Shown here piece after piece: positions 1 to 64,000 of a stretch of DNA of 64,000 nucleotides (within the stretch, counting starts at the first letter, position 1; the number at the start of each line of letters is the position of its first letter). This DNA is from Cirrosporium novae-zelandiae. Its lineage: Eukaryota. Both the position numbers and the translations under genes were made by a program. The stretch covers positions 372,001-436,000 of the forward strand of contig JAPETS010000012.1 in the NCBI GenBank assembly GCA_026023565.1. The letters are read 5' to 3'. Under the pieces are notes generated by a model. That model was not told where the DNA came from, did not search any database, and saw only the letters and a program-made list of their open reading frames with translations.

Positions 1-1153
1 ATTAGTGAGGTGTAGGATCTCTAAGGTGAGTAAGTCAACAGGTAGAGAGTTAAAGGGAAGAAACAAGTGATAGTGATACCAGAGGACGCTTCACTTGCTA
101 TCACTTTACCAACGCCGCAGATTAATGTAAGCAGTCTTGTGAACCGCTCATCTATTTCAAAGTTGAGCAGCCCTCGACAAGCAAGTCGTGCTCCCTCGCA
201 CAAATGCCAATAATTTTTATTCAAATATTGTAGGTGTTGAGCCGCCCGTGATAACCTATAACCGGAAAAAGACAGGTTAAAGTCGACCACAAGACAAGAA
301 TCATTTATTCAACATTTCAATTCTAAACTTACAAACTCGTGCTAGATTATTCTATTTATTGTTGCAACGACTTTGGACGCGCACAGCTTGGGGCAAGCAA
401 GCACCTTCGAATTCGGAATACCTCTAATTATCTACCTACCTGGACTCTTCTAGGACTGATCTAGTAAATATCTTAATTCTATGGGGGTCATCGAACTGTG
501 TTGGGTAATGACCTTTTTACGCTCAACCCTCAGGCTAAAGCCTAAATGTCTAACAGTGTGAAAGCGCAATGCCCCTCCCTTCCAGGCAGCAAACAAACAA
601 AGTAGAATTTTCCGGAGGTACAGTACCTTGAGGGGACGAGAAGAAAAAAACTGTACCTCGGTCATTTTTATCAATTTCCATCTCCATTTCTTTGTAGCAG
701 CACACAGCAGAGGTGATTTCCATCTATAAAACGTTAACCGACTACCCAGCCCCCCCCATCTCTCAACTTCTCAAATAACAAGATCAAGAACACTCAAATT
801 AAAACCCAAAAATTAAATGTATTAATATTAATTACCGTTCTAGTGAAACTTGCCCAACCAAAAGTCCGAACCAAAGCATGTTATCTATGGATCTACTCCG
901 TGCTGTGTATAGGTCTAGTTATACCATCACCATCACCAAACATCGTACAAGTATAGGAAAAAAGCGAAAAAAAAACAACATCCAAATCCCCATAGCTATA
1001 GTCCTTACGCCATCCCATATTAGGAACCCAAGAGTAGAGAAACCACATCTGCCCATAGCTCCAACGAACGAACGAATAAATCACCTAAATTCTCCCCCAC
1101 CCCTGATTAATCTATCGACCTGTCTTGTCTCATCTATATCACTATTGTTTAAT

Positions 1154-4100
1154 CTAAGGGCCTGGCGATTGCATCTCGGCACAGGGTCCAAAGCTCAATC
1201 TAGCAACTTGTTCCACGAAGCCTGTTCCTTTACCTTTGCCTTTGCCTTTATCTTGGCTAGCATCCATATGTTCATCGTTTGTGCTTTGGGATTGAGGGAC
1301 GTCGGGATGAGAAGTAGATGAAGCGGCAATGCGCTCTTCCGGCGGGACGCCTAAGCCCACACCCACTAGATTCGTAGCCGCTGATTTTACGTGATGCAGG
1401 TCTTGAGGTTGAGGTCCATGTGAAGAAGAAGCGATAGGGGTAGCAGTCCCCATCGGCGTCTTTGCAGGGTCATCATCCTGATCTTCTTGCCATAATTCCA
1501 ACGGCCCTTTCAGCATCTCCTCAGCAGGCGAACTGGTCAAAGTATCTGCAAATTCGATGTTGACATACTTATTTGTCTTCGACGGCGGCTGGCTCTGGCT
1601 GCGTCCAGAAGTATACGTATCATCCTCTGTATTCTCCATATCGATGGCGCTGACGCTCCTTGAGAGGGACGGAGGACTGGCTAGGAACTCATCGTCGTCT
1701 TCATCTTCCTCGGCGAAGAAGCCATCTGTCCAGCGGCCGGAGCTGTCGCTTGTGGAAGGTCGTGAATCTCCTCGTGATGATCGAATCGTCCCTGTTCCAG
1801 TCCAGCTGCTTTGCGGTGTGGAACGTAGCTCGCGTACCTCATCTACCGCCTCACGGAGCTCGCTGTCGGTCCGTGAATGTGGATTGCGTTTTTGGCCTTC
1901 GACTTCCTCCCCGTGTACACCGGTAGGCTCGTCCATCGGTTTCGCGCGCTCCGTGTTGGTTTCGAGGTCGTCATCTGTTCGTGCGGCGACGGTATCTGCG
2001 AAGTGCGTGTCGACCATGTGCTTGATGACGGGCCAACCATACGCATTTGCGAACATGCGGCGGACGATCATATTGTTGTGGGCGTCTGGTTCGAGACGGA
2101 CAAGTACTTTTCGCCAGGAGAGATCGTGGTGGTAAGCTCGTGCAATTTTTTCTTCGACTTTCATGCCGCTTGTTGGAGAGACACCCGCGTTATTGCTTCC
2201 GAGGGACTGGTTGGTGCTATTGCGGGCAATAGAATTGGCTGAGATGGAACGCGTCAAAGTGCGACGGCTGGGGGCAGACGGGGGAATGTCTTCAGGGTGA
2301 TAGACACGATCGTGGAAGATAGTACGAGGTCGGCTTTCCGGGTCGATGAGAAAGGACGTTGGCGGGAGAGGTGGGGCGAGCAGGTCGCCGGCAGATTCAA
2401 AGAAGGTTGTCCTTGGGGGAGCTAGCACATCTTCGCCATAGAGCGAGTCACCTCTAGCCATTCCCGGTCGAGAACTTGGCTGTTGCGACTCAACATCACT
2501 GGTCTGGCTGATATCATTAAAGCTCAGGGTCTGACTCCGTTTGTAAATCTTTGATTGTTTGGGCGAATTCTGGTGAGAGTTTTGACTAGGGGTTCTTGGA
2601 GGACTGGGTTTAAATAAAGAAAAGAAGCCGCTAAATGGGTTTGTCTGCTCCTGTAATGGGGATTGTCTTTCGACCGAATGCGATGCTCGATGTACTTGAG
2701 ATGTATTGTCTTCTTGAGCTGCATTTGCTGGCGGTTGAGGAACTGAAGTTTTATTGTTGTCACTGTCATCGCTATTGTCATCCGATTTTACTACTTCTTC
2801 CAAAGCTCGATTCGATCGTTGGGCACTCGCGTTTGTTCCCATGACCTCAGCAAACCCCCATTCAGCAATAGTACCAATCAATCCATTCTCTCTTCTGGCC
2901 TTCTCAACACGACCAAGGCCTCTCCAATCTAGGAATAGGAGACAGGACGTTCTTAGGGGGACAATACCGTCGTTAACAACATTTGAATATACTGTTCGAT
3001 TGCGAAACAGCCTCAAGACTGTGTGGGCAGGTCCAGTGGGTAATATCCGAAGCAATGGTTTTGAGCCAGGATCTTGCTGATGACGAGTCCGCAAAGCTTC
3101 ATTTCCCAAGCCCGCAATCATAGCCCCCAATCCACTGCGAACTGCGGCCGAGCCTCTCCAACTCAGGCCAAGATCTCGTCCTGTCTGGGCGATAAGTCCA
3201 AAGTCTAGAGCAAATTTGACATACATAGGATTCTCATTGCTCAAGCCAAGAAAAGGTGATGCCATTGCGACAAAGTTAATGGGTTTTATCTTCTGGAAGA
3301 ATTGCGGAGAATGTTTTTGAATATATGCGATAGCATAAGTTTGTATTAATCCTCCTAAAGAATGTGCGATGAAGCTGATGCTGGTTATCTGATATGCCCT
3401 TTTTTTGGCGCCAAGGTGATAGTGATGGATACTGCTGTGTTCATGTACAGGTTGTCCCTCATTATCTTCTGGAGGCTTTTGCCCAGCAAAGGTTCGTGAT
3501 ATGCTCTTGGCCATCGAGGTTTTAACAGGATAGTATGGTTGGTCTGGATATGTAGTCATTAGAACATATTTAGCAAGTCTTTTTCCTAAATACTGAATGC
3601 CTTTCTCTGTTCTGCAAGCATTCCCAGAGAATCCTCTAACGACAACCTCTTCTTCATCCTCATCCTCATCCTCTTCTTCATCTTCATCTGCAATGTTATC
3701 AAGCTCAGGGTCTAATGATGACTGGGATGTGCCCTCGTTTAAGGGTTGTTTATTTTCTGTAGATTGTTTGAAAGAATTCGCCTTTCGCTGGCGTTCTTGT
3801 AATTTGTATTGAGCACGTCGTTTACGTACATCTTCTTTGGCTTGTTTTGCTGCAGCATCAATGCTCTCTTTCACATATAACATATCGGCTCCAAGATTAC
3901 TATGCAAGCCATGTGTTAGGATGACTAAATGAACCTTTTTCTGTTTGCGTTCATCAGCCTCCTCAGAATAGCTTTGTGATCTTCTGCCAAAACTCTTTCT
4001 TGTAATTCCTTCGCGTGACTTCCGGTCTTCTGTGTTTTCCCACTCAGGAAACGGGGGGGTATTCCATAAACTAGTTGTATCTTGAACCATTAAGGTAACT

Positions 4101-4731
4101 GCCCTTGAAAATATACCTTTGTGGGGTGAGCCTGATGGCTTACCCATCTCGTGGTCCCGGACATCTCCTGGGGTACCATGGGTGTTGCCAGTAAATGCGG
4201 AGAGCCCCAAGTCCACGGATCTTTCATCCCGCCCCACCAACAATTCATATTTGACACACGCAGAGGTGCTGAAGATGACCTGCGATGCAATTTCTATTTT
4301 CCAAGAAAAGCTCTTTGGGGGTCCATCTTCAAAATGAGCATCAATGGTATCGGCTGTAGACCGAATATTCTCCGGCACAGTAAGCTTCGCTTCCCAGCTT
4401 CCTCCGGCCTTCAACTGTGGTTCAAACTCAGGAACTCCTTCCTGCTGTGAATTCTCTTGTTTCTGGTTTGGGTTGAAGGTTGCAGGGTAACATGCGGCGT
4501 AGAGTGTATAAGGTCCGTGAAGGTAAGCAGCCCGCAGTGCAATAGCACATGTATTTCTGATTTTGATATAAAGATGGGATGGAGAAGGGAGGATTCGATC
4601 AGCAGAAGGAGTATAAGTCAAAGTATAGCTGTATCTAATCAATTCGGTGAACTGGTCAACATGTCTGGACCAGAAGCTCACCGCACCACCTCTCCAACCC
4701 CAACATCGCCAACCTGGTGGACCAGTAGCAT
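1154..4731 (-). CDS. ROG1: ROG1-like putative lipase/serine esterase (DUF676)
   Basis: Exon 1 MLLVHQVGDVGVGEVVR, GT-AG intron 4629-4681, then YTLTYTPS. Motifs HLVILTHGLHSN, ISFIAHSLGGL and YSNVVNDGIVPLRTS are typical of the family. Confidence 0.85.
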
Positions 4732-5389
4732 TCTTCTTGCACGTCGTTCCGCTGCGAGTTCTAAACTCCTATTTCTGGATGCAGCCGAATACAGTGGTCT
4801 GGCCTCACGTGCGCCGTCATCGGGAACTTGTGAGAGGATATATGTGCGAGGGGTGAGGAGCATCTAGGTGGGACATCATTAGTGATGTATCAGGTACGAA
4901 CGGAGGCTTTTTGGAAATGTACGCCGCTGGAGGTCTCTCGCGTGTCTGGTCTGGAACTTCGGTCTTCCGAACCCAATGGAGATTCCGAGAGATGACGGAG
5001 TGAGGCGGAAGTTCAAGCTTGGCATTAAATATCTCCGCGAGGTCAGGTAATCAGAAGTTGTCCAAATAATGAAAATAGCTAAATGGACTTGGCTACTAGA
5101 CTAATTGTTCAAAATAAATTATGAGACTTGTGGAAGTGTAAGTGGAAGTGGAAATGTAAATAATCAAGAAATAAAGAGCCCACTGCTGCTCTTGCGAGAA
5201 GACCAAGATGCCCCGCGTAGATGGGCCTTGCTTTTCCAACCACCAAGTTTGAACTGGGATAGCTAATCGTCACGCGCCACATTATCTAACCAGTACACAG
5301 ACTATATGCCAGACCGAACTCAAATATTTCTAATTTCTTTTTTCAGACTGTTGTGGTTGAACCAATAGAATACCTGACCACGTGCTGAC

Positions 5390-6742
5390 CTATGAAGCAG
5401 GAGCGATAACATTCAAAATTTCTCTCTCTTCCCTTTGAATTTCCATCCAGCCTCCTTCAGGGACAACCACAATTTTTCCATCGATACATATTCTGCGCCA
5501 TCGGTCCTCGACCTCATCAAAGTCAATCCGTACACCCTCCACATCTAGGTAATCAACAACAGCCTCTTCCACATGCTTTCCTCCCTGATATGCCAAGCCC
5601 ATGATTCTCATCACCTCATCAGAATCGAGGGGTCCAAAATGTACAAGTCTTAATAATCCGTCTAATGGCTGCGAAGCTGGCGAAATGAGAAAATCTCGCT
5701 CTAGGTTCGATACCATCGTTGTCAAAGCGTACATATGCTCATCCCCACCAACCTCTTCGTAAGAATCTTGGCCTTGGCGTATTACCGTGATTTTTCCTTT
5801 GTAGCGATGGGAGGTAGCTCCATCTGAGGGCCATAACAATTCCTTAGCTGCCATTTGAAAACGCTGTGCCCCGAATTTCCTGTAATGCGATGTATCACTA
5901 TCGGCGACCAGAGACGCGTGGAGACCCCAGCTGCAGACAACTACTCCAAATATTTCCAATGTTTCATCCTGGGAAGCTTCTGGAGAATGAATTTCTTGAG
6001 TATTCCTACCTTCATCAGTGATGAATTTTGCTTCTGGAGACAAGCGCACAGTAAACAGTGGGACATCCTGTGGGGAACCTCCCAGAAGGGTAGATAGCGC
6101 ATTAGTTGAGGATTTTGTCAAGCCGAGCGACGAGGCAAAGGCGTTGCCCGTTCCTAATGGAAGGATTACAACCGTCGGCTTCAAATAACTTGGCCCGAGA
6201 TCCTTTAATAACAGCACGTTGACAAGATCAATTAAACCACCATCACCAGACAGAAGAACAATTGTTTGTGAGATTCCCTGGCATGCACGGGGGAAGAAGA
6301 CACTCCGAGTCAAATCGGCAACGGACTGAGAAGACTCGGTTTGGTGGAGAGAGTAGTCAGATAATCCGAGAGAGGAGAATAGGGGATTAAGTATGTTATT
6401 GAAATATGACTCTGCTAGTCCGGTACCAGATAACGTAGATATTATAACATGGACATCAGACTGCGACGGTTGAAAGAGATGAGGGGGGAAGTCTTCAAGA
6501 AAGAAGTCTTTTAGATCTGGACTTGGCAGGCCTATGGAACAAAAGCAACATAATTTCTCTGGGAAACCGAGCTCTGAAGTTCCCCGTCCGGATACAGTAG
6601 GGGTAGTAGGTGAAGTAGGTGAAGTGGGCATAATGAGTGGAACTTCTTCCACACTCTGCACACCAAAAATCAACAATCGCCTCTTCTCCAATGGTACATC
6701 CTGCCCCCCACTTGGATCTGGGATGACGGCGAATACGTCCAT
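5390..6742 (-). CDS. Diacylglycerol/sphingosine kinase catalytic-domain protein (5' end may extend into an upstream exon)
   Basis: Motifs LLSGDGG, LPLGTGNAFA, SWGLHASLVADSD and ICIDGK in a 450 aa ORF. Confidence 0.8.
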   Translation of the reverse strand: MDVFAVIPDPSGGQDVPLEKRRLLIFGVQSVEEVPLIMPTSPTSPTTPTVSGRGTSELGFPEKLCCFCSIGLPSPDLKDFFLEDFPPHLFQPSQSDVHVIISTLSGTGLAESYFNNILNPLFSSLGLSDYSLHQTESSQSVADLTRSVFFPRACQGISQTIVLLSGDGGLIDLVNVLLLKDLGPSYLKPTVVILPLGTGNAFASSLGLTKSSTNALSTLLGGSPQDVPLFTVRLSPEAKFITDEGRNTQEIHSPEASQDETLEIFGVVVCSWGLHASLVADSDTSHYRKFGAQRFQMAAKELLWPSDGATSHRYKGKITVIRQGQDSYEEVGGDEHMYALTTMVSNLERDFLISPASQPLDGLLRLVHFGPLDSDEVMRIMGLAYQGGKHVEEAVVDYLDVEGVRIDFDEVEDRWRRICIDGKIVVVPEGGWMEIQREEREILNVIAPAS

Positions 6743-7289
6743 TTGATGAGAGTAGTAATATGGAAACTGGATAGGATTGGACTAGTTAACGAAGTATGAC
6801 AGGCTCTCAGTAGTTTGCGAAAACTTCAATTCAGTTGGATAGATTATCCTGTCCTATCACATTAGAGTATCTATGAAGTATGAAGTATTTAATATCATGA
6901 AGTGTAAATGTCTGTTCGGAAAGAAAATGTGTATTTGAACTGGTAGAGTGAAGACGCAATTCGGTTATGATGTCGTGGATGTGACCTCAGGGATCGCTAA
7001 TCAAGAATATTATTAATCGTTGGTCTCGTGACCTGTAATAATCTACTGCATATGCCTGTTCCCTTCATCAACATCGTACTGTACATTGAACATTCAAAAA
7101 CATGACCACGACCCTGGTGATGCAAACCGCGTGTTAAACTCTAACGCTGTTGAGTCATTCCATATTATCCTCGTCCATGTCTTCTACGTCTTCTCAACCC
7201 ATAACAATCAAGTATACCAACAATTTTAGAAAATTGAAGAAAAAACATCCCAAGAAGCCTTCAGCGAGAATCTCGGACGACAGCTCCTC

Positions 7290-10200
7290 TTAACTAGCCA
7301 TCTTCACCTCGTCGACGTTTGAATAGTCATACGAATGCTTATCGCTGAGATTGACCGCAAGGAAACTCTTTGGAAGTTTTACTCTGTAAATCGTTAGCTA
7401 CTAATCCACTATGTTGACGGGTGAAAAACTTACGTGTCGAACTTTTCTCTCAAGGTTTCAATGACTTCCTTCCAATCGTGGTGATCCGTCAAGCTCCTCC
7501 TAGGTGCACAGCCAATGCAATGTTTGGAATCTAGCTGAACATCTAGCGGATCAAATGTATGGCAGCCAGGGGATATACTGATCCGAATGCTATACTCAAA
7601 AGTATCGGACTCCTTATCTTCGGCTTCATAAAGCTCAAAAGCAATTTGGGAAAGGTAGTCCAACTCCGGAATGGCGTTTCTTGAGATTTTTGTTTTGATA
7701 CCTCCTTCCAGAATACAATTAAGCAAAGTATATATATGTGATTCTTTGGTAAAGTAAATGAAGGATTTTGCTTTTTCGGATGCTTGAACCTCCTCAAGAT
7801 CATCGACAATTTCCCTCAATAAAGGGAGAGATGTCAGGAGACCTATTTCAAGTTTCTCGCTATCTTCAATCCCATATTCTTGCGGGCCAATAAAATCAAA
7901 TAGGATCTTAGCAAGTCTATACAGCTCGCGAAGCTTTTCTAGCCTGACATCTGTTTTGGCTTTAGTCCTACCGGTGCCAGTAAAGAGTTTGAAATATGAT
8001 CCACTCGGCTCGTCAGGTGTAGGCATTGGTGATTGGTTAGTGGGGTTCAACACAGATTTTCTTCTGAGACCGATGCGATGGGCAAGAGTGTGTCCTGCAG
8101 TTTTATCTTGATCCGTTGAGATACTCTTGTCCAATTGCCCTTCTTTCATTGAAGGGTCGGGCGAATGATCGTCGTCGTTTTCGGTTACTTTCTCTCCAAC
8201 ACTGGTCGAGGTAGGGGTGAAAACCCATTCCAAAAATTGACGGTTATGCAGAGCGTCAAATTTCATAGTGTCATACAGCTCAGAGATCTTGCTAGGGTCA
8301 ACCTTTTCCGTATCACAGAACTCCTTGAACAATTTCTCCCATCTCTCCTTGAACAGCTCGGCATCTTCACCACAGCACCAGCGACCCTGGATACTATTCA
8401 CAGCTTGGATTTGGGCCAATGAGTTTCCAGAAATACTGGAAGCCCCGTCTCCATTTACAGCAGCCAAAGAAGCCGCGGCTTGCCCATTGAGTTTGGAAAA
8501 TTTCTCGCGTAAGACCCGTCGGTGGAATTTCATTAGCTCAACGACCTGTGAAAGAACGATAGATGGCTCTGGTGTATGGCTTGCAGGCCATGCAAATTGA
8601 AGAGGGCGCTCATGGCCTTCCCTCAAGAGAACCTTGAGCTTCTTTTTGACCTTATCCATCTCATCCTTAGCAGCATTGGAATCGTCAAGAAGATCTTTGC
8701 GGATCTTCAAGGATTCTTCGGACATTTCCTTCTGATCTAAAAAAGCTGCGGCCCAGATTTGTGCACTGGCACTCACCCGCCGTTCTGAACTCGTAAAGAT
8801 CCTAACATCAACCAACGCATCTCTGTTCAAAAGTAAGATGTCGTTCCGCATATTTTCACCGAGATCCTGGCATTGGTATCGCGCAGAGTGAGTAGGTTCT
8901 CCGCCCCACTTGATGACAAGTTGCAATTTGTCTAGCACTAAATTATCTTCGGCGGCTGCATATCTTGAGAAGGTGGCATCGGATATTGAATCGCTCCTAG
9001 TCTTTGGGCGCTCAGAGATGACTGTATCAGTAGGTGCAGCAACATTAAGAGATCCGGCACGAGATAGCAGGATTGTTTCCTCTGGCCTTCGTTTTCTGAA
9101 CATGGGCTTAATTTGAACCTTGGTCCCTGGCCAAGCTCCCTTTCTAGCTAAAGACGTTCTAAGCTGCTTCAGCTTTTCCATATCTTCACTCCTCTCCTCC
9201 ATAGCTAGCTTGACTGCATCCATTACACTACCCAATGCAGCTTCTCCTTTAAGCAGAACTTCTTCTTGGTGGCCTTTGAGCAAATCAACAAAGGGCTGGC
9301 TGTGGAACGTGAATTTGAACTTTTGCTTGGGAGTTCTATCGGCATGTCGAATTACCGTGACAGTGCCTTTCAACTTCCATGAGTGCTTGGATGCTGGTGG
9401 AGGAGCTGTATCAAGTTGGTCTGTTGATTCTGATGGCTTCGTCGTATCCCTCAAATCCATATTCGGAATAGCTGGAGGCGGTAACAAATCGGCTTGACTC
9501 GCTGGTACAGACGGAAGTGTTGAAGAATGCTCGGGTCCCATCGCCGGAGAGACTGTAGGACTGGCCGTTAAAGACGGATCAGCAGAATAAGAAATTCGTT
9601 GAGGATGATGATGACCACCAATCCTAGATAAACTCGGGGATTTCATTATCCTTTTTCCTAATTGGCCTAAGGTGCTTTTTCGATGTGACTGATCTTTGAC
9701 GGAAGTAGCAACGCTGGACGATTCAGAAGCTGGAGTTCTTCCTTCCTTCCGTTCCTTCTCTTGAACAAACATCTCTTTTAGGATCTTAGCGCATTTATCA
9801 TAATAATCATTATTGTCTTTGACAAAGCTCCATCCGTTAACATCAATCACAAAACTCTTACCCCCGGTCCGGAGCAAATCAAACCCACATATCCGTTGTC
9901 CGAAACCTTTCGCAATCCTTGACGCTATTTCCTTTTCTACATCAGTAAGATCAGCAACGTAGCGAATCTCTTTGCCATAAGTGTTGCGTCTAACAATACC
10001 ATCTATAACGGGAGATTTCCGAGTTTCCGCATGGCAATAACTTAGACCAACTGTGTAGGCTTTAACATCTTCGGAATTATCCACTCTTAGAAACTGTTCG
10101 TAGATGTAACTGCCATCCTTATGGGTTATGGCCCGCGGTATGCAAAGATCGGGCTCCCATTCCGAACTCTTGTTACCAATTTTGCGGAATAGTCTCCTAC

Positions 10201-11656
10201 CCCCACCACCATTCTGACTTTTGGGAAAGTAAATGCGAATATTATGATCTTCACCACTGACAGGTTTCTCAACAAAGGGTTTTTTTAATGCCACACCATC
10301 CACAACCAGAGTGTCGTTATCATCCGTCATTAAAATCTCGCTTGGGCCGTGAACTCCTCCTCCAGTCCCATCTTCTGGGCCCTCAAGCTTTATACCACTC
10401 ATTTCCTGTACATGTCTTGCGAGTTCGGCGGATTCCAGCCTTGGGCCACCATCACGATTAACCTCTATTCTCTTTGGTGTAGGGACGTTTAGGGCATCCA
10501 GTATTTTTAAACATATTCTTCTATCCCAGAGAATCTTTTGCATCTGCAGATCATTAACGCAAAATGGGTGCCGCAGTTTGCTATACGCAATAGCTTTATC
10601 GAGGGGGAAGCCATCCGAATAAAAAGAGATGAGAAAATCGCATATCGGCCAATTCTCTACCTCTTCATCGAGAATAACTTTATCTCCAAATACAATGACC
10701 TCGAATGGACCCTTGGCCTGTAGCCGAGTGAGAATGTTTCGACTGGGCTTGCTCCGAGCCTTCACATCGAGTGCACAAACACCAACCTTCCCAAGGGTTG
10801 GCGGCTTAGGCTCTGGTTCTTTCATTCTTTCGCCGCTTGGACTTCCAGCACTGCTCGACCCAGTATTTCCACTCAATCTACGTTGAGCCTCACTCCTAGA
10901 TCTTCGCACGCTTTGGCTATCCCGCGAGCTAGGTAGAATCCCAGAATTTGATTCTATTCCTCGCGCACGTAAAGATGGAGACGGTCCTATAGAATGTGCT
11001 TTAGAAGTTACTGACACGGGATCAGTAGCGGTGGTTGGTCCAGACAGAATATCGCTCCGTCCGCTTGAAGATGAGGTCATTGGGTACCCTCCTGTTGATC
11101 TTGATATGTCGTTATCCACTCGAATGGAACCATTAGTTGAACTGGCGCCACTTGGCAAGGTATTTGAGCCTCCCCCAGTAAATGCTGATGAGCCGGCGGA
11201 CATGAGAGAAGAGAATGACAGCCGATTGTTCTCCCTTTCTGATTTTCGAGGTAAGGTGGATAAGTCATGATTTCCCGGCACGGCATCCTCGCTATTTGTT
11301 GGTTTATCCAATGGCTTAGATAACGATGCCGGTGTGCTTCTTAATTTTTTAGATTGTGGTGGTGGCATTGAAATATTCCCTTTAACATCGTTCCCTTCAC
11401 TCTGTTCGGTTTCTACCTGGCGACTTTTTCTAGCAATGGCGGAGGAGACGGCGGATGCAGACAATAGCGAATGGGAGGCATTTCGAGGACTGGTTCTGGG
11501 AGGTATTCCCAGTTTTGTGCCACTCCCTGTAGAGGAAGCAGATGAGACTTTGCCCAATTCCGCTCCTATGAATGTCACATCGTTTTCGTGGGGAGTACCA
11601 CCCGGCTGGTTCGCTCCTGCTTGATTCCAGCTATTGGTTCGTAATAGGGAGGCCAT
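7290..11656 (-). CDS. VIP1: Inositol hexakisphosphate/diphosphoinositol pentakisphosphate kinase (Vip1/Asp1)
   Basis: ATP-grasp kinase domain ([35 protein letters not shown]) and histidine-phosphatase-like [12 protein letters not shown]. Intron 7384-7433 is followed by a last exon [13 protein letters not shown]...MAS*. Confidence 0.95.
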
Positions 11657-12181
11657 TTTGATTCGTCGCCTTTAATAAGGAAGAGATGACAATTGTTGAA
11701 GTTCTCCCAGACAATTTAATTTTATGACAGCGATGGTCAATGGTCATAGCGTGAAGTCTGGCAGTTTTTCGAGCAGGTCCAGATGGTTGGTGGGTACGCG
11801 CAATTGGAAGGTGATTGTGGCGATGGTACCTCAATGCATGTTATGGCAGGATTCTTTCCAAGCTCTCCAGGTATGAGCTTCAAGCAGTGCAAATTGTTGA
11901 GAAGGCAGAAAACAAAAATAAAAAGACATGGTGGCTCTTTCTACGTAGGAGTTCCTTTGTAGAGTTAGCTAAAGCTGTTCACCGTAAGCTTTCAAGGAAT
12001 GAACGGGCCATACAAAGTACATCAATGACGAAACTATTGGCCCCAGTACCGCCGCCAAAAAAATTACAGTTTTCCGTATCATTCAAAGAATATTTGGTAC
12101 ACAAAATTTCAACGTTTACTCGATAGCTAATTATCGGTAATGCAAACATAGTCGATATTTCATTTAAAGCTGTTATCGACA
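11657..12181. promoter_or_regulatory. Short divergent intergenic region/promoter shared by VIP1 and UTP21
   Basis: Head-to-head start codons about 525 bp apart. Confidence 0.5.
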
Positions 12182-15100
12182 ATGCCATCCCTCGAGATTG
12201 ATAGACAAGCTTCCTATAGAGTTGTAACCAAACGACGAAAGCTAGATGTGGTTACTGATACCAAACGGCCTGCGCATGTTGGATCAAAAATATTCTCGCC
12301 TTTCAGGGTATGTCGCAACAAGTCTCACATATAATAATCAAGTTTCCTAACAATTGACAAACACAGACCTTGGGCCTTGTATCCTCCACCCCAGTTCCAT
12401 TTACCAGCGTACCACTAGGAAAAACTACTTTTCAGATCACAACTTCCGTTGGACAATCGTTACAAACCTACGATCTCAGGAGAGGTTTAAACTTAGTCTT
12501 TCTTACAAGACCGCAAACACCAGGTGCCATAACAGCCACATTTGCATGGAAAGATAGAGTTTTAGCTGCGTGGGGGCCGTCGGGCGCAAATAATGGGGTC
12601 GGAGTATGGGTTTTCAAAAGAGGGAAGAAGGTGGCCGAATTCGAGATTCCGAAAGAACTCGGTGAACCTATAAGAAATATTATGATACTTGGGTCATGGG
12701 TTGTGGGGTGTTGCAAAAATCGCATTGAGATTTGGAAGACTGCCACCTACGAACACTACACGACTCTTTTTCCAACTGGATATGGAACTGCCGGAACAGA
12801 ATCACTAACAGGTGCTATCTGCAATCTGCCTACATTTCTGAACAAAATATTTGTCGGCAAATGGGACGGGAGTGTGGATATTTGGAATGTGAGCACAGGG
12901 AAATTAGTCTACACTATTCTCCCAAAATCTTCGGCAAAGGGCTCTGTTACCGCATTGCAATCAACTCCGGCGCTTTCCCTTCTTGCCATCGCTTACTCTG
13001 ACGGATCAATTGTGATCCAGGACGCCCGCACTGATACAGAAATTCTCAGTTTACGAACAAAGTCAGCATCAAACAATGCCATAACCTCAATTTCCTTCCG
13101 GACTGACGGTTTAGGTGCTGGTGAAGATGGTAGAAGAGCAGGTGTTATGGCAGCGGCTAGCATTAGTGGGAGTGACATCACAATTTGGGATTTAAATGAG
13201 GGTGGACGTATCATGGGGGTTCTACGTGGAGCTCATTTGCCATCCTCGGAATCGCTAGGTGTATCTGGGGGTGTGAATAAGATCGAATTTTTACCCGGTC
13301 AGCCAGTATTAGTTTCGACTGGTTTGGACAACTCTCTAAAATCATGGGTATTTGACGAAACTCCCTTTTCTCCTATCCCCAGAATCCTTCATTCCCGAAG
13401 TGGGCATGCTGCTCCAGTGACCAGACTTGATTTCTTGCCATCCAATTCCGAAGGTGTAGATATAGAAGGAAAATGGGTTATGAGCGCAGGCAAAGATCGG
13501 AGTCTCTGGGGATGGAGTTTGAGAAAGGATGGCCAAAGTTCGGAGCTCAGTCAAGGTAATACCCGCCACAAAGCAAAGAAGAAGGGTCTTCTTGCTGCCG
13601 GGAAAGGGTCCCGTGAGTCCTTGGAGGACCTTAAAGCCCCGGAGATTACGTGCATGGCATGCTCTTTGAATAGAGACGGCGGTATGAATTCCGCGGCTTC
13701 TGGTCATATTTGGATCAATGCTTCCACAAGTCAAAGTCGAGATGCTACGGCTTCTGGAGCAACCGGTTGGGAAAGTGTTGTTACAGGGCATAAAGGCGAT
13801 AAATATGCTCGAACTTGGTCATGGGGTAGAAAGAAGGCAGGCCGATGGGCTTTTGAGACTGGTGATGGTACTGAAGTGAAGGTAAGAAAAATTCCATGTA
13901 GTCATCTTGCTTGACTAATAATAATCTTTAGAGTGTCGCTATTTCCCCCTGTGGAACATTCGCAATGGTTGGATCTAGTGGAGGCAGTATAGTCATGTTC
14001 AATCTCCAATCTGGTATTCGCCGACAAAGCTTTCCCGCGAAATTGAATCCCGCGCAAGCCAAAAAACTGATGTTCGAAACACCTAATGATGGACAAGCAA
14101 CCAAAAAATTTGGACTAGGCCAAGGAAAGCACACAAAAGCAGTTACTGGAATAGTAGTTGATGGACTGAACCGCACCGTTATCAGCACTGGCTTGGATGG
14201 TAAACTCAAGTTTTGGGACTTTGCTTCAGGAATTTTACTGCACGAGATCAATTGGTACCCAATGACGACTATAACGGGAATACGATACTATCGCCCAAGC
14301 GATCTGATTGCCTTGAGTTGTGACGATTTGTGCATTCGGGTTGTCGATACCGAAACCAAGAAATTGGTTAGAGAACTATGGGGGTCTATTGGCCAAATCA
14401 CAGATTTCTGTTTCTCGAATGATGGTCGATGGATTATCGCAGCATCAATTGACTCTATCATCCGTGTTTGGGACCTTCCCACCGGTCATCTCATTGATGT
14501 AGTACAATTAGGCAGTGCTTGCACGGCTATGGCATTCTCCCCAACCGGGGAGTTTCTCGCGACGGCCCATGTCGATAATATCGGCATCAACATATGGAAT
14601 AACAAAACCCTCTTTCTACATGTACCCACTAGACAGCTCTCAGAGGATGAGATTGTTGAAATTACTGCGCCAACGGCCTCTGGAGAAGGTGGACAAGGAC
14701 TTCTTGACGCTGCTTTCGAGGACGAGGAAGGCAAAGATGCTATTCCAGATGGAGCTATCGTCACAATAGACCAATTAAGTGATCAAATGATGACGTTGAG
14801 CACTGTCCCCCAAGGAAGATGGCAGACATTATTACATCTCGAAGCTATCCGAGTATGACCCCTCTCCTTTAACTCGTTTCTCATCACTAACTAAAAACCA
14901 CAATAGCAACGCAACAAACCAAAAGAAGCCCCTAAAGCCCCCGAAAAGGCGCCCTTCTTCCTCTCCACCTTAGGCAAAAGCTCTCAACCAGCCGCCCAAC
15001 CTAAGTCTGAAGACCCCTCCTCTGCTCTCCTCGCAGACCACTCCCGAATTCTCAAAATGAACCGCCAAGCCAACGAAAGTGATTTTACTATCCTCCTCCG

Positions 15101-15461
15101 CACCAACGCTTCCACAAGTGACTATACCCCCTTCATCTCACACTTCAAAACACTCTCGCCCTCTGCTACAGACGTAGAAATCCGGTCCCTAAACTCTGCG
15201 CCTCCATACACTGAACTCGTCAGCTTTATCACGGCACTGACGTTCCGGTTGAGGCAACGGAGGGACTACGAGCTCGTGCAGGCGTGGATGGCGGTCTTTT
15301 TGAAAATTCATGGAGATGTGGTTGGGGAGGATGAGGCTGATGATGTAGTAGAGGCATTGAGAGAGTGGAGAGGAGAACAGAAGAGAGAGGCGGACAGGCT
15401 GAGAAATCTGGTTGGGTATTGTGGGGGGGTGGTGGGCTTTTTAAGGAGTGCAAGGGGTTAG
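12182..15461 (+). CDS. UTP21: U3 snoRNP/SSU processome WD40 protein Utp21
   Basis: Exons 12182-12307, 12367-13881, 13932-14852 and 14907-15461 with GT-AG introns. Motifs SKIFSPFR|TLG, WD repeats, RNKPKEAPKAPEKAPFFL and C-terminal DYELVQAWMAVFLKIHG. Confidence 0.93.
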
Positions 15462-17149
15462 GCAGCAGTGGGAGTAGCTTATACAATTCAAAAAAAGTAT
15501 CTATTTCCGTACGAAATAGAGAGGGGGGAGAAAGATACCCGTGTATGTCTAAGAAGGAATATAGTTACTAGCTAGATAATTATTGAACTATAACTATTAC
15601 AATCCTTTGTTCACATGTCAGTTGTAATCGTGGACGAACTCCCCTTCTCTATTCCCAACAGGTCTAAATATCAATTCTGGTTCCATCTATAAATAATAAT
15701 AATAACGGTAATAACAACTCAAGCGTGGCTGACTCTACTGCACATTTTTTTGTTTTTGTTGGTTACCATCCTGAGAGATTAACAATTCATTACTACTATG
15801 GGTCTAGGTTAATGGTACCACTTCCAAGACGAATATATATCACCTTCTCAATTCTTGTTTGAGGAATTGCTGCCTAGCAGTATGGCCCAAGGTCAGCTGG
15901 ATGTGTCTTGTGTCAGTTCGATCTTGTCCATGTCGGGCTTCTGATACTGGGCATTCGGGATAATAATCCTGATCCTATTCTCATGAACCTGTTTTAGCTT
16001 GTCCGTGTGTAACCATGTGCCATGTTCCTAGTTGTCACCCAGAACCTAAAGGATATTTTGAGGATGAAGAATATGACCCACTTCCTATTGTCACGCCCCA
16101 CTTTAAATTAGGGATGTCCTATCTATCTACAATGAAATCATCATGACCGAAACAATCCGCCGGCACCATGGGAAAAAATGTCATAATTTCAGCTGGATCG
16201 AGAGGTTCTCGGATATACCTAGAAGCTAGAGCTTAGACGTGTGCGAGGTTATCGTAAAGGAATTCGGATTGATAATCAACTGATGCCGTTCAGGAACGCC
16301 TATGAGTAATGGAAGAGATAGTCAAGTCATAGGGTTCTGGAGCCAGGAAGGTAGGCTATGGACCTTTTTTTGGATGCGGTGCTAGGTTATTCGATATTGA
16401 GGATGATTAATGACTGGGAATCCTCATGGAAGCATAGAGAAGTAAAATGTTAATAGTTGGAGTATCGATTAGATTTTTTGACACCCCTCGGGCATAAACT
16501 TGACTCCCCGGCAACAATTACCTCAACTATGCTGCTCATCCTTCTACATTGAACACAATCGCAACTTTTCAGACATCACTGGCCTATAAACCATTCAGAG
16601 ATAGGAGCCCCTGTCAAAACATTTGGAATCTCTTCTTTTCACTATGATCCAATGATTGCATCTGATGATCAACATGCTGGACTCCACATTTATGCAGTAT
16701 CTCTATTTTACTTCCGTTCTCTGGGTTGCTTCTAGAATCACATGTGGACTGGATTCGAGTAGGTCCGTCGAAGCTTCTAGTACTTGATTGATACTTACTA
16801 CTATCTGCTCTCGATTCTACGATTAGCACATTAAACCGGGAAATTTGAGTTCGAGATTCAAGAAGTAGCCATCACTGCGGTCTGTTTAACACAAACTCGA
16901 ACCAATTGCTTTGACGGTTCCCAGATGAGGCTGTTCATATCAGGTCCAAAGACCTTCACATGGGTGATCCAGAATCTTATCAAACTTGCTCCAGTACGGT
17001 AATACCCAGGAAGCTTTTTTTGCTATGGAAATATCATTGGAGTACCAATGCTGGAGCTGTCACTGTGGATGGGGATTTTCATCTGCCCTGCTGGAACCCT
17101 ACGAGCTTCTTTCTCTGCCTAAGGAGTGAATTTCATATGTCAAAGCTCT

Positions 17150-17405
17150 AATTTGAGACAGAATGGAGATAGGCTCTACAGCTATCCTCACGAACTCGTT
17201 GGGTATAGAGTCCAAGCAGCCATGAGGTACACTCTCAGCAGTAGAATCACACCGATTTCATGACCGATTATACATGCCAAACTCTCTCTCGGCCGTTTTT
17301 TCTAATGCGGAAGATGGATAACAGTGAGATAAGGTTAAAAATCAGATTCAAGGAACAGAATATTTTGGGTTACGGGCATCCCCTCACGCTGCTTATCCTG
17401 TGAGT
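17150..17405 (+). pseudogene. Possible relic of TPR (LGxEHPxTL-type) repeats
   Basis: Broken frames read NSLGIESKQP*GTLSAVE and NILGYGHPLTLLIL*. No intact ORF. Confidence 0.3.
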
Positions 17406-18631
17406 CGGGTCAACGGATGAAAGGATCGATGAACCATACCCACACAAATGCTTCGGAAAGGGTGCTTTAGGATTTGCTTATATCGTACAGCTAGCCAATT
17501 ACACATGGAGGAGATAACACCGAAGTCCAATCATGCTTACAAATTTATACTTCCCGAACATTAATGAAAGCTTGTTAGTGATGTAGCTTCCCTGCACGAG
17601 TTAAGCTGTGGATCGACCATTTACAGAGACAGAAAAGACGACGATTGTGTTGAGCCGTAGTTGAGAATACCATCTAGAATTGCCAATTACACTCTCACAT
17701 AATTATCCAATATGCAAAGTAAGCCATCCATATCCGGTCCATGTGAAATAAGTGTGTGTACCAAGTATTAAGTATTTGCTACTCCGCCCTGCCCGTCAGG
17801 GCAAGGCGTAGCTAGCTCAAGAAGTCAAAATATAATTTTAGGAGATGCCGTTATTACATTAATTAGTACCCAAGTAGTCAAAACCCAGCAGTCAAAACCC
17901 AGCAATCAAACCCCCCCTCGTAATTAACCTTACTACTCGAGTTACATGTTGCAATCCCTCCACCCCCACCTTGATAGCAAAAAAGATACAAAAATAAAAT
18001 CAACCAAAGGGCATAATCCTTGAATCCCTTTGGGAACAAAAAAAAAACACATTTTCGGTTTGACCTTATCTAATCGCAACCAATCAAAAGAGAAAAAAAA
18101 AAGATCGTTAGGGGGAACCATTAATATTCCTTTTCGCTGACACCGAGGATTTGGATTTGTTAACTGTTACAAACACCGATAACAAAGTCACCGATCGGTG
18201 ATTGAAAAAACAAAGAAAGCCTGAATTGGGTTAACAATTTACCCTAGCTTGGTTGTACAGCTCACAGAGTCACAGCACAGCTTCACAGCTCACACAACTT
18301 TCTCAGTCAGCCTTGTGTTTAGCTAAGCTTTTCTATCTCTCTGCCTGTCTGTCTGTGTCTTATGGACAAGGAAGAAGGGGGCTCAGCTTATTTTTTTGCG
18401 AGGAATAAATACCATGGCTATGGACGGAGAAGAAAAAGGTCTTCTGCCTACTTCATCAGATTCTTCTTTTTTATTGTTGTTATATAATTAATTTTTGCCT
18501 GTGGTTGATCGTTTGAGAGAAAAGGGTCTTCCTTAACGCTAGAGTTATATATCTTATTTTTTTCTTTTCTTTCTTAAAGCTATTATTATTTATTATATAA
18601 AACTCCATTTTCATTATATATTTCTTACGAA

Positions 18632-19650
18632 ATGGCTACTGGAAATTTCCACATCCAGCCAGGTCACCTTGCCTGCGCTTTTGACGGTTATTTGTCTGCG
18701 CAGCAGGCTCGTCTGCCCAAGCTGCTGGGCGTCGAACAGATTAGTCCGCGGGTCATCCGTGTGCTGGGAGGGAATCCGGGAAAGGTATGTTGGAGGTTTG
18801 TCTCCTAGGCGCATAGAACCCTCGCTGATATTCTCTCAAGTTCACCCTTCAAGGCACAAATACCTATATCGTGGGCACCGGCTCCTCCAGAATTCTCATC
18901 GACACTGGAAAAGGGTTCCCGCTGTGGATAGAAACCATCGCAGAGCTGTTAGCTTCAGAAAACATCACACTCTCCCATGTCCTCTGCACCCACTGGCACA
19001 CCGATCACACTGGCGGCGTTCCAGATCTCGTTTCGCGATATCCTCACCTCACTTCATCCGTATTCAAATGTGAGCCTGATGAGGGTCAACAACCTATCTC
19101 CGACGGCGAGGTATTTTCCGTCGAGGGCGCAACAATAAAGGCGCTGTTTTCTCCGGGGCACGCATACGACCATATGTGTTTTATCCTGCAGGAGGAGAAT
19201 GCGATGTTCACGGGAGACAACGTGCTGGGCCAGGGTACCACTGTCGTCGAAGAGCTGGGAACATTCATGAGCACCTTGAGAATAATGCTCGGCCAAGGTT
19301 GTGCCAAGGGGTATCCTGGACACGGATCCGTCATCCCGAATTTGACGTCGAAAATCTCGCAATACCTGCAACAGCGACTGAGGAGAGAAAAACAAGTTCT
19401 GAATGCCATGGAAAAAATAAAGAAAGAGAGAAGCAGTGGAACGTTCCGCGCTAAGGGCAGCGTGACGATCAACGACCTGGTGAGGGCAATACATGGCGAG
19501 AAGCTGGAGCCTCAAGTATACGAAATGGTTCTCACCCCGATCACCGACGAAATATTATGGAAGTTAGTGGCCGATGGGAAAGTAAGCTTCGAGATTCGTG
19601 GGGTTGAGCGGAAATGGTTTTTGAATGCTTCTGGGATCAGGATGAAATAA
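18632..19650 (+). CDS. Metallo-beta-lactamase-type thioesterase (ACTE/AptB/MdpF-like)
   Basis: Exon 1 ends QQARLPKLLGVEQISPRVIRVLGGNPGK, intron 18785-18840, then FTLQGTNTYIVGTG. Metal motifs THWHTDHTGG, PGHAYDH, FTGDNVLG and YPGHG. Confidence 0.88.
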
Positions 19651-20361
19651 TGGATGGGATTGCATATAGAACAACTGGCCGGATAGAATACTTGTTTTGA
19701 TGATACCTATAATCGATTTCTTTAGAGCAATGAAACACAACTTTTCCCGAATCTGTGGTTCGTATTCGTTCTCGAGATACGATTTTCTTGCCATCTCTTG
19801 GTACCGACGCTGGATCAAATTCGACAACTTATGAATTGAGGCAAGATGGTAAGGTAAGAAAGAAGCCTGAAGACTGACCGATAGTTCCTAATAAATTAAT
19901 GGAGTCCTTCGGGGCTCTGTTAGCTTGCTATTTGGGGTGTGGTCTTGACTAATCCTAGGCGCCGATGGACGCATTCTCCGGCCTCCCAAGATCCATTTAA
20001 AAGCCAACTCCAACCTCCAAAACTCCGCCGAGATATGCCAAGATCTCCGCTGATTCACCACTAACCACCTTACCATTGAAACAAAGATTCTTTTCAATAT
20101 GGATAAATTAAGGGAGCTTTTGCTCTCAGCATCCTTTATCATGCTAAGAAATGTTCCTGCTCTAATGTATGAGTTGGCTACTTAACACGTAGCTTGAGAT
20201 TTTGGATACCTAAGCAAGCGTTAAATATCCAACGGTTTCTTCATATCTTCCTTTTATGCTCGAGTTTCTTGACCTTTGAGAGGAAAGTTTCTTCTGTTTT
20301 CTTTCATCATTAGCATTTTTTCCCTTTCGTCTGTTAGCTCTGAAGGCTTCTCGTTTTTACA

Positions 20362-22097
20362 ATGCTTCCAAGGAGTATCGTCTTGGCTTCGGCCATCCTT
20401 CTGCCATTGGCATCTTGCACTACATCGGTCAGTAGAAATGCGAGTGGATTTGCTTCTAGTGTAGTCAGTTGTCTTAATATCTTTCTCCGATGCTAATATA
20501 TTGATAAGAGTCCTAGACGGGTGGTGGTGGTGCGACATCTACATCCCTTTAGATATTGACGAGTATGTTTTCCTTTGGGTTTCAAACCATTTCAACCTCA
20601 TCTTTCCTATCACTAATACCTTATCTAGTCTTCGATCATTGCTGGAAGATGACGAACCTCGTGTAATTATTCTTAACCAAGAATACAGTTTCGTGGGTAG
20701 TGAGGGCACCACAACGGCGGACGGATGCAGACCAGATTCCAACACTTGTGCAGATGACGGTGGTCAGGACGCGATTGACTCTGCAAACTAGTGTAGCAGC
20801 TCCTACCCTACTGTCGAAGTCACCTATGACAATGCTGCCCTAGATTATATATACGTGAAAAGTAACAAGTGAGTCTCAGCAGCGTAAAGTACAGACTTTC
20901 ACTAAATGATTTCCATAGAACCCTGATTGGAGAAGGTGACGCTGAAATTGTCAATGGTATGTTTCGTACTTCTTAAATGTTTGACTAGTCATTGATAAGC
21001 TTATCAAATTCTAGGTACTGGGCTTTACCTTCAAGGCGGCGTTGAAAATGTCATTATCCAGAATGTGTGGCTCACAAATGTTAATCCTGAGTATATTGGG
21101 TGGGGATCTCATTTCATTAGTTGGCACTGACATAATTTGGATCGATCACTGCAAATTTTCTCTCGCCGGTAGACAGTTTATCGTAACTGGCTACGATGCG
21201 GCTGGGAGAGTAACGATATCCAATAATGAGTTCGATGGTATTACCTCCTGGTTAGCTAGTTGCAACCATGTACGTTCATGTCTGATCGCCTAAGGTTTCC
21301 ATTTTCGTGTTCTTGGCTAATATTTGATTCAGGAACATTATTGGACTATGCTCTTCCTTGGAGCCGATGACCAAATCACTCTCGCCAATAATTATATTCA
21401 CGACACATCTGGGAGGTCCCCCAAGGTTGGCGGTTCCGGTTCCATTACTATGCATGCCGTCAACAACTATTGGCAAAACAATCTTGGCCATGCTTTTGAT
21501 ATCGCCGAAGGTGCTTATGTCCTCATTGAAGGAAACGTCTTCGACAACGTCACTACCGTCATCACAGACGATTCCGCAAGTGAAGGTGGATACATATTTA
21601 ACGTCCCGTCAAGCTCTGAATCCACATGTTCCGAATATCTCGACCGCGAATGTATCGATAACACTTACACGGACTCCACCAGTCCCGCAGACTACTCCGA
21701 TACGGACGTCTTCGGCAACATGACTACTGCATCCTCCATCTGGGAAGCTATGGCCGTCGATGAGGTCGCCAGTTATGTTGTTGAAAACGCCGGTATCGGA
21801 AAACTCTCTAGCTCCTCCTCGTCTGTCTCCATCAGCTCTGCCTCCGCCGTGGGTCTTGGTACTTCATCCGCTGCCTCCATTAGTTCAACTGCCGGTATCA
21901 CGTACAGTGCAACTAATGGATACTCAGCAACTGGTGGATGCATATTAACAGTCACGGCGGCAAGTGCTAGCTCAACCGGGAATCCAAGTTTTAGCACCAC
22001 ATCACAAGGAGGTCCTAGCCAGCAGGACTTTAACTTCTATGGCGATTTCCAAGGAAATTTTGCGGCTCATAAACGAAGACACGCTGTTGGGCATTAG
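20362..22097 (+). pseudogene. Pectin lyase (PL1) pseudogene
   Basis: Signal peptide MLPRSIVLASAILLPLASC, GFASSV|TGGGG, WIDH, AGRQFIV, HYW, SGRSPKV, HAVNNYW and Ser/Thr tail. In-frame TAG at 20789-20791 where Trp is expected; frameshifts near 20532 and 21095. Confidence 0.85.
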
Positions 22098-23148
22098 ATA
22101 TCTAGATGACATTGGGAAGCCTAGACTGAGTATGAGAAAAACTGTACCGGTATATAGTGGAACACCAGCGAACAGGGTTCCGTGTTGGTGACCAGAGATG
22201 AGAGATCAAATAGATCTAAGTGTGAGCTATATAAGATGATGAGTATACTTCTCATGTACATATATTATACATGTATATTCCGATATCAGCTGGTAGACAT
22301 ACTTAGAATATCAAACTATTCGACCTTGGAATTGGAGGTTCATGTCTGGAAGTATCTTCGTACAAAGTACTTCGACAGTACAGGAATACGGTTTTGATGC
22401 CTGATTAACAAGGCACTCATGAAATACAGTGGGGAAACTGCCCTCTGCACCAATTAGAATTAAAAATTAATTAATTATCTGATGAGAGTGACCGATGGTT
22501 GTGTGCTTGGCGACAAACAAACAAAGCAGCTAAGCGAGAGGCGCCAGTACTTATAGGTTGTTACGAACACAACAACCAACCACCACGTAGTTCAAAATTG
22601 AATCCCTTATATATCATCAAGCTAACTTAATCTTCCCTATAAATATTAGCTCCTCAATTATTTAACTTCTCAACCAATCTTGCTAGTAATCGAGATCGTT
22701 GTCACTGGTTACACGGCCTCAACTTTCGAGTGTCTTCATGCTCCGAATCAATATTATTTTCTATGGCTGATAATTATTCCTTATTTGGATTTGAAGTACA
22801 GCAGCCAGCCCGTACCTAGCCTCTAGCTCTGCTGTACTTACAAGCGCATATCCCTGTGAAAAGAAAATTATACGTCCGCTCCTCACTTCAGATAATGCAT
22901 ACTCTAGTATTATCGTTAATAAAAATGGTTGTCTGTTTCTCTCGTTTTGTCCGCAGCCTTGCTTACAGCAGGACTTTGCTGCATCTATGTTGTGCAAAGA
23001 TCTTTTTGCCCCTCCCTTGAGGCGGTCCCCGGCATATGAAATAGGTCCCAGTCTAGCACACCTCCAAAATGCATTAATTTCTCTGCTCAAGCTATCATGA
23101 GCCTTATAACTTCTCTTGCTGAAGACTTTGGAAATAACTACTGTCATC

Positions 23149-26100
23149 ACGACGAAACTCCTGCTTATCTATATCATTTTCTTCGCCTCCGGGGCCATGG
23201 CTTCTGGAGACGACTTTGCAAATAATCTCTTTTTCGATCTTGTTTCGTGTGTATACTTATTTGTTCTATGTAGAACTTATTAACATACGATCAGGTTACT
23301 GGCCCTATTCGGTGAGAATTTTGCAAAGCAATTCCTGAGTGAGTCGTACACATAGCTCGATCATATTATATTTGCTATGGCAGCATTAGGCATTATCACT
23401 GCCATGGTAGGAGCTATTCGCGTGGCTGGTCCATCGTGGTTCAGAGCTGTGATTGGACGAGCACGTGAAAATATTGCGGCGGCCGAGCTGGAGTTTATGT
23501 CATCGACGTCGCACGAAGTCTGCGAATTATGGAACGGACAAGCAATTGTACGGACAATGGGAAAAGAAATGGTAAAGCAGATTATATATTTGGAAGGTCG
23601 CGAGAACGAGAAAGAATATGGATTATTTACTCTTACTGAGGCAAAGAAACACAACTACATGGAAGAGAATGGTAAGTAAAATAGTGCCACCCATCATATT
23701 TCCTGACTATCCTAATACTATATTTTCCTATGTTCAGAGTACCGGGGCCCATTTATTTCCGAGCTTTTATCCTTTGCAACCTCTCTATGACCGAAAGGTG
23801 CCACGAAAAGATCCGGGGATGAAACAAAAAGTAGTAAATTCTCTATATGGAATTTCTGTGGCTTAGCGACCAGGCTAGGGCTTAGAGGTACAAAGGCAAA
23901 ATCTTTATACAAAATGAGGCATCCCATATCTACAGATTCTGAATCGCTGCAGAATACGAACAGTAAGCCGAAATCGGGTATACGGCCAGATCGTTACCAG
24001 AAGCCATCACAAAGTTTGAGCTTACAGAGCGAAACTAAGACTTCAAAGCATTGCCATTCTGGAAGGGCTTCTAACATCTCACTGAACCTCCACATTGAAA
24101 AGGAACTGGGAAAGGGAAATATTATAACGAAATCTATCGAACTAGTCATCATTGCCCTTTTGGGAATTCTCCTTCAGTCAGGAGTAGTCGTCTTCTCGGC
24201 GTTTACCGCGTATAACCCACGATTGAGCACGAATCTTGGCGGACCTGTGAAGCCTTATGCATTCCCTCTTCTAGCAGTAGGAACGGTTGTCCTTGTGCTT
24301 GGAATGGCTATTTGCTCCATTGTTATCGAACAGAGCACGGAGGAGTATACATGGACAGTTCAAAACGCGGAAAAAGTAAATAAAGTATCGAATTCTAGAA
24401 CCGATCAAATACCGTCTAAAGCAGAGCCCCTCTCATTGCTGTCAAAAGCAAGTACCACCGCTCTAGGGTCTAAGATATTAAGCGACCCAACGCATAATGC
24501 TTCCCTTACACCAATAAAAACACAAATTAGCTGCAAGGAAACGGATCAGCCAATTAAGATGCGCGTCTTCTGGCTTCAAAAAGATCACACTGTTAGTGAC
24601 CAGAGTTTCAATTCTTTTTTTATCATGGCCCGAAGTACGCGCCAGAGCATTCTTACATCCAGACGTAAAGATGATTCAGACCTAACCCAATATACTGCCA
24701 AAACAACCCAGAACCAGGCGATGCATCACACAAAACACTCCCGAAATTCTGATAAAATTTATAAGTTTATTTCGAATGCACTTCGTCTCCAGACCCTCGC
24801 GATAGCGAGAGCCTTGACTGGATTAAGCGGATTTGTACTTCAGTTCGAAGCATTCCGGGGAATGAGTTGGGTTTGTTCAATTGCACAGTTGATCGCTCTC
24901 TTGCTCATGACCATTCTAAGGGCCTACGTCCGTCGAAATTTGCTTGACCGACCGCATACTGAGGGAATGGATGAAGGATATGAGATGGATTGGCTCGCCT
25001 TAAGGGTTGGCTCTTGTCCTGATTATTTAAAAGATATCGCTGGCGGGCTACCTGACTTGTCCCGGTGTGCTAATTGCGGAAAAATGTATAAAGATAAAAA
25101 TTCGAGTGAAAGGGACCAGTTACACTGCCAAGTTCCGGAGTGGGAGATTTTTTCGAAGCCGGGGTGCTTAGCAATCCCCGGATCCTTCAAGAATCCGAGA
25201 GAGTCAACCCCCGAGGGTAGCGCCATTCCGCAGGAGGTAGTGAATGCGAGGAAAAGACTAGCCGAACTTACGAGATGGATAGGACCGGCGTATGGTGATA
25301 CTATATCTATAGTCAATGCCATCGAGAAAGTGATGAATAGATTTTTCCCTCTTGGGGAACAGAGTAGAAACCATTTCGTCTGGTTTTTGGACGCTAGGGT
25401 GTTCAACGAGCAGAGTATTTCTGACGAACTAAACCCCTTTAAACCGGAAACGGGAAAAATCAAGTTTGTTGTGGAAAAAGATGAGAAGGGAATGTGGAAG
25501 GCGGATTCAAGGGAAATAGAAGCTGCCCTTTCGCTGTGGATATATCATTTCCGCAAAAGAGGACAACAAGTAATAGAAATTCAGGAAACGTCCCACGAAG
25601 TGTCTGACTGGCTACGACCTACCGAATCAAGCATGGAGATGGAACCTTTTCGAGTGTTAGGGACATATACAAATACTCTGGAGACAGACTTGCGCTTTTG
25701 GATCCGCAGTGATATTGTATCGGCATTGGAGCGGCGAGTGGATGTTAGTGAGAATGATGTTAAATCTCAACAATCCTTGATGTTAGGATTCTGCAACTTT
25801 GGTGGTATCTCCAAAGGTCAGTAATTATCCTCAATCTGTGGAGAAACCTATGCAGAGTTGCCTTACCACATCAATGAAGTTGCTAACATATCAATGCCTA
25901 GAACCTGAGGGCGAAAAGAAACTTATATTAGGAGTGCGATCTAATATTCAGCTGAAACATTTCCTAGCTCAACATATCTTTTCTGCTTTCATGTGGGCAA
26001 TTGCTGACCAGATTCCAAGCTCACGTTTTAACGAAACGACTGTTGAGGACTCTGCTAAAGGCGAATTTGACTTCACACATAATAAATTCCTCAAACTCAA

Positions 26101-29100
26101 AAATGAAAAGCTACGGGGATTAACGAGAGAACTAGAAGGCACTGGACTCGGAACATTGGAAGAAATGGAAATACTCCTCATACCGCCACTCAGCCTTGCA
26201 AGTAAGCTCCCAAATAAAATCTTGGTCGAACACATCCTGGAACGTGCGAAAAGCCACGAGAATGGTCATCACTGGGAATCAGCTTCGGGGTTATATTGTA
26301 AGCTTCTTGATCACATGTCCTCGATAGATGTATACAAGGTAATCCTAAGCGTTATCAATTTTTTATCGTTCACTCTCAATGCAACTTTCCCTGAGGATGC
26401 GGAAGCCTACGATAATGAACGAGAGTACAAGGAAGAGAACCGGTCTAGGATATTAGAAACATTGCAGGATTCAAAGCGTTTCTTGGCGGCCACGTGCGAC
26501 CTGAAAGTGCTGTATAAGAATCAGAACAGAGAGACGGAATACAGTAAAATCATAGGTTTTGATGAATTGAAAACATGCGAGGGGGGCAATTATGGTTGTG
26601 ATCAAAATCCTCACGATAAATTTGAATACACTGATCTACACACCGAGATTATAAATCTAGGTCAAAAGGAAAAGGATTCCAGCGAGAATCTTCAAGAGCT
26701 TTTGAAAAAGTACGTGGATCGGAAAGACATTCTTGGTTGGCTACCTTTACACTACGCAGTAACCTGCTGCTCTAAAGAACTAATCTCAAAGGTTCTTGAG
26801 AAATGGAGAGATGGATGCAATCAAAAGGATTCGACAGGAAGGACCCCGCTCCACTATGCGGTAATGAGAGGAGAAAAGAAGGTAGTCGAACTACTTTTGA
26901 AAGAATGCACCAAGATAGAGCAAGCAAGTGACGGCATGTTACCTTGGCATCTTGCCGCCAAGTTCGGAAAAACTGAAGTTATGGAAACCTTTCTCACTCA
27001 GTACCGATTAAACAAGCTAGACATAAACATTCTGGATAAATGGGGGAGATCTGCGCTCCATTTAGCTGCTTCCGGGGGTCATGTAATCGTTGTAAAACAA
27101 CTACTGGAAGCAACGGCCTCAGTCAATGGTAGAGATAAATTTAATCGAACAGCATTACATGTTGCTGCCTACTACAGATATGTAGAAGTTGTGGAGGAAC
27201 TTTGCAAAGCAGGGGCAGATATTGAATTGACAGAATCGAGAGGTCATATTGCATTAGTGATAGCTGCGGAAGGCAAGAAGGATTCCGACCAAAAGAAAGC
27301 GCACAGAGAAGATCAGAACAAAAATACGAAAACAGAACAATTTGAAGGAGATAAGCCTAGGAAAAATAACAATCGAGAAGAAAAAACCAAAGAATATGAA
27401 AACGGAAAAGAGGGGGGCCGCTATAGAGGAGGTGAAACGAGAGGACGCGAAACCGCAAGAAGATGCGACGCAGGAGTCTATGGGAAAAGAAAAGTATATC
27501 GATGAAGACTTGAGACGGCTAATTAGTTATTTGCGGACTGATAAAATCCCTTTGAATCCAATCTGGGCGGCAGATAAGGGATATAGAACATTACTCCAAT
27601 TGCTGATGGACGAAGCAGAACAGGACGATAAACCAGACAACTTCGGAAGAAATGTCCTACACTATACTACAAGGGGAGGGTATAGGTATATTGTTCAGGA
27701 TCTTATATTGCGGTGGGGAAAAAAGAGATCCGACCTGGAGAAGAATCGTGATATGAAGCAGGTCACGCCATCAACTGAGCCGGAAATGAACCGAGAAAAA
27801 ATACTTAGCGAACAGCAGGATTCTAAAGAGAAAAGTGAAGACAGCTACGGCGGTAAGATAGCGGCCGGTCACCAAGTACCCCCACGGGTATCCCATCATA
27901 GCCCTTTGGATCTAAAAGACCGGGACGGCGAGACCCCGTTACTCTTAGCTACGAAGAACGAGCTACAATGATAGTCAATATGTTGCTAGACAAAGGAGCC
28001 GACAAGGAAGTCAAAAGTCGCTCTGGGCAAACTCCATTGTCGTATGCTGCAGGGGAAGGGCATAAGAACACGGTGGAATTGCTTCTATCTCGTGGGGCGT
28101 GTCCAGTGACAGAGGATATTTTCGGGGACCTGCCGATATCATGGGCCGCCAAAAAGGGTCATACCGAGATCATAGAGCTGCTGCTCAATTTCGATGCGAA
28201 GATGAATATGACATGCGGTGAAGAAGAGCTATCATCAGCATTGATGTATGCCGCAGAATCTGGCCATATGAACGCTGTAAAGCTATTGCTCAAAAGAGGA
28301 GCTGAGAAAGATGCTATAAACTATTACGGTCAGACTGATTTAATTATTGCAGCGGAAAATGGATATGACGAGATTGTAGAACTACTTCTACAAAACAAAG
28401 TCAACACAAAAACAAAAGACGGCTACAACCAAACTGCTTTAATAATTGCAGCGAAAAATAGACATCACAAGGTTGCGGAACTACTTCTACAAAACGAAGT
28501 CGACACAGAAGCAAAAAACGATGAGGGCCAAACTGCTTTAATGCTTGCTGTAGAAAATAGATATATGGATATTGTACGGATCCTCTTGAAAATGGGAGTT
28601 AACAAGGAAGTGAACAACCAGGGTGGCCGGTCGGCTTTATTGTTCGCAGCAAAACGCGGGGTCCTCGATATTGTGGAGCTTCTTATTGAACGGGGGGTTG
28701 ATTTTAAAGAAGCTGATGAGTATGGTCGAAACTCTGTTGTCAAAGCCGCCCAAAGGGGCAGCTCTGAAGACGTCATGAACCTTCTGTTGGAAATGGGAGT
28801 TTCTATGGGACAAGATCAAATCGATCAAGTATTACTCTGGGCGGTTAACAATGGTTATAATACAGTACACCTTCTACTAGAAAAAGGTGCAGACATCGAG
28901 GCAAAAGATAAAAATGGAGATACTCCTTTGGGTCGTGCAATTTTGAGACAGAACGAGGTGTTAGTACAATATCTATTAGAAAAAGGTACAGACCTCGAGG
29001 CAAAAGATATAGTAGAAGATACTCCTTTGAATTTCGCAATTTGGACAAAAAATAAAACGCTGGTACAATATCTATGAGAAAAAGGTGCAGACCTCGAGGC

Positions 29101-30238
29101 AAAAAATATCCATGGAAACCCACCACTTCTTCAGGCAGCCATGAACGGTAACCCAACAATATTTCAGCTACTGTTGGACAAAGGAGCGAATATCAACTCT
29201 AAAAATGACCTTGAACAGAGCTCGCTTACTAAAGCTGTTAACATGGAGCATGAGGAGCCTGTGAGGCTTCTCTTGGATATAAGCGACACCGAACTTAATG
29301 TAATGGACGCTGAAGGTTGGACCCCAGTTACCTCAGCTGCATATATTGGTAACACTACTATAACGAAAATGCTTCTTGAACGAGGGGCAGATATAGAATT
29401 ATATCCACCATACAGTTAAACGGCTGTTCAAATGGTTGCATTAAGTGGTTTTCCAAACACCTTGAGCTTATTCTTAGACAGAGGCGCAGATATTTTGAGG
29501 CTGGATAGCCAAGACCGAACATTGCTTCACTGCGCAGCGTATGGTTGTGGCGTTGACTGTTTGAGGAGTCTAGTGGAACTATGCTTGCAAAAGGAAGCTT
29601 CGTTTGATCTTCAAAGCCAGGATAACCAAGGTCGTTCAGTGCTTTTCTACGCTGTCTTTGGGGGTAATGCTGAGATGGTGAAATACCTGATTATGGAACA
29701 CCACTTTGATGTGAATACTGCTGACAAGAGCGGCTGGCGACCAATGCACTGGGCGGCTAGAAAGGGGAACTTGTCTGTGGTGGAGGAGCTACTTGCGAAC
29801 AATGCCGACCCCGATATCCGAGAGACACTACAGAGGATGACTCCTCGTGAAATTGCGTTATTATACGGGAAGGGGCAGCTAGCTCATGATCTACCAAGAA
29901 TTGCAAAGCGGTACGGGAAAGAATTACAGGAATCAGTAATCGAAAGATCTCCTGGTAAGACACATGGGGCTCTCTGTAGCAGTTGTTTTCTTGTGAGTTC
30001 AGTCCTAATAAACTTGATATTTTCTTACCCTTTCTGGTATCTTACTAACATGATAATATACGTATAGGACATTGTTGGTAAACGTTTCCAATGCACCGTT
30101 TGCGGCGGAGGAAGAGGGTTTGATCTTTGCGAAATATGCAAGGCTACCTCGGACGAAACTCATCCTGGTCATGCTTTTAGAGAAGTTCCCCTTCAAACTG
30201 GAGACTCTTCGGATTCGGAAGAAACTCCACATCGATAA
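23149..30238 (+). pseudogene. Large membrane-anchored ankyrin-repeat protein with C-terminal ZZ zinc finger, disrupted
   Basis: N-terminal family motif GDDFANNLF..LLALFGE..AIRVAGPSW..GRARE..MSSTSHEVCELWNG, several TM helices, many ANK repeats and a last exon CSSCFL|DIVGKRFQCTVC..FDLCEIC..HPGHAF. Stops at 23353, 23788, 29075 and 29417; frameshifts near 27415 and 27965; probable start codon reads ACG. Confidence 0.8.
28875..29115 (+). repeat. About 2.5 copies of a 99-bp ankyrin-coding unit with high nucleotide identity
   Basis: Units begin ctactagaaaaaggtgcagacatcgaggcaaaa / ctattagaaaaaggtacagacctcgaggcaaaa / ctatgagaaaaaggtgcagacctcgaggcaaaa. Confidence 0.85.
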
Positions 30239-31666
30239 GAATGAAAGTCCGGAAACCCCTATATGAACTGCCTAAAGGTAGCATTCATATATGGGCTAGA
30301 GATAATTTATAGTCTATCAAAGGTGAAGGATACAAGACCATTTCAGGAATTCTAACGGAGGTGAGCAAAATTGTCTGGTGGCTTCCACGATGTCGGGAAT
30401 ATGTGATATTGAATCTCTTTTACTTCTTTGAGGCCTAAAATAGAACGCTTAATGAAACCCACACTTTCATTCTCACTTCACAATATCCTCCATTTACGAG
30501 TAGGCTCAACAATAATACATCATCCAGCAGCAGAGATAAGGTAATCATATCCGTTAATGACGGAAAGGAGATCAAATCCCTCCACTTACTACTTACTGAT
30601 CAGAGGAGTAACATCAACTCCATTATTATCGACCTCCATTTACTTATACATGTAAATGATTCCCTCTCCCCCCTAATTCACTACACCAAAAAACGCCATC
30701 CCCCATAACCCTAATAAACGACGACGCCTCCAACATCACCCTCGCAACCGCACCTCCCACTACCTCTCAACCTCAATGTGCCCTCAATGTGCCCCCTCTT
30801 CTACTCTGCATCCCCTAAAATTTCTTCAAGACAATAGTAACAACCTCCATCCTATCTCATCTACTGAAAAATAAAAATGATCCATAGAATCCCTTCACCT
30901 AAACGAATGCCTAGCACCGTTACTAGAAGCACGTGGTACATGTACAAAGCAAACTAAAGAGGAGAAGCACAAGAAGAATAAGAACTCAGGAGCCCCCCCC
31001 CTTTTTTTTTTAGTGTAAATAGTGCCGGAATACTAGGAAGGGTTTTTTCGGTGCGAATGTTGTTTAAGGGTTTAGGGGATTGGGATTGGGGTTTGGTTCA
31101 CCTACTGGAGTTCTGGGGAGTGAGGATATCGAGGTAGACTACATGGGAAAGAGAGAAATTATTATAATTACAGGCAGCGCCTACAACGCCAACGAACCCA
31201 AACTCAAACCAGCCATGAAAAACCCTCACCTAGACCTAAACCTAAACCTACACCTACGACCTCCGCGACCTCCGCCATCGAAAAGGGGCACAAGCGTGAG
31301 TGTGAGTGTGCACCTACTTGCTTATTCCTGTCCTGTCCTGTCCTGAATGGACATTTACATTTATGGGTATGATTTAGGGAAGGTAAGAGTGGGAGTAGGA
31401 GTAGGAAGGCAGCAGGATGCAAGAAATAGAGGGGGGTGTAGGGATATGGATATAGTTTGGAAGACATGGGAGGCGAGAGGAGGGGGGGGAGGGTTATATT
31501 GTGTGGCAGGTGGTAGGTGGGAGGGTAATGAGATGAGTTAGAGAGATGGAAAGAGGGAGGGAGGGAAGAGGGATGCTGCTTAGTCGGCGGAAGAAAAGAA
31601 CTGGATAGATGGCTATCCATTCATTTAATATTTTAATAATATATAATGTGTAATACGTAGATCTAT

Positions 31667-31703
31667 ATGAGCCATGAGCCATGAGCCATGAGCCATGAGC
31701 CAT
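31667..31703. repeat. (ATGAGCC)5 simple repeat
   Basis: Perfect 7-mer tandem array. Confidence 0.95.
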
Positions 31704-32514
31704 AAATATACAGTCCAATACATTCCAATACACTATAATCCTATCGAAAGAGAAAAAGAAAAAGAAAAGAAATACCCATTCCTCACTCACTCAGTATTCT
31801 AGAATTCAATCTTTCCATACATACATATATACATCTCTCCCTCAGGGATTATCCAGGGAATTAATAAAGCGTAGATGGATGGGTGAGTGGATGAGTGGAT
31901 GAGTGAGGGGATACATGGTATTTATTACTTATGAAATGAAAGAAGAGAAAAGAGAAAAGGCTTGAATTTATATGTGGTATGACGTATGACGTATCAGGTT
32001 AGTTCTTTTGGGGACGGGGGAAGGCGAGGGGAGAGTGTATTGGATATTTGTATCGCCCACATATATATAGATGTAACTTTAGTTGCGAGGATGGGGGAAA
32101 GATGGATGGCTTAAGCTTAACCCTATAGCGTTCTATGTGCTATATATATATGTGTGTGTAAGAGAAGGAGAGAAATGCACTACAGTAAGTGGTAGTAAGT
32201 ACTATCATAGATAACCAAAGCTTAATTTTGAGCTATAAAGGGGCTCCTCCCCCCTTCCCCCTTCTCCACAATTTGAATTTCTTTGTTCCATCTCTTTTTC
32301 GTAGGGAGGTGGGTGTATTGGAACGTAAATATTTATGTACATGTATATGAAATGATTGAATCCTTCAAGGATGTGGGCTTATGTGTGAGAGATGTGTGTA
32401 GGGGATTTGTTTTTTGCGTGCTCGCTTGATGTATGTGCCTGATGTATTCTAGGAGTTTTATGTACACTCCCTTGTAGGGGGTAGAAGGTTAGGAACTTGG
32501 GATTGAGAATTTAT

Positions 32515-33696
32515 CTAGCAGGAAAACATGCTAGGTCCTACACGTTGACGTGGTGATTAGCTCCTTAAAATAACAAGGCCGAAAGAGACCGAAAAGATAA
32601 CAAAAAGGTAAGCATACCAGGGATGGTATAATTGCTAATATCCTCATAAATATTAATGAGAATGCCAGGATCCGAAGCAGAATACGCTCCCGGAAGGCTG
32701 ACGGTGGTAAAAGATTTAGTGTCGGTGCTACCCGTTACCTTGATCTGCGCGCATTCCATGTAGAATTGTGCGCCGCCCGAGGTGGATGCGCCGTGGAGGG
32801 CGATGATCTCCCCGTGCAGGAGGTACTATCCGTTTTCGATGCAGGCGGGGATGGTGATGTTTTGGAGACCTTCGGCTGCGATGAGTTCGGTCACAGCCCA
32901 GGTATCGGCTGGGAGGTGGGTGTTAGTAGTGATAGTAGTCGTAGTGGAGGGTTTGTGGGGTTGTGGGTGGCGTGAGGGCAGGGAATGGAAACATACTGCT
33001 TGCGTCGTAGCCTTCTTCCTGAACTTTGAACCATCAGTTAGGGTTAGTATTGGGAATAGATGGGAGGGAATTGGGTATGACAGACCCTGAGCCATAGCCG
33101 ATAGCGGATGTGGCATCCTCCACTTTTTTCATGTAGGTCATCACTGGGCCCTAAGGATTAATGTTAGGACATATCTAGCAATAACTGTGTTACGGAGTTA
33201 TCTTACCAGATGACTAGAATTGATAACGTCACTGCCATCACCTGACACATTTTTGTGAGTATAGAAATTGACGGTGAAAACAGACAGATCCTCTCCCTGG
33301 TCAGTGTATGTCTCCATACACCTTGCACAATATCTTCAGCAGTTACCGTGATGACCTTGTCAGAGGCGGTGGTTAGATTATCACCACCGTTGCAGGCTAT
33401 GCAGTTGGAGGTCACGTCGTATTGGGCTAAAGGAAGGATTTTTATTAGTGGAGATTGCCTCACGCTGAAAGTTGCTGGAGAGGGGAGAATAATTTTGTAC
33501 CCCGTCATAGCTAGGAACTGCAATGGCATAGCCAACACCTGCATTGCATATCAACGATAGACATTCAATAGAGAATCCTGGTGAACAGGTTGGTCCCGCC
33601 ATATTTAGTTCCACCAGCTACCAAGTTCGTCATAATAGCATGGCCGGCTGCACCAGCAAAGAGAGCGGAGAGGAGGAGACCTGCTTCAACCTTCAT
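32515..33696 (-). pseudogene. AA9 (GH61) lytic polysaccharide monooxygenase pseudogene
   Basis: Signal peptide followed by N-terminal His (AAG|HAIM), PSYDG, IACNGG, WRHTLT, SSHL|GP, WFKVQEEG, EIIALHGA, AQFYMECAQI, DPGILINIY and IPG|P..FSC*. In-frame TAG at 32826-32828 (G*YLL), a frameshift near 33425, and splice sites reading GC, GG and TG. Confidence 0.88.
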
Positions 33697-35228
33697 CTTA
33701 TTTGAATGTACTTTTAATAGTAAAAATGAACATGAAGTGGAGATGTGACGATCAACGTCTATAGAGAATTAAAAGAAATGAGAGGAGAATTGGACTTGAA
33801 TTTACAACACGATGAATGTAGAAACATTGTAGAGAGAAACGAAGACTGATATATAGCAAGTTCTTGTTTTAGATATATTGAAGCGGAGCGGAGTGCCAAG
33901 ATTTCGTTTCAACAAGTTGATTCATATTGACGAAAATCCGCCCAGAGTTTCAAGACGACAAGGTAGTAATCCAATAAAAAACCACTTATTCAACTCCATA
34001 CATATGGTAACAGTTCAAAATAAAATCCAACTAAGGAAGATTGAGCTTGAGAGAACCGAGCTGGGAATTACTGGGCATTCTCCACCTAGCTTCAATGTCT
34101 ATTGATGCAAAACCCCCAAGACTCTAGATCTAATTTTATCATCACAGCACGTCAAGGCTTATTATTACTCCAGCTGGAATGCGAAACACAACGGCTGAAC
34201 CTGATGTTTGCGGAATGCTCGAGCTCCTGGGTTTACTTAACCAGCGTCTTGACCTTCTTTGCCGCCTAACCGTCTCTCCGTCACTTGACTCTTGACTGCC
34301 TGGGTACATCACACAACTAATGCTCAAGATAATTCCTGCAAGCCTATTGCGGCCTCAATGCTACAGTGAGACGAGTCAGCGATATCCAACCATTAAAGGG
34401 CGTGCGCAGATATGAGATATGTGGCTGTCGCTCCCACATCCATCCATCCTAAGTCTCGGAATGCCCGTCGTGGAGAATGAGTTGTCAGTCGAGGTTTGAT
34501 GAACTTTAGCAAAACAATACCTGAGAATTTTTTAGATCTCAAGGGAATATCAAGACTTTGGTGTAGATAGGCATTTTCGTTATATTGGTTACTCCAAGTT
34601 TCGATATATAATTTGGTAGTAGTACGGTATGTGGACACATTTATTTCTGCTGATGTGAATAAATATCAGTTAAAGTTACCCTCAACTGTCGTGTAACCTA
34701 CTAGATTCCGTTTGATCGTTATGCCAAGTCTGGAGTGCATATGAGAGCAGCCCTGTGCAGGATCATCCGGAGATCTTTGCAATGGTGACAATATCTCGAT
34801 CCTTTTGGTCCTACTTCGGGTGTAACTTTCTCGGCTTGTCTCTAACAGATTCCAATCATTTACAATCCTAATCATGAAAGGATTTTGAAGCCCACTTTCT
34901 CTTCCAGCATTAATATCAAGGTGGCGTAAGTGCGGGAACTGCATTTACCCCTGCATTGAAGAAACCATAGTGAATAGAATGATTGGTTAACCAAGACAAG
35001 AAAAAGCTGTGAAGGATCTGAGACAAAGGCAGTGATACTCATCTTGATTCCACCGCAAATGTCCGAAGAATGAGGTTTCTTCCTCCGAGTAGAGGTATAA
35101 AAAGGAGACATAATTCCCTTTTGTCGCCATCATTGAATCCCTACTAGCAATTCCTCCTCACACACATGACCAAAATACAAATAAAGCAAACCTATTTTGT
35201 CCCTCATTGACCACCTACATTCCTCAAC

Positions 35229-35552
35229 ATGCAATTTCGAAGCACCCTCTTTTTCGCCTTGGGCCTAGCCTTCACTTCACTCACCTTTGCGAAGCCTCTG
35301 GCCGACTCTTCTCCCGCTGCCCTGTTCGAGCGTAGCAATCCCAACTGCGGTTGGCCCAATGGCAACTGTTACGATAACGGCTGCGATGGTGATAAAAGCT
35401 CCGACGGTATTACATGCACAGCAGGAGAATATGCAGGCTGTGAATGTGGATACGGTTGTGGGAGCAGCACTGGATTATGCGACGAGAATGGATGCGATGG
35501 TGTGAATGGGAGGTGTACCGCTTCCTATAAGGGATGCAGCTGCCTTGAATAG
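35229..35552 (+). CDS. Small secreted cysteine-rich protein (12 Cys, two internal repeats)
   Basis: Intronless 107 aa ORF with a hydrophobic signal peptide and a pro-like segment ending LFER. TATAAAA at about 35096. Confidence 0.85.
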   Translation: MQFRSTLFFALGLAFTSLTFAKPLADSSPAALFERSNPNCGWPNGNCYDNGCDGDKSSDGITCTAGEYAGCECGYGCGSSTGLCDENGCDGVNGRCTASYKGCSCLE

Positions 35553-36196
35553 ATCTGAAGAGTGATGCCTGGAACTGAAGGCTAGAAATATCGAAAATAG
35601 GAGATAGGGGAATAAGAAAAACAAGGAGGGCTGCAACAATCAAATTCGGGGGATGGAAATGGAGATTGTTTCTGCAATTGATCAATGCTTATAATGCAGC
35701 AATTAGTCACTCGTTATTAGTAGAATCAAACAAAATTTGGAGAATCTCAATAATAGCCTAACTGATTGTCTCTTTTCGAAAATGATAATAGTTTGAACTC
35801 CAACTCGATGATTCAAAGTTAAGATCGGATTCAAAGTTCGGATAATTAATGATTTCTGCGGAGTGTCACACGAGTAGGAGGGGCTCCGGGGGCACGGGGA
35901 TTCGGTAGGAGCTTTGCCGAAAAAAGATTCCGAGATCCGCGGATGCTTTCCCCGACTCCGGATTTTATCCCCACTTCCATCTCCAATTCCTGAATCTATC
36001 CTCCTTAGCCAACGCCATATTCAATCACCAGACAAGGATACTCGTCACCTTTTCCTATTTGAAATGAGTTATAGATAATAGAATAAAACAATTGAAATGA
36101 CTTCGAAAGTCCTTCCAGATTTCCACTTCTTTTTTATAATCAAGTGTTCTTTGCGATCAATTCATTATATATGCTAATCCCCGAAAAAACGCAGTC

Positions 36197-37578
36197 ATGT
36201 CTCAAGATGAAGATTTCGCTCAACGAACATCTGCTTTCCGAGCACATCTCCCTGATCTGAATACTCCTCGGTTCCAGAATGTTCATAGCGACGATGCCTA
36301 TGCACATGCGCATCGGTTTCTTACTCAGAAGCAGCCTCCTTGGTTGCACGAGCTGGTCATGACGTGGAAGAAGCTATATAAAGAACCTTATAATGGAATC
36401 ACCACTAATGGTTTGCGCTCGAGCCAATCTTTAAGTCCATCGTATATACACCTTGCTAATACGGCAGCTTTCCAATTGCAGGCCAAGTGATGCCGAACCT
36501 CTACCCCATTCAGGACGAACATCTTCCCATCTCCTCAATCGTCGCCAGCGTCGAAGCAGTCTTCTCCCTCTGTTCCAGTCCCCAGAAGGAAAAACTCCAG
36601 TTTCCTGCTGACGCAAAGGAATGGCGCGCGTGGTCCAATCCAGAAATCCTCATCAACCCTCTCGGTCTCCGTCTCGAAGAAGTCAGCCCAGAACTAGCCT
36701 CGGCAATCCTCAACGTGCTCCAAACAACTCTCTCTCCGGAGGGTTACGAGAAGGCTCTGGGTGCTATGCGAATCAACCATTTCCTAGGCGAGCTAGTCGG
36801 CGGCGAAAAAATAATGAACGAGCAATCATACAACTTTCTAGTTTTCGGTACCCCTTCTACGACCGACTACTGGGGCTGGTCTCTTTACGGCCACCACCTC
36901 TGCCTCAATGTCTTTCTCTACCGCCATCAAATAGTAATCGCCCCCTTCTTCACCGGCGCCGAACCCAATCTCATCGACCAGGGGCCCTACGCCGGCACCC
37001 GGATCCTAAACCAAGAAGAAACCCTAGGACTCCAACTGATGCAATCACTCCCCCCAACCCTCCAAGCGTGCGCGCAGACATACAAACTAATGAAAGACCC
37101 CGCCATGTCCATCGGCACCCTCGCCCGCTGGAACAAAGACGACCAACGCCACCTCTGCGGCGCATTTCGCGACAACCGAACCGTCCCCTACGAAGGCATC
37201 CCCATCTCCTCCTTTTCCCCAACGCAACAATCCCTAATCCTAAACATCCTCACCCAATTCCTTTTGTATCTTCCAGCTACATCCCGACGCATCAAACTCG
37301 ACTCCTGCAAGGCCCACTTCTCCACCACTTATTTCTCCTGGATTGGCGGCTACGGCGACAACGATCCCTTCTACTACCGTATCCAAAGCCCCGTCATCAT
37401 CGTAGAGTTCGACCACCATTCGGGTGTTTTCCTCAGCAATCAGGAACCGGCCAAGTTCCATATACACACGTTACTAAGGATGCCGAATCGCGGTGACTAT
37501 GGCGTCGCCTTGAGGGAACAGATCAGGGGAAACAGGGAAGTAGAGTTGAATGAGGGTGTCGGCAAGGCCATGTTGTAA
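36197..37578 (+). CDS. DUF3500 domain protein
   Basis: Intron 36411-36481. Motifs WRAWSNPE, GLRL, WGWSLYGHHLCLN, PFFTGAEP, FSWIGG, YYRIQSPVIIVEFDHH and FHIHT..R.PN.GDYG. Confidence 0.85.
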
Positions 37579-38359
37579 AGAAAAAGAAAGAAAAAACGTA
37601 GACAGACAAACAGACAGACAAATAATGATGAATGGATGGATTGGATACCTAGGTAATCTTCTTTCGAAAATGAATAAGAGAATTTATTTAACGACAACTT
37701 ATGTTTGCATTTCCCTCCCCCCTTTTTTTTCTCCCTTAAGGGGAGCTGTTAAGTTAGTTAGCAGGCATAACATAGCACGAGGGAAAGCTTATACATCTTT
37801 TGGATGCTGAGCAACCTGATGAAATTCTATTTCCTGGTTTTATTGAATCAGCAACCTCCTCCTCTGGCTCCGACCTCTAAAGATATATCTACTTATTTAT
37901 TTTCTTCGAACCTAACTAATTCCTCATTCCTCATTCCACACAAAAAAAAATGAATTTGTTGTTTGTTTCCCATCCAAGTATCCAAGATCCGAGTCCCCAA
38001 ACTCGTGCCTCTAAAAATCTCTTATTCATTTCTCACTCAAGTACCTAGATATCTAAGTAACCCCTGAAATAAACCCCAAACTCCAAAACCCAAACCCAGA
38101 AACATAAACATCAACATAAACATAAACCCATGACTAAACTCCTTCGGTAATTAGCTAATTAGCTAAAGACCACTCTGATCTTATTGTCCATATGTCCCGA
38201 GAACAACGTGTACATATACATGAATACATGAATTACAAGACACCAGACACCCATCCAATGCCGAATCCAATCCCTCTCACATCCTTCGAACAGCGTGTCC
38301 AGTACATATAGTGCATGAATTGCAAGAAACCTAGGCACCCATCTCGGACGAAGCGTTGG

Positions 38360-38485
38360 TTGTTTTGGTAAGAAACTCGCGTTAATATCCCCGATATCGA
38401 CAAAGAAGTCGTAAGGATTGACCTTGATAAGATTATGGCTCCAATTCCATACATCCCCACCGTCGTCAATAATCACAACACCCAT
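38360..38485 (-). pseudogene. FCP1: Isolated fragment of the RNA polymerase II CTD phosphatase FCP1
   Basis: VVIIDDGGDVWNWSHNLIKVNPYDFFVDIGDINASFLPK closely resembles the conserved FCP1 block VVIIDDRGDVW.WS.NLIKV.PYDFFVGIGDINSSFLPK. No flanking FCP1 sequence. Confidence 0.75.
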
Positions 38486-38524
38486 CTAATCTGACACATA
38501 ACCCCCCCCCTTTTTTTTCACTGC

Positions 38525-38680
38525 AGCGTCAGCATAATCCATCGCTAAAACATTCTCATCAAGTAGAAGCTTCATCCAAATGTAATTGCGGTTCCCTGGC
38601 TTTGATCTGATATCCCCATTGTATGTGTTGTATATGTTGATGTCCAAGCCATAGGCAAATTGCAGATAGCACCTTATAGA
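38525..38680 (-). pseudogene. Isolated frameshifted fragment of a fungal Hsp70-like (HSPA12-type) gene
   Basis: Across frames: KVLSAI/AYG...QWGYQIK/PG...YIWMKLLLDEN...DYAD, resembling the KxPSxIAY..WGYQV.PG..YSWTKLLLD block. Confidence 0.55.
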
Positions 38681-38821
38681 GGTTATTCGCTGTATCTGCC
38701 CTCCCCCCCACTCAAAAAAACACCACCAACCACCAACCCCACCACCACCGTCACAAAAACAACTACCAGCACAATAAGTGCCCCAACAAAAACCCCCATA
38801 CACCCACAAACCTATACACCG

Positions 38822-39811
38822 TTATCCAGCTCCAAGGATTCGTAATGGTAGTAGCTTGGTAGAATTTCCACATCGGGGTCTGGAGAAATGTTGGGGCCGC
38901 CGTAGTGGTCGTGGATGCATGGTGAGAGTTGGGGAGGGGGGGGGGCGAGATCTGGTCATGGTGGTTTGGAAGATGGGTTCCCAGGATGTCGAGAAGGGGG
39001 GCGGAGAAGTCGAGGGGGTCATGTCGTCGGTTTTGATGGTGGTGGTATTACTGGCGGCGGAGTTGGCGTCGTCGTCGTCGTTTGCCGATGTGTGAGAGCG
39101 GCTTAGTTTTACAAAGGGCGCTGGGACTTGGCTGGATTGATGGCGCGTTAGGACTTCCGGTGTTGGTGGTGTCGTGTGGGGACTTGATGTGCATGTATTC
39201 GTCCTTGCTAGAGCAGTGGTGACGGGGGGTCGGTCTCTTCTAGGGATGGAGGCGGAGCTTCGGACGAGGGTTGTCTCCATCGTGGGGGGGAGGGGGATAA
39301 GGGAGAGGTGTGGGTTTCACGGAAGCGGACTTTCTTTTCTCTGCGTCGTCGTGGTTGCGTGGTTTGATGCTCATGCTCCTCCTCCTCTATGTGTGGAGAT
39401 CTTTCTGCGTCTGGTTATTGTTGTTGTTCGAGTTGCTCGGCTATTTCTTTGGTTTGCGTTTGTGTTATTGTTGTTTTTTCTTCGTTCTTGTGTTGGTTTT
39501 GGCTTTGGAGATGTTAGTGTGAGCGGCGGTTAGGATCCACGAGTCAAAAAATCATGATATTGGCTTATAGTCACTATGTGAATGTCGTTTATATAAAAAG
39601 CCTAGTGAATGACTTTTTTCTTTAGTTTCTTTAATATATATATATAAAGGGGTTTGGAAACCCTGGGTAACGATGTATTTTGAGAGGATGAGTGAATAGG
39701 GAGATGGGAAAGACCAGATGGAATGGGTTTCCTTATATACCTATTAAGGTGGAGTCGCTCCTGGCCGATTTTTTTTGGGCCGACACCTTGATTGAGACTC
39801 GGGGAAGACAT
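38822..39811 (-). pseudogene. Degenerate low-complexity gene relic of unknown family
   Basis: One frame reads KEIAEQLEQQQ*PDAE..RRREKKVRFRET..SPLL*QGR, with TAA/TAG next to Gln codons. Confidence 0.35.
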
Positions 39812-40291
39812 TAAAACCTGGGGTTTTGTTGGGGTTTCTGTTGTGTGCTAGTTAATTTGTTATCCTAAAGCTTGAGGAAGTAAGTTGCCTTGATTTGGAA
39901 GCTCCTTTCAGGGAGTTTGGGGCAGAAAAGGCTCTTTGAAGGTATTGGCCCCGTTGATCACAGGATGACGATGTTTGATATTTGCAGGTACGTCTAGTAA
40001 AAGTTTAGTCGTGTTAAAATTTAGAGAAACTGTGACACTCAAAGGAGAGAGTAATACAACTTGAAGTTTTAGCATGGAATTCGATATTTCTTCGATTTAT
40101 AGCCCCATTGGCTGATGTTTCAGCTCCGATACAATTATAAGGCAAGACTTGAAAGTCAAAAAAAGCAAAAGCATTAATGATATGTATGCAAAGTTAACTT
40201 TTCAGCTCCGCTCAACGCCTGAACCTATTCCCTGCTTTCTAACTATTAACCACCCACCCAGGTGGTCTATAGTTATTTTATCAGTTACATT

Positions 40292-41224
40292 TCACGTCTT
40301 CGTTTCTATATCATTGAGCAGCTGGTTGAAATCTTTCTCCTCTCCAACCAGATCTTGACTGTTGAATGATGCCAGCCATCTAATCTTTTTAATGCAAGTC
40401 ATCTCCCTCAGCTTTGAAAGTATAACAAAATGTCCGTTGACTTTCCGAGATTCTGCGAGAAGCTTTTCATAGCATCCGTAGTCGGGATTTCTGACTAGAT
40501 CCTGTCTTGTATTCTCTTGCAGTATCAATTCCAGCACCACAAGGTCTCGGAGGTTGCTGATAAGCTTCATCAAGTGCTCGAGGGATTTCCATTTAGGGAC
40601 TAGGACGAACATAAGACGGTCGGAGACGGTATACGGCATACTGCGTAAATGCCAATAAGTAATCAATTCTTTGTCCACATTAATGGAGAGGTGTTTGATT
40701 AGACTCCGTCGTTCTTCGCCGATGGCTTCTAGGAAGGGGACACATTCCTCGTGTTTTCTGAAGGTGAACTTCGCCTCTTGCCAGAATAGAGGCATTGCTT
40801 CGTTATATATATCACGACATGTTGAAAAGAAAGGAAGATGATCTGAGAAAAGGTATTGCTGAGATTCGAGTTTAGGACAATGACCAATAAGAGAGAAGGC
40901 ATGTTCGCTGCCATCCATATAAGTATGGAGGTGGAGGTTGGAATGAATGTCGAGTACGTAACGATAGATTTGGAGGCGAATTTCCAAAGGAAAGTGGAAG
41001 AATAGAGTAAATTGTGGACCTTGCACATGTTGTTTCTGAGGGTTGGACGGGTAACGTTTGTTGAGGATTTGTTGGAGTTGACCTAAAACCTGGTCTTTGA
41101 CGTTTCTGGGTGCCAGTTGAGCCTGTAGGGCTTCAATAACTGTCAACTGAGCCTTGATAGCTCTTAAGCGTTGATCAACCGACAACCGCCCCATGTCTTC
41201 TGAGTGTTCAATGGAAGATCCCAT
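40292..41224 (-). CDS. Hypothetical protein with an F-box-like/2EXR-like motif
   Basis: Intact 310 aa ORF with FTLFFHFPLEIRLQIYRYVL and TCRDIYNEAMPLFW. Confidence 0.7.
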   Translation of the reverse strand: MGSSIEHSEDMGRLSVDQRLRAIKAQLTVIEALQAQLAPRNVKDQVLGQLQQILNKRYPSNPQKQHVQGPQFTLFFHFPLEIRLQIYRYVLDIHSNLHLHTYMDGSEHAFSLIGHCPKLESQQYLFSDHLPFFSTCRDIYNEAMPLFWQEAKFTFRKHEECVPFLEAIGEERRSLIKHLSINVDKELITYWHLRSMPYTVSDRLMFVLVPKWKSLEHLMKLISNLRDLVVLELILQENTRQDLVRNPDYGCYEKLLAESRKVNGHFVILSKLREMTCIKKIRWLASFNSQDLVGEEKDFNQLLNDIETKT

Positions 41225-42039
41225 GCTGTTTCCTCATGGCTTTATTCTGTGACGAAAGGTGAGAAGCTTGGCTCTGGACTAATTATATCCTTGGAACTTT
41301 TTAAACCAGCCTGTGCGGGGAAGCTTGATGATTTATTAATGTATCCTCTCACGTCAGTTCATCAGCCTGGAATTTCTTGAAATAAAAATAAAAAAAAGAA
41401 AGCAATTGGGTGAATTTTCTTTGGTACTGTACAGTAGTCGAAAGATTTACATTTCACATCCCTGACCAATTCACTGTGCAGCTATATACCCAGGTAAATT
41501 CTTTACTTGCAGCTGTGAGCGGAAAGGGCGGAGTTCCCAAAATTAAGTTACACAGCCCTGGGCCTCCAGGTGCCTTTGCTTTGGGCCTAAAACCTCCGCT
41601 TTGACTGGTGGTGAAACAAGCTACAGTAACTGTATATCTAGGACTACACAGGATGGTGCCTGAAGGTATGTTATGTCGTTGAAAATGCAATAATTAATGA
41701 TAATGTCGTTGCCTGCCGCCGTAGTCCTCTGATAACAATCTCAAGTCTCCAAAATTAAGAGGATCGTCAATGTGATATACTTGATCGGGTTTGCTGACCT
41801 TTCTACTTTTGGGTGTCAGCGCGATGTGGCTATGCCAGTGCTGAAAGTAAAGGAAAATATCAATCCAATCACCTGCCAAGGCCCCCTCCAGGTGCCCCAA
41901 AAGCTTGATGAGCAACAAGCTTCTTACGCCCGTTATCAATTGATCAATATTACTGCCTGATTCTTGCCTTGTATATATATCTAAACTAACATGGCTACTT
42001 TCTTGCGCCTCTCGTTATTATCCTTCAAGCTTAACTCAT

Positions 42040-42125
42040 TGACTCCTTGACTCTTTGACCCCTTGAATTTTTGACTTTTGACCTTTGACCTTTGACCTTT
42101 TGACCTTCACTTTTGACTTTGACTC
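42040..42125. repeat. Degenerate (TTTGACC/T)n array just upstream of the ATG at 42158
   Basis: About 11 imperfect TTGAC-containing units. Confidence 0.85.
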
Positions 42126-42157
42126 CTGGATTTTCCATCACAATTCCTTCAGTCACC

Positions 42158-43773
42158 ATGGGTCCCATCGCAAGACTAATTGGATCTGGCATTGGATTGG
42201 TCCAAGAGGCTCGTGCAGCCAATAAGGCAAAGTCACCATCTGCTGAACCAAACAGCGACGACAGGTTTGGAGAAGATGAAGCTGCTGCTTCCTCGTCCAG
42301 AGCTCCTCCACCACCTCGACCTTCAATTGATCCCATTGAAAAACACGATTCAAAGGATGGTTACAGCGACGATTCAGATGGTCCTTTTAATGATGACGAG
42401 GCCTACTGGGACCTCGATGAAGCAATTGAGGGCAGCCGCGAATCTTTACCTTCCTACGAACAGTCTCAAGCCAGCGATGATGTCGATTCCATGATTCGAT
42501 CTTTTGTGGCCCACCATCCAGCACCAGCGTACTCTTCTACCACTCGATTGCCTCTCCCGGTGATTATTCCCCAACGAAGGCCTCGTAACAAAACACGAGG
42601 CTTTGTTCACGCCTATGCACCGGTACTCGCAGATTGTGGAATTGATCAGCAGACCTTCTTAGATTTCCTGGTCACTTTCCACAAAGCCAGCCAGGTATGA
42701 TCATAACCACTACGATCTTTCCCAGTGGAATGTCTATTAATCTGGAATAGGCTTCACCGTACATTGAGGTTATCAATCTTGCTGCAATGGGCCTGGGATT
42801 TGTGCCATCGATATCGACTCAAGTTACTAGCGCCGTTCTACAGATCGTTGCTGGCACCGCGAAAGCGGTACAATCAAGATATAGGTTTGACATCTGCTAC
42901 TATAACGTCTACAGTCCCTAATGCGAACACTATTCTAGGACCAATTCTTTTCTTGACAAAATGAACGATCAACTCTTCAAGCCGCATGGCCTATTTTGCA
43001 TGATCATGACTTTCAAACCCGATAAACCTAACTCTCTATGTGAAGAAATTGATATAAATAAATTGGTCGTCAAGACAATGACACCTGCTAGTTCAGCCAT
43101 GAGGGAGAAAATGAAGAGTCTTCGCATGGCTAGTGGGGAAACTCGTGGCGAGTTACAGCTTCCTGAAGCAGCGCCTCTAATATTTCCTAAGCTTGATCAA
43201 TTGGCGGACGAAGCCGGCGCAGACCAAGCAAAGCAGAACAAATTTAAGCAGAGCACGGCTTTTGTGAGCGACTATCTTGATCGGAGGGCTCAGGCTACTT
43301 ATGTAAGTCATAGTCTAAGAATCGAAGAGGCAACACCACTGACCAACGCTAAAGAACGCTCAAAATCCGAACTCAATTCTCGCCGTTCAACAGCCCCAGC
43401 AGTTTGCTTCTCGTTACAGTGATCCCAACCATCCTGCATCAAGCGGTTCGCTCATTAGCCTTGTGACTGGTGGTCACGTTAATCCTATGGCAGCTCGTCA
43501 AAGCAGACGGGCCGCGAAACATGAGCGCAAAGACCAGAAAAGAGCTCGCTATGGGCGGGATCCTGTATCTAGAGGGCCAAACGGGAGGAAACAAACAATG
43601 ATCAGGAAAGCATTGACACAGGTAGGTCACTAAAATGACTAGAATGATTAACCACTCCCTAAAGTCCCAAGACACAAGAAGCTAATGCATCTAACTAGAA
43701 TGTACTATATCTGATGGTGGTTAATATGCCAACCGATGAGGAAATTGCAGAGGCTAGAACTTTTCTAGGCTAA
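42158..43773 (+). CDS. Conserved fungal hypothetical protein (PVIIPQRRP..RGFV.AYAPVL family)
   Basis: Five exons splice in frame (introns 42695-42750, 42885-42938, 43303-43354, 43622-43698). Motifs FASRYSDPNHPASSGSLISLVTGG and VLYLMVVNMPT. Confidence 0.85.
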
Positions 43774-43901
43774 GAAGATGGTTTGCATAATTACGAGTTA
43801 TAGTTGGATGAAAAGATGGCGCAGCATTATGATATTTCTATAATTGATATTGAACTCACTTAAACTTGAATAACTCTTTCTCTCGGGTTCAGCATTATGC
43901 T

Positions 43902-45311
43902 TTACAGTCTTGCGTCTGATTTCTCGGCCTCATTGATCCACTGAATGTCGTCTTTCAAATACTTATGCGCTCTTAGATCTCCCGATCTTGCATGTCCTTC
44001 AAACTTCTCTGCTCTTGCTGCGCGTCCACACAATCGACCCAACTCCCCGCTTGACTGTTCTGAAGTGACTTCCTGATACGTAACAGTACGAAGGAACTTG
44101 CCCACCCACAGACCACCTGTATATCGTGCAGCCTTTCGGGTAGGTAAAACATGGTTTGTGCCAATGCATTTATCTCCATATGAAACGCAAGTCTTCTCGC
44201 CTAGGAACAACGCACCGTACTGTTTCATCTTGGTGAGGGCCTCACGAGGATTCCTCGTCAGAATCTGAACATGTTCGGCGGCGTACTTGTCCGCAAGGGC
44301 ATATGCTTCGTCTAAATTATCGACAACAGCTACTTCTCCGAACGATGACCAAGATTGGCTGGCAATAGGCGCAGTGGGTAGAATCTTAAGCAACTCGTTG
44401 ACCGTTTCTATTGCCTTGTTCCCAACGGTCTCCGAGGTTGTAATGAGGACCGCTGGGGTGTCAGGTCCATGCTCGGCCTGCGATAGCAGATCAGTAGCAA
44501 TAGTAAAGGGGTCGGCGTTTTCATCGGCCACAATTAAGACCTCGGTAGGTCCCGCAAACAGATCAATTCCAACCTCACCGAACAACATTCTCTTTGCCTC
44601 GGCCACAAAGGCATTTCCAGGTCCAGCAATAAAATCTACTCTTGGAATGGTTTCGGTTCCAATTGCCATGGCAGCAACAGCTTGAACCCCTCCCAAGATG
44701 TAGATGGCATCCGCACCAGCGAGGTGCATGGCAGCGATGGTGCTATAGGGGATCTCACCAGCAATTGGTGGGGTACAACCAATGACATGAGGAACACCAG
44801 CGACCTTTGCAGTCAGAATAGTCATATGCGCTGAGGCAAGCAAAGGATATCGACCACCAGGAATATATCTATAAAGGGTCACATCACATCAGCACACAAC
44901 TCCCTCCAACCCTTTCAATTTGGGCAAAAAAAAAAAAACTTACGCCCCCACTCGCTCAATCGGAACATTCTTCTGCCCCAACCAAACCCCCTCCCCCATC
45001 TCCATCTCAAACTCCTTTAAGTTTTCCTTCTGCACCTTCGCGAACCTCCTCACATTATCCTGCACCTGCTTGATATCCTCAATCACCTGTGCCGACACCT
45101 TGGTGGTCATGATGTCCTCGATTTCGGCTGCGGAGAGCTTGAACGAGGGGGGTGTCCATTTGTCGAATTTTTGGGAGTAGTTCCGTACGGCGGTGTCGCC
45201 GTTGGTGCGGATATCATCGATTACGCCTTTGACGACGGATGCGACGTCGAAGGTGGGTGAAGATGAGGTGGAGGAGGGAGGGGCTTTGGATTTTAGGTAT
45301 CTTGGTGCCAT
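43902..45311 (-). CDS. Stand-alone histidinol dehydrogenase homolog (HisD family, HpsN-like)
   Basis: Start MAPRYLK, intron 44869-44943. Motifs YIPGGRYP, GGVQAVAAMA, GPGNAFVAEAKR, IDLFAGPTE, SQAEHG, AEHVQ, SYGDK..GTNHVLPT and EGHARS. Confidence 0.92.
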
Positions 45312-45319
45312 GGTGATCC

Positions 45320-47800
45320 GAGTTGTTTGTTGTTGCTGGTTTTGGAGACTACAGCTGCTTTGAGAATAAACCCGACACTTTCGTCGTCGTTGTTGTTGTT
45401 GTTTTATTCCGTCGTGACAATAATGATGTATACCACGTCGTTGTCTCCGTCCTCGTTGTTCTTGTTGTGATGATATCAATCCCAATCCCGACAGCCCGTT
45501 AACAATAGAGCTACCTCTAAAACCAGAAATAATACCTCTTCTAAAAAATAATGACGATGAAGCTGATAATGATGATGGTAATAATAATAACGATAATGCT
45601 CCCGTATTCATATTATGTCATGTCATTCCATCCCATTCATTTATCCCAATCTCAAAAAAAAGGGTGCCCACATACATAGCATCGGGTATATTATATATAT
45701 TTCTCTACCTAGATCTATAACCGATATTAAACATGGATATGGATATAGAAAATCAATGCCCCCCCCCTCCCACCTCCGATCAACCTTACCTACCTACCTA
45801 CCCATACCCATCGATCCAAACCCGCCCTCGGCAAGGAGACCATCCCCCCCCCCCCCCACCTATTTCTCATTTCCTCATTTCTCTCATTTCTCTCATTTCT
45901 CTTCAAACGGCAACCGGCAATCGGAGGAATGAAAGGACTTGAACCATCCAATTACCTATTGCTTATTTTTGTTTAATTGGTTAGTAGATATTGGTTGGTT
46001 AGATAATAGGATAATCCAAGAGAGAACAAAAAAAAATGTAGTAAGTAATTAACATAGACATGGATGTACACACACTCCACAGTTACAATTCCAATGACGG
46101 TATCTACAATACAATGTAAAAACCACCCACCAACATGCCTACTCCAAACAACCCACACTCACTCACTCACTCACCCACTCACTCACCCAATACCAATAAC
46201 CAATAACCAATCCCCCAATCCCCCATTTCCATACCCTAAAAAAACCCCAAAATCCCCAAACCTCAAAACCAAAAGTCTCGGATCCCCCCACTTCCCTCCG
46301 TTCTTTCCCCCACATACTTACCCGAGACGCAAGACCAAGACCACCCCACTCGTTTGTTCGTTTGTTTGTTTGTTAGAGAGGGGGGGAATAAAGAATGTTC
46401 TGGATTTTTGGAATTATGAGTTGGTTGATTGAGGGATTTTTGGGGTGATTTTTGGGGGGAGGGGTTGTAATGGATGGGAGGTGGATGGGAGATGGGTTGT
46501 TCGCTTGTATGCGATATAGAATACATAATCTAGATAAAATACATCAAATACATCAAAGACCTAACCTCTACTTGCCTACCTACCTACCCACACACATGAA
46601 TAAAAAAAAAAGCAAGAAAAAAAAAAAGTCCATCTACCCCATCTATACCAACCAACTTTACATAACTCAATACACAACAACACAACAATATTAATTAATC
46701 AAACAATATTGTTTTTCTACAATACTGTAATCCGTTCAGTAACGAATAGAAGAAACCCCCCTCGTGGTGCTTAATTGTATACTTCAGATACCTTGGTAGA
46801 TACTACTAGATAGATAGGATATCGGAACTTGTTACTGTGGTAATTAGCTCTAGATTTTTCGGCATTCGATCTCGGTAATTATTACCTTGGATCCGGTAAT
46901 TACTGAACAGGGATTAATTAGAGAGAGGGTTCGGCAACTTCGGCAACTTCGGCAACTTCGGTAACTTCGGCATTTCGGTAGGCATTTCGGTATCTATCTT
47001 ACTGTACCTCTCTAGGGATCTACTCGAGTAAGTGATTGGGGGAGGTTGATGATGATGGTCGTGATTGGTTTTTTTGTACAGTACTTCACAGTTAGAAATC
47101 AACCAAACTACCTTAGCGAACCAATCCCAGAAAACGGTACCGACCTTCTTCTTCTTCTTCTTCAATACAAAAAAATTCAAATTTTCGAATAGCCTAAGCA
47201 ATCGATTCAATATAAAAGCTTCCTCCTCTTCCTTCCTAGGCAAGGAGTGGAGAGGTTTGGGTTCTATTTGAGGAGAGGGGGGTTATTTATTGGAAGTTGG
47301 AAGTGGGATGTTGGGTTTAAGGAGGGAGGGAGGGAGGGATATAGGGGACATGGTTATGGTTATAGTTGTTTAATTATGTGTGTGTGTGTGGTGATATGAT
47401 ATATACCACTACATCTGTCATTACTCTCTTTTATTTCATCTAACTTATCCGCGACTACACTACATCTCCCACCACCTCCCACCACCTTCCCTTCCCTTCT
47501 TCCCCAACCCACCATTCACTTCTTTTCATTCATTCAATATAACCCCTGTCCTTTCCTTTCCTTTCCATTCCCAACCAACCAACCAACCAACCAACCACAT
47601 TTCCTTTCTTCCCCCCTCTCCCACAAAAAATTAATTCGCTATAGGAGGAAGTTTATTAATATTTATTTACCTATCTATGTTTATGGGGATTTTTCTTTTC
47701 TATCTATCACATTCTCGTCTCGTTCTTAGGTGAATGTCTATCTACCTAATCTGGCCCCCCCCCCTAAATCCCTAAAATATTTAATATCCCAAACCGCGCT
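45320..47800. repeat. Low-complexity, microsatellite-rich intergenic tract
   Basis: Contains (GTT)n, (GAT/AAT)n, (ACTC)n, (CATTTCTCT)n, (CCAA)n, (GT)n, (GGGA)n and homopolymer runs. Confidence 0.85.
46930..46991. repeat. 9-bp period CGG-containing array (TTCGGCAAC)n with degenerate units
   Basis: ttcggcaac ttcggcaac ttcggcaac ttcggtaac ttcggcat ttcggtaggcat ttcggt. Confidence 0.9.
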
Positions 47801-50485
47801 TTTCAAGAAGTCGTAGTTACTCCTTACTCCTTCGTTATCAACATACCAGTGGATATCCTTTGCTCTTGTCATGTCCCTACTTTACGGGGGGCCTACCTAT
47901 TCTCATTATCAACAGCAAGTCCATTGGAACTCGGCTTCCTCGCTTCAAGGGTTTTCTGGATTTGCTTCATGCTTGGCTTAGAGAGGTGCTAGAGGTGCTA
48001 GAGGTTTTAGGGGTGGTCGATAGCTTGCTTGCACATGCCCTAAGCCGATTAATAGTCGGATACATCCATCCCATCATCTAGTTCTCTTACCGAATTTATT
48101 TTTCTAAATTCTCTGAGATTGTGATGTAACAGTATGAGAAAGCAGGCTTTGGATATTTCATTTATTATAAATCTTAATCTGTTGGGGGGGCATTCGATGC
48201 GTTCTAAGTCTATAGTTTTACTTCCTTCTCCCCCTGCCAGCCAGCGAGCCTTCTGGGTTTCCTTACCCTCTCTCTATCTTTTTCTACACAGATTACCCCC
48301 CTCACCCCCTACAATAGAATTAGTTGTAATCATGGCCTTGTGAATAATCTTTCCGATCTTCGGCTGTTTTATACCATGTGCTACAAGGAAAAGAAATTTG
48401 CCTGCATGAGTTCACACTAATAAGTTCGTTACAACAGTTCAGCCGTCTCTATATAAAGTCCTTGGGACGATAGTGTACCATAGTAGAGCATGTCCTCGTG
48501 TTCGATATAAGGTGATAAGGAATTACAGATTAAATAAAATAGGGGGATAAAAGCAAATGGAATAAAAGTAATGTTTGGTAGGAAAACCTCCTATGTTAAT
48601 TTTCCAAGGAAAATTCTCTGTGTTAGAATCAAAAGAGCCATGGTTTCCAGTTACATAGAAATTCCCCAGACTCGCTTTATAAGAAAACATTTTTAAGGTT
48701 ATCCTGGGGTCTCCAATACGGGAGCCCCAAGTTATATGCCTATGAAACTGTCAGACTTAGGTTTTCTCTTGAGTCGACGATTTATTGTCCATGGTATCTC
48801 CTCTAGACGGTGATTCTGAGGAAGCTACCGATGATGGCAATGTAGGGACATTTCTTTACGATCCTATTGCAACAACGGCACCTGAGAAAGGGTTTCTCGG
48901 TGAAGCTTCTAAGCGACCCATTTTGGGTCAAATGTGAGCCGGGACAAAGTTTACTTGGTGTCGAAAATTATTTATAAAGATAATGTAATCCCAACTCCGT
49001 CATGAAATTATTTTTAGGATATTTACCGTTATTTTTCCGGTAAAGCAAGCATAAACGTGTACGGCGATAATAGACAAAAACTACCAATTGAGATCCAACT
49101 TGCAGCAGATCATATCTGGAGGAGGTCGGTGCAGAAGGGTATACATGGAAAACCTCGTGCTGTTCTCTAATGTATATCCAAAGAGGATGTTCAGATCAGG
49201 TAGGGGCTCGTCGTGAGGACTATACCCGGCTGGATATTGAGACAGATGATCTTGCGAAGAGGGGAGTATGGCGAATCGACCGATAGTATATGAATGTTAA
49301 GTACTGAAGTGAGGTGAATGGATAGAAAACTCGTTAGTAGTAAATGTTAGGGTTATATAAACCGGTCACGTGGCACCCACTATTTAGCTAGCGATTTCCA
49401 CACATAGAATTTACAAGTTTGTCGCATCTATCTGCTCCAATAGTAAAAGGTGCGAAAGCAGACGCCTACGGATTGTTAGAATAGGTCATCACGAAACATA
49501 ATGAAAATGACCAGGGGAAACCATGCCAAATTACCAGAATTACCGAGGACAACAAAATATATTCGCCCCCTTGCAACTCCAAAGAATATTTGTGGTTTCA
49601 AGTATCCCTGTACATATATAGAACGTCGGCTTCTGATGAAAGAGTAAGACTTACTTTATCGACATTACTAATACCAAGTAATTTCTTCATGCCCATCTTC
49701 GGAAAAGTCTCAAGGAGCTTCATGGTGAAAAATATATAATGTTGCTACCGACGCGTTTTTGGGGGTGATATAAATAGTCCTAGAGATTTGATAGCTCATG
49801 CTATAGAATCTTGGTAGAGAATAGATAGCAGTAATAAGGAGGGGTATCAGTTACTCGATGGGGATATTTGAGAAAAGTATGATAGGTATGCTATCCACTT
49901 ACCCAAGAAATGAAGGTCTAGCTTAGAGCGGAAAAACTATGTTTTGCTACATAATTTCGTAGGTTAATCGAGGGGAAATGTCAAGAGAATAATTGAAAGA
50001 GTAAATATATAGTTCGCCGAGGTCTCACAGCAAGTAGTTTAAACAAACAATCCAAGTTAAACTCAAGGTCTTAGGAGTGGTGGTGAAATACTAAAGTGGT
50101 CGGTGACATCAAAAAGGAATATTCATATTCCCAAAGGGACATTTGTACGAAATGTGTGCAACATCAGCCTATAGAATGGGGACGGATACGGAGAAACAGG
50201 AACAGGTATTCACTCCAATGTGAAAGAACGGCGCCACAGCATAGCATGGCTATCACTATTCACGAAATTGTAGCGAGGTTCGGCAGTGACGGGATAGAAA
50301 CTCCAATATTCGCAATAGTAAAACACCTAGTTAAGAAGTAGCATCCAAACAAACCAAGACCGTGTCTATAAATGACCTCGTCCCTATTCCACAAGACCCT
50401 TTCAATCACCATCCCTGGGAATTCGCATACCTCAGATTTATAAAATCTCTACACACCTAATCGTGGCCCGCTATCCCGAATATCA

Positions 50486-51388
50486 ATGGGTTTGCTAGAC
50501 TCAGATCCCCCGATCGAGGAGAAAAACACCTCCTCCAGTGGAGCAGGCCTGGATGTGGGCTCAATAATGATGCTGGATGGTGCCTATAAGGAATTTGCAC
50601 CAAGAGAGGGGGCATTGTGCATCCTAAAAGTAACCCAAATTCTAGAAGAAGCTCACATTCCCTGCTGTCTGGTTGCCGACTCCGCTCTGTTATATTTTGG
50701 TGCAGCGAAAATAAGATGGGTAGGATAAATTTACTTCCTAATTTGAATTGAATGCCGCTCGTACTAAACTTGAATCGCGGGATAGGATTGGCAGATCTGT
50801 GTCCCGACCAACCAGCTTGGTGCTGCTGCCTCAGTTCTCGAAGCCGATATCTATGCCAAAGACTACATGTCAACACCAATCCCGGTCGCCTGGCCTTTTA
50901 TCTCTTATCCACGTTTCCAGTGCACCGAGTTCTATATTTGGTTTGAGCTGGTTCCATCAAATCGTTACTTTATCGATTGTAAACCTTCAAACTTTGAGAG
51001 GAGCCTACTCGGCTTCCCGTACCCAACATTGGTTGTTTATGCGCAAAGCCTGTTGGATTCACTTAACAGGGCAGATCTATGCGACCTTGTTGATGGCATG
51101 GACCTTCCTGAGATTTGGGGTTATGAGAATCTCGACTTTAGCGGTGCCAACGACGCCATCTGGACAGAAGTGGACGAAATATTCCTGTCAATCGAGCCTC
51201 CAAAATCTTTATCGGACACTTTTTGTCTAGCACTGGACCGTTTGGATATGTGGAAAGACGTCACGAGGAACAAAAAGCATCGACTTGGTCCTATAGATCC
51301 GTCACTACTTTTCTCAACTCAGTATCGTTTCCAGGACGATATAGACCCAAGGTTAACGTTTAGAGAAACGGAAAAGGGGGGTTTCTAG
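50486..51388 (+). CDS. Hypothetical protein, possible nucleotidyltransferase-like fold
   Basis: Intron 50720-50785 joins ILEEAHIPCCLVADSALLYFGAAKIRW to DWQICVPT. Later motifs GFPYPTL..YAQSLLD and DLVDGMDL. Confidence 0.75.
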
Positions 51389-52753
51389 ACATAAAAGACG
51401 TACATTATCAACCGGTCTGGAGGTATATGGTTATTCCAAGCACGCCTTTTATATGACTAATGTATTCCAGTTTATATGAGCCTTTGCTTTTCCGAGAACA
51501 TGCCTAGATAAATGTTTTAAGGTGCCTTTAGTTTAATCGCGTTCCTATTTGATTCACATTAGCGGGAGGATGAATTACAAATTAGGTGAAATCCGTGCAT
51601 TCATTTGTGCTTAGGCTGGCATCAGAGGCGCCCTTTTTGTGATTCATCGTATATATTAATATCAATTAATGGAAACGATTTGAGTCCAACTGCAGTTTTT
51701 ACGAAGATAATTTCTAATCCCATTTCGTAGTCTTCGGGGTGTAAAGGGAACCTTTCATTCAACAATTAGCAGAGGCTAACCTTGCCCCGACTCCATGATC
51801 ACATAACTGGGCTATCTAACCTACCGCTTAAGAATAGATCTGCCTTTATGCGCGACTCAAAGATGTTGATGTCATATCATGGACTCCGATGTTGACAAGT
51901 ATTCTCAAAACACCACAGACAGGAACCACAAGAAGGATCAGTCTTGGCTTATTGTCAGCACGTGCTGATGCTAAACGATTTCTGGATACCTTACTATGCT
52001 GTTTACTGAGAACTTGTCGTAGCTGTAGTATTGTGAACTCAATACGGAAATCAACATTATCTCTAATTCGCATACCTCACACTAAATAGATAGTTTACCT
52101 TTTATCCGGAATCAATCAAGTCATTATCCACCTTGATATTTTGTTGGGCTGTTTTCAAGGAAGAGTAGAAATGAGATAGCCAAAACCGCCAGAACCAGTT
52201 AAAAGAACGCTCTGCCACATACATACTTGAAAGCTAGTTGCGATACAACATAAACACCTGTTTTCATAAAGAACTTCCGAGGTAAATGGCTCGTGGCTAG
52301 TATGATCGTCTCCATTTCTGTGCTTATTCGAAAATAGTCGGTGACCTAACATACCAAGGGTAAAATTTATCGTCTTTCAGTAATAGTAAAGCTGGATGGC
52401 AAGAATAATAGATGAAGTGAGAATTCCGTCGAGATGTGGGAGAATGAGGTATACTGTATGGTTTGAATGAGCTATTCATCATGTCGGGTTTTGACGAGTA
52501 ATTCCAAGAGGATCTTCTCCTATGAAAATCCATGTGGAGAACGGTTTGTTCTATTAAGTGAGTATGCTCATTAGACTTGGTACCGTGGTGTCTCTAACCA
52601 CTTTTTGGTATGGGATAGATGCTTAGCTGAATAAGTAAAAAAGAATAAAAAATAACAAATAGCTGATTTTACCGTTGGTATGAGCCTCTGGTTTGGGAGA
52701 AGAGCCGAGTCATATTAGCGCTCGTCATTGGCTCCTATCAAAATCAAAACTGA

Positions 52754-53665
52754 TTATTGAATAAATGGAGTTTCAGTGGCGGCTGCACTGGCAAAGACAT
52801 CAGCCCTCAATGTTGTAGCTACTCTTCTCCACAACTCCCATGGCCGGCTCTTATCTCCAGGCAACGAGTTGAAGTACTCCCATCCCATAATACCCCCAAA
52901 GCCCAAATGTTGTGCTTTCAATGACAGGACAATCCGTTCCAGGAGATCAAATGGGACCCAGCCGCTTCCCCCATTTACAGGGTTTGTAAGCATGCCAATA
53001 ACAACTTTTTCTGGAGGGTATCCACGAGCAATAATTACTTCATAACCAGTCATATTCTGTAAACTTCCCCATCCGTTGTAGAATTGTGTATTGTAGAAGG
53101 CGATCTTGCTTCCCATCATAACCTCGAGTGTCTCATAATCAAACCCAGAAAGATGTGGACCACCCATTAATGCTGTTGCAACCGGAGCCATGGTTATTAA
53201 AAAATCATTCCCAAAGTCTGTATGCAATCTTTCAATCAACCGTATGATCCCATTAAGACTCATATCTTCCTCGACATCAAGATCTAACCCATCTAGATGT
53301 CGCTCCAGAACCATCGCTCGTAATGGTTGGTAGTATTGTTCAAATTGAAGTATATCTCCATCTAAGCGCTTGAAGCTTCCCTTTGCCGCGCCTCCGAGCA
53401 TCCCAAGCACTTTTATTCCGGTGAATTGGAGGGTGTCAACCTCCTCCCATAATTGCTCGAAACGAGGATCAGAAGGTGGATGGTCGTTAAGGTGGATATT
53501 GCCCGGTGGGTCATTCAGATGAATAGCAGCTACAATAATGTGGGTGACGGCTATTTCCTCTGTCAAGAGGGGAAGAAGGGAGACATGGTTTCCGTCTCGA
53601 TCATGGATGGTTTGGTGGTAAATGACGACACGGTTGGTCTGATGAGAAGGTGGTATAGGGGCCAT
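52754..53665 (-). CDS. GH18 endo-beta-N-acetylglucosaminidase/chitinase-like protein without signal peptide
   Basis: RVVIYHQT, THIIVAAIHLN, MLGGAAKGSF, catalytic LDGLDLDVEE, NTQFYNGWG and GGIMGWEYFNS. Confidence 0.88.
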   Translation of the reverse strand: MAPIPPSHQTNRVVIYHQTIHDRDGNHVSLLPLLTEEIAVTHIIVAAIHLNDPPGNIHLNDHPPSDPRFEQLWEEVDTLQFTGIKVLGMLGGAAKGSFKRLDGDILQFEQYYQPLRAMVLERHLDGLDLDVEEDMSLNGIIRLIERLHTDFGNDFLITMAPVATALMGGPHLSGFDYETLEVMMGSKIAFYNTQFYNGWGSLQNMTGYEVIIARGYPPEKVVIGMLTNPVNGGSGWVPFDLLERIVLSLKAQHLGFGGIMGWEYFNSLPGDKSRPWELWRRVATTLRADVFASAAATETPFIQ

Positions 53666-53883
53666 TGAGAACTAAAGGAAAAAAGAGGACTGAATCATAG
53701 CGGGGGGTAGTACTCTTCATATCTTGACTACTACTTTCTACTTTGACTGTGGTCTGTGCTTTCAGCTAGAGTCAATGGATTCCTATGGAGTTAGTACTAG
53801 ATCTACTAAAATCCCATAATTTACATGTAAATTTCCATCCATCATCTCGGGAAAGATAGATAAAAAGAAAAGAAAACGCAATA

Positions 53884-55380
53884 ATGACGGTCAATATATC
53901 TTTAAATACTCTTCCCCAAGAACTTATCCTCTGTGTGGCCGATTTCCTTCCAAACTCCAGCCTCAACGCGCTCATCCAGACTCAGAAATTCTTCGCCCGG
54001 ATTCTTACACCTCATCTATACAATGATGAAATCCGTTTCCTGGCGAAGCCATCCTTCAACCCTGAAGCTATTGATTCATATAACCTCCCGTTCGAGTGTT
54101 TGTGTTGTATGGATAGATGGCACTCAGATATCATACTTGACTATTTTACGACGAGGCCGGTTGATGCACTGACTCGGACTGATGAACACGGAACTACTCT
54201 ACTTCATAGACTAGTGGCCGGAAGGGCAAACCCAGAGCTACTAGAAATTTTACTTAAGAAAGGTGTTAGTATTGACGCAAAGAATTTTTTGGGCAACACG
54301 CCGCTGTTCGAGGCGGCTAGGCAAAATAATGAAGAGATCATGCACCTCCTCCTCGACGCAGGAGCAGATGCGATGGCATCTGACACGTCCAAAATCACTG
54401 TGTTAGAAGTTACTGCTCTGTTTTGTTCCACGGGCATGGTTCAGCGAGTCATCGACATCATTAACAAGACCCGGAAGGTTACTCCTAATATCGACGGTGA
54501 CCTCTTTGCCCCCTCTACAGGTAGTCGTGTGTTACGCCGTGCAATTTTCAAGGGAGACGAGTCTACGGTTAGACTCCTCCTTGATAATGGTGCAGAAGTT
54601 TCGAGTCACGATAGCTACAACACCACAGCCCTGGAGTTAGCCGCATGTAGAGGCCACAACTCAATAGTCTATTTGCTTCTTGATCGCGGGGCAGATGTTT
54701 TACCTTTTGATGACTTGGGTAGATCAGCCTTGACTCTTGCCATTGAAGGTAATTGTGATTATAGTACGATACAGCGTCTAATAAAAGCCGTTCAGGATAG
54801 CGGTGGCGATATTTCTGCGAGCAGTGATGCCAGCGAAGATATCGCGTGGAATGGTTTTAGGCCGCTCCACCACGCTGCGAATACTGGACAGTTGCCTATA
54901 GTAGAACTCCTCCTCAAAAGTGGTGCGGATGTTCTGGCACGGTCAGAGCGTATAACAGCCTTGACTTGTGCTCTAGCTCACTATGATGTTGGCGCCTATG
55001 AGAATATCTGTCGAGTTTTGATCGAGGCCATCAATGCAACCCATTGCCATTTCGATCACTTTGTACCTTCCGAGAATCCTTTGACTGGAGGTACAACATT
55101 ACATGCTGCTGCACAATTTGGAGCAGTGTGTCTGGTGCCGCTACTAATCAGCAGTGGTGCAGATATCCTAGCTCTAGATCCAGCGGGACGTTTAGCTTTA
55201 CATGTTGCAATATTATCAGGCCAAGAAGCTATTGGCAAAGTCCTCTTCCAGGAGATGAAAGCACTGAAGTATGACTTTACTATACCGGTCCCATCTCCCG
55301 AAGCTGGACAGTCGGAACATTTATTCAAGCTCGCACTGGATAATAACATGAAGGGTCTGGCCCAACTCTTCCATGAATGA
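53884..55380 (+). CDS. F-box-like N-terminus plus ankyrin repeats
   Basis: SLNTLPQELILCVADFL followed by multiple GxTPLH/LLxxGAD repeats. Confidence 0.85.
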   Translation: MTVNISLNTLPQELILCVADFLPNSSLNALIQTQKFFARILTPHLYNDEIRFLAKPSFNPEAIDSYNLPFECLCCMDRWHSDIILDYFTTRPVDALTRTDEHGTTLLHRLVAGRANPELLEILLKKGVSIDAKNFLGNTPLFEAARQNNEEIMHLLLDAGADAMASDTSKITVLEVTALFCSTGMVQRVIDIINKTRKVTPNIDGDLFAPSTGSRVLRRAIFKGDESTVRLLLDNGAEVSSHDSYNTTALELAACRGHNSIVYLLLDRGADVLPFDDLGRSALTLAIEGNCDYSTIQRLIKAVQDSGGDISASSDASEDIAWNGFRPLHHAANTGQLPIVELLLKSGADVLARSERITALTCALAHYDVGAYENICRVLIEAINATHCHFDHFVPSENPLTGGTTLHAAAQFGAVCLVPLLISSGADILALDPAGRLALHVAILSGQEAIGKVLFQEMKALKYDFTIPVPSPEAGQSEHLFKLALDNNMKGLAQLFHE

Positions 55381-56214
55381 GTAGAGGAGTACTGGCCAGA
55401 GGATTATTTGGAGACAGATTGCAAATTCTTTGTGTGGAAATAGCCAACTAAATAGTGGATATCACGTGATCGGGTTACTACCTCAACAGGACGGCAAAAA
55501 GGCAATACAGGACTCAGAGGGGCCAGGAATAATATATTTTATTGGACAATAAATTTCATATACACAGCATAAAGTGTATAATGTGCAATTATGCAATATC
55601 GTACAAAGTCGTATTCGCACCGAGTATCTTAGATCCATTTCCGTAAATGGCTTAGAGTGGGGCCAAATATAACTCCGTTTCTTTGGCTCCTTCACTTTGT
55701 GGCCCTTGAGTTTTCACTAAATCCTACCTATCGTGGCGGCATCTGCCGTCTCACCACCACCTTTTTCCGTCCCGCTCTTCCTTCCTCCTATCCTACTTAG
55801 TAGCACCCCAGAAAGTCATTGGCCTTGGCCGCATCAAACGGGCTCAAAGTCAGCAGTGTAAGCAACTGCAAAGCCAAAACCCAACCAACCCATCCTGCTC
55901 CCACCATAACCAACCCGTTCTTCCACCAGCCTCATCTCAACACTTTCTTTAGAACTTTATTCTAAAACTTTGAGTGAACTACTCTCTTACTCCTGACACC
56001 TTTTGAGTAGAGACATTCTCATCGTCGCCAACCCCGGTTCAGCTCACTCCAGCAAGAACCCACCGTTCCACGAACCTTAGACCCAAAAACACTCAATGGC
56101 ATCAATCTTCTACCATAGCCGCAGCTGATCGTCCCTTGATTGATCAACACATCTCATTTCTGCATCCGCAATTATTGCCATCTCTCTACGACGTCCTAAT
56201 ACAATTCCCTCAAA

Positions 56215-56895
56215 ATGGGTGGCTTCGGCATTTTCCTCATCGTCCTAATTATCCTCATTGTTCTTGCCTCAATAATACTACTCTTCCTCTCCCGCCGTCG
56301 AGCCAGTGCTCAAGGTCTCCCACCTCCACCTCTCTCGAGCTACAATCCCTTTTCTAGTTCCTCGGTCGCTTGGATCAAGAACAAATTTGCTAGTCTTCGT
56401 AGGGGTAGACAAAGAGATGTTGAAGGCGGCTATGAAGGTGCTTCCGGAGGAAGAGGCCGGGGACTACGAGATGATGAAGGAGGTGCTTGGGATGCAAGAA
56501 TGGGTGGTGGACGGGACGACTACTTCGAAGAGCAAGAATTAGGTCCTCATGATGGTGATAGAGTCGGTGGATATGAAGAATACCGGGCTGCTGGAACCCC
56601 TTACTCAGGCGCAGGATACGAAGCGCCACAAACACAGGCAGAAAGAGGTCGAAGCGCAACTCGTTCACCACCACTTACTGTCCCTGGTACCCAACGCAAT
56701 CTTACTACCGATGCGCACAATCCATTTGGAGATGAACATGAAGAGCCTAGTCTCCGCAGTGTGAGTCCAAGACCGATGGGTGACAATGCAGGGGCTTCTG
56801 GTGCTGCGGGGACTGCGGGGCATCTCAGCAAAGACAATGCGGGGAGCAACAGTCCAACGGAGAGTCGGAAGAGCTTGTTCCGGGAGGATATGTGA
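56215..56895 (+). CDS. Conserved fungal single-pass membrane protein
   Basis: N-terminal TM helix, GLPPPPLSSYNPF, AWDARMG, YFEEQELG, NPFGD, SLRSVSPRP and C-terminal RKSLFREDM. Confidence 0.8.
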   Translation: MGGFGIFLIVLIILIVLASIILLFLSRRRASAQGLPPPPLSSYNPFSSSSVAWIKNKFASLRRGRQRDVEGGYEGASGGRGRGLRDDEGGAWDARMGGGRDDYFEEQELGPHDGDRVGGYEEYRAAGTPYSGAGYEAPQTQAERGRSATRSPPLTVPGTQRNLTTDAHNPFGDEHEEPSLRSVSPRPMGDNAGASGAAGTAGHLSKDNAGSNSPTESRKSLFREDM

Positions 56896-57752
56896 GTTAA
56901 TCTGAGGGGATGTGGGGCTTCGAGGACTGATAAAAAGTGATCGACATTAGATGACCGATGTGGAGACTTGAAGAAAAGGGGGACGTGCTTGCTTTGAAGT
57001 CGCCGAATCTCGTTGCTTGGAATATGGTTATAAAGGACACAGGAAAGGTCATACCTACTTACCGGATGGATGGATGAATGGGATGGGTGGGGGAGGGAAA
57101 TCATGGAGTTTATTCACCTGGTTACGGTTGGAATGGGGTCGTGCCCTTTGGCTGGTGGACTTTTTTGTTTATCATTTATTTTCTCTTGTATGTCTTTTTT
57201 CTACTTTATCATACTTTCTCAAAAAAAACCTCGTCCTTCTGCTGGAGGGTTTCCCGCAGAAGTGGAATATGTAACATCAATTGGTTTTCCTTTTCACTCA
57301 GTACCTTTGGGGTGCTACCCCAAGGACTCTCTAATCTATATATCCTACTATCCCATCGTTGTCTTGAGGTTGTTTTGCTGGGGAATGTTCTCCCTGTCGG
57401 TGCAATAAAGCCATCCAACACCATACTTACGTATTGTTATATACAACCCTGCAATGTGCTTTCTCTTTTTTCCTCGCCCTGTGTTCAAGATGTTCTGACA
57501 TTTTTCAGGTCATATTCCTTGTTAGTGAAGATCATACCTGCCATCATCTCACCGCCTCGGAAAATAGAAGTTGGTTGGTGGCGATATGAGAGGGTCGGTC
57601 ATCTTTGTCCTTTTAGACACAACAACCCCCCGAAACCCTCTCCCCCCCCCCCCCCATCGAAAAAAATATTGAAGTCCCCATCCATATACTTCCAGCCGTA
57701 TTCAAAAAGTTCATGTTTTGCTATGTTTTTGGATCGACCTATGGTAGCATGG

Positions 57753-59962
57753 CTACTCTTCGCCTAGTATGTCGAACATGTTTTTTGAAGTGGCTTTTGC
57801 GATAGTTTGTTTTCGCACCTTATTTGCTGGCGCCGCCCGTCGTTCTCGGCACCGACGCTTACCCTTGCTTGGTCGACCTTCCTCCTCCTCCTCCTCCTCC
57901 CCGACACCAGGTTCTTCTTCTTCACCGGGGGTTGGTTCGTCGTTACCTAGATTTTTAATTCCGTCTTGAAACTTCTTAATTATGTTGCCCCAGTAATTTT
58001 TGGGGAGGCGATCTTCTTGATGATGCCGAAGATCGATTCGTGAGACTAATAGATCTTCTAGGCGGGGTAAACTATCGAGATTTTTTTGGATGGAATTGCT
58101 CTTTTCTGCATGATTTCCTTCTAGCTGCTGCTCCAATGCGACATTATTTATCATCTTGAGGATGCGATGCGAGTACAATATCGCTTCTATATGCGCATAA
58201 TCGTCTATGGCATCCCATTCTAGACGGTCTCCTACATATCCACACTCCATCAATTTGCGAAGCTTTTTTGGATTCGACAATTCTGAGCCACTGTTGTTGC
58301 GCCACTGGCACAATTCATAGAGTGCGTACGTGCGCCAAAAGTCGACTTCCGTTCCTTGGGAAATTTGGCGAATTAGCTGTTGTTTAGATAGAAAGGAATC
58401 CATTTCTGCGACCGTTTCCTCCGGTGTCATCAGTGGAATTTCTGTAGGGACCACTCGCTCGCCCCGACGTGAGTATTCAAGAATATGAGGGATGCGCTTT
58501 CGGGGATGCATTGACCGATTCAAAAGGGAGTAAGCTAGACGACGGGTTTGGAAAGATGAGAACCAAGCTGAAGTCCGACCTGGGTCATCTATGAGGATCG
58601 GAAGAAACATTGCTGGGTTTGGGAATTGACTTTCGGTGCCGATGCGTCTCTGCTGCAATTGTAGAACCAGTTCCGATACTCTCGGATCAAGGTTTTGTGT
58701 AGATCTTTCACTGATATACTTCCAAATAGACATTTTAGGCAGTGTATTCAGTGTTACTTTGTCTTTCATAGGACATAGGCGTTCGGGATTTTTGCTCGGG
58801 CCGCTGCACCATCCGGAGCAAAACTTTTGCAGCTCGGAGAGATCTATATTCTTTGTGTCAATTCGATCACCTGCATAGTCGATATGATTATCTATCGCTT
58901 CAAGAAATCTCTCGGGGATGAAATTCTTATATGGCATTATACCATCTTCATGCATATTTGAAAGATTGTATTCGTCTTTAAAATCCTGATATTCTTTAGT
59001 ATTAACTCTGTCGGAGCTCTTGTGAATTGCCTTCTGTAAATTGGAGCTAAAAGATCTATGAGGATCTTCTTTCATCTCATAAGCCAATCTTCCAAGTTCG
59101 TCAAGCCCTAACTGTTGAGCGATCTTTCGTGGACGGTATACATCGGCCTGCATTATTGGTATTGTTCGGAGACTGTTATCCGAATGCCGAATCAAATTAA
59201 TGTTTTCAAAAAATGTAAAGCATCCTTTTAGTCCTAAGTCATATACAAACATATCGGAATCTTTAGTGAGGATACACCCTCCTAATTGATGAGCCCTTGC
59301 AGCGCAGTATGAATCTGCTTCCCCGTATACTACTTTGGTAACCCTAGCATACCGACTTGTTGAAAGCTTTTCAATTACCATAGGAACAAGAAATGGGGCA
59401 GCTGGTATAGAATGGAATTTCTCGCCGGTACCCCGCTTGTAATCAAATAGCTTCTCGGCATTGGTTATTGCTTGGTGGGGAGCATCAACTGGAGCTTTCC
59501 ATCCATTCCAATGATTTTGGCGAAAGTTGAATAAGAGCCTTCGAGACTGTTCAAGTCGCGCTTGACGAGTTCCTACTTTGAATAAAGGAAGATATCCATC
59601 GAAATATATTCGATCTCTACTTGGCTATTAGACATGGGCTCAGGCTCTATGGATTGATCCATTGATGGGTGACACAATCAAACTCACATCTTTACCCCGA
59701 CCAAGCGAATTTCATCAAGGTAGATCAAGGTAGCCTTACCAATTTCGTTATAAGAAGGAACAGCATCAATTGGGTTTGAACTGAAATCCTTCAAGGACAG
59801 TAATCGGTAGTAAATAAAATATGCGAAACTAGGACCATCAATTACTATTGAACTGACCGTCCCCTTCGTCTCTAAGTCTTCAATTGGGTTGTGGCAATGT
59901 CCAAAGTTGACGATTTCAGTGTATTTATCTTTAAGTGCCTGGGTTAGCCCCGGAATCCCCAT
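57753..59962 (-). CDS. Asteroid-like XPG/PIN-family nuclease
   Basis: MGIPGL..IVIDGPSFAY, intron 59617-59687, IYFDGYLP..K, APFLVP.VIE.L, GEADSYCA and LTKDSDMFVYDLG. Confidence 0.85.
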
Positions 59963-60471
59963 CTCGCTCGGTTTCTGGCGATAATTTACACTCAGAATCG
60001 GTTGATTATAGAAATTAAATTATTGAAAGAAAATAGGGCTACTGTACTGTACTTCTGACTTTTTCGCTTAAGTGCCAAGGATTTGGTACTCCCATGTCAA
60101 AATCTTATTTAAACTACGAATAGCTTCTTAGCCAACTGTTTCTTTTACATCATAAAGGAAACGGAGTGCGATGCGGATGGCATAAAGCTGATTTATGTTA
60201 AAATCCTCCTGTATACTTGGGTTGCCTTTCGATGAGTCTTTTTTTTGATGAAATAAGGTACAGACAGGATCTTGCAGTGACCATCATATTTTAGAGAAAA
60301 GAAACCATTGCCTAGCTTTCAGTTCTAGCTATGTCCATTCCAGCTATCCATCCCTTTCATAACTAGCAGTAATCATCTCCTTGTACTGTTGTACTTATTC
60401 AACATTTTCGTTTCTTTCATCCTGCCTGAAACTCCTGATCTCCCACAAAACATCCTTGTCTCAAAGTATCC

Positions 60472-60860
60472 CTATTTCTCATCATATTGCTCTAGGTGGA
60501 AAATCGTTTTTTCTCCCAAGTTTTCACCAAAGCTGTCTCTAATGTCTTCTTCATCTTCGTCGTCTTCGTCCGAACTAGCTTCAAAGACATTTTCAACTAT
60601 GTCGGCATGCTCATTCAAGAATCTCATCCCCTCTTGGATTGCAAAAGGGTTTTTCACTTCTGCCCATTTTGGGGTTGGTAGGGGCGAGGGAGGCCGGACC
60701 CAACAATCCAAGCAGACCTTATGCTTGTGAGACTTTTGCTCACACTCGTCCCTGTCGTGTGGCTTGGAGAAACATTGCTGGACATGACCACAGCCATATG
60801 TAGCGCACATGTTGATTTCGTGCTTTCTTTTGCTTGGATAATGTCTAACAAAGTCAGTAT
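60472..60860 (-). CDS. Possible small Cys/His-rich hypothetical protein (gene structure uncertain)
   Basis: YGCGH...C...CLDC followed by a Pro-rich and an acidic tract. Confidence 0.35.
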
Positions 60861-61687
60861 TTATGTTCTTAGATTAGAAGCCTTTCTCTTTGAATGGAGA
60901 AAAGATCATGGATCTTTTTGGGGGTAGGAGTGAGGAAGTGAGCTCACCTATGGCTATAGAAGTGCAGATCTTGGATCAGTAGGATCACAAAATAATAGAT
61001 CAGCCAAATTCTCGTTTGATATTCCTTGTTGGAGCACACAAGTGGACCAGAAGTAATAATTTGCTTGTCTTGTAGCTGAATTTGTGGGTGCTGAGTCTGG
61101 AATGGAGGTATATGGTGTGAAGAGAAGGGCAAGGCACAACTCACTTTGGCTATCCAAGGCATCTTGAGTGAGGGCCTAGTTGGTGCCTCGATGCCTCGTG
61201 GGAGGTTGTCGAGAGGTGCGGCTCGATGTTCGCCACCGTCGGATGAGAGGTATTATCATCAGGGGTTGTGTGGCGGTGCGAAATCAATATCTAATCAGCG
61301 GGTAGATCCGCTAGCGGAGTAAGGATCCTTAGTTTGGCCCCCATCCACATGGGCATGGTGTGATTGGCCCCTCCAAACTCCCTGACCTTGAAAATTGCCC
61401 CTCCGACTCTTTTTCGGTGGCCTGTTGACCTGTTCCTCTCGTATTTTTTCCAACACACCCTCTTCCTCTTATCAATTACATTTTGTTCATCCATTTGACC
61501 GCTTTGGAGATCCTAAGAAACTAGTATTATTGAATCATTGCAACATTGCATCACTGCATGGTCGTATCAAGCTAAAAAAAGTATTTAAACCACAACCTCC
61601 CCGCTCTGTTCATTACCCCACCAACTCATCAATCAAAGCCTTAGATTGAAATCTCAGTGAAAGCCTTGTGATATTACGACAACAAAT

Positions 61688-63332
61688 ATGGGGTCAGAAC
61701 AACCAAACCTCCTTGAGATTAAGGAATTTCTCGTTGGCTTAGCCAGAAAGGCTGGTGAGATGATCATGGCTGCCCACCCTAGCACGGGAACTTCTGGGTC
61801 CAAGAAGAATTGTAAGTTTAGAAGAGTTACAGATGAATTATTCTCCAAAATGGAGGCAAGAGAATAGCACCATCTCTTCTTCGTGTCGCCAAATAATTGA
61901 GCTAAACACTGACGGGCCTCTACAGCCGCCGACTTGGTCACAGAGACTGATCGCGCCGTCGAGGCTATGGTCTCCTCTTCTCTAAAAGCGAAATACCCTA
62001 CTTACTCGTACGTATTTTATTTCTGAACATACGATCCATGTTTGCTATATCATATTTCGAATTATCCAAGCATCACATCCTGAGGTGTTCTCCTGCATGA
62101 GATATAGTGTGTGTTATCCTTGGGAAGGTATACTGTAATAAAACTGTTGGCTTGCTGAAAAGGTTCTTCATAAAACATTTTTGGAGCATGGCCCTTTGGC
62201 AAGAGGACTGGAGAAGTCAAAGCCGTCATTTAATCGGTCGACTCCAGAATGAATACTCAATAGCACCGATATTCCGGTCGTTTTGGTGGTGAACTTATTG
62301 GAAGAACCAATATACATGATGACGAAGCATACAGCTCTCCTTTTCCGCGAGCATATTCTCCCTCATGATTTCTTCTATATCCGTCGTTAAAATATCCTCT
62401 TCAATGGAGCTTGCGAGTATGCTGGCTCAAGGGATCGAGGGCACCACTGCCTTTTATACTTATCGTCTTTCACTTAAAAATTATATCTCGGTGCTGCTTT
62501 TCAATAGATTCCTGGAAGCTCATTTGTATCTAGACCTTTAAGCACTAACCTAACCTCCCGTATAGGTTCCTAGGCGAAGAAACATATAAGCCAGGCATGA
62601 AACTCACCTCTGCAGTACGCCTTCACTCTTTCAATCTGTCCAACTCCATATCCCCATCCTCTAAACTAACTCACCTCCTAGCCAACCTTCATCTGCGACC
62701 CCATAGATGGTACCGTAAACTTCGTCCACTCTTTCCCAAACGTCTGCATCTCCCTCGGCTTCACCGTCAACTACACCCCCGTCGTCGGTGTAATTTTCAA
62801 TCCCTTCCAATCCCTCCTCTACAGTGCTATCTCCGGCTCCGGTGCCACTGTCACGAATGTCTTGACCTCTAAAACACAACCCCTCCCCCTCAAGCAAACT
62901 CCAGAACCCCTCACCGGCCTTCAGAACTCTCTCGTCGCTGTAGAATGGGGAAGTGATCGAAATGGCAACAACTGGAAGACCAAGACCGAAACCTTCTTGA
63001 AGCTTGCAGCTGAGATCGAGGATGGTGGGAAAATGGTTCACTCATTGAGGTGCTCTGGATCTGCGGCACTTAATCTCTGCGCCGTGGCTGCGGGGACTAT
63101 TGATGTGTATTGGGAGGCTGGGTGCTGGGCTTGGGACGTGTGTGCCGGGTGGGTTATTCTCAAGGAGGCGGGCGGAATCATGGTAGACGCGAATCCGGGC
63201 AACTGGGAGCCTACAGTAGATGGGAGGAGGTATATGGCTGTTAGGGGAGTAGGAAATGCAGGGGGGCAAAAGGAGATGGTGGAGGAGTTTTGGGGGGTTG
63301 TTGGGGACAACATCTTTGTTTATGAGAATTAG
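61688..63332 (+). CDS. INM1: Inositol monophosphatase
   Basis: Exons 61688-61811, 61926-62007, 62566-62614 and 62682-63332. Motifs KKNSADLVTETD, FLGEE, ICDPIDGTVNFVH, GSAALNLC and WAWDVCAG. Confidence 0.93.
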
Positions 63333-63785
63333 AGGCTTGGATTTGTGGAGAGGGTAGTAGGATGGAAGGTTTGTGGATGGATGGATAGAGAGATACCACC
63401 AGCGACTGTCCTTGGCTGCATATAGCAGCATAGAGCACATAGAAACTTAGAATCAGATTTGATTGTCTATAAAAGCTAGGATCACGAATAACCCGCCAAC
63501 TAATGGTGGAAACATAAATGCCAAGCCTCGCCGAGCCATCGCACGTTGCTGTCTGATCGTGATCAATTGGACGGCCCAAGGACGTCGAGGCATCAAAGAA
63601 TCTAGCAGCACTATATAGCCTGAAAGGTCAAGAATCCACTGTTTAGTAACATGTATAAACGAATGGAAGAAGCCACCGGTAAGTCATAAAATCGGCTTCT
63701 GAAGGCCTCCCGATATGCACATTTATTTAAGGCGATTTCACCTTCACCAACCGTAATTGCGAATCGCAAAATGCCAATCCTCGCT

Positions 63786-64000
63786 TCAATATCCAGCTTT
63801 AATTTTACTTAAGTCCCTGATTTCTTGCACAGTTGGTCTAGACGTATCGACTGGTGCCTGATCGGGTAGACGCAGTAGCACAAAGCGCCAATATGCCCCC
63901 CCGAGCGTGTTGTGGCGAATGTCGTACGAAGAGACGCGATATAAGCCATCGTAACGCGAACCGGCAGAGGGTCCATATTTCGACGAACCGCTACTTGAGC
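63786..64000 (-). CDS. SRA/YDG domain protein, 3' end only (runs off the window; absent from the ORF track)
   Basis: SKYGPSAGSRYDGLYRV...YWRFVLLRLPDQAPVDTSRPT...GY*. Confidence 0.75.
   Translation of the reverse strand, partial: SSSGSSKYGPSAGSRYDGLYRVSSYDIRHNTLGGAYWRFVLLRLPDQAPVDTSRPTVQEIRDLSKIKAGY

Follow-up and report, generated by a model that had tools for sequence, protein, structure and literature searches.

A DUF3500 gene and a stand-alone HisD-family dehydrogenase gene in Cirrosporium novae-zelandiae are probably chance neighbours

Introduction

Deletion of AN10530, a DUF3500 family member of Aspergillus nidulans, blocks the use of gallate and leads to accumulation of 1,2,3,5-tetrahydroxybenzene (PMC10832562). 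Cleavage of the ring by AN10530 was put forward in the same paper as a hypothesis, without an in vitro assay. For the DUF3500 gene of A. terreus, the available part of Tables S4/S5 of that paper gives a log2FC of 10.7 on gallate. Four genes are named in the published pathway (Martins et al., PMC10832562; bioRxiv 10.1101/2023.06.06.543907), and in Aspergilli the partner genes are spread over several loci. Histidinol is never mentioned in the paper, and histidinol dehydrogenase is absent as a gene label from the available part of the A. terreus Tables S4/S5, including the pathway loci of Table S5.

Histidinol is not a substrate of HpsN, the R-DHPS 3-dehydrogenase (PDB 8v35) from Cupriavidus pinatubonensis (PMC11382572). 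A search of literature listings found no paper on a fungal stand-alone HisD-type enzyme. The dehydratase role of ApmL comes from the title of PDB entry 9x86, 'dehydratase ApmL in Amipurimycin biosynthesis'; the literature search turned up no ApmL paper.

A first-pass annotation of 64,000 nucleotides of the C. novae-zelandiae genome (the window; GenBank assembly GCA_026023565.1, contig JAPETS010000012.1, positions 372,001 to 436,000) had proposed that a HisD-like gene and a DUF3500 gene form an undescribed catabolic module. Here, the genes, their relatives and their neighbourhoods were examined.

Results

Structure of the locus

The DUF3500 and dehydrogenase genes (Table 1) were both intact, each with one intron, and were found 6,324 bp apart in convergent (tail-to-tail) orientation, so that they have no common promoter region. 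This agrees with the initial description of two intact, intron-bearing genes about 6.3 kb apart. The picture of a tract in which most neighbours are decayed was not borne out, as both intervening genes are intact and the upstream AA9 gene was the only neighbour for which decay was verified. No Pfam match was found in the scanned exons of the 458 aa middle gene, and in the ESM Atlas it matched only unnamed fungal clusters, none above 0.82. An ankyrin gene at approximately 23.8–30.2 kb is split across frames.

Table 1. Features of the window in and around the two genes
Feature	Position	Strand	Remarks
AA9 (LPMO) gene	32613..33696 (lower end approximate)	-	multi-exon, upstream; one in-frame stop at 32828-32826
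DUF3500 gene	exons 36197-36410, 36482-37578	+	436 aa; likely AN10530 / ATEG_08221-22 counterpart, gallate (1,2,3,5-tetrahydroxybenzene) pathway
Intron of DUF3500 gene	36411..36481	+	71 nt, GT-AG
ORF between	40292..41224	-	310 aa, intact; DUF7730 / 2EXR family; part of neither pathway
Gene between	42158..43773	+	458 aa, intact; five exons, canonical introns; fungal hypothetical
Dehydrogenase gene	exons 45311-44944, 44868-43902	-	444 aa; monofunctional HisD family, GRYPL/GDK subfamily, sister to HpsN
Intron of dehydrogenase gene	44869..44943	-	75 nt, GT-AG

The DUF3500 gene and the gallate pathway

The spliced DUF3500 product was 100% identical, over the queried exon, to a database protein of equal length, and in a profile search it matched PF12006 with 386.9 bits (cut-off 27.2) across model positions 4–296 of 297. 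It was the single PF12006 locus found in the genome. The protein shares 61% identity over 410 aa with an A. terreus member and 66% with an A. unguis member, and its sequence subtype (WRAWSNPE, with a short insertion before RWN) is common to Glonium, Paecilomyces and locus L144. The histidine clusters that had been noted, GHH (H209/H210), DHH (H383/H384) and the H-x-H of HIH (H398/H400), are indeed present, and all six residues were unchanged in 23/23 aligned fungal DUF3500 proteins. In the predicted model the pLDDT was approximately 89 at GHH and 59–63 at DHH/HIH. These histidines may form a putative metal site.

The neighbours recurring beside DUF3500 relatives in 69 locus groups were an FAD monooxygenase (11), a short protein with no domain (8), an FAH-like protein and a fungal transcription factor (7 each), and this set is the cluster of PMC10832562. 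Relatives at 60–65% identity lie inside the published monooxygenase, FAH-like and short-protein cluster, and one metagenome locus with a DUF3500 gene of the same sequence subtype as that in the window also included a tannase. In the C. novae-zelandiae genome, a homolog of the short no-domain partner was found on contig C107 (57%), and contig C58 gave the best FAH-like match (46–61%). A close gallate monooxygenase was not found when two cluster monooxygenases other than the PhyA type were used as queries (best matches approximately 40% and 33%), and the upper pathway is therefore not shown to be complete in this genome.

The DUF3500 gene is likely a member of the described fungal route for gallic acid and tannin breakdown, and a presumptive ortholog of AN10530. 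Hence, 'undescribed' does not suit this half of the proposed module, as a fungal member already has deletion and metabolite data (PMC10832562). The protein would act on 1,2,3,5-tetrahydroxybenzene, an intermediate from gallate or 2,4,6-trihydroxybenzoate, with its histidine cluster most likely binding a metal and opening the ring to give 5-hydroxydienelactone. This would be converted to acetopyruvate by the short no-domain protein and the FAH-like hydrolase, encoded on other contigs.

The stand-alone dehydrogenase

The spliced dehydrogenase was also 100% identical, over the queried exon, to a database protein of equal length. PF00815 gave 379 and 68 bits in a profile search, TIGR00069 (hisD) gave 370.8 bits against a cut-off of 243.8, and relatives in the database are mostly named histidinol dehydrogenase. 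As first reported, the HisD residues are kept in QAEH (Q253/H256), EH (E321/H322), GD (D355) and GH (H415). The best PDB match was HpsN (294 bits, E 1.6e-86) compared with 222 bits for HisD. However, the protein carries GRYPL, not the HpsN-type GRY[AS]H, with Leu132 replacing HpsN His126, and an equivalent of His126 was found in 0/120 of the top database matches.

A FastTree phylogeny of 51 sequences, picked from 84 locus and 120 database matches and rooted on His4, placed the GRYP clade apart from the HpsN-type sequences, as their sister clade (supports 0.979 and 0.974). The description 'HpsN-like' thus stands insofar as the enzyme has HpsN rather than HisD as its nearer relative, but not with respect to His126 or clade membership. 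The GRYP clade is common in filamentous ascomycetes and is nested among bacteria, making the suggested bacterial ancestry probable. Some bacterial operons that include GRYP-clade genes resemble aromatic catabolism. When partners from the bacterial operons were sought in the C. novae-zelandiae genome, the best match to the downstream SDR was only 33–36%, and the tandem SnoaL and the cupin were not found with the queries used.

The genome contains a second PF00815 gene, on contig C59, which is a His4-type fusion with a PRA-PH domain; the stand-alone gene is single-copy. The two proteins are approximately 32% identical and differ in the motifs GRYPL/GDK versus GTAVL/GDY. With a His4-type fusion on another contig, the view that the stand-alone protein is not the housekeeping histidine enzyme was upheld. 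As to the predicted non-histidinol substrate, histidinol is indeed unlikely, while the sulfonate offered as an example is weakened because the sulfonate-binding His126 of HpsN is Leu in this protein; neither histidinol nor DHPS is likely to be the substrate. Judged by motif and phylogeny, fungal 'histidinol dehydrogenases' of the GRYPL type are a mislabelled sister enzyme of HpsN in many filamentous ascomycetes. The enzyme would probably be a Zn2+/NAD+ dimer that takes a primary alcohol (or hydrated aldehyde) to an acid by the four-electron oxidation typical of the family, and its substrate may be small and polar with a Zn-chelating vicinal OH or NH2 group. Identifying the substrate of the GRYPL type would close a gap in what is known of catabolism in fungi and bacteria.

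Linkage and co-occurrence of the two genes

A HisD-like gene was found in 0/80 metagenome loci (69 distinct groups) surrounding fungal-type DUF3500 genes; 23 of these included at least 8 kb downstream and in 16 both flanks reached that length, and, many contigs being short, a pair with the spacing seen in the window could have shown in only 23/80. Around bacterial HisD-like genes, DUF3500 was found in 0/80 GTDB loci, 40 of which had full 10 kb flanks and only 9 of which belonged to the GRYP clade. Annotated plasmid regions also lacked the other gene of the pair (0/7 and 0/4).

Among 151 bacterial genomes the genes were present in 15 and 18, with both in 2 (1.8 expected), and among 201 bacterial genomes in 25 and 12, with both in 1 (1.5 expected), the expectations being hand-computed for bacterial genomes only. 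In all three genomes with both genes, they were on different contigs. Fungal linkage was sampled through the metagenome loci and contig sizes rather than surveyed. In the five fungal species found among the matches of both proteins the encoding contigs differed in size, whereas those of the window's own pair were the same size; one of the five (Glonium) is ambiguous and the comparison may include paralogs. The orthologs were thus unlinked in 80 metagenome, 80 GTDB and 11 plasmid loci and overlapped at chance level in bacteria, and neither the proposed module nor a correlated presence/absence received support. For linkage and presence, this is the outcome that the first-pass annotation had named as refuting the module.

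Discussion

We conclude, with a probability of about 0.82, that these are two functionally separate catabolic genes that are near each other by chance. It is improbable that they form a functional module, young or residual, with the dehydrogenase serving the polyphenol pathway of the DUF3500 protein, for example by oxidation to an acid of an aldehyde or alcohol formed in ring cleavage. Both genes are catabolic and single-copy in the genome, and 3/7 plasmid regions combine GRYP-clade genes with FAD monooxygenase and/or VOC, FAH and SDR genes, such company being also seen in 1/5 actinobacterial loci (L010). However, no linkage or co-occurrence was detected in any test run, two unrelated intact genes separate the convergent pair, and the published pathway names four genes, with no histidinol dehydrogenase in the available part of the Table S5 loci (PMC10832562). 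A broader version is equally doubtful. In it, the GRYPL-clade dehydrogenase would have come from actinobacteria, been retained throughout filamentous ascomycetes and supply a missing lower step of phloroglucinol-type polyphenol catabolism. Once the ring had been opened by a VOC dioxygenase (bacteria) or the His-rich DUF3500 fold (fungi), the enzyme would oxidise the resulting aldehyde or alcohol to the acid, and the locus would be a rare joining of both genes. As a module the locus has little significance, since the module was not upheld.

Readings that concern the individual enzymes were also weighed. A sulfonate role for the dehydrogenase (DHPS or cysteinolate to acid, with DUF3500 unrelated or in the same route) would fit HpsN as the top PDB match and the Lys353 and Asp352 equivalents in GDK, but the replacement of His126, the separate clade and the failure to find sulfolactate-pathway annotation among the bacterial neighbours examined make it very unlikely. 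There is just as little reason to expect a redundant, true histidinol dehydrogenase, despite the score over the hisD cut-off and the majority database name, given the divergent His4-type fusion elsewhere in the genome and the inactivity on histidinol of HpsN, the closer relative. Less remote, though still unlikely, is that the DUF3500 protein works as a hydratase or dehydratase beside rather than at the ring-opening step, with the two genes still unrelated. The sole structural match of its predicted model was 9x86 (Z 19.2, rmsd 2.9 over 252 residues; Foldseek E 9.7e-14), the next match having a Z of 3.8. No known dioxygenase fold was found in this search, which does not exclude one. The dehydratase title, the GHH in common and the hypothetical status of ring cleavage by AN10530 favour this reading; against it, the AN10530 deletion causes intact aromatic tetrahydroxybenzene to build up (PMC10832562), ApmL is divergent, and no paper bearing on its title was found. 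The solved relative nevertheless can serve as a template, and it points to a specific alternative to ring cleavage as hypothesised in the literature.

Comparison with known systems

The DUF3500 model has the same fold as ApmL/Amc20 (9x86), and GHH is present in both. ApmL/Amc20 differs in being only 21–23% identical and 297 aa long, in having Asn in place of the first DHH histidine and in its biosynthetic context. The resemblance to AN10530 / ATEG_08221-22 is closer, the DUF3500 protein of the window being full-length in the same Pfam family, with the partner genes dispersed across the genome as in Aspergilli. Unlike those genes, it belongs to the WRAWSNPE subtype, has no adjoining partner gene and is in a genome where a close monooxygenase ortholog was not found.

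The dehydrogenase shares PF00815, the metal and catalytic residues and a TIGR00069 match with HisD and fungal His4, from which it differs in being stand-alone and in having GRYPL rather than a G-S-A-P-L type motif and GDK rather than GDY. Compared with HpsN, His126 of G-R-Y-A/S-H is replaced by Leu132, the clade is its own and the gene neighbourhoods differ. The active site otherwise corresponds, with the HpsN Zn ligands Gln248, His251, Asp352 and His411 (PMC11382572) equivalent to Q253, H256, D355 and H415, the catalytic Glu318/His319 to E321/H322, and Lys353 to K356.

Genomic setting of the two genes

In the 31.4 Mb Cirrosporium novae-zelandiae assembly (128 contigs, genes with introns), gene A, which matches PF12006 (DUF3500) with 387 bits, is the only locus of its family, while gene B, a HisD-family dehydrogenase gene, is one of two loci matching PF00815. 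The second, on contig C59, carries a PRA-PH domain fusion and the motifs GTAVL and GDY and is therefore a His4-type gene. Genes A and B are convergent and 6,324 bp apart. The residues singled out by the first-pass annotation (QAEH, EH, GD and GH in gene B; GHH, DHH and HIH in gene A) were all found in the sequences. Its description of the tract as mostly decayed does not hold for the interval between the two genes, where both intervening genes are intact. One upstream AA9 gene has an in-frame stop. This gene, whose product has a His at the N-terminus after the signal peptide, is probably a pseudogene. Atlas matches to the 458-aa protein encoded in the interval were unnamed clusters only, at 0.82 or lower.

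Features in the window and at bacterial loci containing relatives of gene B
Feature	Sequence	Position	Strand	Details
Ankyrin-repeat gene	window	23791-30237	+	very long; covered by ORFs that overlap in different frames
AA9 lytic polysaccharide monooxygenase gene	window	32613-33696	-	multi-exon; in-frame stop at 32828-32826
Small ORF	window	35229-35552	+	107 aa; signal-peptide-like start, Cys/Gly-rich body
Gene A	window	36197-37578	+	one 71-nt intron, 436 aa
2EXR/DUF7730 ORF	window	between genes A and B		310 aa, intact
Fungal hypothetical protein gene	window	42158-43773	+	between genes A and B; intact, five exons, 458 aa
Gene B	window	45311-43902	-	one 75-nt intron, 444 aa
Second HisD-family paralog	L006	3908-5266		few kb from GRYPL gene
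Second HisD-family paralog	L011	3926-5284		few kb from GRYPL gene
Second HisD-family paralog	L013	16777-18105		few kb from GRYPL gene
Second HisD-family paralog	L014	3391-4710		few kb from GRYPL gene

A search for a Pfam match to the small ORF found none. Elsewhere in the assembly, contigs C35 and C47 gave the same hits, at coordinates that were identical or nearly so, which suggests a duplicated contig.

Conservation of the pair

The pairing of genes A and B, proposed earlier as a catabolic module, is unconserved in every test run. An alignment of 23 fungal DUF3500 proteins was used to search metagenomes, and 80 of 360 confirmed loci were kept. Neither a HisD-like match (tblastn, E up to 1) nor a homolog of any other window gene was found at these 80 loci, of which 23 extended 8 kb or more downstream and 16 did so in both directions, short contigs limiting the test. 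DUF3500 was likewise absent (tblastn and an HMM of 120 hits) from the 80 GTDB loci kept, from at least 505, in a scan with gene B; nine were of gene B's own clade and 71 were HpsN-type. On plasmids, DUF3500 was found in 0/7 regions around gene B relatives and the gene B type in 0/4 around gene A relatives.

Correlated presence in bacteria also failed to appear. Among 151 genomes from the family of a Streptomyces centre, 15 had the gene B type, 18 had DUF3500 and two had both (1.8 expected), one of the two being the centre itself. The figures for 201 genomes from the order of a Burkholderiales centre were 25, 12 and one (1.5 expected). Each of the three genomes with both genes had them on separate contigs. 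Five fungal species were common to both best-120 hit lists, and in each the two proteins were on contigs of differing size, although one species was ambiguous and the hits are possibly paralogs; the window's own proteins were on contigs of equal size. The likeliest reading (probability about 0.8) is that genes A and B are two unrelated catabolic genes lying side by side.

Relatives and contexts of gene B

Among solved structures, gene B is closest to HpsN (294 bits, against 222 for HisD). According to the HpsN structure paper (PMC11382572), Zn is bound by Gln248, His251, Asp352 and His411, Glu318/His319 form the catalytic pair, and His126 and Lys353 contact the sulfonate; the motif is G-R-Y-A/S-H in HpsN and G-S-A-P-L in HisD. 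Gene B retains all these residues except His126, which is replaced by Leu132. Among its best 120 hits, 119 had G[RK]YPL, 118 had GDK and none had the HpsN-type His. A FastTree tree was built from 51 sequences with the fungus's own His4 as the root. In it, the fungal proteins grouped with an Arthrobacter plasmid copy (0.999), this group was sister to actinobacterial copies (0.986), and the fungal proteins fell inside the GRYP[LM] clade (0.979), which was separate from the HpsN-type sequences (0.974). This placement, thinly sampled, fits the bacterial ancestry suggested by the first-pass annotation. From family chemistry, the enzyme would convert a primary alcohol to an acid, using two NAD+.

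The bacterial contexts of gene B relatives were varied. Actinobacterial neighbours included LacI, cupin, alpha/beta hydrolase, SDR, HpcH aldolase, sugar transport and tandem SnoaL genes, with an SDR immediately downstream in 5/5 loci scanned; close matches to these partners were sought in the C. novae-zelandiae assembly and none was found with the queries used. Four actinobacterial loci held two non-histidine HisD paralogs within one gene set, the second with an AGRFPL motif and, in the two aligned, ADK/SDK. A monooxygenase and/or VOC gene with FAH was present in three of the seven plasmid regions and at actinobacterial locus L010, and other contexts contained Fe-ADH with methylmalonate-semialdehyde dehydrogenase, TPP enzymes or acyl-CoA genes. 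Because some bacterial relatives lie in operons of aromatic type, there is a slim chance that gene B serves polyphenol breakdown. On Novosphingobium aromaticivorans pNL2 (L219) and an Emticicia plasmid (L218), the GRYP-clade gene is in large monooxygenase/VOC/FAH/hydrolase/SDR clusters, which may resemble flavonoid (fde) clusters. They offer a tractable place for finding the clade's substrate.

Gene A and the gallate pathway

Martins et al. (bioRxiv 10.1101/2023.06.06.543907; PMC10832562) describe a four-gene gallate pathway of a monooxygenase, a DUF3500 protein, a short protein with no domain and an FAH-like protein. There, deletion of the Aspergillus nidulans DUF3500 gene AN10530 led to poorer growth on gallate, 2,4,6-trihydroxybenzoate and tannic acid and to build-up of 1,2,3,5-tetrahydroxybenzene, and ring cleavage by the DUF3500 protein was hypothesised (bioRxiv 10.1101/2023.06.06.543907). 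The A. terreus gene had a log2FC of 10.7 on gallate in the supplement (PMC10832562), and the same account recurs in a 2025 review (PMC12388069). Across 410 aa, gene A shares 61% identity with an A. terreus member.

When near-identical loci of gene A relatives were merged into 69 groups, the recurrent neighbours were FAD monooxygenase (11), short protein (8), FAH-like (7) and fungal transcription factor (7) genes; housekeeping Med16 adjoined in another seven. A metagenome locus of the window's sequence subtype (L144) held MFS, monooxygenase, tannase and short-protein genes.

The AlphaFold model of gene A (pLDDT 77.7, pTM 0.85) had a sole PDB match, 9x86 (Z 19.2, rmsd 2.9, 252 aligned), titled as the dehydratase ApmL (ApmL/Amc20). 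This is the first solved protein of the DUF3500 fold, and its title conflicts with ring cleavage as hypothesised for the fungal proteins. Given this match, a hydratase role for gene A is a possible, less likely alternative to ring cleavage. ApmL shares GHH with gene A and has Asn in place of the first His of DHH.

In the C. novae-zelandiae assembly, a short-protein homolog (57%, frame open) is on contig C107, the best FAH-like match (46-61%) is on C58, and monooxygenase matches reached 40% and 33% at most. The homologs on C107 and C58 indicate that the partners of gene A are dispersed, as the pathway genes also are in Aspergilli according to Martins et al. (PMC10832562).
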